Shown here: positions 1 through 32,928 of the stretch, piece by piece | Layout: each line of letters opens with the position of its first letter | How positions within the stretch are numbered: position 1 is the stretch's first letter | Program-made: the position numbers and the translations under genes | Notes under the pieces: generated by a model | What the model was told of the DNA's origin: nothing | Database searches by the model: none | Seen by the model: only the letters and a program-made list of their open reading frames with translations | Source of the DNA: a virus | Virus genome (UHGV): UHGV-0143082 | DNA: 32,928 nt | Reading direction: 5' to 3' (one strand)

Positions 1-74
1 TGACGTCAATGTTTTTTGCCAATGTACTTACTTCTTTATGTGAGCAGTTCATATTTTTGACGCCAACGAAACAT

Positions 75-3023
75 TTAGTGCTTCCCTTCTATTAAGTCTA
101 ACCTAGCTTTTATTCTTTCTATTTCTCTGCGCTGCCATGCCGCCTCGATATAGAATAAGAGATCAGGTCTGACCCCCCATCTAGATCCTGCTGGCGTTAT
201 TTCAACGCGCTCAATGATGTCTTCCATTACCATCACTGGATTATCATCCTCATCAACAATGATGCTCCCGTCATTATCAGTCAGCGGTATTTCCCTTTGG
301 CCAGTAATGACGTCATCATATACTGCGGGATAATCGTCATAGCAAAGAAAGGCATAGCGGCATGTTGTGCTTTCTTCTTCCATGAGTCCGTGAGAAATAA
401 GAACATCACGAAGTTGCTGCGCGATTACACCATGATGTATCCTCGCCCCTTCTTCCCCCTTTATAGCGACAGCGTTCAGCCATTTATAAGCGATATACCT
501 GACGTCACCCCAGGCATCCAGCAATGCTTCGTCAGGAGAGACCGCCTCTGTCTTTAATGTTCCGTCACTGGTAACCACAGGATTGGAGCCAAGATAAACT
601 GTCGAGAACCTGTTTCCCGGACCACCAAGAGCATTTACATTATCAAGATAAGGTTTAACATCTCCGTTCTCAAAAAGATGTTCGAGTGCGTTATATACCG
701 CGCGACGTGGAGTACTGCTTCCGGAACCATGCAACGTTATCATTGCGCCATCTGCTGAAGACGTTGTTTCACCGCCGCTAACGATTAATCTCTGAGCGGT
801 AACATCATCAGACGGTACTTTCTTCGCAATAATGGCGTAATTACCCTCAAGTTTGACTTCCGCGCGAACTTGTCCTGATGTACCTGCATGGACAGTCAGT
901 GACTGGACGGCAACATCATCTGTGAAATCAACGGGTACAGGAACCGTCCTCACGCCTGACGTCGACATAAAAGTAGGAAGCGTTCTGTTAGGAGTGGCTC
1001 CGTAGACAAAATCCCTTGAAACAAATTCTTCCTGTTTAATTTTCACCCTGAAACAATACAAATCAGCCGGGTGACCATCGTGAACATAAGGATATTTTCT
1101 GTTGTTATCCCCTATGCTCCATGGGTTTAGAAAGTCTTCCCCACCGAAAATGTAGTACAGCCAGTTGTCTTTGATACAAACTGAACCAACACCAACCGCA
1201 GAGTTAACTATTCCGCCCTGATAAATCTGATCAGTAACATTAACCCACTCTACATTATCCAGACTCCACTCATTGACGTTAACTCTGGTCATAAATGTTC
1301 TTGGATAATTTCCTGCATAACGGTTATCAGGTTCTCCTCCTTCCCACTCACCAAATGCGCGCTCACTGCCAAAAATAATCAGCTCATCGCCAACTTTGGC
1401 AAAAGGAAGGTTTGAGTGATGAACATTATTTGGGAAGCGAAGAGAATTCCATGATGTACCTAAATCAGAGCTTCTGTGCAATGAACTACCGGGTTGAGTA
1501 CTTAATGTCCCCCTGGTCGTCAGATACAGAATGCCATCATAATATTTTACACATGGCTCAGATGCATTCGCCTCATATTCTGCAGGTATGCGTCTGCGAA
1601 CAAAGCTACCAGGAGAACCGAAAGCATCAGAGAAATAGAGTATCCCAAGCTCGCGTGGACCAATATCACCATTATGGTAGCCAACAGCAAAACTGTTATC
1701 GCTAATCGTCGCAAAACTGTGAATCTCAGTAACAGGAGTGCTTCCGTCAACAAAAGAAGAAATAGTTCCAAGACTGGTTTTTCTCCATGGTGACGAGTGA
1801 AATGATGTACCAAAACTCCAGTATCTACCCTCGTTATTCTGATCCACATCCTGAGTATTTTGCGTCGTAACTGTAAAAGTATTTTTATCAATAACAGTAG
1901 TCACCGTCATATTCCCGGTAACACCTGTAACACCAGAGTTTGAGAAGTTGACAAAATCACCAGCAAATAATCCGTGATCAGTAATGCGAATATAAGCGAC
2001 TTGCTGATTTGCTGCTTTCGTTATACCACCATAAACGCGAAGGCTGCGACTCATTGGACGATCCCACAACTCTGCAACCTGCAGTTTATTTCCGCGCACG
2101 GTCCGCGTCTCAATTACAGCAAAAAGGCGATTTCTGACAACCCCCATACTCATGCAGTGATAGTTAACTGTGGGATAGTTTTCATGTAAATCTGTAAGCC
2201 ATTCCGGCGTTGTCCAGGTCTTCCCGTCATCTCCTGAGCGAACCCATGCAACATGGAGGTTATTTACACCATGGCGGTCTCCAGCCATAAAAGGCGCATA
2301 GATGACATTGTCATATACAAACGTTTTATCCTGCGTCCAGGCGTTGTACCACGGTGTATCTGTAATTTTAAATAACTCTCCTTGGATAAAATCTTCAGAA
2401 GCATAAAAAAGAGGCTGACCCGGTATTCTCTCAAATAAAAAACGAGCATTTTTAAATCGACTGACATCTGGAAGAGTTGATACTTTAAAAGTAAGCCCTC
2501 GCCCATCTATCTTTTCACCACCTGTTGCAACAGAAAGTAATTCTGATAGAGCTGATGTATCATCATGAACACCATCACCAATAGCCCCCCAACCTCTTAC
2601 ATCATAACTGTCTCTCCATCTTGCTATCTGAAGTTTTGGGTATTTATTCGCTCCATCTGGGTCTTCTAATTGCTGTCGTAACTGATCAGGATCATACTTC
2701 AGCACATTCGGAAAATAGAACTGCTGCACACCGTACGCATCATAAACAGCCATAGAATGGCCCTGTACAGTAACGAATTTGGCAATCTGTCCGTTATATA
2801 CCGGATATCCAGCAGCGTTAATGATGATTGGTTGCGATACAGGAACGTGAGAGCCGTCTTCGTTCTCCACATAAACCTGAATCTGGTTTTCAGGATTTAC
2901 AGGGTCAGTGTCAATTTTACCGATATAAATTTTACCATTGGCTACGGCTTTAAAAGAACGAGCCATAGTGAAGAGTTGCGAAGGCATACTCACTACAACA
3001 TTGGCATTTATTGAATCTGTCAT
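75..3023 (-). CDS. Tailspike protein: P22 gp9-like head-binding N-terminal domain fused to endosialidase-like body with C-terminal intramolecular chaperone domain
   Basis: 982 aa; N-terminal ~115 aa closely resemble P22 tailspike ([45 protein letters not shown]); two Asp-box motifs SGDDGKTW and SSDLGTSW; C-terminal region resembles the self-cleaving chaperone of endosialidases. Confidence 0.8.
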
Positions 3024-3081
3024 TTAATTTGCTCCAGATGCAAGGAATCGCCGCAGCATGGCTACGGTGAATTTTGGGCAT

Positions 3082-3104
3082 AAAAAAACCCAGCCGAAGC
3101 TGGG
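3082..3104 (-). terminator. Rho-independent terminator downstream of ant
   Basis: GC stem cccagc/gctggg with cgaa loop followed by a T7 run on the minus strand. Confidence 0.5.
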
Positions 3105-3123
3105 TCGTTGCGTTGGTTATCTG

Positions 3124-4059
3124 TCAGTAGTTATGTACTGAAGGAGGTAATTCTTTATTCTTAAGTCTCATCCATGCGGAAAGATTCGTTGGTCCGTCTG
3201 GCTCATTAATATCAACATCTCGTGTGTGGTTTATTAAAACGTCTCTCGCCATTCCGATAACATACGAGAACTCATGACCGTAGTCGTAGCATCTGCCGGA
3301 ATAGTTCGATTGAATTTGTTTTAATGCCGGATACAGTTCGCGGAATAATGCCTGTGAACGGTTGGCATAATCCCATAGCCATACAAGGCTGTTTGCTTCT
3401 TTTGCAGAAAGCTCGTTGACTTTCCTCTCTTGTTTGCCGATGAACTCTCCTTCAAGCGGAACGCGAGCTGCAAGTGACAGTGCTTCGGTAAACTGCTCCT
3501 CACTAATTTCTTTGTACGAACATCCAAAATGGGATTTCAGTGACGACCACATGGTGATCATCGCCTTAGCCTGTTTTTCTTTTGGCAGAGACTGACCGCG
3601 ACTCATGACGAGTTGTTTAATGGCTTCCTGCTGTTCAGTGGTGATTTTACCCTGCAACGCCTTTTTAGCTTTGCGTGGGTTAACTACATGGCCTTTAGTC
3701 CAGTAGTCATGCAGCACGCTAAAGCATTCCTCCTGGTACTGAATCAGTTTATCACGGATGTCAGCACGAACTTTCTCAGGGTTGATGCTGAACAGCCATC
3801 CATTTAACTTCTTCAAAGGAAGGCAGAGTAGCTTACGAAGCTTCCCATCAGCGGCAACCATGTTCATATGAACACAGTTGAATTTGCTAATCTGCTTCAT
3901 GAGTTTTGTTTGCTGCGTTGACCAGCTCATTCCAAGGTTTTCAACGATTGGCTTCATCGCAACATATGCAACTCCGGCAGCCATGGCGGTGATAATTTGC
4001 TGACCGTTGAATGGTACGTAAGAGGTGTTCACTGCTTCTAAAATTGCTATACTATTCAT
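3124..4059 (-). CDS. ant: Antirepressor Ant
   Basis: N-terminus [21 protein letters not shown] resembles P22 Ant; sits between arc and tailspike as in P22 immI. ORF-track start at 4089 is a TTG; the ATG at 4059 with upstream GGAGA is preferred. Confidence 0.75.
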
Positions 4060-4130
4060 GTTGGTTTTTCTCCAAGGATTTACCGACAACCGAAGCCCTG
4101 ACTGTTACCGCAGTTGGGGCTTCAACTTTT
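4060..4130 (+). ncRNA. Candidate sar-like antisense RNA covering the ant ribosome-binding site
   Basis: Extended -10 TGcTATACT at 4045-4053 on +; predicted start about 4060; hairpin 4092-4123 (gaagccc/gggcttc) followed by U-rich tract; arrangement mirrors P22 sar. Confidence 0.3.
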
Positions 4131-4346
4131 CACTTCTTTAAAGTGCCTACCTTCTACAGTTGCTCTGAGATAAAAATTCTTATCTTTACCGTTTAGTGCT
4201 TCCCAAGCATCAACAATGCACTTATTACAGATGTGGACTTCTCGATAACCAATAGCTTTCCTGTCAATATTAGTGAACATAACAGCTTCTTTATCTGTCA
4301 ATGTGGATGCATGACAGAAGTCGCAATCTATATAAGATACCTTCAT
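4122..4346 (-). CDS. Small zinc-ribbon-like protein of unknown function (two CxxC pairs)
   Basis: 74 aa; CDFC and CNKC motifs; ATG overlaps the arc stop (ATGA), suggesting translational coupling; not present between arc and ant in P22 as I recall. Confidence 0.5.
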   Translation of the reverse strand: MKVSYIDCDFCHASTLTDKEAVMFTNIDRKAIGYREVHICNKCIVDAWEALNGKDKNFYLRATVEGRHFKEVKS

Positions 4347-4501
4347 ACCGTTATCCCCTCTCTCTTCAGGCTGTCCAACACTCGCTTGTAAATCTCAGAG
4401 TTAACAGATCGCCCGTTCTCTTCAGCTACCTTGCGCACCAAATCCAATACTTCTTTAGGCCACCGCAAATTGAACTGAGGCATTTTTCTTGCACCTTGCA
4501 T
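4343..4501 (-). CDS. arc: Arc repressor (ribbon-helix-helix)
   Basis: Hand translation gives MQGARKMPQFNLRWPKEVLDLVRKVAEENGRSVNSEIYKRVLDSLKREGITV, near-identical in core to P22 Arc; below the 60-aa cutoff so absent from the ORF track; an upstream in-frame ATG at 4522 is an alternative start. Confidence 0.8.
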   Translation of the reverse strand: MQGARKMPQFNLRWPKEVLDLVRKVAEENGRSVNSEIYKRVLDSLKREGITV

Positions 4502-4522
4502 ATTCAACTCCATTTCACTCAT

Positions 4523-4594
4523 TGATAGTACCGTACTACTATTGAAAGCGTACTACTACCGTTCTAGCATGTCAACAAATAAAAGGAGAACGAC
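4523..4594. promoter_or_regulatory. Divergent Pant/Pmnt promoter-operator region
   Basis: Pmnt candidate TTGAAA(4542-4547)-17-TAGCAT(4565-4570) on +; perfect TTGACA on minus at 4570-4575; palindrome TAGTAccgTACTA at 4526-4538 and direct repeats of CGTACTACTA at 4532-4541 and 4550-4559. Confidence 0.6.
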
Positions 4595-4837
4595 GTGGCT
4601 AGAAATGATCCACAATTCAACGTAAGAATGCCTGATGAGATAAAACAGCAACTTACGCATATTGCTGCAACAAATCGCCGCTCGATAAACGCAGAGATTA
4701 TTTCAGCTATCGAACTATGGATAAAAATTCATAAAGGGCAGCTAATACCTTCAAGTAGTCGAATCCTGACAAAGTCTGAGCAAGAGGCGTTTGATGTAGC
4801 TATTGATGTGTTAAAACGTGTAAGAGATGGAGGATAA
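4595..4837 (+). CDS. mnt: Mnt repressor (Arc/MetJ ribbon-helix-helix family)
   Basis: 80 aa; MARNDPQFNVRMP resembles P22 Mnt N-terminus (MARDDPHFNFRMP); GTG start preceded by AAGGAGA; divergent from arc as in P22. Confidence 0.75.
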   Translation: MARNDPQFNVRMPDEIKQQLTHIAATNRRSINAEIISAIELWIKIHKGQLIPSSSRILTKSEQEAFDVAIDVLKRVRDGG

Positions 4838-4839
4838 CC

Positions 4840-5073
4840 ATGGAGCAACAACAAGGGTCGCCATTATCATTGATTATTATGGTGATTTTTTTCGTTTTTA
4901 TCTTTTTTATACCTGCGTTAAAAATATCCAAAAAGGCCGGTTTTGACTGGAAGATGGCTGTATGTTTAACAATCCCTGGCTTTAACGTGGTGGCGTGGCT
5001 CGCGCTTGCGTTCATGGATTGGCCAATTCACAAGTATCTACCAAAAGATGTGAATCGTAAGGATGCAAAATGA
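4840..5073 (+). CDS. Small hydrophobic membrane protein, unknown function
   Basis: 77 aa with two predicted TM segments; start 2 nt after the mnt stop; stop overlaps next ATG. Confidence 0.5.
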   Translation: MEQQQGSPLSLIIMVIFFVFIFFIPALKISKKAGFDWKMAVCLTIPGFNVVAWLALAFMDWPIHKYLPKDVNRKDAK

Positions 5074-5279
5074 ATAAAAAACAGCTTATTAAGTCAAAAA
5101 CGTCAAGCAAGGAAGAATTAGAGAAGGAGCTAAACTCCCTGAAATATGCTCTGTGTCTGGTTTACTCAAGACTGCCAATGGAAGATAAAAACGCCATTTA
5201 CAATGAAATGATTAGCAGCCTTGATTTTAACGATAGAGACCTAGCATCCCACCTCAACAGCTTCCGCGTCCCTGAGTAA
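5070..5279 (+). CDS. Hypothetical protein
   Basis: 69 aa; ATGA overlap with upstream ORF; AAGGA upstream; followed by the bidirectional terminator. Confidence 0.4.
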   Translation: MNKKQLIKSKTSSKEELEKELNSLKYALCLVYSRLPMEDKNAIYNEMISSLDFNDRDLASHLNSFRVPE

Positions 5280-5439
5280 TTCTGTTGCGGATTTGCTTCT
5301 TGCGGTGGTTTAAGCTGGAGAGCTTGGCTTCTGCTTCTGATATTTGCGCATCTAGATCTTTAAGCTCAAGATCTGAAAGTCGCTGGTCAAGCAGGGTTTG
5401 ATTCAACTCAATGTTGTTCAGGCGTTCTTCTATGGTCAT
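5254..5439 (-). CDS. Hypothetical coiled-coil protein
   Basis: 61 aa; strong SD AAGGAGA 5 nt before ATG; heptad-like leucine spacing; 3' end overlaps convergent ORF 5070-5279. Confidence 0.35.
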   Translation of the reverse strand: MTIEERLNNIELNQTLLDQRLSDLELKDLDAQISEAEAKLSSLNHRKKQIRNRITQGRGSC

Positions 5440-5451
5440 GATTTCTCCTTA

Positions 5452-5483
5452 TAAAAAACCCACCTGACGGTGGGTTAATTTTT
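5452..5483. terminator. Bidirectional rho-independent terminator
   Basis: aacccacc-tgac-ggtgggtt stem-loop flanked by an A-run upstream and a T-run downstream on +. Confidence 0.55.
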
Positions 5484-5566
5484 GCATTTACCTGGGCCAT
5501 ATTGACTACTTATAAAATGAGATCAATATTTAATCGCCCAATAACGGGTGTATGTTGAGGTATATC

Positions 5567-5746
5567 ATGGCGAAAAAACCAGGTGAAAACACAGGAAAAA
5601 ACGGCGGAATATACCAAGAAGTTGGCCCACGCGGCGGTAAGAAAGACAATTTTGCCACCGTCAAGGACAACGAAAGGCTTCCGCCAACAACAAAGCCAGG
5701 TCATGGCTGGGTATTGGATAAGCGAACTCCAGACAGCAAAAAGTAA
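5567..5746 (+). CDS. YjzC-like small protein (recalled family resemblance, uncertain)
   Basis: KKPGENTGKNGGIYQEVGPRGG...PGHGWV pattern; GAGG 6 nt upstream of ATG 5567; ORF-track start 5552 is an in-frame alternative. Confidence 0.45.
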   Translation: MAKKPGENTGKNGGIYQEVGPRGGKKDNFATVKDNERLPPTTKPGHGWVLDKRTPDSKK

Positions 5747-5751
5747 TAATC

Positions 5752-5775
5752 AAGCCGGTTCACTCCGGCTTTTTG
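5752..5775 (+). terminator. Rho-independent terminator after the YjzC-like gene
   Basis: aagccgg-ttcact-ccggctt stem followed by TTTT; overlaps the stop codon of the convergent gene. Confidence 0.5.
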
Positions 5776-6125
5776 ATATGTCGCTCGCAGAACTCAACAA
5801 GCCTGCTCATTAAGTAGCAGTAAGTCTCGTTGGCTCTTCCTGGTTCAACATCAACACCTACCCTTGAGCAGATATCGAATGCCATGTGAGCGCACTCATG
5901 GGCAATAGTAGATAGTTTGCCATTGAACACGCCTATCACATGCAAAACACCATTCTCGCTACTCATTGTATGAGACGCTCCGTTGGCGTCCGAGTCATGC
6001 ACGTCAACGCCAAGTTTTTGATGCAGGCGTTGCCATTCTGGAAAGTCTCTACAAAACACAATTGTACCGCTCTCAAAGAGCGGAACGAGCATCTTTGGTA
6101 CGTTTCCAATGTTAACTTTTTTCAT
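5760..6125 (-). CDS. Putative zinc metallopeptidase-like protein (HExxH motif), unknown function
   Basis: Motif IAHECAHMAF; ORF-track start 6137 is GTG, the ATG at 6125 (MKKVNIG) with AGGA upstream is preferred; located where P22 carries sieA. Confidence 0.5.
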   Translation of the reverse strand: MKKVNIGNVPKMLVPLFESGTIVFCRDFPEWQRLHQKLGVDVHDSDANGASHTMSSENGVLHVIGVFNGKLSTIAHECAHMAFDICSRVGVDVEPGRANETYCYLMSRLVEFCERHIKKPE

Positions 6126-6155
6126 GGTATCCTGCACAAAACTAAGGAGGTTGGT

Positions 6156-6344
6156 GTGAAGAAAAAATTTGTAAACGTTGCAAAGTGCGCAATTTTTATA
6201 TTTTTTATGACCTTTTACGGATTTAGTGCCGGAGAAGGTTTCGATCGTGATGCCAATGCATTCAGTTTCTTTTGTCTGTCTATAGTGGTCATAATTGTAT
6301 GGGTGGAATTAAAGCAAACATTGTTTCATGTGCTAGGTAAATAA
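6156..6344 (+). CDS. Small membrane protein (62 aa), unknown function
   Basis: Strong SD TAAGGAGG 5 nt before a GTG start; two hydrophobic segments; corresponds to the 3' third of ORF-track 5940-6344. Confidence 0.4.
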   Translation: MKKKFVNVAKCAIFIFFMTFYGFSAGEGFDRDANAFSFFCLSIVVIIVWVELKQTLFHVLGK

Positions 6345-6361
6345 CCATCCATGGCATTTAG

Positions 6362-8176
6362 TCACTGCTGTGTTGCCTCAGTGGCAAGCAGCGGTCTGAT
6401 GGCATTTGCAGCTTTGCTTAACGCTCTTTCATAAGCTGGCGTTCCAGCTTTAGTGTTTGCCAGACGTAAGAGAGCATTCCTTGCTGCTTTGGACTCATAC
6501 AAGCGCATGATTGCACCGAAACCAGCCTCAAGTCCCAGTGATACACCAAGGGTTGCAGTTGCGCCAATCGTTCTAATCCTGTTAGCTTGCGATTGTCCTG
6601 TCTGTGTTACTACATTTGCGGCGTCCGACCTTGCTGTTTGCTGTAGAACTTCATGAAGAGCATCAAGCTCTTTCATGTGTCTCCCACTGAATATCGTGTT
6701 ATAGATCTGACCGTCAGATTGCGACTTCAACTTATTTAACTCGGTAAGAAATTTTGTTGGCGAGTCTCCTGCTTTTTCTGCAATCTTGCTGATATAAGCA
6801 GCACGCATAGCGTTCTTTCCATCTTCACTAAGAGCTGGCCATATCCTCTTAATATCTGATGGTTTTCTGCTGAATACAACGCTGTTTATTAGCTCTGGAG
6901 TAAACTCTTTTTTAGCTTTGTTGAGATTATTCGCAATCCTTTTATTAAGAACCTTATTGAAGACGTTGGAGTAGTCAGAGTTTGCTTTGACGTATCTGGC
7001 GGCCTCTCCAGCCCCCAAATACCGCGCTGCGTTATTCCTCAAATCCGCCCCCATTGCCCTCTCCACGGCATCAGTTGCGGCTTTCGCGCTATTAGGAAAA
7101 ACCATGGCATCTCCCTGAATACTTTCCCTCAAGGCTGACCGCAACTCTCTCAATAGACCAAAATCTATATCTGGTTTAGCAAGTTCTTCTCGCAAATCGG
7201 ATAACCCGCGAATCAAATCCTTATTTGCCACTTTCCCAAGCCTATTAGCTCTGGTAAGTACGTTGTCGATAACCTTAATAGATTTTGATGTGTCAACTGG
7301 TGTGTCTCCCATTTTGGCTGTAATGTCTTCAATAACGCTTCCGGCCGAATCCTTCCTTGACTTCAGAGAGCCATACAGATCGTCAACAACAACTGATGGG
7401 CTATATTCACCATATTTCTCAAGCTGTTTTTTAACTAGCTGACTTCTTTTTGCATACTGCTCAGCTCGCTTTGAGCCTGTTCCCAGCAAAGCCCCCTCAG
7501 CATCCTGAGTAAGACCACGAGTGAAAGCATTTTTCGGCGGGATTACATCAGATGTCATTGGTGTTACGCCCATCGATTCTGATGTGGCAATTTTCTTCGC
7601 CACTTCTGGCGCAATATCACCTTTTATAGCCGTTATTCCACGCCCTATTCCCTTTGCTGCGGCGGAAAGAACACCCTGAGCGGCAAGGTTAACTCCGGCA
7701 TTTTTAGCTGCATTTTGTGCGAAATCGCCTTTCTGATTTGCGGCCTCTGCCAGTGATCCAATAGCCATGCTTCCTGCCGTTCCAACTCCTGGAACTAAAT
7801 ACCCACCAATTGTTTCACCGGCTTGTGCGTAGGGGTCTGTCGGTCTGTCTACTGGACGATAAACATCATCCAAAACCTTGGGTCCACCAAGCCCCTGGCT
7901 GATTGCATTAATCAGACTTGCGCCGCCCTGTAATACGTCAAATGGTATGTTTACCAGACCACGACCAGCCTGTTCTGCAATTTGCCCTGCACTTTGACCA
8001 CCAGTGAGCCAGTCAGTAGCTTTTCCTACCAGAGATTGTTCTTCTGGCTGCGATTGGTTTTGAGTGGATTGATCATCAGAAGACAGCATCTGAGCAATGC
8101 GACGTGCTCCCTCAGTATCGCCGGCAGCATCAGCATTCCTTAACGCCGTCATCAACTGTTCACGACTATAGGCCAT
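6362..8176 (-). CDS. DNA ejection/transfer protein, P22 gp16 homolog
   Basis: 604 aa; position and size match P22 gene 16; start overlaps gp20 stop. Confidence 0.8.
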
Positions 8177-9561
8177 TACTGCCCTCCGAGATATTTGCTA
8201 ATTAATTCGTCATCGGACAATTGCTGTTGAGGTTGGCTATCTCCATAACTTGAGGAAAGAAAACGTTTTGCCGCAGAGTTCAATGATTCACCCTTCTTAA
8301 CATCCATCCCCATGATGTTTCGGTTGCGATCAGATTGTCCAGGGCTGCCGTTTGCACTCATCCACTCTGACCTAAACTCGTTGAACTTCGCGTTATTACT
8401 TTCCATTTTTGCCATACCCCTTAACCATCGAGCCATGACCATTGGATTATCCGTTTCGCTTGGAATGCCTTTCCTTGCAAACTCAATATCCTTATCAGAT
8501 GCAGGGCCGGGAGGGAGAAGCTTGGTTGCCTGCGCATTGGCTAGTTGGTTGAATCTAATCCGCATATCTCGGAGGTAGTTATCTTGCCCCGTAAGCTTAG
8601 AGAACATATTTTCAGCGTTACCGAACAAACCAGGAGTTGGCTTCTCCCTCTCCAGCGTGTCAGCGAGCGTTGTCATTGAATCGGCAGCATTACGACTAGC
8701 TGCCGCATCACCTGCTGATTTTTCTATAGCCTTTTCCATGTTCACTGATAATTTTGGCGCAGCATTAATAAGTTCCTCGGCCTTTTTTTGTGCCTGTTGT
8801 ACTTCAAAACCGAATTTCTGCTTATCAAGTGCCAGTCTTTCTGCTGCAAGTCCGTGTCCGGTCATTGCAGACTGATAGGAAAGGTTTTGCCCCCTAATAG
8901 CCCTCGCATTCGTCATGTCATTATTGCGAATGGTTTCGTTAATTCTTTGCTGCTCCTGCTGGCGACCAACCATCTTATCCTGAACAGCAAACGCCTTTTC
9001 TGGTCCAAGCGCACCGAGAGACATAGTAGTCAGCATGTGTGATAGCTGCTCTGGATTCTGGATACCTGTCTGAATCATCCAGTCAGCATTCGCCCCCACG
9101 CGATTTAACCTGTCCTTGTTGTCAGTAATGAATTTACTGTAGGCTTCCGGTCCCTGAGAAAGAGCGACGTTAGCCCTCATGGCTAAATCGCCCATATCGT
9201 TGCGTTGCTGATCATTAAGACCTGAAAACGCCTGTTGTGCCTGTGCAACAAACGCTGGATTTTCCTGGGCAAACTTAAATAGTCCCGATGGATCACCAGA
9301 AGCCCATGCATCAGCGTGAACCTTATTGAACGCACTAATCGCTTTCTGTTGCTGTTCCTGATTGTAAATATCAGCAACTCCAGCCAGACCACGTAACGCG
9401 GTCAGACCAACGTTATTTGCACCTGAGCGAGCCAGTTCATTGTTTTCGCGGATCAGACCAAGCGTTGCGTTAATGTCGCTTGCCTTTGGCGCATTCTCAT
9501 TTTGCGTACCGATGCCAGCCAGAAAACCACCAGAATTAATACCCTGTTGCCACGTAGCCAT
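8176..9561 (-). CDS. DNA ejection protein, P22 gp20 homolog
   Basis: 461 aa; synteny gp7-gp20-gp16. Confidence 0.8.
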
Positions 9562-9570
9562 GATTACCCC

Positions 9571-10266
9571 TTAAAACAACGAGCCAAGCAGACCAAGACC
9601 GCCACCAACAGCGGCACCAATACCAGTACCAATACCAGGAACAATGCTGCCAAGTTGTGCTCCAGCAATTGCTCCAGAGGCAGCCCCGCCTATTGCAGAT
9701 TGAAGGCCGGAAGGTCTATTAGCGTTTGCCGCCGCCAGTGCCGCGCTTTGCTGTGAAATCTGGCTCATGTTGTTGGCATATGTTTGCCCGGCGTTTGCCT
9801 GTCCCTGAAGAGCGCCAAGACCAATATTTGCCAGATTCTGGTAGTTGTTCATTTGTCCAGATAGCCATTGCTGACCAAGCGTTGGTGCGATTGTTGCTAA
9901 CTGATTACTGGTTGCTGTGGAACCCAATCCACCTGTTGCTTCCGCTGCCGCCAGACTCTGATAGCGAGCCTGACCTGCAAGGTCTTTATACTGCTGAGAT
10001 TTGTAATACTGGTTAAGCGCCTGACCTTGCCCTTCCAGAGACGATAAGTTCTCGAGGCTGCCGACATACTTCTCAGCCAGAGGAGTAAACGGCTTCAGGT
10101 TATTCATGATGGTGTTGAACTGCTGATTTTGCAGGTCTGCGGCATACTTCTGGGCTTCTGCTGCATACTTTGCGCTTTTATCAGAGCTACCACCTTTCCC
10201 GCCTTTTTCAGGGCACCAAGGTTCCTCGCCGTGCAGTTTTCTGCCCAGCTTAAATGCATATAACAT
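9571..10266 (-). CDS. Ejection protein, P22 gp7 homolog
   Basis: 231 aa; Gly/Ala-rich C-terminus; synteny. Confidence 0.75.
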   Translation of the reverse strand: MLYAFKLGRKLHGEEPWCPEKGGKGGSSDKSAKYAAEAQKYAADLQNQQFNTIMNNLKPFTPLAEKYVGSLENLSSLEGQGQALNQYYKSQQYKDLAGQARYQSLAAAEATGGLGSTATSNQLATIAPTLGQQWLSGQMNNYQNLANIGLGALQGQANAGQTYANNMSQISQQSAALAAANANRPSGLQSAIGGAASGAIAGAQLGSIVPGIGTGIGAAVGGGLGLLGSLF

Positions 10267-10268
10267 GG

Positions 10269-10724
10269 CTATCTCCCGTGATTCAGGAATTCGATTAGTT
10301 CTTCGCGTGTGGCGCTGTAAAACGTCACGTCATCCACGCCTTTGAAGTATTTCTTGATGGTTCCTACACGATTAAGGCCAATCATTGCGCAATACATCTG
10401 ACCGTGGCGGAATTTGCGTGCTGCGAACGATGTGACGCACTGAACGGTGGTGTTAGTCAGAATGTATCTCCAGAAAGACAGCCCGATTTCCTTGCTGAAG
10501 CCGCGAATCTCTGGCAGGTACATGGCGTGGCAATCAAAGGTCAGCGGCTGAATCTCCTGATAGTAAACAATTCCGCCGAACTGCCCGTGCACGTTCACCT
10601 CAAAGTAACGGCATTCAGGTTTGTAGTCATATCCATCACCGTTGTTGCTCCCGGCAATAATGTCAGGGTGATTTCCGACTGCTTCTATCAGGTCGATGTT
10701 TCGCGTTGGTTTGAATGTAATCAT
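10269..10724 (-). CDS. P22 gp14-like virion/DNA-stabilization protein
   Basis: 151 aa; immediately downstream of tail needle gene as in P22. Confidence 0.7.
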   Translation of the reverse strand: MITFKPTRNIDLIEAVGNHPDIIAGSNNGDGYDYKPECRYFEVNVHGQFGGIVYYQEIQPLTFDCHAMYLPEIRGFSKEIGLSFWRYILTNTTVQCVTSFAARKFRHGQMYCAMIGLNRVGTIKKYFKGVDDVTFYSATREELIEFLNHGR

Positions 10725-11425
10725 CAGTCAATCAGCCCATGTAATCTAAGTGCCGTTTCAAGCGCCAGAATACGCTGCCGCGCCTGCTGCAAACCTGTAG
10801 CGAGAGCTGCGACTTCGGATTGCGTGTACGTAGTGCCGACAGTGTATGACTGGTTAGCGTTGAATGAGCCAAGAAGTGGCGTACCTGTGGCTGCAGTCCA
10901 TCCGGTCTGCCTTGCTCCAACGACCTGAATTCCATCAACTGAATATGATGTTTTTACATCCAGCGGTGACGCAAGAGACTGCGATTCGGTTACGGTTTTC
11001 GATACGTAATCACTCTTAATGTCAGATACATCGCTTTCTACGCCATCCAGTCTTTGGTCAACAGTGACCAGATGCGCCTGAATATCGATAACCTCATCCA
11101 GCAAGTAATCAACATCGCTACGTAGTACGACTATCTTCCCTTCGGCGGTTGTTAACCTGACCTCAAGGAGATTTATCGCTTTTGTGTTTGCGGTGATTCT
11201 TGCATCGTGATCTGCCAGCTCGACGTCCTGTTCATCGTTTTTCACCTGAGCATCGTAAGCGCCCTGACCAGCCTGATTTGCCTTCCCGGCAATTGCGCCA
11301 ACATCAGCACCCTGATTTATGACATACAGCAGGTAAGACTGGCTGAATATATTGCGTGGCAAAATTGAAGCATCAAGGCGCGCAGCCTGAACCGCGACAG
11401 GATTATTCAGTGATGAATCCGCCAT
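10724..11425 (-). CDS. Tail needle protein, P22 gp26 homolog
   Basis: [25 protein letters not shown]...[31 protein letters not shown] and C-terminal ...LRLHGLID match P22 gp26. Confidence 0.9.
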
Positions 11426-12843
11426 TACTCAATCCTTATCTGGCAGCCAGACAGAGTGACAGGTGACTTCGTGATAACGCGCAATTTGAAGCCGACATTT
11501 TTCCTGATTCGCCCGACACGCTTCCACAAAACGCGTTTGTCGTAAACGAACGGTTCATTCTGCTCAATCATCTGCTCACGACCGTAATTGATGCCGTCAG
11601 TGGTTGCAGAGAGAAAAAGGCGGTCAGCATACTGCGCAACGCCAGTTGAAGATTCAACTTCAAGGTCGAAAACTCTGGCGTTATCTGCTTTGAAGAGTGG
11701 AGTAAACAGCAGGTGTTCCTGCTGCTTGTCGTACTGGCTGCTGATATCGAACTGCAATTTCCCGGTAACAGATTCCAGCTTATCGCCGCACGTTATCTGA
11801 TTGCCTTCGTAAATGAAGTCGATAGCGCGGTACACATCGTCATACAAGCCTGTTTTCAGTACACACCATTGCGGACCATTGGCGCTTGAAGATGCGTCGT
11901 ACACGAGGACGTGGCGCGGAAGGTGGATAATCAGCAGTTCATGCGCATCAAATCGCAGCGATTCCATCACACCATCAGCCAGTTCATCAGCAGTGTAGGA
12001 GCGGAGGATTTTCTCAATGCTCGCGCTGGCGATTGGTGATACCTGACCGGAGCCGATGATGTATACAGACGGCGCACCTGTTGCCGGATTGCTGATGAAC
12101 GCATACGAGTCAGCAAACGGCGTTTTGCAGTAGGTCCCGGCAATGCCTTTCTGCACCATCAGCGATGGCTGGGCGACATACAAAGCAGCACCAACGGTGG
12201 TTGCACCAGTCAGGGAGAAATATTCAATCGTCGATGAACCAAAGCAGACGATGAAGTCTCGCCATGTCCCGATACCGATGATGCCGTCCGGCTGCGATTC
12301 TGCGCGATATTGTGCACTGTATCGGTCAGGGTGCGATTCGTCTTCAAGGTCAGTGATAAACCATGAATCAGTTCCGTCTTTTGACCACGCATAACGCCCA
12401 CGTAAGCGAGTAATGTCGCGAACTGAACCTAACTCATACTGCGTGAATCCACTGTCTGTAGGCCAGTTTGAGACGGTTTTAACCGTGCCATCATAGCGAT
12501 ACTCGACCAGTTGACCATTAACGCCTACCGCCTGTGATGTTCGACCATGCGCCATTGATACGCGACCACTTCCGGCAACATCACCAACCTCGCTTTCGCC
12601 CTTATACAGCTTGCCACCACACACGCGATAAACAGCATTCTGCGCCATGTTGTACTCGACGCCTCGCGATACGCCGTTCACATCAGAACGTTTGGCAATG
12701 CCCGGGAATGAGCGAAGATATCCGCTGCTGTTGAGGATTTCTTTGGGTGTAGCCAACATATTCACTGGCAGATAGTCGATATAGTCGGCGTTTCGAAAGT
12801 CTTTGCCGACACCTTTCATAAGCGGAAGTTGCTGAATCGTCAT
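11425..12843 (-). CDS. Tail hub/accessory protein, P22 gp10 homolog
   Basis: 472 aa, same length and position as P22 gp10. Confidence 0.8.
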
Positions 12844-12852
12844 TTATTCACC

Positions 12853-13314
12853 TCACGTACTCGGTTCATCTTTCTCGATGTAAAACCGATTCCACGTAAA
12901 CGCGCTTTTGTTACCACTACCGCGAGGCATGTCATTTCGCCGCTCAAGTGGTGGTATTTTGGTTAAAGCGATGCAGATTGTCTGATATGCGCTGTCAGCA
13001 GCGGTAAGGAGAGCATCCGACGGCTGAATGACGTTATCCATGCACACTTGCACAGCGAGTTTCAAAGCGACGCCATCATTTGCCCATGCAGGGATACCTG
13101 AATCATCGTCAGGTAACGGCATGATGCCGTTTTCTGTATCAGCAAACTGATATCCAAGCTCGATACCTTTCGCCTGCCATGCTGCCATCATGTCTTCGAG
13201 GTCATTAATGGCATCTTCAATTGCCTGAGGGTCGGCATCTGTCAACGTGGCATTGGAATACAGCCCGGCTTTTCGTAAAGCCTTTAGAACGAGATCACCC
13301 TTCGTTTTCGCCAT
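12853..13314 (-). CDS. Head-to-tail adaptor, P22 gp4 homolog
   Basis: 153 aa; synteny between coat and gp10. Confidence 0.8.
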   Translation of the reverse strand: MAKTKGDLVLKALRKAGLYSNATLTDADPQAIEDAINDLEDMMAAWQAKGIELGYQFADTENGIMPLPDDDSGIPAWANDGVALKLAVQVCMDNVIQPSDALLTAADSAYQTICIALTKIPPLERRNDMPRGSGNKSAFTWNRFYIEKDEPST

Positions 13315-13483
13315 CTTCTTCCGCCTTAGCCACTTTTTGCTTCGTTGCGGTTTCTTCAGGAGTTTTTACCCAACCTTTTTTCAGGTGAGATTTAACTTCT
13401 TCGTCATCAACAATGATGTAATCGACAGCAAACTGACCACAGGTGATCATGTTGCCAGGCTTATAGAGCATTGTTCGTGCCAT
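13295..13483 (-). CDS. Small hypothetical protein between coat and gp4
   Basis: 62 aa from ATG 13483 with GGGAGA SD; acidic C-terminus. Confidence 0.4.
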   Translation of the reverse strand: MARTMLYKPGNMITCGQFAVDYIIVDDEEVKSHLKKGWVKTPEETATKQKVAKAEEDGENEG

Positions 13484-13495
13484 TGTCTTCTCCCA

Positions 13496-13518
13496 ATAAA
13501 AATGGGGCCGAAGCCCCA
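13496..13518 (-). terminator. Hairpin/partial terminator immediately after the coat gene
   Basis: ggggc-ttcg-gcccc stem followed by ATTTTTA on the minus strand, between coat stop and the next SD. Confidence 0.45.
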
Positions 13519-13524
13519 CCAAAA

Positions 13525-14778
13525 TTACTGCCCGGCAATAACGATGCCCGTATATTCAGGAACAAGTACAGAGCAACCGTACAGAGTGGTGAAACGAGCA
13601 GTGGTTACGCCTTTGATGTGGTCGAAGGCGTAAGACATGATCAGCGTAGCGCCCTGCTCGGTGGTTGCTGTCATTACCTGTGGACCCTGACCAGTTGGGA
13701 ACGCCAGTTTGCCGTACATCAGTTCAACAGAACCATCAGCCCAGAACAGGTTAGCCGGTGCGGCATTTTTGTTGAGAATGGTGATTGCTGCGCTACTTGC
13801 CGCATTAGCATCAACGTTTGCATATGGACGGCTGGCGACATCCGAGTTGTCAGGCGGCAGAATTTTCGGGGAGATAGTTACTGTCGTTCCGCTAACTGCC
13901 AGAACGCGGAATACTTGCGGCTGCCCGGTGGTATCTTTGGTGATCTGGTGTACGGAATTCACCCCTGCGATGGTAAACGCATCGCCAACCTGCAAACCTT
14001 CAGCAGATACCGTAATGGTCCCCTGTCGGTTATCCACTGGCATATCGTTAGCATCTTTCGCTTCAACCTTGTGCGCAGGTGCTGCTGCCAGCGTAATGGA
14101 AGTTGCTGTACCCTTCGGAACACGACCAGAAATATCGGTCTTGTAGCTATCGAAGGACGCAACCGGAGGGATCTGCGCTTTTTCGTATGCTGTCAGGGTT
14201 GCGCCCTGAGCATAGGCTCGGTGACCAAGCTCGCCAGCAAGGTCTTTGTAGTTGAAGGGGTTCCAGAAAGAGCGACGGTTGATACCCTGCGGTACACCAA
14301 TCGCCGTCATGGTGGCATCAATACCTGCCGCACAGTTCCACAAATCACGGCCCTGTGAACCAGTGGTTGAGTCAGCCATTGTGATCACGTTAGTAGCACG
14401 CTGCGTGACCATGGAAATCAGGTCCGAGTCAATCTGTGCAGCAAGGCGCATACCTGCGGCGCGACCAGCTTCAGTTTTATGTTCCGGGTCACGCATTTCA
14501 CGCGCATCCAGAGTGTACAGAATGTTTTTCGGCTCCTTGAACACTGAAGGAACAAGGCGCTGAACCAGTGCTGTTGGCGTTTTGCTGCTGAGGTCTAGGC
14601 CTTCCTCAATGTTCATGTGGTAATGCTGCGGACGATACAGAACATCACCTGCTCGCTGCATTGCTGTATCACCGGGACGGAATTTTTTAGCGTTACGGGA
14701 AACTACGCAGGCGGCCTCAAAGCCTTCAACGTAGTTTTCGAACATGATTTCAAGGTCTTTTGCTAATTGGTTAGGCAT
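13525..14778 (-). CDS. Major capsid (coat) protein, P22/Sf6/CUS-3-type
   Basis: 417 aa; position after scaffold; partial similarity to P22 gp5 (e.g. NLFWADGS vs NVFWADDA). Confidence 0.85.
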   Translation of the reverse strand: MPNQLAKDLEIMFENYVEGFEAACVVSRNAKKFRPGDTAMQRAGDVLYRPQHYHMNIEEGLDLSSKTPTALVQRLVPSVFKEPKNILYTLDAREMRDPEHKTEAGRAAGMRLAAQIDSDLISMVTQRATNVITMADSTTGSQGRDLWNCAAGIDATMTAIGVPQGINRRSFWNPFNYKDLAGELGHRAYAQGATLTAYEKAQIPPVASFDSYKTDISGRVPKGTATSITLAAAPAHKVEAKDANDMPVDNRQGTITVSAEGLQVGDAFTIAGVNSVHQITKDTTGQPQVFRVLAVSGTTVTISPKILPPDNSDVASRPYANVDANAASSAAITILNKNAAPANLFWADGSVELMYGKLAFPTGQGPQVMTATTEQGATLIMSYAFDHIKGVTTARFTTLYGCSVLVPEYTGIVIAGQ

Positions 14779-14796
14779 GCTTAATGCTCCGATAGG

Positions 14797-15690
14797 TTAT
14801 TTTTTTGCCTTTTTAGCGGCGAAATACGGCGTCCAGTCACCAGTTTCCCGCGCCTTGGCTTTCAGTTTGTCGAGGTTATTGATTACTGCGCCGTTGCTCC
14901 CCTTAACTGTCGGGGTTGTGGCTGCCGTGGTTTTTGCTTTTGGCATGATTCTGGCCTTCGATTCGATACGTTCCAGCAGACGACCAATTGCTACTGGGTT
15001 GGTAGCTTCTGCCAGTTGCTTGCGCAGTTCAGCGTTGCGACCGAGCGCGAGAACAACGATTTCCGGCTTCTCTGACTCAAACAGGATCGCGTTTTGTGTC
15101 TCGATGGGGATTTCCTCGAGTACAGCCTGTTCTGCTTCCTGATAGCCAGGAACTTTGAGAGCCTTAACACGTTGCTGATATTTGGATAATCGCTCTTGAT
15201 AGGCAGCCTGAAGCTCCTGCTCCTTCTGCTTGCGAGCCATCTCCTGTTGCTGGTACTTGCCGTTATCCTCTGCCCACTTAGCCATGCGTTGCTGGTAGAT
15301 TTCTTCATCGAAACCGATGTCATCATCGTCCAGTTTTGGCATTCGCGGTGGTTGAGTGATTACCGGCTGCTGCTCGACGGGTTTCTGAGACTGACGCATC
15401 AGCTCTTTCAGCTCGCGGTCTTTCTCTTTAATCGTCTTGCGCAGGTGTTTTACCAGTCCATGCTCTGCGCCATCTTCGCTGGTTGGCGAATCCAGCTTTT
15501 CGTCACCAAAGTAGAATTCCTGTTCTGATTCGTCGTCATCAGTTTCAGTAGCTTCCTCTGCATCATTGCCGGAGGACTCACTGCCATCTTCTGTTTCGAC
15601 TTCTTCAACCAGTTCGACATCATCAGGAATCTGCTCTGACGCGTCGGTTTCGATTTCAACTTCTGGTGTGTTTTCTGCCATCTGGTCCAT
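14797..15690 (-). CDS. Scaffolding protein, P22 gp8-like
   Basis: 297 aa; highly acidic N-terminus, coiled-coil middle, basic C-terminal tail; between portal and coat. Confidence 0.8.
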   Translation of the reverse strand: MDQMAENTPEVEIETDASEQIPDDVELVEEVETEDGSESSGNDAEEATETDDDESEQEFYFGDEKLDSPTSEDGAEHGLVKHLRKTIKEKDRELKELMRQSQKPVEQQPVITQPPRMPKLDDDDIGFDEEIYQQRMAKWAEDNGKYQQQEMARKQKEQELQAAYQERLSKYQQRVKALKVPGYQEAEQAVLEEIPIETQNAILFESEKPEIVVLALGRNAELRKQLAEATNPVAIGRLLERIESKARIMPKAKTTAATTPTVKGSNGAVINNLDKLKAKARETGDWTPYFAAKKAKK

Positions 15691-15780
15691 TTGTTACCCC
15701 TGTTTACTCGATGTTCAGCCCATCGGAAGGCAATAGGGTGCCAGGCCTCATAAAGACAGCCATTGCACGTTATGGGTTAA

Positions 15781-17982
15781 TTACTGCTGTGGTTGTTGCT
15801 GAGTTGATTTTTGCAGGATGCTGCTGATGTCCATGCGCTGCGCATGGCCCTGTGCCTGACTTTTCAGGACAAGCTCTGCATCAGCACGGGCATTGTCTCC
15901 TTGCTGTTGCTGGAACTGTCCGAGCAGTTTCAGAGCCTCGCGGATATCAGATTTCTGCTGGCTATCAGCAGATGCGAGGATTTTCACAACGTTTGCCGCT
16001 GCAACCTGAGCATCAGTCTGTGCCTGGAATGCTTTAACCTGAATGGCTGCCTGCTCGTTCTGCGCTTTCTGCAATTCAGCCTGACCAGCAAGAAGCTGAC
16101 CTTGCGCAGCAACCATAGCCGGATCTGGCTGACTGGCCTGTTGTTGTTTCGCCTGCTCAACCATCTGCTGTTCTTCTGGCGTTCTCGGCTTGATAACTCC
16201 AGACAGAAGCAACTGATTGCGGTTGTATTCTTTAAGGTCGTCCATCCCTTCGCCGTCCATATTGTCGAGGATCATCGACGATACAAGGTCGTGTTTCGAC
16301 GTTCCTGGCGGGATAAGTGCCAGCATGGAAAGTAACGACTTAACCGTTGCGTCACGGCGAGTAGCGAACGACTGACCGACATCGACAGTCACTTCATAGT
16401 TACCCTGAGAAAGGTCGTTAAGCGCGATAACCTGCCCTGTCTGACGGTCAACCACTTCACCAGTCATCAGCGCCACGTCATCGCTGCCGTCCTCATTAAC
16501 GATACGCATCGGCGTATCACTACCATAGACCTCACGTGCCATAGAAAGCCACACGACGCCAGCACGGCGCATGGATTTAGCCATGTTGTCCATGTAGATA
16601 TAGGACTGCGTGTCCATCCGGTTAAAGATGCTATCAACGGTATCGGTAGCGACGTTGCTCGGCATGTTCTCAAGCTGCGACGCACCTGTAATTTGCTGAA
16701 TAGCCGTTCCGGTGTACTGCAATAGCCCGGCAAGAGCTGGCGGCATTTGTGTCGGAGGTGTATAACTGCTGACCTGAGCCTGCGCAGTAATATCTCCGTT
16801 TTTGTTTTTCAGACTGACCATCGGCAGGAACGCCGGGCGCTTTTTGTTGCGCTCCGCCCAATGAGTGGCAAGAGGACCAGGAATCATGTCAACATCAACT
16901 ACAGGAATGCCATCACCGCCAGCCTGAGTAGCGTTATCTGCAATCATGGAAACCATCAGGTTCTCAAGACGCTGTGCATCCATCGCTTTTGCTGCGTGGC
17001 CTTCTATTCGCTCCTGATTATCAACAAATGAGCGACGCCCATATACCGGGATGAGAGGAATATGTTCGCCCGGAATACGCTTCGGTTCTTCCAGCCATTC
17101 AGCGCCAGACAGAAGACCGCAATAAACTCTGCGTTTCTTCACTGTCCGCTCACCAATCAGTTCGAATGCGCCATCGGTCAGCTCGTCGACAATATCTTTG
17201 ATTTGCTCTTCATCATAGATTGCCGTTTCTCCGCTAACAGGGTTGCGCCATGCCGTGAGCTTCACCTTCTCTATGCGAACTTCGTAGTAGCGACCAACAT
17301 AGATGGCATCTGGCGTTGACCAGTCATATTGAGTGCCAGTGTCATCACGAGAAAGGCTTGCCGCGATGGAATCAGGGTATTCAGCCTCGAACGCTTTAGG
17401 CGTCATGGAGAACATTTCCATAGCCCACATAGCATCAGAGCGGTCATATTGCTTGCTGTCCTGATCGAAGAAAACGCATGTCGCTGGGTCGTAAACAGGA
17501 AGAAGGCTGATGCGTCGCTGCTCGTTACTTGGGTCCATTTCATCTTCGTAATCGGCACACATGCGGAAACAACCGAATCCGCCCGTTACAGCATCATCAA
17601 ATGCGTTATCACACGCTTCGCCACCGGATGTTTCCTGATAGTCAGCGCGGAATTTGCCGTTCATCTTTTCGGCTAACGCTTCCGATGCCTTGTCATCCTT
17701 CGGCCTGAATTTAACGCTGATGCGATTCTGTCGATACTCGCCAATGATGCGATCACATTCACGGGCAATCTTATTCAGTTCAAAGCGCGGATAATGCTCA
17801 AACCTGCCTTCATCAAATGAGTAACCAGCGTTTGTGCTGCCTTCCCACTGTGCGCCGGACACCCGGACGAAACGTTGAGCCTCAATAATCTGCTCTCGCA
17901 TATCCTGCGTTGCTGACCAGGCATTATCAAAGTTGCACAGCACCTTGCGATGCCAGTCAGTCATCTTTCTATCATCAGCCAT
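15781..17982 (-). CDS. Portal protein, P22 gp1 homolog
   Basis: Extensive similarity to P22 portal including the C-terminal barrel region (PETPEEQQ...DPAMV..AQGQLLAGQAELQKAQN...RMDI); ATG at 17982 overlaps terL stop as TGATG. Confidence 0.9.
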   Translation of the reverse strand: MADDRKMTDWHRKVLCNFDNAWSATQDMREQIIEAQRFVRVSGAQWEGSTNAGYSFDEGRFEHYPRFELNKIARECDRIIGEYRQNRISVKFRPKDDKASEALAEKMNGKFRADYQETSGGEACDNAFDDAVTGGFGCFRMCADYEDEMDPSNEQRRISLLPVYDPATCVFFDQDSKQYDRSDAMWAMEMFSMTPKAFEAEYPDSIAASLSRDDTGTQYDWSTPDAIYVGRYYEVRIEKVKLTAWRNPVSGETAIYDEEQIKDIVDELTDGAFELIGERTVKKRRVYCGLLSGAEWLEEPKRIPGEHIPLIPVYGRRSFVDNQERIEGHAAKAMDAQRLENLMVSMIADNATQAGGDGIPVVDVDMIPGPLATHWAERNKKRPAFLPMVSLKNKNGDITAQAQVSSYTPPTQMPPALAGLLQYTGTAIQQITGASQLENMPSNVATDTVDSIFNRMDTQSYIYMDNMAKSMRRAGVVWLSMAREVYGSDTPMRIVNEDGSDDVALMTGEVVDRQTGQVIALNDLSQGNYEVTVDVGQSFATRRDATVKSLLSMLALIPPGTSKHDLVSSMILDNMDGEGMDDLKEYNRNQLLLSGVIKPRTPEEQQMVEQAKQQQASQPDPAMVAAQGQLLAGQAELQKAQNEQAAIQVKAFQAQTDAQVAAANVVKILASADSQQKSDIREALKLLGQFQQQQGDNARADAELVLKSQAQGHAQRMDISSILQKSTQQQPQQ

Positions 17983-19478
17983 CATCCAACTCCGCAAGGT
18001 ATGTTGTAGCTTGAGTAATCAATCTCTTTAGGATCTTTGATGTCTCGCATCTGTATTGCAAAACGCCTCATCATGTAGCCATAGCGAACAGCAGAAAGGA
18101 TGTCGTCATTTAGCTTGACGATCTTCCCGTTCTCATCGCGGTGATACAGGCGAAACTCTTCAAAGAATGGCTCGCAGGTGTTAAATACCTTGAAACGACC
18201 GTCGAGCATCATGTCGCGTATCTCTGCTATCCCGGGTTCGACCGCATTACCTCCATCAGGCCATGTTGCATGATCTGGCAACATGTCGAACCCAGCGTCG
18301 GCGTATTGTTCCTTGAGCTGAGCGCCGCCTCCCTTTTCGTGCTGATGCCCGTCATGAGGCCAAGCCGTAGGGGTGTTTTTGCTCCATGCTTTAACAGCAC
18401 TCCATGCCTCTGTCGCCTTCTTCTGTTTGGCCTTCCAGACGCGAGAAAGATAAATCACGTCCTCGTCTTTATCCCACCAAAGCTGGATATGTGCCTGTGG
18501 GTGATCCCATCCGAAGTCCATTGCATTGATGACGTAGAAGTGATCAGGACACTCGAACGGCTGACACTTAATCGTCTCTTCCGGTATCTGGAAGATTCGA
18601 CCACTACCCATCGTAGGAATACCGCGAGTACGCGCCTCTCTCTCATGCTCAGGATAGGATGCGATGATTTGCTCTTTCTGCTCGTCGGTATAGTGCTCAG
18701 CGTCATAGATGGTCATGTTGACCACTTTCTGCGACTTGCTGGGATTCTTCAGGAACTTGGTAACAACGTCAGACATCCCCATCAGCGGGGTAAACGTCAG
18801 AATTGAGAATTGCCCGTATTTGTTGGTACGGGTAAGACCTTCGCCATAAATGCTGTATGGTGGCTCTTCGTCAAACCACACGCCGTGGATTGTGTCACCC
18901 TGCCAGCGAGCACGGCCTTGCGAGTATGGTTTGAAGTAGCAGATTGAAATGCCATCTTCAACGCCATCAGCCGTGTGATGCTTAACCAGAAGGTGATCAA
19001 CAAGGTTCGGAAAGAAAGGAGACTTCTTCCAGCTAATGATGTCTTCTTTCGGTATGGAACCGTAGCCTGGCTCGTCATTCTCTTCGATACGACCGCACAG
19101 GATGCGTTGAGTCGTTTTGGTTACCGTCTCGTTTGTCTCGCCGCCAATCCAGAAGACAACAGGCTCATAGAAACGCTTACCTTTCCACTCACCGCCATAT
19201 TTACCATCAGCAGGATAGCCTTTTGTGCCCGGATAACGCCCGGTAAGGTGAAACGCGACTTCAGCAGCACCAGTAAATGACTTACCAAGCTGGTTACCAG
19301 CCATAAAACATCGCTCTGGATAGTCATGCCCGGCGTCGATGAACTCACGCTGTTTGCTGTATGGCGTAAATTCATATAGCAGGTGTGTGTTCCGGTAGTT
19401 TTCTTCTTCTTCGAGTAGCTCGAGCAATTCGATTTGCTCTTCGTCGCTCAGGTTATCAAGAATCGCGTCCAGTTCCAC
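17982..19478 (-). CDS. Terminase large subunit, P22 gp2 homolog
   Basis: 498 aa; ATPase and nuclease regions; synteny terS-terL-portal. Confidence 0.9.
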
Positions 19479-19944
19479 GGTTGAATAGCTCCTTGATACG
19501 AGAGCGTCGCTTATCGCGATCTCCCTTATCAGGTGTCACGTCTTCAACTTGCGACTGCTCTTTGAGGCCCAAATCACGGGCGATGATGTTAGCGTTGAGA
19601 AGGTCAGCGGCTGCGCCAGAGAATTTCTGGTCGTAGATGATGTCTTCCGCTCGTGATGTGACGTCAGAAAAACCTTCCATTGACCGGAAGGTTCCCCATG
19701 TTTGCCTGGTGATATCAAGGAAGGTACACAATCCTGAAATAGTCATGGCTCGCATCTTAGGGACATTAGCCTTAATTATTTCTCCCTGATATGAAAATAC
19801 CTTACCCTCCCATAGCGGGTTATCATCAGCCCACTCGAAGTATTCACAACAAGCAGCCCACAGCGCCTCAGGCGATTCGAATTTAGGATTTCGCCCATGA
19901 CTACTGCGGGCCTCCCAAAATCGGTTGCCCTTTGGTGCTGCCAT
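19456..19944 (-). CDS. Terminase small subunit, P22 gp3 homolog
   Basis: From ATG 19944 the protein begins [38 protein letters not shown] and ends ...[14 protein letters not shown] as in P22 gp3; 162 aa. ORF-track start 19980 is an upstream in-frame alternative. Confidence 0.85.
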
Positions 19945-20022
19945 ATGATTATTTCCCTTCTGCTTGCTTATCCCATTCATCGCGGAATTTGGATGGGTTG
20001 TCGAAACCTTGAGTTGCCATGT

Positions 20023-20265
20023 TTATGCTCCGGTAGTGAACAGGTCTAACGCTTCCTTCGATTTACGCACCGCTTCAAATGTGCGGATCGTGATATCTGA
20101 ATTAGCGCCGCCTGACTGGAAGTGAATTTTGAATAGCTCAAGCTTCAACTCGTCAGTGCCAATGAACTGAAATGCTTCCTCTGCGGCTGCGTTCTGGTTC
20201 ATGACCAGTTTGTAAATCTCTAACTGGAATTTCTGTTCTTCAGTCATGGGAATAATCTCTGCCAT
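20023..20265 (-). CDS. Hypothetical protein upstream of terS
   Basis: 80 aa ORF in late-operon orientation. Confidence 0.45.
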   Translation of the reverse strand: MAEIIPMTEEQKFQLEIYKLVMNQNAAAEEAFQFIGTDELKLELFKIHFQSGGANSDITIRTFEAVRKSKEALDLFTTGA

Positions 20266-20712
20266 TGTTGGCTCCGTTTATCCGTTAAAAGGGATATCAG
20301 TTAAGTTATCCCGTGTAGGGTATAAGCCATTGTCGAGACCACTCATTGAATGGTCTCTGCAATAACCGATGTCTTTCCATCAGTCCGCCACCACAAAGAA
20401 TCTTTTTTGCCATAAGGCAGGAGGTTCATCTTTCAGTGGCTGCCAGTGTTATTTTCCCACTTTCTGGCTTGGGTTGTTTCGCTGTACTGCCGTAACTGGT
20501 TACCCAGAATAAATTCCGGTTTCATTATCAAGCCCACCCGTAGATGGGCTTTGTAATGAACTGGCTCTTATCTCAACGCAGCCCCTTACCGCGCGCCAGA
20601 TGCTCAACTTCAAGCATCAGCAATGAGATGTTTAATCTGGATTCACTCCAGAAGTGATCACCACCCTGTCTACAGAGCCAGATGTGAAGGATGATGAGTA
20701 AAATTATCGCTA

Positions 20713-21150
20713 TCATCGAAGGCATTGCGTCCTGATGTATTCCTGCAAGTAGTTAACCTGCGCGGTTATCCTGTCGATTCCACTTCGGAGACGGTAATAA
20801 TTGAGTTCAGCATCTGCTGTAAGTCCTGGGCTTTCTCCATCGCCCATGCTGCTGGCTCCGGTCGTTGACTTTGCACAGGTGGCGGCGACTTGCAGGCGCT
20901 TACGACCAGCAGAAACATCAGCACGGAGACTTTCGATAGTCGCGTTAGCATCAGCAAGTTCCTTTGTATATCTTGCGTCGAGTTCTGCTACATCACGTTG
21001 ACGCTTCTGCATATCAGCGATGATGGATGTGGCTTTATCGCGCTGTTCTTTGTAGGCGATGGCGTTATCACGGTAATGATTAACAGCCCATGACAGGCAG
21101 ACGATGATGCAGATAACCAGAGCAGAGATAATCGCGGTGACTCTGCTCAT
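20713..21150 (-). CDS. Rz: Rz i-spanin
   Basis: N-terminal TM anchor [30 protein letters not shown] matches lambda Rz; overlaps endolysin stop. Confidence 0.85.
20766..20957 (-). CDS. Rz1: Rz1 o-spanin lipoprotein embedded in Rz +1 frame
   Basis: Lipobox-like VVSAC followed by proline-rich segment, entirely inside Rz; true start may be an internal Met. Confidence 0.55.
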
Positions 21151-21623
21151 ACCTCAATCTCTCTGACCGTTCCGCCAGCTTCTTTGAATTTTGCAATCAG
21201 GCTGTCAACCTTATGCTCGAACTGACCGTAACCAGCCCCCGGCAGTGAAGCCCAGATATTGCTGCAACGGTCGATTGCCTGACGGATATCACCGCGATCA
21301 ATCATCGGTAAAGCGCCACGTTCCTTAATCTGTTGCAGTGCCACAGCGTCCTGGCTTTTCGGAGAGAAGTCTTTCAGGCCAAGCTGCTTACGATAGGCAT
21401 CCCACCAACGGGAAAGAAGCTGGTAACGTCCGGCTGCTGTTGATTTGAGTTTGGGGTTTAGCGTGACAAGTTTGCGAGGGTGATCGGAGTAATCAGTGAA
21501 TAGCTCTCCGCCAACAATGACGTCATAACCATGATTTCTGGTTTTCTGACGTCCGTTATCAGTTCCCTCCGACCACGCCAGCATATCGAGGAACGCCTTA
21601 CGTTGATTATTGATTTCCACCAT
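21147..21623 (-). CDS. R: Endolysin, lambda R-type lytic transglycosylase
   Basis: 158 aa; [53 protein letters not shown]... matches lambda R nearly residue-for-residue from memory. Confidence 0.9.
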
Positions 21624-21930
21624 CTTCTACTCCGGCTTTTTTAGCAGCGAAGCGTTTGATAAGCGAACCAATCGAGTCAGTGCCGATATAGCCGATGAAC
21701 ACGCTCGTTATATAAGCGAGATTGCTACTTAGTCCGGCGAAGTCGAGAAGGTCACGAATGAACCAGGCGATAATGGCGCACATCGTTGCGTCGATTACTG
21801 TTTTTGTAAACGCACCGCCATTATATCTGCCGCGAAGGTACGCCATTGCAAACGCAAGGATTGCCCCGATGCCTTGTTCCTTTGCCGCGAGAATGGCGGC
21901 TAACAGGTCATGTTTTTCTGGCATCTTCAT
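21607..21930 (-). CDS. S: Holin/antiholin, lambda S-type with dual-start Met1-Lys2-Met3
   Basis: 107 aa; [41 protein letters not shown]... matches lambda S107. Confidence 0.9.
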
Positions 21931-22650
21931 GTCTTACCCCCAATAAGGGGATTTGCTCTATTTAATTAGGAATAAGGTCGATTACTGATAGAACAAATCC
22001 AGGCTACTGTGTTTAGTAATCAGATTTGTTCGTGACCGATATGCACGGGCAAAACGGCAGGAGGTTGTTAGCGCAGCCTCTTGCCACCCGCTTTCACGAA
22101 GGTCATGTGTAGAAGGCCGCAGCATAACTATCACTGATGAATTCAGGATAGCCAGTGGCTACGGCTCAGTTTGGATTGTGGCGACCGGTGCTGATCTCCG
22201 GTTTGCTGCAACTGCCTACAGCGGGCTACGTGGCCACACCGAATCCAGCGAAAGATTCTTGCCCTTACACATCAGCCTGTGCATTCACCACAACTGAAAG
22301 AGCACTTGCGGAGTCGAACCGCCTTGGCTTCTAGAACTTTCGCATATAGCTAATCGCTAGTCTCCGTCACCAGTAATGCTCTTTCCGTTGTGTGCCCATT
22401 ATTAATCACACCGGGCCAGTGCGCCGAATTTGTTTACAAGGAGTCGGAAGACCTTGCTGACTTACAGGCTATTACGCCGCCATCAGAACAACATCATCGT
22501 TTGCATTTATCTTTGTGGTCAGTTTCTAAAAAACCGCAAAGTCGCCAACTCTGACGAAAACTATCGTTGTGCTGCCACAACGATAAGAGCACTCGGTGCA
22601 TTTAAGCCAAGCCCCATAAGGGAGAATGCTCTTACCTGTTACACAGATAT

Positions 22651-22709
22651 AAAAAATCCCGAAACCGTTATGCAGGCTCTAACTATTACCTGCGAACTGT
22701 TTCGGGATT
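22651..22709 (-). terminator. tR' late terminator
   Basis: aatcccgaaac...gtttcgggatt stem followed by TTTTTT on the minus strand, same as lambda tR'. Confidence 0.7.
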
Positions 22710-22843
22710 GCATTTTGCAGACCTCTCTGCCTGCAATGGTTGGAGTTCCAGACGATACGTCGAAGTGACCAACTAGGCGGAATCGGTAGTAAGCGCCGCC
22801 TCTTTTCATCTCACTACCACAACGAGCGAATTAACCCATCGTT
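22651..22843 (-). ncRNA. pR' leader transcript (lambda 6S RNA equivalent)
   Basis: About 193 nt from predicted pR' start to tR'; sequence matches the lambda pR'-tR' region from memory. Confidence 0.55.
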
Positions 22844-22878
22844 GAGTCAAATTTACCCAATTTTATTCAATAAGTCAA
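22844..22878 (-). promoter_or_regulatory. Late promoter pR' with Q-utilization (qut) region
   Basis: On minus: -35 TTGACT (22873-22878), 17-bp spacer, -10 TAAATT (22850-22855); about 43 bp downstream of the Q stop. Confidence 0.65.
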
Positions 22879-22920
22879 TATCATGCCGTTAATATGTTGC
22901 CATCCGTGGCAATCATGCTG

Positions 22921-23544
22921 CTAACGTGTGACCGCATTCAAAATGTTGTCTGCGATTGACTCTTCTTTGTGGCATTGCACCACCAGAGCGTCATACAGCG
23001 GCTTAACAGTGCGTGACCAGGTGGGTTGAGTAAGGTTTGGGATTAGCATCGTTACAGCGCGATATGCGGCGCTTGCTGGCATTCTTGAATAGCCGACACC
23101 TTTGCATCTTCCGCATTCTTTCTCAACAACTCTCCCCCACAGTTCTGTTTTGGCTATATCAACCGCCCGACCTGTACCGTGGCAATCTCTGCATCTTGCG
23201 CCCGGCGTCGCGGCACTACGGCAATAATCAGCATAAGCGAATGTTGCGAGCACTTGCAGTACCTTTGCCTTAGTATTTCCTTCAAGCTTTGCAACGCAAC
23301 GGTATTTCCCCGATACCTTGTGTGCAAATTGCATCAGATAGTTGATGGCTTTTTGTTTGTCATTCTGGCTGAGTTCGTGCTTACCACAGAACGCAGCCAT
23401 TCCAAATCCGGCTTGTGATTGCGCCATCCCCATAGCAGCCATCACATCAGTACCGGAAAGAGAGTCAGAAGCCGTAGCCCGTGGTGAGTCGCTCATCATC
23501 GGGCTTTTTGGCGAATGAAATTTAGCCACGCTTTCGAGTCTCAT
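22921..23544 (-). CDS. Q: Late antiterminator Q (lambda type)
   Basis: 207 aa; [34 protein letters not shown]... with zinc-finger Cys cluster; matches lambda Q from memory. Confidence 0.9.
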
Positions 23545-24206
23545 GCGCCTTCTCCCTGTACTTGAATCAATGTGAGGTTTCCGCAGAACACTGCGCCGGT
23601 ATCGATATACATCTGGTTGGCAAACTTGAGTGGTTTCACTGCTGGCGTATGACCAAAGATGAACGTGTCCGCGCCTTTGATTTCTTTCACGATCCCGTCT
23701 TGTGAGTTGCTGATTCGTTCGCGGTTCCAGATTACCTGCTGATGATCAACTGGCTTTCCAAACTCGTATTCGTCACAAGGATAATCGGCGTGGCAGATGA
23801 CATATTTTTTATCTTTGCTCACCAGTTCGATGATTAACGGAAGTTCATCTGCTTTATGGGCAAGAGCTTTAGCCAGAATTTCTTTGTCGTAATCGAGATT
23901 AAAGAACCAGCCACCGCCATTAAGCAGCCAGTGATTGACGTTTCCACGCTCTGATAAGCCATCAATCATCATTTGCTCATGGTTTCCACGTACAGCTCTG
24001 AACCAGGGGGATGTGATTAATTCCAGGCATTCGACGTTCTCTGTACCGCGATCAACCAAATCGCCCACCGAGATAAGCAGGTCTTTTTTGGTGTCGAATC
24101 CTATCGTCTCCAGTTTTTTCATCAGGTTCGTGTAGCATCCGTGCAGATCGCCAACTACCCAAATATTTCGGTATTTGCTGCCATCAATTCTTTCGTAATA
24201 GCGCAT
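23541..24206 (-). CDS. ninI: Ser/Thr protein phosphatase (lambda NinI/PPase)
   Basis: From ATG 24206: [28 protein letters not shown]...GNHE; metallophosphoesterase motifs GDLHG, GDLVDRG, GNHE; 221 aa. Confidence 0.85.
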
Positions 24207-24390
24207 CTCTTTCACTCCATCCGCGATGAACCATAAGAACGTCGTTGACGATGGCGTGCATTTTCCCGTCTTTATCATCAACGTATTTTCTGACCGTGCC
24301 GCGACTACATTTCAGTCTGCGTGCTACTTCTGTCTGGTTTCCGTATGCTTCAACGAGCATGTCTGGAATGGTTTTTACTGAGAACGTCAT
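24184..24390 (-). CDS. ninH: NinH
   Basis: 68 aa [37 protein letters not shown]... matches lambda NinH. Confidence 0.85.
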
Positions 24391-24989
24391 GCGGCCTCAC
24401 TTCTGCTGTTTCGCAGGTCTTTGAGTTTCTGCTGATACTCCGCCTTGATGGCCCTGCACTCTTCGACAGTCCAGCGATGGCGGTTATGGTTTGATTCGAT
24501 TTCGTCTACTGCTTCCTGCCCGATGCGGCTAATCAGTTCGACGCGATACGGAACGAGATTCCCGCTTTTGTGCTGGTTGCACACCACGCATTGCTTGTGA
24601 ATATTGCGTTCATCAAATCGGAGTTGAGGCGCCGCAGCAGTTGTCCGGTAATGCCCGGCATCCCACTGAGCAGACGTGAGCGTTCCGCACGAGATACATG
24701 GTAAGTCGCGGTCTCTTTCTCTGATGAAGGCGTTTACAGCTTGTTGGGCTTGTTTAATCCAGTAACTGCGGGGCTTTAAGGCGAGTTTTCGAATCTTAAG
24801 TTTATCTTTCTGTTTCTGCTCCTCTCGTCGTCGTTTCTTCTCTGCTGCCTTTTCCGCTTTTTCGCGTTCTTTGCTTCGTCGTTCGAGTGCTATCTTGGTT
24901 CCACAAATCTCATTACACCAATATTGATTTTGATATTTTGGTATAAACCATTCATTGCAACATTTACATTTCCTTCGATAGATTCGCAT
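24387..24989 (-). CDS. ninG: NinG (Rap-like recombination endonuclease), N-terminally remodelled
   Basis: From ATG 24989 (strong SD AAAGGAG): [15 protein letters not shown]... then near-identical to lambda NinG from [18 protein letters not shown] onward. Confidence 0.8.
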
Positions 24990-25530
24990 AAGTGCTCCTT
25001 TCGTTGCCGGAAAAATCACCGTAATACTTATCTCGGGCTTCTTCAGCAACTAGTACCGCTAACTCCAGATCATCAAAGCATCCGAAGTGTTTACTCTTGC
25101 CATGGAAACCTAGCCTAACATTCCATTTTTTCTGTCGTTTGTGCCAAGTAACTCCTCTGCAACCTGATTTGCTATTCTTTCGGATCCTTATATTTCTTGA
25201 ATTTTCTATTGGCAGGCATTCTCTTAAATTTTCTGGCCTATTGTCGGTCCTAATTCCATTAACGTGGTCAATTTGACCAGCAGGCCAACGATTATGAGTT
25301 ATGTAAAAAACTAAGACGTGAGTTTTATATCTACGCCCATCTATCATGATCATTGAATAACCGTTGGAATCAAAAGTTCCAGCAACACTATTTAATGCTA
25401 TCCTTCCCTGAGTGGGAACTTTCCATCTAAATACCCCGGTAGATTTATCGAAACTTAGTAACTCAAATATCCTTTTAACAGTTAAATCTTCTCTTTTACG
25501 GTTACATCGTCTTCGCGCTGGTTTAGCCAT
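24964..25530 (-). CDS. HNH homing endonuclease with AP2-like DNA-binding domain, inserted at the 5' end of ninG
   Basis: 188 aa; HNH motif [16 protein letters not shown]; AP2-like [17 protein letters not shown]; first 29 nt identical to the lambda ninG start (MAKPARRRC) before an AT-rich insert. Confidence 0.75.
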
Positions 25531-25693
25531 TGTCTTCTTCCTCGTGCATCGAACTATTCGGATCGCTCATCAGTTCTGCGCAGCAGTGCTCACACACGTG
25601 AACTTCCAGCACATGCAACTTCTGACCGCAGTTAGCGCACGTTAAAGCCCGCTCGACGCTTTCTTGTTCGTAACTTCGATTTGGGTCAATCAC
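25523..25693 (-). CDS. ninF: NinF
   Basis: 56 aa from GTG: [56 protein letters not shown]; below the ORF-track cutoff. Confidence 0.6.
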
Positions 25694-25872
25694 CTTGTTT
25701 TCCTCGCACGTTCTCTAAGCCACCGGATATCCCACAGGTGAGCCGTGTAGTTGAAGGTTTTTACGTCAGATTCTTTTGGGATTGGCTTGCGTTTATTTCT
25801 GGAGCGTTTCGTTGGAAGGTATTTGCAGTTTTCGCAGATGATGTCGGTGATACTTCGTCGCTGTCGCCTCAT
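25690..25872 (-). CDS. ninE: NinE
   Basis: From ATG 25872: [60 protein letters not shown]. Confidence 0.7.
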
Positions 25873-26396
25873 GCCGCCCTCCTGACGCCCTGCCCGATCG
25901 CCATCAATGCCGCTTTGGATACGGTAGTAAACATCCGTCGAGGACTGATGAACGGTCGCCAAATCAGCAACATGGAACCTTTGCTGTTTCCCTTCTTCTC
26001 CAGCCCTGTCGATGGTTCGATAAAATTAATCCGTCCATCAGTGATAATGCGAACTTCGTCGACACTCTCCAGAGCCTTGCTGAACCATCCGACTGACATA
26101 TCCTCTGGCACAAGCATAACTACCGTCTGTCGCTGTTGTATGCACTGCTCAGCGGCTTTTTCCACCCACGGCCTGATATTGCTGTACGGTGGGTTATTCC
26201 AGATTGCACCGTGGCTTATCCACTCAGAATTTAGCGCGTCGTCAGCCTCAGTTAGCCAGTGAGCGCACAGAGCATTTTTGTCGCTCGCTGCCGAATCCAG
26301 CCAGAATCCAAACTCAATATCCAGTGCATCAAAAAGCCAAAGCGGCGTTTGCCAGCAGTCCTTGTCGTGTGCTGGTGTATTTGATTTGATAGTCAT
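25869..26396 (-). CDS. Phage DNA N6-adenine methyltransferase (Dam-type)
   Basis: 175 aa; catalytic motif WNNPPYSN (NPPY); sits where lambda has ninC/ninD. Confidence 0.8.
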
Positions 26397-26839
26397 GCAG
26401 CCCTACCTTTTCGTTGTGACCATTCATACTCTCGCCGGGAGTCATCACTCCACCGCACGTTGCGCTCTGAGCCGAACCAGAACATGATTTCGATAAGCTC
26501 AGTCATGCTGGCCTTTCGCATTTTGCTGGTACGCACGCCAAGCATAACAACGCCACCGTCGATACCAGGCGCACTTCGTTGCTCCAGTTTTTTGGTCTTA
26601 AGCCACAGGGCAGTGAACAGATCTTTCCAGTCCTCCGGCGCAAGTCTCTCTCCATGCCAGAGCACCTGACGCGATACGTCCTGCAATAACGCCCACATAA
26701 GGCGGTTTTGAGGATTGCTCCGCTTTGGTTCTTTAATGTGGACTTCGTGAGGTGACTTGTCGTCGATCGGAAGTGAGAGTATTGCGTCTATGGCGTTGTT
26801 TCTGATTGCTTCGTTGCGAAGCATGTATATTTGCTTCAT
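26393..26839 (-). CDS. ninB: NinB (Orf-family recombination mediator)
   Basis: Similarity to lambda NinB (...DVSRQVLWHGERL... and C-terminal WSQRKGRAA vs lambda WKARWGDRAA); start probably the Met at MKQIYMLRNE. Confidence 0.8.
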   Translation of the reverse strand: MKQIYMLRNEAIRNNAIDAILSLPIDDKSPHEVHIKEPKRSNPQNRLMWALLQDVSRQVLWHGERLAPEDWKDLFTALWLKTKKLEQRSAPGIDGGVVMLGVRTSKMRKASMTELIEIMFWFGSERNVRWSDDSRREYEWSQRKGRAA

Positions 26840-26846
26840 CGTTACC

Positions 26847-27053
26847 TCAACTAACAAAACGCCACGCCATTTTTGCTACAGCGACAGGCATAACACCGAT
26901 AATCACCCAGACAAATGCAGCGCCAAACAACGTATACCATGGGTCTTTACCGTCATTCACAAGACGAATGTAGCTATGCAGAACAATAAAAAACGTCAGA
27001 AGAATCCATCCAACGCCAACGCATTTGAGTGCGACGAGCATAAACTCAGCCAC
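26847..27053 (-). CDS. Small membrane protein, unknown function
   Basis: 68 aa, two hydrophobic helices; SD GGGGGAGAG before ATG 27053; directly downstream of the tR2-like terminator. Confidence 0.45.
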   Translation of the reverse strand: MAEFMLVALKCVGVGWILLTFFIVLHSYIRLVNDGKDPWYTLFGAAFVWVIIGVMPVAVAKMAWRFVS

Positions 27054-27070
27054 GATTTACTCTCCCCCAA

Positions 27071-27101
27071 ATAAAAAGGCCTGCGATTACCAGCAGGCCT
27101 G
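27071..27101 (-). terminator. tR2-like rho-independent terminator between replication genes and nin region
   Basis: aggcctgc-(8 nt loop)-gcaggcct stem followed by TTTTTATTT on the minus strand. Confidence 0.6.
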
Positions 27102-27129
27102 TTATTAGCTCAGTGATGTAGATGGTCAT

Positions 27130-29022
27130 TTAATACTCCGTCACGTTTTCCTGTCGCCACGCCTCGTCATATTCCGATTTCGGCATATTGGCGATGTAGC
27201 TATATGGCGATCCTGATTCAAGTTGCAGGAACTGGTGCGATTGCTCGTCAAGGAACAACGGGACACCACCTTCCCAACCTTCGCCGTTACGTTGTTTTTC
27301 AAGCATCAAAACAGATGCCGGAGATGCCAGTAGCTGTTCGTCCTTCTCTGACATCTTTTCACCACTCTGAACTCTCTGTAACGCTCTCTCGCGAGCCTTG
27401 TTACGCCAGATGATGAAAAGGTTGTCTGTCAGGTCTGTTATCGCTCCAGAGCCTTTTACGTCCATTTTCCCGGTTGGTTTTTCTTCGCTGTCTCCTTTTC
27501 TGGAGTGAGTAACGAGAATGACGTGGGAGTTTGTTTTGTTTTTGAAGTCGCAAATCGAGTCAACAAACGCCTTCTGCCCGTTATAGTCATCGTCGCCTAT
27601 GCCACATTTCATCAGGCTGTCGATGATGAATAACTGGATCCCGTATCGGCGGCGAGCGTAGTCGAATATTTCGATCAGCCTGTCGGCTTTCGCCGTTCCG
27701 GTCAGGCCAAACACCCAAAGTCTTTCGTCATAAAATTTAAATGCAGAGTCAATTTCCAGCACTGGCGGCATCTTGCAGCACGTCGCCTGACGGGTAAGGC
27801 GCTTAAGGAGAATACCAGGCTTCAGCTCAAGTGACGCGATGCACGTCTTCACACCCTGACGCATTGCCTCAAGTGCCATATGCCCGACAACCTCCGTTTT
27901 TCCGTGACCGTTCACACCATTGACCAGCGTCAACTCGGCCTCACGGAACTGGAATTTATCTGCCAGAGATTCCCACGGTGGATTAAACAGATACTGCTGC
28001 TTGCCGTAGAAAGCGTTGATAGTGTCCTGGTAAAACTCTCGCGCGCTGTAGAGTTCTTCAGGATCGAAGTAGGATGCCGTGCCGATGTACTGCCAGATTT
28101 CATCCTCGGTAACACCGTTCATCAGGCATTCGTTGATGTCTTTGTACGGCAGAGTAACAAGACGGCAACGATGTTCACCGAGTCGGCTTGCGATTTCCCT
28201 TGCGGCTTCACGACCAACATCATCAACGTCCATCGAGATGAATATTTCCTCAAACCTGTCGAGGTTGTGATACTCAAACTCAATCCACTGCTGCTTAGCG
28301 CCTTTCCCGCCACCAAACGGTACGGATAACGCCGAGATGCCGTATTGCGCATAGCTCATACAATCAATTTCGCCTTCGCAAAGTACAACCGCCCTCACGC
28401 CAGCGTCCAGAGCCTGCCATCCGAACAGACAAGGTTCGCAATCACCTTCTGCCATAATGACTTTCTTCCCGCCCGGGCGCTCAGTGCTGATTCGCTTTAC
28501 CTGCAACAACTCACCATCGCGTTTGTACGGAAGCACCAGAGCATCCAGTTCTCGCTCTCCATTCCACACCTTGCCGCTGACAACCTCGTAGCGCTTTACG
28601 ACTTCTGGCGATATGCCACGCGATTGCAGGTACTCAAGATGGGATTCTGTTCTGGTAACGTAGCGGGCAATTTTCTTGCGATCAGGTCTGGAGAATTTCT
28701 TCTCACGTCTGGCATCGAAATGGTGATCGTCATCCTTGATACCGAGAAATGCTTTCGCTTCCTGCATAGCCTGATGCAGGTTAATTCCTCGACATGCCAT
28801 CCACAAATCAAGCATGTCACCGCCGTCTCCCTCAGCGAAATCAGCCCATTTTTTCTTGCCGCTAAGGTTGACCTTAAGGCTGTTTCCCTTGTCACCGTTG
28901 ACGTTACCGGCAACCCACTCATGCCCCTCTTTCTTGCCGTTTGGCAACAGGTGCGGAGCCACCCTGTCAACCTGCGCCCAAAGCAGGTCGCTAAGTTCTG
29001 ATGGACTCAAAGGTGCCTCCAT
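27130..29022 (-). CDS. Bifunctional primase-helicase replication protein
   Basis: 630 aa; TOPRIM-like acidic segment (VLCEGEIDCMSY) in the N-terminal half, helicase-like C-terminal half. Confidence 0.75.
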   Translation of the reverse strand: MEAPLSPSELSDLLWAQVDRVAPHLLPNGKKEGHEWVAGNVNGDKGNSLKVNLSGKKKWADFAEGDGGDMLDLWMACRGINLHQAMQEAKAFLGIKDDDHHFDARREKKFSRPDRKKIARYVTRTESHLEYLQSRGISPEVVKRYEVVSGKVWNGERELDALVLPYKRDGELLQVKRISTERPGGKKVIMAEGDCEPCLFGWQALDAGVRAVVLCEGEIDCMSYAQYGISALSVPFGGGKGAKQQWIEFEYHNLDRFEEIFISMDVDDVGREAAREIASRLGEHRCRLVTLPYKDINECLMNGVTEDEIWQYIGTASYFDPEELYSAREFYQDTINAFYGKQQYLFNPPWESLADKFQFREAELTLVNGVNGHGKTEVVGHMALEAMRQGVKTCIASLELKPGILLKRLTRQATCCKMPPVLEIDSAFKFYDERLWVFGLTGTAKADRLIEIFDYARRRYGIQLFIIDSLMKCGIGDDDYNGQKAFVDSICDFKNKTNSHVILVTHSRKGDSEEKPTGKMDVKGSGAITDLTDNLFIIWRNKARERALQRVQSGEKMSEKDEQLLASPASVLMLEKQRNGEGWEGGVPLFLDEQSHQFLQLESGSPYSYIANMPKSEYDEAWRQENVTEY

Positions 29023-29501
29023 GCGTTTCCTCTGCGGATTGTGGAAATTTGCATTTCACTCACTCCGTATTTAGTGGATAGTTCGCTTAGTTTCATACCA
29101 ACAGAATTCCTGATATCAATCACATCAGTTTCAGATAGGTTTGCCCTACCATTAAAAACTCCCTTTGCGCTTTTCAGTCCGATGCTAAAAGCATGTTTTA
29201 AATTCTCTGAGCAGGTACACCATTCCAAGTTCCAAATGGCGTTATCCGATTTGTCGCCGTTGATATGATTTACTTCTGGCTTGCAATACGGATTTGGGAT
29301 AAATAATTGAGCTACAAGACGATGAACTTTTAACGTCTTCTGAATCCCATCGGAACACAAAGTGACTCTTAGATAACCCTTGTTATCCGGAGATGGATTC
29401 AAAAACCTGCCTCTTAAATGTGAATAAACACGACCGTCTTTGGTTACAGAGTATTTACCCTCATAACCAGGTATATATTCTCCAACTTCAAGGCTCATCA
29501 T
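29007..29501 (-). CDS. HNH homing endonuclease (NUMOD4-like N-terminus plus HNH)
   Basis: 164 aa; YEGKYSVTKDGRVYS motif; HNH core VNHINGDKSDNAIWNLEWCTCSENLKHA; AT-rich gene; SD GAGGGA before ATGATG. Confidence 0.75.
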   Translation of the reverse strand: MMSLEVGEYIPGYEGKYSVTKDGRVYSHLRGRFLNPSPDNKGYLRVTLCSDGIQKTLKVHRLVAQLFIPNPYCKPEVNHINGDKSDNAIWNLEWCTCSENLKHAFSIGLKSAKGVFNGRANLSETDVIDIRNSVGMKLSELSTKYGVSEMQISTIRRGNAWRHL

Positions 29502-29608
29502 GATTCCCTCAGATTGAGATTTTTAAACCAGAAATCGACAAACGAAATACTTAACCAGCCGTGGTTATAACCAGCGACCAGTAGCGATTTGATTTTTGAT
29601 TTCATGGT

Positions 29609-30469
29609 TCACCTGTCGAAAAACACGTAGCCAGTTTTCGATACGGTGATTGCGGATGATGGTTTGGATTGTGGTTGAATAGTTTCTGGCTTCTCGTCGT
29701 TCCAGCGTTGACCGTTCAGGTAGCTCGATGGTAACAACCTGTCGAATCCGAACTGCTTACCATTCCTGCATGCGATGTCTTCTGCCAGCATCGTGGCAAA
29801 CTCGCTTGCCGTACCCCTGGTAGTTTTACGCCATTCCCTGAACTGTGTTCTGAATGCCGAAGCTGCGTTTTTCTTCCCGGCTTTCCGCATGCCTGCACAC
29901 CAGAATATTTCCTCGAATGCCTTGTCGGTTTCTTCGTGACGGTCATGTGATTTTTCACACTCCGTCCGAACACTTTCGGACATAGTGTTTTTATTATTTC
30001 TTTTTTCTTTTGTAATAGTTTCTTTTGTGTGTCCCTGTTTTGGTGACAGCGCTGTCACCGTTTTGGTGACACTTTTTGTCACCAATGCAGTGACATTATC
30101 ACCAGAGTAGTGACACCCTTCTATTTGCCATTCCTCGATGTTCTTGTTAGGCCCGATTTGCTGGCCTTCGCGAAGGATAACCTTCATCGCGATAAGCTCA
30201 TTCTTGGCCTTGTTTACCTTCTGTCTTGGCAGCCTGGTAATTTGAGCTAACTGACTATCAGAGATGCGATCCATCTTTTTACCGTAGCCGTATGTTTTAC
30301 GGCATATGGCGTGGGCAACCTTGCTCTGATTTTTCGTTAAATCTGCGCCGATAAGCTCTTCATACAGGGCATTTGCAAGACGGGTATAACCATCTTCAAC
30401 TTCTGCCACACGACGCTCCACAGGCCGTTGTGAAGGCCTTAAATGTGTTACGGTTGCAAGATTACTCAT
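29609..30469 (-). CDS. Replication initiator, lambda O-like N-terminal domain with divergent C-terminus
   Basis: N-terminal region resembles lambda O ([24 protein letters not shown]...[25 protein letters not shown]...GPNKNIEEW); iterons and AT-rich tract inside the gene. Confidence 0.75.
29981..30120. repeat. Replication origin: four iterons plus adjacent AT-rich tract inside the O-like gene
   Basis: Units GGTGACA-N5-TGTCACC at 30042-30059, 30065-30083, 30087-30103, 30107-30118 with about 22 bp periodicity; AT-rich 29985-30030 downstream in the direction of O transcription. Confidence 0.6.
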
Positions 30470-30608
30470 GACCTTTCTCCTTCTGCATCAGCTTCACTTT
30501 TTCCAACTCAGCCCGGAATCGACCAGGCTGCTTGAAGCTGGACAGGAAGCGATCACGTAGTATGTGTTTGTGAATTTTGTCCTGGTAAGGACTGAGTTGT
30601 TTTGTCAT
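30462..30608 (-). CDS. Small ORF (48 aa) between cII and the O-like gene
   Basis: [48 protein letters not shown]; stop overlaps O start region; below track cutoff. Confidence 0.3.
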
Positions 30609-30640
30609 AATGACTCCTGTGGATTGATCCAGTAATTCCC

Positions 30641-30937
30641 TCAGAATTGCATATCAATTTGCTTAAAATCCTCGGTGGCGGCCGGGGATTTTTTCTTTGT
30701 GATTTCATCAAGCGCATACTTAAAAGCCCTGCTAATCGGACTGATGTCTGATGCCATTCCGAAAGCACACAAGACCGAAGCAATAAATCTCCAGTCCGTT
30801 CTGCTTATCTTCGATTCATGACAGCCAATCATCTTTGCAAGACCGCGCTGGGTAAGCGTTGACAGGTTGATGAGTAAATCAGTTTCAGCGCGATCAATTT
30901 CTCGCTGTGTTGGCTTGCTGTAACTTGTTTGTGTCAT
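30641..30937 (-). CDS. cII: CII-like transcriptional activator
   Basis: 98 aa; HTH region and C-terminus [18 protein letters not shown] resemble lambda CII (KKRPAATERSEQIQMEF). Confidence 0.75.
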
Positions 30938-31058
30938 TTCTTACTATCTCCATAGGTAAATAATTTGGTTTTTTATCGTGCACCATTGACAGTCATCCTT
31001 GACCACGCCGGGCACCCGACCGTATACCGGGCCGTTCGGTACTAAAAGTACATTTTTA

Positions 31059-31289
31059 TTACATAACAAACTGCTGTTTACCGATACGGCGAATCTGTGC
31101 TGCTGAGTACTTGCCGCCTGATGCCTTGGCGATCTTATCCGCATATTCGGTTTCACCAGTGAACTCGGTACGCGGCAGAGAACCACGCTCAAGCCACTTA
31201 TAGATGGCTTTTGGCGTAAGTCCACAAACATCAGCCACAACAGAAACTCGAACGGATTTGATAACTTCTCCAAACGTAACTTCGTTCAT
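31059..31289 (-). CDS. cro: Cro-like repressor (HTH)
   Basis: 76 aa from ATG 31289 with strong SD AGGAGA; HTH segment VADVCGLTPKAIYKWL; divergent from cI. Confidence 0.7.
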   Translation of the reverse strand: MNEVTFGEVIKSVRVSVVADVCGLTPKAIYKWLERGSLPRTEFTGETEYADKIAKASGGKYSAAQIRRIGKQQFVM

Positions 31290-31378
31290 GCTTCTCTCCT
31301 GTGGTGAACTCATGGTTCATATTATGACGGAACTGATAGTACAGTCAATACCTAATATAGTTGAACTTATGGTTCAAC
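31290..31378. promoter_or_regulatory. Immunity operator/promoter region (OR with PR and PRM)
   Basis: Palindromes TGAAC-tcatg-GTTCA (31305-31319) and GTTGAAC-ttatg-GTTCAAC (31360-31378); PR candidate on minus TTGACT-16/17-CATAAT upstream of cro. Confidence 0.6.
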
Positions 31379-32076
31379 AGAAAGAGCGTGAAACTTTCTC
31401 GCAGAGGCTTGCGCTGGCCTGTGATAAAGCGGGATTACCTTTGCATGGTAGGCAGGCTGATTTAGCTGTCAGGCTTAAGGTCACACCAAAAGCCATTAGT
31501 AAATGGTTCAACGGGGAGTCAATACCAAGAAAAGACAAGATGGAATCTCTGGCTTCGGTGCTGGGAACTACTGCTGCATATCTGCATGGCTATGCTGATT
31601 ATGACGGTATCACGGTAAATCATCTATCAAGATCAAATGATTCTTATCGTGTTGATGTATTGGATGTTCAGGCGAGCGCCGGGCCAGGAACCATGGTTTC
31701 CAATGAATTTATAGAAAAGATAAGAGCAATTGAATATACGCCCGAGCAGGCAAGAATTTTATTTAATGGAAGGCCACAGGAAAGCGTAAAAGTCATCACG
31801 GTTCGCGGTGACAGCATGGAGGGAACCATCAATCCGGGAGATGAGATCTTTGTTGATGTATCCATAACCTATTTTGATGGCGATGGCATTTATGTGTTTG
31901 TATACGGGAAAACAATGCACGTTAAGCGCCTGCAAATGCAAAAGAACAGGCTTGCCGTCATCTCTGACAATGCCGCTTATGATCGATGGTACATAGAAGA
32001 AGGTGAAGAAGAGCAACTTCACATTCTAGCCAAAGTACTCATTAGGCAGTCAATCGATTACAAGCGATTCGGATAA
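31369..32076 (+). CDS. cI: CI-type prophage repressor (HTH plus LexA-like S24 peptidase domain)
   Basis: N-terminal HTH (RLALACDKAGL...QADLAVRLKVTPKAISKW); C-terminal autocleavage domain with Ser in VRGDSMEG and Lys in HVKRL; alternative start ATG 31324. Confidence 0.8.
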   Translation: MVQQKERETFSQRLALACDKAGLPLHGRQADLAVRLKVTPKAISKWFNGESIPRKDKMESLASVLGTTAAYLHGYADYDGITVNHLSRSNDSYRVDVLDVQASAGPGTMVSNEFIEKIRAIEYTPEQARILFNGRPQESVKVITVRGDSMEGTINPGDEIFVDVSITYFDGDGIYVFVYGKTMHVKRLQMQKNRLAVISDNAAYDRWYIEEGEEEQLHILAKVLIRQSIDYKRFG

Positions 32077-32093
32077 AAATAAATTTCCTTAAA

Positions 32094-32126
32094 GTTCACT
32101 AACTTATGATGTAGTGAGCTTTTTAT
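32094..32126 (+). terminator. Candidate terminator downstream of cI
   Basis: gttcacta-(9 nt)-tagtgagc imperfect stem followed by TTTTTAT. Confidence 0.4.
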
Positions 32127-32385
32127 ACCCATAAAATGTACTATTGGTACTTTACATTAATGAACTTTAAGTACATCATAAGCCCATAGACGAACGGCGC
32201 GTCTTTAAACCATGCGTCGGGAGCGCGGCGGGTTCAGGATGAACGGCAATGCTGCTCACTACAAAAGAACATTTCCATAACTTGATAGTTATTGAAGTGT
32301 TTTTATATACGGGGTTAGCGATCTCGTGACACAAGCCATTTACGCGGCAGGCTACCGGAAATCAAAACAACTGACAGCGAGGTAA

Positions 32386-32613
32386 GTGATGAATCAGACA
32401 TACATTCCATCATGCTTGAGAAATCTGCCAAAGCAGAAAGCAAAGCCCCGCAAGCAAGCCATAAAGGACGCTAAGGCAGAGGTTATTGATCAAGCAATAC
32501 AATTGCTCAGGGGGGAGTTAAGAAGTGGCAAGCTCGAAGGAATGATGATGCCCTATCAGCGCGGATATCTATCGGCGATTAGTAAGTTGGAAGTATTGAA
32601 GAGTGAATTATGA
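32386..32613 (+). CDS. Hypothetical Lys-rich small protein downstream of cI
   Basis: 75 aa; SD GAGGT upstream of ATG; same strand as cI. Confidence 0.4.
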   Translation: MMNQTYIPSCLRNLPKQKAKPRKQAIKDAKAEVIDQAIQLLRGELRSGKLEGMMMPYQRGYLSAISKLEVLKSEL

Positions 32614-32675
32614 ACTATCTGGAATTTCCGGATGGTTCATTGTTTTGGCAGCAAACCACTTATTTTAGGTGATAT

Positions 32676-32924
32676 ATGGAAGAACAAGCAAACAAGATTC
32701 TCGTAGAACTACTGCAAAAAGCCAGCAATGGAATAGATGCTGCTGTTTCATTTAGCCAAGCACAGATTCCTGATGTTGTTCATCAGTTGCTGCTATGGAA
32801 TATGGTTGACAGTCTGATTAAAACATTAATAGCCATTCTAACAATCCCACTGGTTTTCTGGTTTATGAAGAAGCAGTGCCAAAGAGTTGAGACAGGTAAA
32901 ATCGGTGATGAAGGATACTCATGA
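32676..32924 (+). CDS. Hypothetical small membrane protein
   Basis: 82 aa with C-terminal TM segment LIKTLIAILTIPLVFWFM; complete ORF with stop at 32922-32924. Confidence 0.4.
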   Translation: MEEQANKILVELLQKASNGIDAAVSFSQAQIPDVVHQLLLWNMVDSLIKTLIAILTIPLVFWFMKKQCQRVETGKIGDEGYS

Positions 32925-32928
32925 TAGA

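Follow-up and report, generated by a model that had tools for sequence, protein, structure and literature searches.

A free-standing, I-HmuI-like HNH gene, probably a homing endonuclease gene, at the primase start codon of a P22-like Escherichia coli prophage

The best-understood free-standing homing endonuclease genes (HEGs) are those of lytic T-even and SPO1-like phages. The free-standing HEG cassettes of T4 are promoter-less and ride existing polycistronic messages, their products often cut hundreds of bp away from their own gene, and T-even HEGs are inherited when a HEG-less genome is cleaved and undergoes recombinational repair, with co-conversion of the flanks (PMC2988022). I-HmuI, from an intron of the SPO1 DNA polymerase gene (PDB 1U3E), and its relatives are site-specific nickases that act only a few nt from where they are inserted, and I-HmuI nicks intron-plus and intron-minus DNA alike (PMC3428280). 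We analysed the viral genome UHGV-0143082 (a stretch of 32,928 nt, hereafter the window) and describe here an HNH gene that is probably a free-standing, site-specific I-HmuI-like HEG, presumed to cleave DNA, at the 5' end of the primase-helicase gene in an E. coli prophage that is CUS-3-like (P22-like). A literature search found no description of a HEG at the junction of O and primase; the HNH fusion in the epsilon34 paper is a different one and belongs to the early-left operon.

The gene lies on the minus strand at 29007..29501, starts with ATG and encodes 164 aa, its TGA stop (29007..29009) being included in these coordinates. A sequence-only reading of the window had called it a NUMOD4-like/HNH ORF, and both domains indeed exceeded their Pfam cutoffs: NUMOD4 (PF07463) at residues 9-48 (29358..29477, minus strand; E=1.6e-10, 41.5 bits vs a cutoff of 23.4) and HNH_3 (PF13392) at residues 58-101 (29199..29330, minus strand; E=2.3e-9, 37.2 bits vs a cutoff of 24.8). 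The former, which has beta strands in the AF2 model (pLDDT 95.3), would be an N-terminal beta-sheet module contacting DNA, and the latter, as judged from Pfam, the alignment to I-HmuI and residue conservation, the catalytic beta-beta-alpha-metal core. At the C-terminus a three-helix HTH DNA-binding domain is predicted at about residues 122-157 (29031..29138, minus strand), with helices at 124-132, 138-145 and 149-156 in the model; this third of the model resembles SinR, ArdK, Cro and sigma region 4 in the structural search, and the HTH_3 and Sigma70_r4 Pfam matches to the C-terminus are weak. In PHROG the protein matched phrog_59, 'HNH endonuclease' (1.2e-56), and an NCBIfam search found no family match.

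By sequence, I-HmuI was the sole significant PDB match (E=2e-13, residues 10-113), and Foldseek returned the same enzyme (1u3e; E=1.5e-9, full length, 167 columns) as the top match to the model and its sole significant PDB relative. H79, N91, N100 and H103, the last of them three residues past the HNH_3 domain call, do not vary among 76 relatives, so that the catalytic His expected as general base and the Asn residues expected to bind metal or to have a structural role are present. In the alignment to I-HmuI, H79 corresponds to H75 and N100 to N96, and the N96 equivalent is reported to have been validated experimentally (PMC9410903); the equivalent of D74 of I-HmuI is an invariant Asn (N78) in the HNH clade studied here. 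Position 121 is Lys in 55 of the 76 relatives, and the copy in the window carries a private K121N. Sequence and predicted fold together confirm the placement of the protein, a putative nickase, in the I-HmuI-like NUMOD4/HNH family; in an extended, two-part predicted fold, the protein shares the NUMOD4 beta-sheet, HNH/N core and C-terminal HTH of I-HmuI, I-HmuII, I-BasI and I-TwoI. It differs from I-HmuI in several respects: identity is about 26%, the gene is free-standing without a group I intron, the presumed target is the start of a primase-helicase gene rather than a DNA polymerase exon, and the host is a temperate lambdoid phage of Enterobacterales, not a lytic phage of Bacillus. An intron-encoded HEG was rejected, because an Rfam scan of 28700..29800 (E<=1) found no group I intron or other RNA family and the HNH ORF is not part of the coding frame of primase.

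The gene had also been placed between two replication genes, and this is correct in that a lambda O-like replication initiator (29609..30469, minus strand; Phage_rep_O at 1e-37) lies upstream and the primase-helicase, the invaded gene (27130..29010, minus strand; Toprim_2 and DnaB_C/AAA_25, and the RefSeq annotation of near-identical alleles), lies downstream, but HNH is separated from O by a conserved 35-aa ORF (29498..29605, minus strand). This ORF, a homologue of ES18 gp60 annotated in ES18, epsilon34 and g341c, overlaps the HNH start with its stop (ATGA), and its product is conserved at the Cronobacter, Enterobacter and Pantoea loci; the gene order of the early-right operon is O, 35-aa ORF, HNH, primase. 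The HNH ORF is AT-rich, as had been noticed, with a GC content of 0.40 vs 0.46 in O and 0.52 in primase. The 16-nt overlap with the primase start that had been proposed applies to the longest primase ORF (630 aa from ATG 29022), but it shrinks to 4 nt (TTGA) with the in-frame TTG at 29010, the RefSeq start in near-identical alleles, which gives 626 aa. We favour this shorter form because of its homology to the primases of empty-site alleles, which begin M-T-P-S-E-L..., and of the Pantoea-type allele, which begins M-G-P-S-E-L.... Annotators should be aware that the primase start is ambiguous (ATG or TTG) in occupied alleles and that the 35-aa ORF is seldom called. A second HNH gene, expected near ninG from the same reading, was recovered just upstream of NinG (24964..25530, minus strand), with matches to HNH_3 and AP2.

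Alignments of occupied and empty alleles delimit a cassette of 491 bp (29007..29497, minus strand) that is present here and missing in empty-site alleles, in which a 2001-nt query across the locus spans 1510 nt; its boundaries may slide by 3 nt because the segment starts and finishes with TGA. The comparison with related prophages lacking HNH, which the sequence-only reading had recommended, resolved the insertion point to the base, directly 3' of the ancestral primase ATG, and because the cassette directly follows this ATG, the HNH gene employs the former RBS and start codon of primase. The ancestral initiation region, GAGGG-AATC-ATG (29499..29510, minus strand), now serves HNH and is found identically ahead of the primase ATG in the empty alleles Sf101, LR-24 and ES18. 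Replacement start signals for primase could be read from the 3' end of the cassette (29008..29033, minus strand), namely AGAGGA (29028..29033) with ATG (29020..29022), and GGAGG (29016..29020) with TTG (29008..29010), the latter forming the overlap with the HNH stop. This arrangement is kept, with GTG or TTG, in relatives from Cronobacter, Enterobacter and metagenomes; the Pantoea type differs in having TAA followed by an AAGGAGG-ATG of its own for primase. As the cassette brings replacement RBSs and start codons, the early-right operon stays intact: HNH is a separate ORF between genes, and neither neighbour is destroyed. The empty site, in turn, is a clean and functional junction, the AGT-type O-primase junction carrying ...GAGGGAATCATGACGCCAAGTGAACTTAGCGACCTG....

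No promoter or terminator was found within the cassette in a scan for both; one promoter-like site (29619..29592) lies upstream of it, at the boundary of O and the small ORF, and such sites are no more frequent than in shuffled sequence. A promoter-less cassette between conserved genes is also characteristic of the T-even HNH HEGs mobA to mobE and of the 'intronless homing' of SegF/SegG. However, the T4 enzymes typically cut hundreds to thousands of bp away from their own gene and generate long co-conversion tracts, whereas the sole linked flank polymorphism at the present locus falls within 12 nt of the junction, and unlike the T4 HEGs, this cassette is placed precisely on a start codon, appropriates the initiation region of its host gene and supplies a replacement.

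The gene is far from being universally conserved at this position: it is missing in all 44 related deposited phage records and was found in only five of 296 E. coli genomes with the O-primase module (1.7% of alleles; 291/296 lack it). Its presence among the sequences compared is thus sporadic, and close relatives have precise empty-site alleles; Sf101, mEp043, SEN22 and ES18 are viable phages that have a near-identical replication module without HNH. Relatives at 62-80% aa identity occur in prophages of Cronobacter, Enterobacter and Pantoea and in metagenomes, and all of them sit between Phage_rep_O and a Toprim_2 primase. Across this lineage the dN/dS of HNH is 0.10-0.17, and dS between the window and Cronobacter is lower in HNH (0.66) than in the flanking genes (1.65 and saturated). 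The ORF is, to judge from these rates, under purifying selection, and the comparisons support long-term site specificity and function of the lineage.

Eleven distinct HNH-bearing alleles combine a near-invariant cassette with different O and primase haplotypes. Four of the 11 match an AGT-type empty allele at every position in the first 1000 nt of primase, and three match an empty allele throughout 500 nt of left flank; the primase of the window differs from that of the empty LR-24 at 2 of 1869 nt and from those of other occupied alleles at 12-26 nt. The cassette has three segregating sites in 491 nt vs 51 in the 1869 nt of primase (Poisson p=8e-4, indicative only because the IMG/VR and RefSeq samples are phylogenetically non-independent). 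The same cassette at the same site in different backgrounds points to lateral spread, and with its sporadic presence, precise empty sites and occupation of the same site in other genera the locus agrees with the homing-type endonuclease that had been suggested, nuclease activity being presumed. It is improbable that HNH is instead a leftover, inactive or domesticated, that travels among lambdoid phages as a passive passenger, by ordinary homologous recombination where modules meet and not by endonuclease-driven homing. Such movement would fit the highly mosaic early regions of lambdoid and P22-like phages, the primase 5' end, where modules join and at least four allelic states exist, and the occupied prophages themselves, which differ in adjoining modules (immunity and nin modules vary); in addition, the start codon is gone from one HNH copy (L007), and some copies may thus be inactive. 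However, the cassette is linked to only ~8-12 nt of flank and yet occurs on at least 11 haplotypes, and because several of these have, on either side, 500-1000 nt of flank that is identical in empty alleles, moving a passenger would take double crossovers within tens of bp of the cassette time and again. Cassette diversity far below that of the flanks also speaks against a passenger, and there would be no obvious reason for purifying selection and for the invariance of all catalytic residues in a gene that is missing from 98% of alleles.

Returning to homing, we find primase codons 2-4 recoded: they read AGT CCA TCA here (28999..29006, minus strand) vs ACG CCA AGT in empty alleles. In IMG/VR, HNH is present in 0 of 106 AGT-type vs 8 of 14 TCA-type alleles (Fisher p=3.6e-9, to be read with the same caution about non-independence), and this AGT-to-TCA recoding is the sole flank polymorphism strictly linked to HNH and the candidate for an immunity or target-site difference. 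As the remaining six of the 14 TCA-type alleles are HEG-less, the recoded codons represent a natural allele and not necessarily an adaptation of the HEG. A search for an extended co-conversion tract common to all occupied alleles found none beyond 8-12 nt at the right junction; later recombination could have eroded longer tracts. The 130-nt spacer of L027-type alleles was considered as an HNH remnant and rejected, since blastn and tblastn revealed no similarity to HNH apart from the shared flanks.

Homing would begin when an HNH-bearing and a related HNH-less phage meet in one cell, by co-infection or when a polylysogen is infected or induced. The enzyme would then nick or cut the empty allele close to the primase start (ATG ACG CCA AGT GAA...), and recombinational repair off the HNH-bearing copy would transfer the cassette together with ~8-12 nt of flank. 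HNH-bearing alleles would be protected from their own enzyme because the insertion splits the site and the codons are recoded. The cleavage site, the strand and the immunity are what we infer from the alleles; as T4 HEGs often cut at a distance and I-HmuI nicks both kinds of allele, the true site may be at another position and protection may be only partial.

Nicking might also matter to the phage in another way, i.e., HNH might be mainly a weapon or exclusion factor that nicks the replication modules of rival HEG-less lambdoid phages, with gene conversion as a by-product, which we regard as quite improbable. I-HmuI-type nickases elsewhere confer a competitive advantage or interfere with replication, as in T4 marker exclusion (PMC2988022) and in the nicking nuclease NixI of the PLE satellites of Vibrio cholerae, which blocks ICP1 replication (PMC9410903). 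The location of HNH in the early-right replication operon, its putative target at the primase start of a rival, and the up to four copies of the O-primase module in some E. coli genomes, which make phage encounters plausible, are all in keeping with such a role. Present data, however, do not distinguish it mechanistically from homing, and the low frequency of the gene in E. coli makes it doubtful that the phage benefits strongly. NixI itself is a remote I-HmuI-like HNH/N nickase that is directed at replication in a mobile-element conflict (PMC9410903), but as a satellite effector against a helper phage it does not copy itself into its target, and its likeness to HNH is at the family level. Hardly credible is a working part in replication or packaging, e.g., as a nickase for a rolling-circle switch or as a terminase-associated HNH, to which the translationally coupled position between two replication genes might point: the absence from ~98% of otherwise near-identical modules, including those of the viable phages named above, led us to reject a replication-essential role, and the distance of ~9 kb from the terminase genes (17982..19980) of a P22-type headful packager, together with membership in the NUMOD4/HNH_3, I-HmuI family and not in the zinc-ribbon cos-associated HNH family (PMC3592412), led us to reject a terminase/cos-associated HNH of the HK97 gp74 type with its zinc-binding CxxC core.

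The locus is therefore best regarded as a clear but fairly ordinary mobile homing gene and not as a new kind of system. A further-reaching and rather unlikely view is that the HNH lineage is a long-lived specialist of lambdoid primase start codons and at the same time a device for competition against HEG-less rivals. If this were true, the enzyme would nick the replication module of a rival at induction or co-infection, bringing about conversion and delaying replication; the capture of the start codon and the ~10-nt co-conversion tract would be adaptations for a near cost-free invasion, and the HEG-less TCA alleles and those with the 130-nt spacer would be resistance or relic states in a cycle of gain, decay and loss. 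As a probable homing gene, HNH provides a natural population example of a free-standing HEG in temperate P22-like/lambdoid prophages of enteric bacteria, in which empty and occupied alleles, along with decaying and possibly resistant ones, can be compared at base level, and it suggests that the target, around the primase start, is compact. It may bear on how HEGs enter essential replication genes at no cost and on the role that they may have in the mosaicism of module boundaries.

The window is a CUS-3/phiv205-1-like prophage of the P22 type specific for the K1 capsule, with about 96.5% identity over 63-68% of the late region and a K1 endosialidase tailspike (75..3023, minus strand) made up of a P22 head-binding domain, an endosialidase catalytic beta-propeller and a chaperone domain. 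In the early region, the ORF at 29007..29501 (minus strand, ATG to TGA, 164 aa) showed NUMOD4 (residues 9-48, E=1.6e-10) and HNH_3 (residues 58-101, E=2.3e-9) above the curated Pfam cutoffs, matched phrog_59 'HNH endonuclease' in PHROG (1.2e-56) and is already named 'NUMOD4 motif-containing HNH endonuclease' in RefSeq. The AT-rich NUMOD4/HNH gene proposed by a sequence-only reading is thus real, with a GC content of 0.40 vs 0.46 in the upstream O-like gene and 0.52 in the downstream primase-helicase gene. Both replication genes described as its neighbours were recovered (Phage_rep_O, 29609..30469, upstream; a Toprim_2 + DnaB_C/AAA_25 protein, longest ORF 27130..29022, downstream), but a conserved 35-aa ORF (MKSKIKSLLVAGYNHGWLSISFVDFWFKNLNLRES; 29498..29605, minus strand) also intervenes on the O side. 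This small ORF, mostly left unannotated in RefSeq prophages, is homologous to ES18 gp60, epsilon34 gp51 and g341c gp46, and its protein is conserved across prophages of Cronobacter, Enterobacter and Pantoea. Its stop and the HNH start share the overlap ATGA, and such translational coupling is seen with whichever gene comes next. The 16-nt overlap with the primase proposed earlier applies to an ATG start at 29022, but near-identical RefSeq alleles are annotated from the in-frame TTG at 29010 with an overlap of only 4 nt (TTGA), and homology favours this shorter form.

Occurrence was surveyed with a 2-kb query across the locus in 5426 complete E. coli genomes and in phage records. The HNH segment was found in none of the 44 phage records matched (among them Sf101, mEp043, SEN22, ES18, epsilon34 and Stx2 phages) and in 5 of the 296 matching E. 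coli genomes; universal presence without empty sites, the outcome named earlier as speaking against an insertion, is therefore not what we observed (44/44 and 291/296 lack the segment). The HNH DNA alone retrieved the same five E. coli genomes, each time adjoining the toprim gene, and the best protein match among phage records had only 48% identity. Alignment of occupied and empty alleles gave an inserted segment of 491 bp (29007..29497) right after the ancestral primase ATG, which settles the insertion site by comparison with alleles lacking the gene. The empty junction reads …CTGAGGGAATC ATG ACG CCA AGT GAA CTT AGC… (primase M-T-P-S-E-L-S), the occupied one …CTGAGGGAATC ATG A/TG AGC CTT … GCA TGG AGG CAC CTT TGA/GT CCA TCA GAA CTT AGC… (slashes, cassette ends), so that primase codons 2-4 are AGT CCA TCA vs ACG CCA AGT in the empty allele. 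Because of this position, the HNH ORF begins at the former primase ATG and has the Shine-Dalgarno sequence of the primase ahead of it, and the 3' end of the cassette offers the primase two candidate new translation starts, AGAGGA-N5-ATG and GGAGG-N5-TTG, of which the second overlaps the HNH stop. Scans of the cassette revealed no promoter-like or terminator-like sites and no Rfam families (e.g., group I intron). The cassette is promoter-less and carried by the early-right operon, an arrangement shared with the free-standing endonuclease genes of T4, many of which are promoter-less cassettes on existing operons (PMC2988022).

An AlphaFold2 model built from 76 sequences (mean pLDDT 95.3) had I-HmuI (1U3E) as its sole significant PDB match, aligned over the full length and again the sole match at the sequence level; the C-terminal third forms a three-helix HTH. 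H79, N91, N100 and H103 are invariant in 76/76 sequences, and H79 and N100 correspond to I-HmuI H75 and N96 in the alignment, the catalytic Asn being reported as experimentally validated (PMC9410903). Given this likeness and the invariant catalytic residues, we expect an active enzyme which, judged by its family, would be a site-specific nickase (PMC3428280). Two copies carry caveats on activity. The window copy has a private substitution at 29139 (AAC vs AAA in all other copies) yielding N121, just before the HTH domain, where 55/76 relatives have Lys. The occupied E. coli locus L007 keeps four extra target bases at its left junction (ATGACGCC/TGAGCC; NZ_CP083512.1 ~8468..8499, corresponding to window 29497), which deprives the HNH frame of a canonical start codon (ATA is the start given in RefSeq), and its old primase ATG now opens a 5-codon mini-ORF; it may be a decaying copy of the homing endonuclease gene (HEG) or reflect a different outcome of insertion.

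In two scans of IMG/VR for exact patterns, with AGT-type primase starts counted only where enough upstream sequence was available, HNH was found in 0/106 AGT-type and 8/14 TCA-type starts (seven by tblastn and one as a short flank ending in the HNH 3' end; Fisher p=3.6e-9, no more than a rough guide given the relatedness of the loci). The six HEG-less TCA alleles indicate that TCA is a natural allele. One of them, L028 (IMGVR_UViG_2713897197_000003), has the usual O and small-ORF context followed by ATG AGT CCA TCA, with a rather divergent primase haplotype (42-54 differences per 1000 nt from others), and could be a resistant, an ancestral or a (precise) HEG-loss allele. The other five represent a third junction type (L027 7860..8090; also L020, L022, L024 and L031), in which the small ORF encodes a longer C-terminus and an unrelated, apparently non-coding spacer of ~130 nt precedes ATG AGT CCA TCA; no similarity to the HNH cassette was detected in the L027-type spacer. 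Might it be the relic of another element? We infer an enzyme target in the AGT-type sequence around the primase start, TCA-type or interrupted sites being refractory. Such a target agrees with I-HmuI-type enzymes, which nick a few nucleotides from the insertion site (PMC3428280), and less well with the free-standing enzymes of T4, which typically cleave at a distance (PMC2988022).

The cassette occurs in diverse backgrounds: repressor/cro types and nin regions vary among the occupied E. coli prophages, and the flank haplotype does not predict occupancy. The window primase differs at 2/1869 positions from that of the empty allele LR-24 vs 12-26 from other occupied alleles, and occupied L006 shows 2 differences from empty Sf101. 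For 4 of 11 distinct occupied alleles (IMG/VR loci included), some empty allele is identical across the first 1000 nt of the primase, with the nearest occupied neighbours 3-8 nt apart, and the 500 nt upstream of the cassette show the same pattern. The empty alleles with these identical flanks are of the AGT rather than the TCA type and thus cannot be simple precise deletions of the cassette. Across one set of five occupied alleles, 3/491 nt segregate in the cassette vs 51/1869 nt in the primase (Poisson p=8e-4), and the recoding at 28999..29006 is the only flank polymorphism always accompanying the cassette. The cassette with its ~8-12 nt of flank has repeatedly been acquired or, through conversion, replaced.

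A protein search yielded a 99%-identical cluster of 121 member sequences on 221 contigs, and relatives from Cronobacter (80% identity), a metagenome (75%), Enterobacter (72%) and Pantoea (62%), each between Phage_rep_O and a Toprim_2 primase. Among these relatives the small ORF still overlaps the HNH start, GGAGG still comes from the HNH C-terminus (…AWRH(L/I)), and the primase start, GTG or TTG, overlaps the HNH stop, except in the Pantoea type, which has a TAA stop followed by its own AAGGAGG-ATG. Between E. coli and Cronobacter, dS is lower for HNH (0.66) than for O (1.65) and the saturated primase, suggesting that the gene passed between phages that had already diverged. The window and Enterobacter genes form a mosaic (29007..29150 vs L013 5380..5525): the last ~140 nt, encoding the HTH domain and the primase start signals, are 88-100% identical vs 60-77% in the middle, a pattern suggestive of internal recombination in the HEG or of a swapped DNA-binding end. 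The present data do not distinguish homing from a role of the nuclease in competition or exclusion. Passive shuffling through ordinary recombination is a less probable reading that accords poorly with the close linkage of the cassette to its short flank, its low diversity and purifying selection on the gene (pairwise dN/dS 0.10-0.17). That the gene is absent from ~98% of near-identical modules contradicts an essential part in replication or packaging, as do its position and family.

The other homing-type gene proposed for the early region is likewise present (24964..25530, minus strand; HNH_3 + AP2, 188 aa), lying between ninF and ninG and overlapping the NinG start; in the empty allele of this site, in Sf101, NinF is directly followed by NinG. 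One HEG-bearing E. coli prophage, L005 (TUM1880), has a nin region with four HNH genes or fragments; loci L003, L007, L011 and L015 each have other HNH genes at further positions. Our literature searches turned up no account of HEGs dedicated, as a lineage, to the lambdoid O/primase junction. On the testable membership criteria, the HNH gene belongs to the I-HmuI-like HNH family and to the free-standing HEGs; the capture of a start codon and the very short linked flank are its noteworthy details.

Follow-up and report, generated by a model that had tools for sequence, protein, structure and literature searches.

A predicted lambda-type replication origin with TGTCACC iterons inside the O-like gene of a mosaic P22-like phage or prophage of Escherichia coli

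Introduction

The replication origin of phage lambda lies inside gene O, where the O initiator binds four iterons of ∼20 bp; phages P22 and L have different repeats (PMC8022706), and class-specific iterons inside O-type genes are already established (PMC8022706, PMC2629481). The smallest unit that lambda O binds is the 19-bp inverted repeat; at low protein concentration the inner iterons fill before the others and iteron 4 is the weakest, and unwinding requires supercoiled DNA (PMC7466680). Origin binding by lambda O resides in its N-terminal 162 aa (Wickner and Zahn 1986, as cited in PMC2629481). Several related phages carry comparable annotation in their sequence records. The phi80 origin also lies inside an O-type gene, with four annotated gp15 binding sites; the P22 origin lies inside the O-type gene 18 and is annotated as a rep_origin "similar to phage lambda"; and the ES18 record marks a rep_origin "similar to lambda ori" at the equivalent place.

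Plasmid iteron origins, such as those of F (RepE), R6K (pi), and pPS10 (RepA), likewise place closely spaced initiator-binding repeats by an AT-rich unwinding element, and the plasmid encodes its own initiator. Their iterons are usually direct, asymmetric repeats that are bound by monomers and lie outside the rep gene.

Here we describe a locus in virus genome UHGV-0143082, the whole analyzed stretch of which (32,928 nucleotides) is referred to as the window. Sequence matches identify the window as a P22-like phage or prophage of E. coli with a mosaic genome, matching best overall to phages E212, vB_EcoP-720R6, and CUS-3. We propose, with a probability of about 0.87, that positions 29957-30115 form a phage replication origin of the ori-lambda type, the roles in binding, unwinding, helicase recruitment, and the palindrome being assigned by analogy with lambda. 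Its repeats are palindromic and lie inside a coding sequence, which sets them apart from the plasmid iterons.

Results

A full-length O-like gene is followed by an endonuclease gene and a primase-helicase gene. The genes that frame the locus are as follows.

29609-30469, minus strand: O-like replication initiator gene, 286 aa (open reading frame, Pfam match, and match to phage Sf101)
27130-29022, minus strand: primase-helicase gene, 630 aa, intact (Pfam Toprim_2, AAA_25, and DnaB_C)

Residues 20-114 of the O protein match Pfam family Phage_rep_O (PF04492) with an E value of 1.1e-37; a PDB sequence search with the whole protein gave a best E value of 0.69, to an unrelated protein. The layout comprises a predicted N-terminal origin-binding domain (residues ∼20-114; N-domain), a linker encoded by the iterons (residues ∼118-147), and an ES18-type C-terminal domain (C-domain). 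At the nucleotide level the gene is 99.9% identical to the Sf101 gene annotated "replication protein O," 99.2% to that of mEp043, and 98.6% to that of SEN22. Upstream, on the same strand, are a cro-like ORF, cII (PF05269), and a DUF2740 ORF; downstream are an HNH/NUMOD4 endonuclease ORF and then the 630-aa ORF with Toprim and DnaB-like domains.

The endonuclease insertion between O and the primase-helicase is rare: 5 of 5,426 E. coli genomes carry it, none of the phage records does, and it is absent from related phages. It could disturb expression of the partner, and it is the one feature that might mark this copy as an inactive relic, its architecture intact, in a decaying prophage. We regard that explanation as very unlikely. 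The O gene is full length and nearly identical to those of the isolated phage Sf101 and of mEp043, the iterons are identical to those of phage PhiR12_1 and of prophage locus L015 (see below), and the ORF for the primase-helicase is intact. Such HNH genes typically behave as free-standing homing elements and do not impair the function of the genes beside them.

Four palindromic iterons lie at the domain junction of the O gene. TGTCACC and GGTGACA half-sites gather at 30030-30115, corresponding to nt 355-440 of the 861-nt O gene, between the N- and C-domains; the claim in an earlier note on this DNA that the origin sits within the O-like gene thus agrees with the position of the array. The true repeat unit is TGTCACC-N5-GGTGACA, a 19-bp palindrome present in four consecutive copies with 0 to 2 mismatches each, numbered here along O transcription, with sequences given on the O strand.

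30097-30115: iteron 1 (first along O transcription), TGTCACTACTCTGGTGATA, 2 mismatches to the consensus, arm read as Cys-His
30077-30095: iteron 2, TGTCACTGCATTGGTGACA, 1 mismatch to the consensus
30053-30071: iteron 3, TGTCACCAAAACGGTGACA, perfect match to the consensus
30030-30048: iteron 4, TGTCACCAAAACAGGGACA, 2 mismatches to the consensus

A search of the window for TGTCACCNNNNNGGTGACA with at most 3 mismatches gave six matches, where 1.03 ± 0.99 were expected and none of 100 shuffles reached six. Four of the six are the contiguous copies at 30030-30115 (2, 0, 1, and 2 mismatches in order of coordinate). The other two, at 28890-28908 and 31467-31485, have 3 mismatches each and were not counted as iterons, since finding two is in keeping with the ∼1 expected by chance. 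Iteron starts along O transcription are 20, 24, and 23 bp apart (mean, ∼22 bp, or about two turns of the helix), which bears out the earlier report of four related repeats at ∼22-bp spacing and places them above chance. The unit in which they had been written, GGTGACA-N5-TGTCACC, does not hold up: with at most 3 mismatches it has a single match (30065-30083), a result equaled by 68 of 100 shuffles. That register had joined the right arm of one iteron to the left arm of the next, and the gaps between iterons are 4, 5, and 1 bp. The earlier observation was essentially right, and its repeat register was wrong.

Because each iteron is a palindrome, a dimer site is implied. The right arm of iteron 4 merges into a ACACAAAAGA motif and carries the same deviation in every member of the TGTCACC class defined below, consistent with iteron 4 being the weakest site in lambda. 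At the junction of iterons 2 and 1, the plus strand at 30096-30104 reads TTATCACCA, which is 2 mismatches from the DnaA-box consensus, TTATCCACA. An Rfam scan of the window gave no match at the origin.

An AT-rich tract and a palindrome adjoin the iterons. Two further elements follow the array in the direction of O transcription.

29981-30029: AT-rich tract, presumed DNA-unwinding element, directly after iteron 4 (base composition and alignment with lambda)
29957-29988: palindrome (inverted repeat I5) after the AT-rich tract, with slight overlap; 13-bp stem with 1 mismatch and a 4-nt loop

The tract of ∼45 bp that had been noted after the repeats is present and measures 49 bp, with a GC fraction of 0.204; it is 65% T on the plus strand, so that the O-sense strand is A-rich. 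Among 48-nt stretches of the 32.9-kb window it ranks second lowest in GC content, and only 9 of 32,881 such stretches are as low. The tract is also coding, specifying a 14-residue stretch of the O protein. Elsewhere in the window, a single tract, around 4860-4888, has a lower GC content.

Folded as single-stranded DNA, the palindrome has a predicted energy of −11.9 kcal/mol (z = −5.9; none of 200 shuffles was as good). It is kept in relatives that share its C-domain type, and in one prophage locus (L027) both arms are changed (GAGCGAA/TTCGCTC).

The arrangement matches that of lambda ori in gene position, in the four 19-bp dyad iterons, in their spacing, and in the presence of the AT-rich tract and the palindrome, so the lambda ori architecture named in the earlier note is borne out. 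In both systems the origin region sits within the gene for the initiator, at the junction of the two domains. The annotated lambda iterons start at 39034, 39054, 39078, and 39101, exactly the 20/24/23 spacing of the window, and the array flanks, the AAAAC spacers, and ∼35 nt at the start of the AT-rich tract (CACAAAAGA.ACTATTACAAAAGAAAAAAGAAA) align almost base for base. The lambda palindrome occupies the same relative position (z = −3.4), and the two N-domains belong to the same Pfam family and are 53% identical. The differences are that the half-site is ATCCCTC in lambda and TGTCACC in the window, that the C-domains are unrelated in type, and that the window has a primase-helicase in place of P.

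The iteron DNA appears to be conserved beyond what its peptide requires. The earlier note had described the iterons as encoding a repetitive linker. This is correct for iterons 2 and 3, which encode a repetitive peptide of 16 to 17 residues because they are 24 bp apart and therefore in frame; iterons 1 and 4 are read otherwise. In principle, the repeats could be a mere by-product of a repetitive, low-complexity linker with no function as DNA, and interdomain linkers are often repetitive. The same 7-nt arm, however, is read in three frames: TGT-CAC in iteron 1, xxT-GTC-ACx in iterons 2 and 3, and xTG-TCA-CCx in iteron 4, giving C-H, V-T (twice), and L-S-P, respectively. In a protein-guided codon alignment of 22 nonidentical genes of the class, the mean frequency of the commonest base at third codon positions was 0.905 in the arms (n = 20), versus 0.579 in the N-domain (n = 110) (one-sided Mann-Whitney test, P = 1e-8). 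Moreover, the units are DNA palindromes, which a peptide repeat does not need, and their spacing is that of lambda though the peptide differs. A by-product origin for the repeats is, on this evidence, scarcely credible. Selection on the iteron DNA itself, not on the encoded peptide, is what the codon comparison indicates. A count matrix was built from 85 iterons; it is somewhat circular, because the iterons had been chosen for their resemblance to the consensus. In this matrix the left arm, TGTCAC(C/T), hardly varies, AAAAC is the preferred spacer, and the right arm, nG(T/g)GACA, is looser.

Iteron sequence follows the N-domain. We compared the iteron region in fourteen phage O-type genes plus phi80. 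Each has about four palindromic repeats of ∼19 bp at the equivalent site, followed by the ACACAAAAGA motif, which is present in nearly all iteron classes compared and lacking in phi80, and then by an AT-rich tract. The half-site sequences fall into the following classes.

Lambda and ES18: ATCCCTC..GAGGGA
P22: TTTACC-N5-GGTAAA
mEp213: TTAGCC..GGCTAA
Gifsy-1: ATCCCCGAAAACGGGGAT
phi80 (annotated gp15 binding sites): TTCCCGAAAACGGGAA
phiEt88 and Midgardsormr38: TGTTACC..GGTAACA
Pocitis76 and Bas106: TGTCTCC..AGAGACA
This window, PhiR12_1, and Proteus phage vB_BPM-V3: TGTCACC..GGTGACA

The half-sites of phi80 and P22 thus differ from that of the window. The classes nearest to TGTCACC are TGTTACC and TGTCTCC, in which the arm is changed at positions 4-5 only.

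Two chimeras provide a natural two-by-two swap, in which the iteron sequence goes with the N-domain and not with the C-domain.

This window, O: N-domain of window type; iterons of TGTCACC type; C-domain of ES18 type; partner, primase-helicase
ES18 gp59: N-domain of lambda type; iterons of lambda type; C-domain of ES18 type; partner, T7-gp4-like primase/helicase
PhiR12_1 O: N-domain of window type (100% identical); TGTCACC iterons (identical); C-domain of lambda type; partner, P
Lambda O: N-domain of lambda type; iterons of lambda type; C-domain of lambda type; partner, P

In both chimeras the crossover falls in the AT-rich tract (query positions 389-434). ES18 gp59, epsilon34 gp50, and g341c O share the C-domain of the window at 93 to 95% nucleotide identity, and ES18 also shares the right-hand part of the AT-rich tract, the palindrome, and the type of partner, its gp61 being annotated "primase/helicase; similar to T7 gene 4." With its lambda-type N-domain and iterons, ES18 is the reciprocal chimera. 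Other phages of the same class are Sf101, mEp043, SEN22, vB_EcoP-720R6, and PhiR12_2 to PhiR12_5, whose iterons are presumed from O-gene identities of 98.6 to 99.9%. The first four share the C-domain of the window, whereas in the PhiR12 phages the module is joined to a lambda-type C-domain and P; none of these phages, PhiR12_1 included, has the HNH insertion.

A prophage scan with one genome per bacterial species yielded 27 loci with N-domains 39 to 100% identical to that of the window, 24 of which (L015 to L038; N-domain, 66 to 100% identical) belong to the class of the window. One other (L039; 48% identical) has mEp213-type iterons, and the remaining two (L040 and L041) are truncated ORFs that end before the scanned region and stand outside the comparison that follows. 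Adding the window, PhiR12_1, and the Proteus phage brings the TGTCACC class set to 27 genes. Exact TGTCAC/GTGACA arms number four to nine in the linkers of all 27, versus none in any of 13 complete O genes of other classes, and the exact 20/24/23 spacing is kept in 20 of the 27. Linkage of the iterons with the N-domain, and not with the C-domain, was the same across 41 O-type genes. The comparisons support the view that iterons and N-domain are inherited as a single specificity module.

The class prophages come from at least 15 genera of Enterobacterales, with hosts that include Shimwellia, Citrobacter, Pantoea, Serratia, Xenorhabdus, Photorhabdus, Providencia, Rahnella, Erwinia, Tatumella, and Arsenophonus. 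In E. coli the module occurs in 175 of 5,426 complete genomes (∼3%), where it is annotated only as "replication protein."

The C-domain goes with the type of helicase partner. In the set of O-type genes, C-domain clusters match the type of the next gene, with three exceptions.

ES18-type C-domain: next gene, Toprim/DnaB-like primase-helicase
Lambda-type C-domain: next gene, P (PF06992)
P22-type C-domain: next gene, DnaB helicase (PF03796 and PF00772)
Bas106/Gifsy-type C-domain: next gene, IstB/DnaC-like loader (PF01695)

The exceptions are two prophage loci with a P-like next gene (L026 and L035) and one whose C-domain is unclustered and whose next gene is IstB/DnaC-like (L020). All four partner types, namely, primase-helicase, lambda P, DnaB type, and IstB/DnaC type, occur with TGTCACC iterons. 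These data support a second, independently exchangeable module, made up of the C-domain together with the gene for the helicase or loader. This two-module pattern fits the established two-domain organization of lambda O, with an N-terminal part of ∼160 residues for ori binding and a C-terminal part that contacts the helicase-delivery protein.

The locus belongs to the ES18 subtype, in which an ES18-type O C-domain is followed by a Toprim and DnaB-like protein of ∼626 to 630 aa; it is not of the lambda O-P subtype, since its C-domain groups with ES18 and a P gene is absent from the window. On the basis of co-occurrence, the primase-helicase is the presumed partner recruited by the O C-domain. 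A T7-gp4-like primase-helicase is also a type of enzyme able to use other kinds of origin, and ectopic copies of ori-lambda titrate O and stop phage growth (PMC4488673). These two points could suit an arrangement in which O binds the repeats while initiation takes place elsewhere, the array serving in O autoregulation or titration or in exclusion of related phages. Several observations make this unlikely: the AT-rich tract and palindrome are kept beside the iterons in this type of replicon; the same iteron and N-domain module also occurs with partners of the P, DnaB, and DnaC types, whose accepted mechanism is that of ori-lambda or P22; and the ES18 record marks the equivalent site as its replication origin. 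Initiation at the array itself remains our preferred reading.

A candidate recognition helix varies with the half-site. One segment of the N-domain stood out by its invariance within the class.

30194-30232, minus strand: codons of the candidate recognition helix, residues 80-92 (13 residues; class invariance)

These residues are invariant in 22 nonidentical class members that are otherwise 66 to 100% identical, and they differ from those of the window in all eight proteins of other classes that were compared. The corresponding segments in other classes are as follows.

TGTTACC and TGTATCC classes: ISRSKANIAKNEL
TGTCTCC class: LSRQNVNKAKKEL
Lambda: LPVKRCNEAKLEL
P22: MAPTKCSTAKNEL
mEp213: IHHTHVCAAKRQL

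Half-sites that differ only at positions 4-5 pair with candidate helices that differ at few residues. We provisionally designate residues 80-92 as a recognition helix that covaries with the half-site; the assignment is provisional because the single-sequence AlphaFold2 model of the N-domain is of low confidence (pLDDT, 47; pTM, 0.32). The suggestion that the different iteron sequence implies a distinct initiator specificity draws support from this putative helix, from the chimeras, and from the 41 O-type genes.

Discussion

The comparisons described above support the earlier interpretation of this locus as an origin. In the mechanism that we propose by analogy with lambda, dimers of the O-like protein would use their N-terminal Phage_rep_O domains to bind the four palindromic iterons of 19 bp, and would wrap and bend the DNA into a structure like that known in lambda as the O-some. 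On supercoiled DNA, the nucleoprotein complex would then open the neighboring AT-rich tract of 49 bp, and the C-domain of O would bring in the replicative helicase, which is most likely the phage T7-gp4-like primase-helicase and not P with host DnaB.

What appears to be new here is the class. The records for Sf101 and PhiR12_1 annotate no iteron or origin feature, the Sf101 paper does not mention an origin, and the literature searched on lambdoid O iterons, the phage 82 origin aside, yielded no description of the TGTCACC iteron class and no report of binding, unwinding, or replication-start experiments on a phage that carries it. The phage 82 origin was reportedly sequenced in about 1979 to 1981, and it may belong to this class. 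From sequence comparison, then, the window appears to carry a textbook type of origin whose specificity class is new and unannotated.

A further idea, to which we give rather less than even odds, is that the O family embodies a near-stepwise recognition code and, separately, that the ES18-type C-domain is a dedicated adaptor for the primase-helicase at the O-some. If the first part is true, the determinants of origin specificity would be residues 81, 83, 85, and 87, and a lambdoid origin could be retargeted by exchanging a few residues. If the second is true, the ES18-type C-domain would load a self-contained primase-helicase without P, DnaC, or host DnaB.

The significance of the finding is modest, and the accepted picture of lambdoid replication is unchanged. 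It places the inferred replication origin in prophages of a common group, both P22-like and lambda-like. Phages of the TGTCACC class would not be expected to cross-activate origins of the lambda, phi80, or P22 type, and titration or exclusion would be expected to affect them only when exerted by iterons of their own class. With one N-domain and iteron module joined to four kinds of partner, the class offers a natural data set on modular exchange and on the specificity of initiators for DNA.

A conserved segment at the module joint

The right arm of iteron 4 (window 30030-30048), one of the four 19-bp palindromes within the O initiator gene, reads AGGGACA, and this identical departure from consensus is found in every O gene of the class. 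It is directly continued by ACACAAAAGA, coding for TK[DE], in the window and in all related loci. The motif ACACAAAAGA is common to all iteron classes read, including those of lambda, P22, and mEp213, with phi80 as the exception. Since the mosaic joints between the N-domain and the C-domain of the initiator fall just past ACACAAAAGA, this motif may serve as a recombination joint, may belong to the unwinding element, or may do both.

C-domain type does not track partner type without exception. Two prophage loci, L026 from Tatumella and L035 from Enterobacter, carry a lambda-P-like gene downstream of O, and their O C-domains group with those otherwise paired to IstB/DnaC-like loaders.

The palindrome that follows the AT tract has the arms GTCCGAA/TTCGGAC in the window and in ES18, whereas those of a Providencia prophage (L027) are GAGCGAA/TTCGCTC. 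Because both arms are altered in the Providencia locus and the inverted repeat is nonetheless kept, the sequences hint at selection on the palindrome itself, in a comparison of only five sequences, too small a set to serve as a statistical test.

Variation in iteron number and spacing

There are only three iterons in L030 and L033, and eight, rather than four, in the Arsenophonus endosymbiont of Bemisia tabaci (L038), where the iterons occupy nt 304-488 of the O gene at spacings of 28/20/23/28/20/24/23. The eight-iteron set is apparently a duplicated array, and its enlargement recalls the six iterons of Stx phages. The first interval is 29 bp in three other prophage loci (L034, L036, and L037).

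Genes flanking the initiator, and a second immunity region

Two ORFs flank the O gene, one on either side:

29007-29501, - strand: NUMOD4 + HNH endonuclease ORF, 164 aa, between the O and primase-helicase genes
30462-30608, - strand: DUF2740 ORF, 48 aa (Pfam, E=9e-29)

The DUF2740 ORF and the O start codon share an 8-nt overlap, an arrangement shared with P22 (orf48), Sf101, PhiR12_1, and Midgardsormr38, and it is closely linked to O across iteron classes. The HNH ORF overlaps the start of the primase-helicase gene by 16 nt. It is absent from Sf101, mEp043, ES18, and every other phage record, where the flanks alone are present and O lies ∼107 bp from the primase-helicase gene; among 5,426 complete E. 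coli genomes, the flanks were found in 292 and the ORF in 5. The HNH ORF thus resembles a homing endonuclease of the free-standing kind that has entered the replication module by insertion.

An RNA match was obtained elsewhere in the window:

4060-4127, + strand: sar RNA, RF00262 (Rfam, 97.4 bits, E=5e-20)

The sar RNA is an antisense RNA of P22 type that belongs to the immI/ant region, and the element therefore has a P22-like second immunity region.

Follow-up and report, generated by a model that had tools for sequence, protein, structure and literature searches.

The immunity region of phage HK022 was reportedly sequenced in 1989 by Oberto, Weisberg and Gottesman, and is said to have been dissected biochemically in 1993 by Carlson and Little. 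In phage lambda, the centres of OR2 and OR3 lie 23 bp apart and OR3 sits between the -35 and -10 hexamers of PRM, while OR2 is centred at about -42 and the PR and PRM start points are about 82 bp apart. The lambda cI mRNA has been stated to be leaderless (PMC3342100). For HK022, Hao et al. describe CI binding cooperatively to neighbouring operators within OR and within OL together with OL-OR looping, report, citing Carlson and Little 1993, that CI and Cro bind to the operators, and refer to a further CI operator with a part in immunity, which lies about 300 bp downstream of OR (PMC8053113). OL and OR are separated by about 700 bp in HK022 compared with 2.3 kb in lambda, and Hao et al. noted that, to judge by how the operators are arranged, HK022 may employ looping differently at its immunity promoter (PMC8053113).

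Judged by its sequence, the locus described here is the right operator of an HK022-type immunity region, placed between divergent cro and cI genes in a P22-like E. coli phage. Positions 30900-32261 of the window (the whole 32,928-nt stretch of phage DNA that was analysed) are 99.4% identical over 1362 nt to the HK022 immunity region (X16093, AF069308); the corresponding identities are 99.3% for the HK022/lambda hybrid O276 and 94.8% for HK75. The X16093 annotation was transferred to the window (window coordinate = locus coordinate + 30875), which puts its three oR sites, two oL sites, PR, pL and cI start exactly on window coordinates, and in the HK75 record the equivalent sites are called OFR, oR1-3 and oL1-3 (Table 1). 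The divergent cI product (HTH plus S24 autopeptidase) and cro product (small HTH) are encoded on either side of a short intergenic region of 79 bp (31290-31368), in and around which lie three dyad operators of one consensus, two of them overlapping PR; HK022-type membership follows from the DNA identity together with all of the defining features that can be read in the letters. The interpretation of this segment as the operators of a cI/cro switch, put forward in an earlier sequence-only reading, is borne out by the identity to the HK022 OR, whose sites are annotated as repressor-binding.

Table 1. Features of the immunity region in window coordinates.
Feature	Sequence	Coordinates	Strand	Basis or remark
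pE (establishment promoter)	-10 TACTAT	30919-30947	+	X16093; -35 at 30919-30924, -10 at 30942-30947
putR		30978-31034		O276 annotation
OFR, extra CI operator downstream of cro	GGTACTAAAAGTACA	31039-31053		GWAC-N5-GTWC; HK75 'OFR' at the homologous place
cro, 76 aa		31059-31289	-	PHROG transcriptional repressor; X16093
cro Shine-Dalgarno	GGAGAG	31294-31299	-	read in the sequence
OR1 operator	TGAACTCATGGTTCA	31305-31319		exact consensus; oR site in X16093; oR1 in HK75
PR -10	CATAAT	31321-31326	-	promoter scan; X16093 and O276 annotations
OR2 operator	GGAACTGATAGTACA	31329-31343		exact GWAC-N5-GTWC; annotated in X16093 and, as oR2, in HK75
Putative PRM -35, inside OR2	CTGATA (4/6)	31333-31338	+	inferred position
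PR -35	TTGACT	31343-31348	-	promoter scan; X16093 and O276 annotations
Probable PRM (PM) -10	TATAGT	31356-31361	+	7 nt before the cI ATG; promoter scan; conservation; 'PM-10' label
OR3 operator, core	TGAACTTATGGTTCA	31362-31376		oR site in X16093; oR3 in HK75
cI repressor gene, 235 aa		31369-32076	+	Pfam HTH_3 and Peptidase_S24; PHROG transcriptional repressor; X16093 CDS
OL2 operator	TGTACTATTGGTACT	32137-32151		X16093; HK75; GWAC-N5-GTWC
pL		32151-32179	+	-35 at 32151-32156, -10 at 32174-32179
OL1 operator	TGAACTTTAAGTACA	32161-32175		X16093; GWAC-N5-GTWC; overlaps the pL -10
putL		32195-32257		O276 annotation

HK022 has the same three OR sites, OL1, OL2, OFR, PR, pL, pE, putL, putR, cI start and Cro as the window, and the 99.4% DNA identity runs from cII through putL. 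The two differ in that the module of the window resides in a P22-like genome and carries one private substitution, the C at 31311, which gives the OR1 spacer the sequence TCATG in place of the TTATG of HK022. This spacer is TTATG or other sequences in HK022, HK75, the loci with 100% identical CI and the 10 of 5,426 complete E. coli genomes in which the OR region was found (best match 99.4%), and none of these is an exact match to the window. The cI note in X16093, 'AA 1-208', conflicts with the 708-nt CDS of the same record, which corresponds to 235 aa.

Homology to HK022 stops 4 bp past putL (32261), so that the mosaic joint lies directly after an RNA antiterminator, and HK022 nun is replaced in the window. 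From 32334 onward the sequence matches N or N-like regions of HK620, mEp and Stx phages, and the first open reading frame (32389-32613) belongs to phrog_5305, a family of unknown function. At the putL position, the loci collected as L004-L059 have at least three sequence types (agacgaacggcgcg..., cgaaacaacacagcg... and cagcaggacgc...), all accompanied by HK022-type operators. Outside the HK022-type module, the window is a mosaic of P22-like type, its relatives being CUS-3, phiv205-1, Sf101 and the replication genes of Stx phages. Inside its O-like replication gene (29609-30469, minus strand) is a GTGACA/TGTCAC array (30040-30115) containing two overlapping perfect 19-bp palindromes (30053-30071 and 30065-30083), and by analogy with lambda these repeats resemble the iterons of a replication origin situated within O. 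An HNH endonuclease reading frame of 164 aa (phrog_59; 29007-29501, minus strand) lies between the O-like gene and a 630-aa primase/helicase gene (27130-29022) and may be a homing-endonuclease insertion.

The operators in OR are 15-bp dyad-symmetric sites conforming to the consensus TGWAC-N5-GTWCA, with centre-to-centre spacings of 24 bp between OR1 and OR2 and 33 bp between OR2 and OR3. Exact matches to TGAAC-N5-GTTCA number two in the whole window, OR1 and OR3, where 0.04 are expected from the mean of shuffled sequences, and two matches were reached in 0 of 100 shuffles. These are the two palindromes with the common half-site TGAAC/GTTCA on which the sequence-only reading was built, and they prove to be the sole exact pair in the window. 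The accompanying statement that only two clear sites exist in OR does not stand, as OR2, with the half-sites GGAAC and GTACA, had been missed; this site is annotated in both X16093 and HK75, matches GWAC-N5-GTWC exactly and is nearly invariant among relatives. OR thus carries the usual three operators. With this relaxed pattern the window contains seven exact matches against 1.33 expected, and six of the seven, OFR, OR1-3 (motif starts at 31306, 31330 and 31363), OL2 and OL1, fall inside 1137 nt (31039 to 32174), a clustering with a Poisson P of about 1e-11.

Perfect palindromes of the 7-5-7 type occur four times in the window against about two expected and are therefore not beyond chance by themselves, which is what speaks for regarding the palindromes as chance or AT-rich intergenic symmetry without function. 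The non-random part of the OR palindromes is the common half-site together with the clustering, and the low expectation for both, the retention of the half-sites down to 57% CI identity and the prior characterisation of the HK022 operators leave that explanation a negligible probability. With two mismatches allowed, TGAAC-N5-GTTCA gave 22 matches against 17 expected, which is uninformative; an inverted-repeat search (seed 6, minimum length 10) did not report the operator palindromes because their arms are only 5-7 nt long; and an Rfam scan of 30600-32928 returned sub-threshold chance matches only and no put-RNA family.

CI relatives were collected as one genome per species plus IMG/VR, and removal of duplicates left 29 different HK022-type OR sequences, with CI identities of 57-100%, whose ungapped alignment covers -72 to +21, counted from the A of the cI ATG. 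Throughout this set OR1, OR2 and OR3 keep practically unchanged half-sites, and OR3 is conserved from -7 to +8; variation is found in the 5-nt spacers and in a block of 6-7 nt between the PR -35 and TATAGT. Invariant half-sites with variable spacers make up the pattern that would be expected of operators contacted by protein. In the HK022-type modules of other enterobacterial phages and prophages, namely HK75, Salmonella P22-like phages and Kluyvera, Pantoea and Rahnella prophages, the OR layout is that of the window to the base; these modules diverge from it in CI, down to 55-57% identity, and, in a Rahnella-type group, in the half-sites. Residues of CI that are invariant among the relatives include the Met-Val start, Ala104-Gly105, Ser149 and Lys186.

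PR reads TTGACT-16-CATAAT (10/12 in the promoter scan). OR1 adjoins its -10 hexamer just downstream and lies over the inferred PR start (~31313-31316), while OR2 fills the PR spacer with the PR hexamers on its flanks and also overlaps the putative PRM -35. On the plus strand, the top promoter of the sigma-70-like scan was CTGATA-17-TATAGT (9/12), which would put the -35 of the cI maintenance promoter within OR2, whose centre (31336) is 33 bp from 31369. In the supplement of Hao et al. 2021 a 'PM-10' label is attached to the 21 nt before the HK022 cI ATG in an expression construct (PMC8053113). Among the 29 relatives the positions -13 to -8 read TATnnT (T28, A28, T27, then A16/G12, a variable base and T29), although the T at -8 adjoins the operator and its conservation could partly be operator-related.

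The sequence-only reading had named as -10 hexamer TAATAT at 31354-31359, which is one position off; 31354-31359 reads AATATA, and TAATAT occupies 31353-31358. An OR consisting of two operators, with PRM using TAATAT as its -10, would agree with the two exact palindromes being the strongest matches, and this hexamer matches at 4/6 and would start transcription about 4-5 nt before the AUG. It would, however, leave the annotated and nearly invariant OR2 unaccounted for, its best -35 partner matches at only 2/6, and its first two bases vary freely in the relatives (-16, T15/A9/G5; -15, A14/G5/T10), so that we regard this arrangement as highly improbable compared with a maintenance promoter whose -10 is TATAGT.

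The position of TATAGT bears directly on the nature of the cI message, which is probably leaderless or preceded by a leader of at most 1-2 nt. The start codon is ATG in 29/29 relatives, with GTG or TTG in none, and no Shine-Dalgarno core was found between -22 and -4 of cI in 20 unique upstream sequences, whereas cro is preceded by GGAGAG. An AUG without a Shine-Dalgarno and a conserved -10 hexamer 6-8 nt before it, two of the features of leaderless messages of the lambda cI type, are thus both present. Start-site selection in E. coli prefers a pyrimidine at -1 and a purine at +1; the window has T at -1 and A at +1, and in the relatives the -1 base is T24/C3/G2 and +1 is A in 29/29. In several other CI groups recovered in the same search, an ATG lacking a Shine-Dalgarno likewise follows a -10-like hexamer at a distance of 6-9 nt, and others again have a clear Shine-Dalgarno. 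The prediction of a leaderless cI mRNA made from the sequence alone accordingly remains plausible and gains comparative support from the conserved TATnnT and the ATG without a Shine-Dalgarno, but not by way of TAATAT, whose key bases vary. In the literature searched, which lay outside the primary HK022 papers of 1989-1993, the position at which the HK022 cI mRNA begins is not given.

A leadered cI mRNA in the lysogen, produced either from a PM further upstream or through initiation at an in-frame ATG such as that at 31324, would reduce the palindrome at the start codon to an operator only. The cI reading frame extends upstream without a stop to 31204 and contains further ATGs at 31288, 31312 and 31324, the last of them present in most relatives, and a TATTAT hexamer is found at 31320 on the plus strand. 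ATG 31324 is complementary to the PR -10 hexamer, which explains its conservation, and it is absent in one locus (L057); ATG 31312 is lost in many relatives; and none of the three is preceded by a Shine-Dalgarno. On these grounds we rejected all of them as cI starts. The TATTAT hexamer has a -35 of only 1/6, and a promoter there would lie under OR1 and OR2. Variation upstream of 31369 does not follow codons, whereas the N-terminal Met-Val never changes, and the database CDSs begin at 31369. A leadered message from the maintenance promoter therefore appears unlikely, and a start at or next to the A of the AUG is preferred.

The 19-bp palindrome that the sequence-only reading had reported to hold the cI ATG, GTTGAACTTATGGTTCAAC (31360-31378), is the OR3 core in extended form, and the ATG (31369-31371) does lie at its centre, the midpoint of the core being the A itself. 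A second role for this symmetry could arise in transcripts from pE, which would yield a cI transcript of about 415 nt with a leader: in these the palindrome might also form an RNA hairpin with the AUG at its apex that modulates cI translation. Folding of 31355-31385 predicts a hairpin of 8 bp (-8.4 kcal/mol, z-score -3.8), and it would be gone from an RNA starting at 31369, a leaderless PRM transcript being without the 5' arm. Every DNA palindrome folds as RNA, however, and the G at -9 that makes the outer arm pair occurs in only 15/29 relatives. We consider such a translational role quite improbable, and it would in any case supplement, and not substitute for, the operator function of OR3.

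The sites flanking OR also follow HK022. The operator reported there about 300 bp downstream of OR is the OFR of the window, and the -35 of pE is flanked by TTGC/TTGT repeats. On the OL side, the oL3 annotation of HK75 is the homologue of window positions 32115-32129, while the 53 bp given between OL2 and OL3 in HK022 (PMC8053113) would fit a half-site operator at 32084-32098. Upstream of OL2 the relatives conserve a pair of outward-facing half-sites, AAAGTTCA-N16-TGAACTTT (window 32084-32130), of which the right half-site is degenerate in the window (TGAGC, 32116-32120).

Taken as a whole, an HK022-type OR with three operators, shut-off of PR, a maintenance promoter using TATAGT and autoregulation through OR3 is, in our judgement, very probably the correct account of this locus. 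All three OR sites would be bound by CI and, by analogy, by Cro. Cooperative binding of CI to OR1, on the PR start, and to OR2, in the PR spacer, would shut off PR, as published for HK022 and as the 99.4% identity to that phage leads us to infer here, and PM would fire from TATAGT, with transcription beginning on the A of the cI AUG or no more than 1-2 nt away from it. By analogy with lambda, OR3 on this start point would allow high CI, probably aided by OL-OR looping, to block cI transcription, and in lytic growth Cro on OR3 would shut off PM.

The comparison with lambda shows a common plan with a different geometry. Both have divergent cI and cro, three dyad operators, OR1 and OR2 24 bp apart and overlapping PR, and a cI gene that lacks a Shine-Dalgarno and has a -10 hexamer 6-7 nt ahead of its AUG. 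The operator sequences are unrelated, the cores being 15 bp in the window, and the distance between OR2 and OR3 is 33 bp as opposed to 23 bp, with OR3 centred on the start point and the AUG. The inferred PR and PM starts are about 55 bp apart versus about 82 bp for PR and PRM in lambda, too close together for RNA polymerase to sit on PR and PM simultaneously. Relative to the PM start, OR2 is centred at about -33, over the putative PM -35, and not at about -42 abutting the -35 as in lambda; the positional test for lambda-style positive autoregulation thus failed, and activation of PM by CI at OR2 in the manner of lambda cannot simply be assumed. Alternatively, CI might favour PM by freeing it from competition with PR.

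The centring of OR3 on the A of the cI ATG means that the right half-site is formed by cI codons 1-3 (ATG GTT CAA, Met-Val-Gln). In the Rahnella-type group (a Rahnella locus, L012, and an IMG/VR locus, L063, at about 55% CI identity), the half-sites are TTAAC-N5-GTTAA, and the third operator, TTAACGAATGGTTAA, is centred on the ATG in the same layout, with GATACT 6 nt upstream; where the half-site changes from GTTCA to GTTAA, codon 3 becomes AAA (Lys) instead of CAA (Gln). It is tempting, if still tentative and perhaps somewhat against the odds, to propose that throughout the HK022-like branch a leaderless cI message invariably has its first base at the centre of the third operator, and that the N-terminus and the autoregulatory site co-evolve as one DNA. 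The family-wide ATG-centred OR3 with an SD-less start preceded by TATnnT, and the co-variation of codon 3 with operator specificity, would be mildly original as sequence observations; the region itself holds nothing new, since the HK022 OR is already known and annotated in GenBank.

For this phage, the analysis sets right the number of operators and the choice of -10 hexamer and assigns it to HK022 immunity, so that CI of the HK022 type should repress it and confer immunity. For the family, a conserved ATG-centred OR3 and a start without a Shine-Dalgarno, with TATnnT 7 nt upstream, across 29 diverged relatives provide indirect support for a leaderless cI. If the proposed arrangement is true, its geometry, in which OR2 is centred at -33 and each start point is covered by an operator, would imply a mechanism of autoregulation unlike that of lambda.
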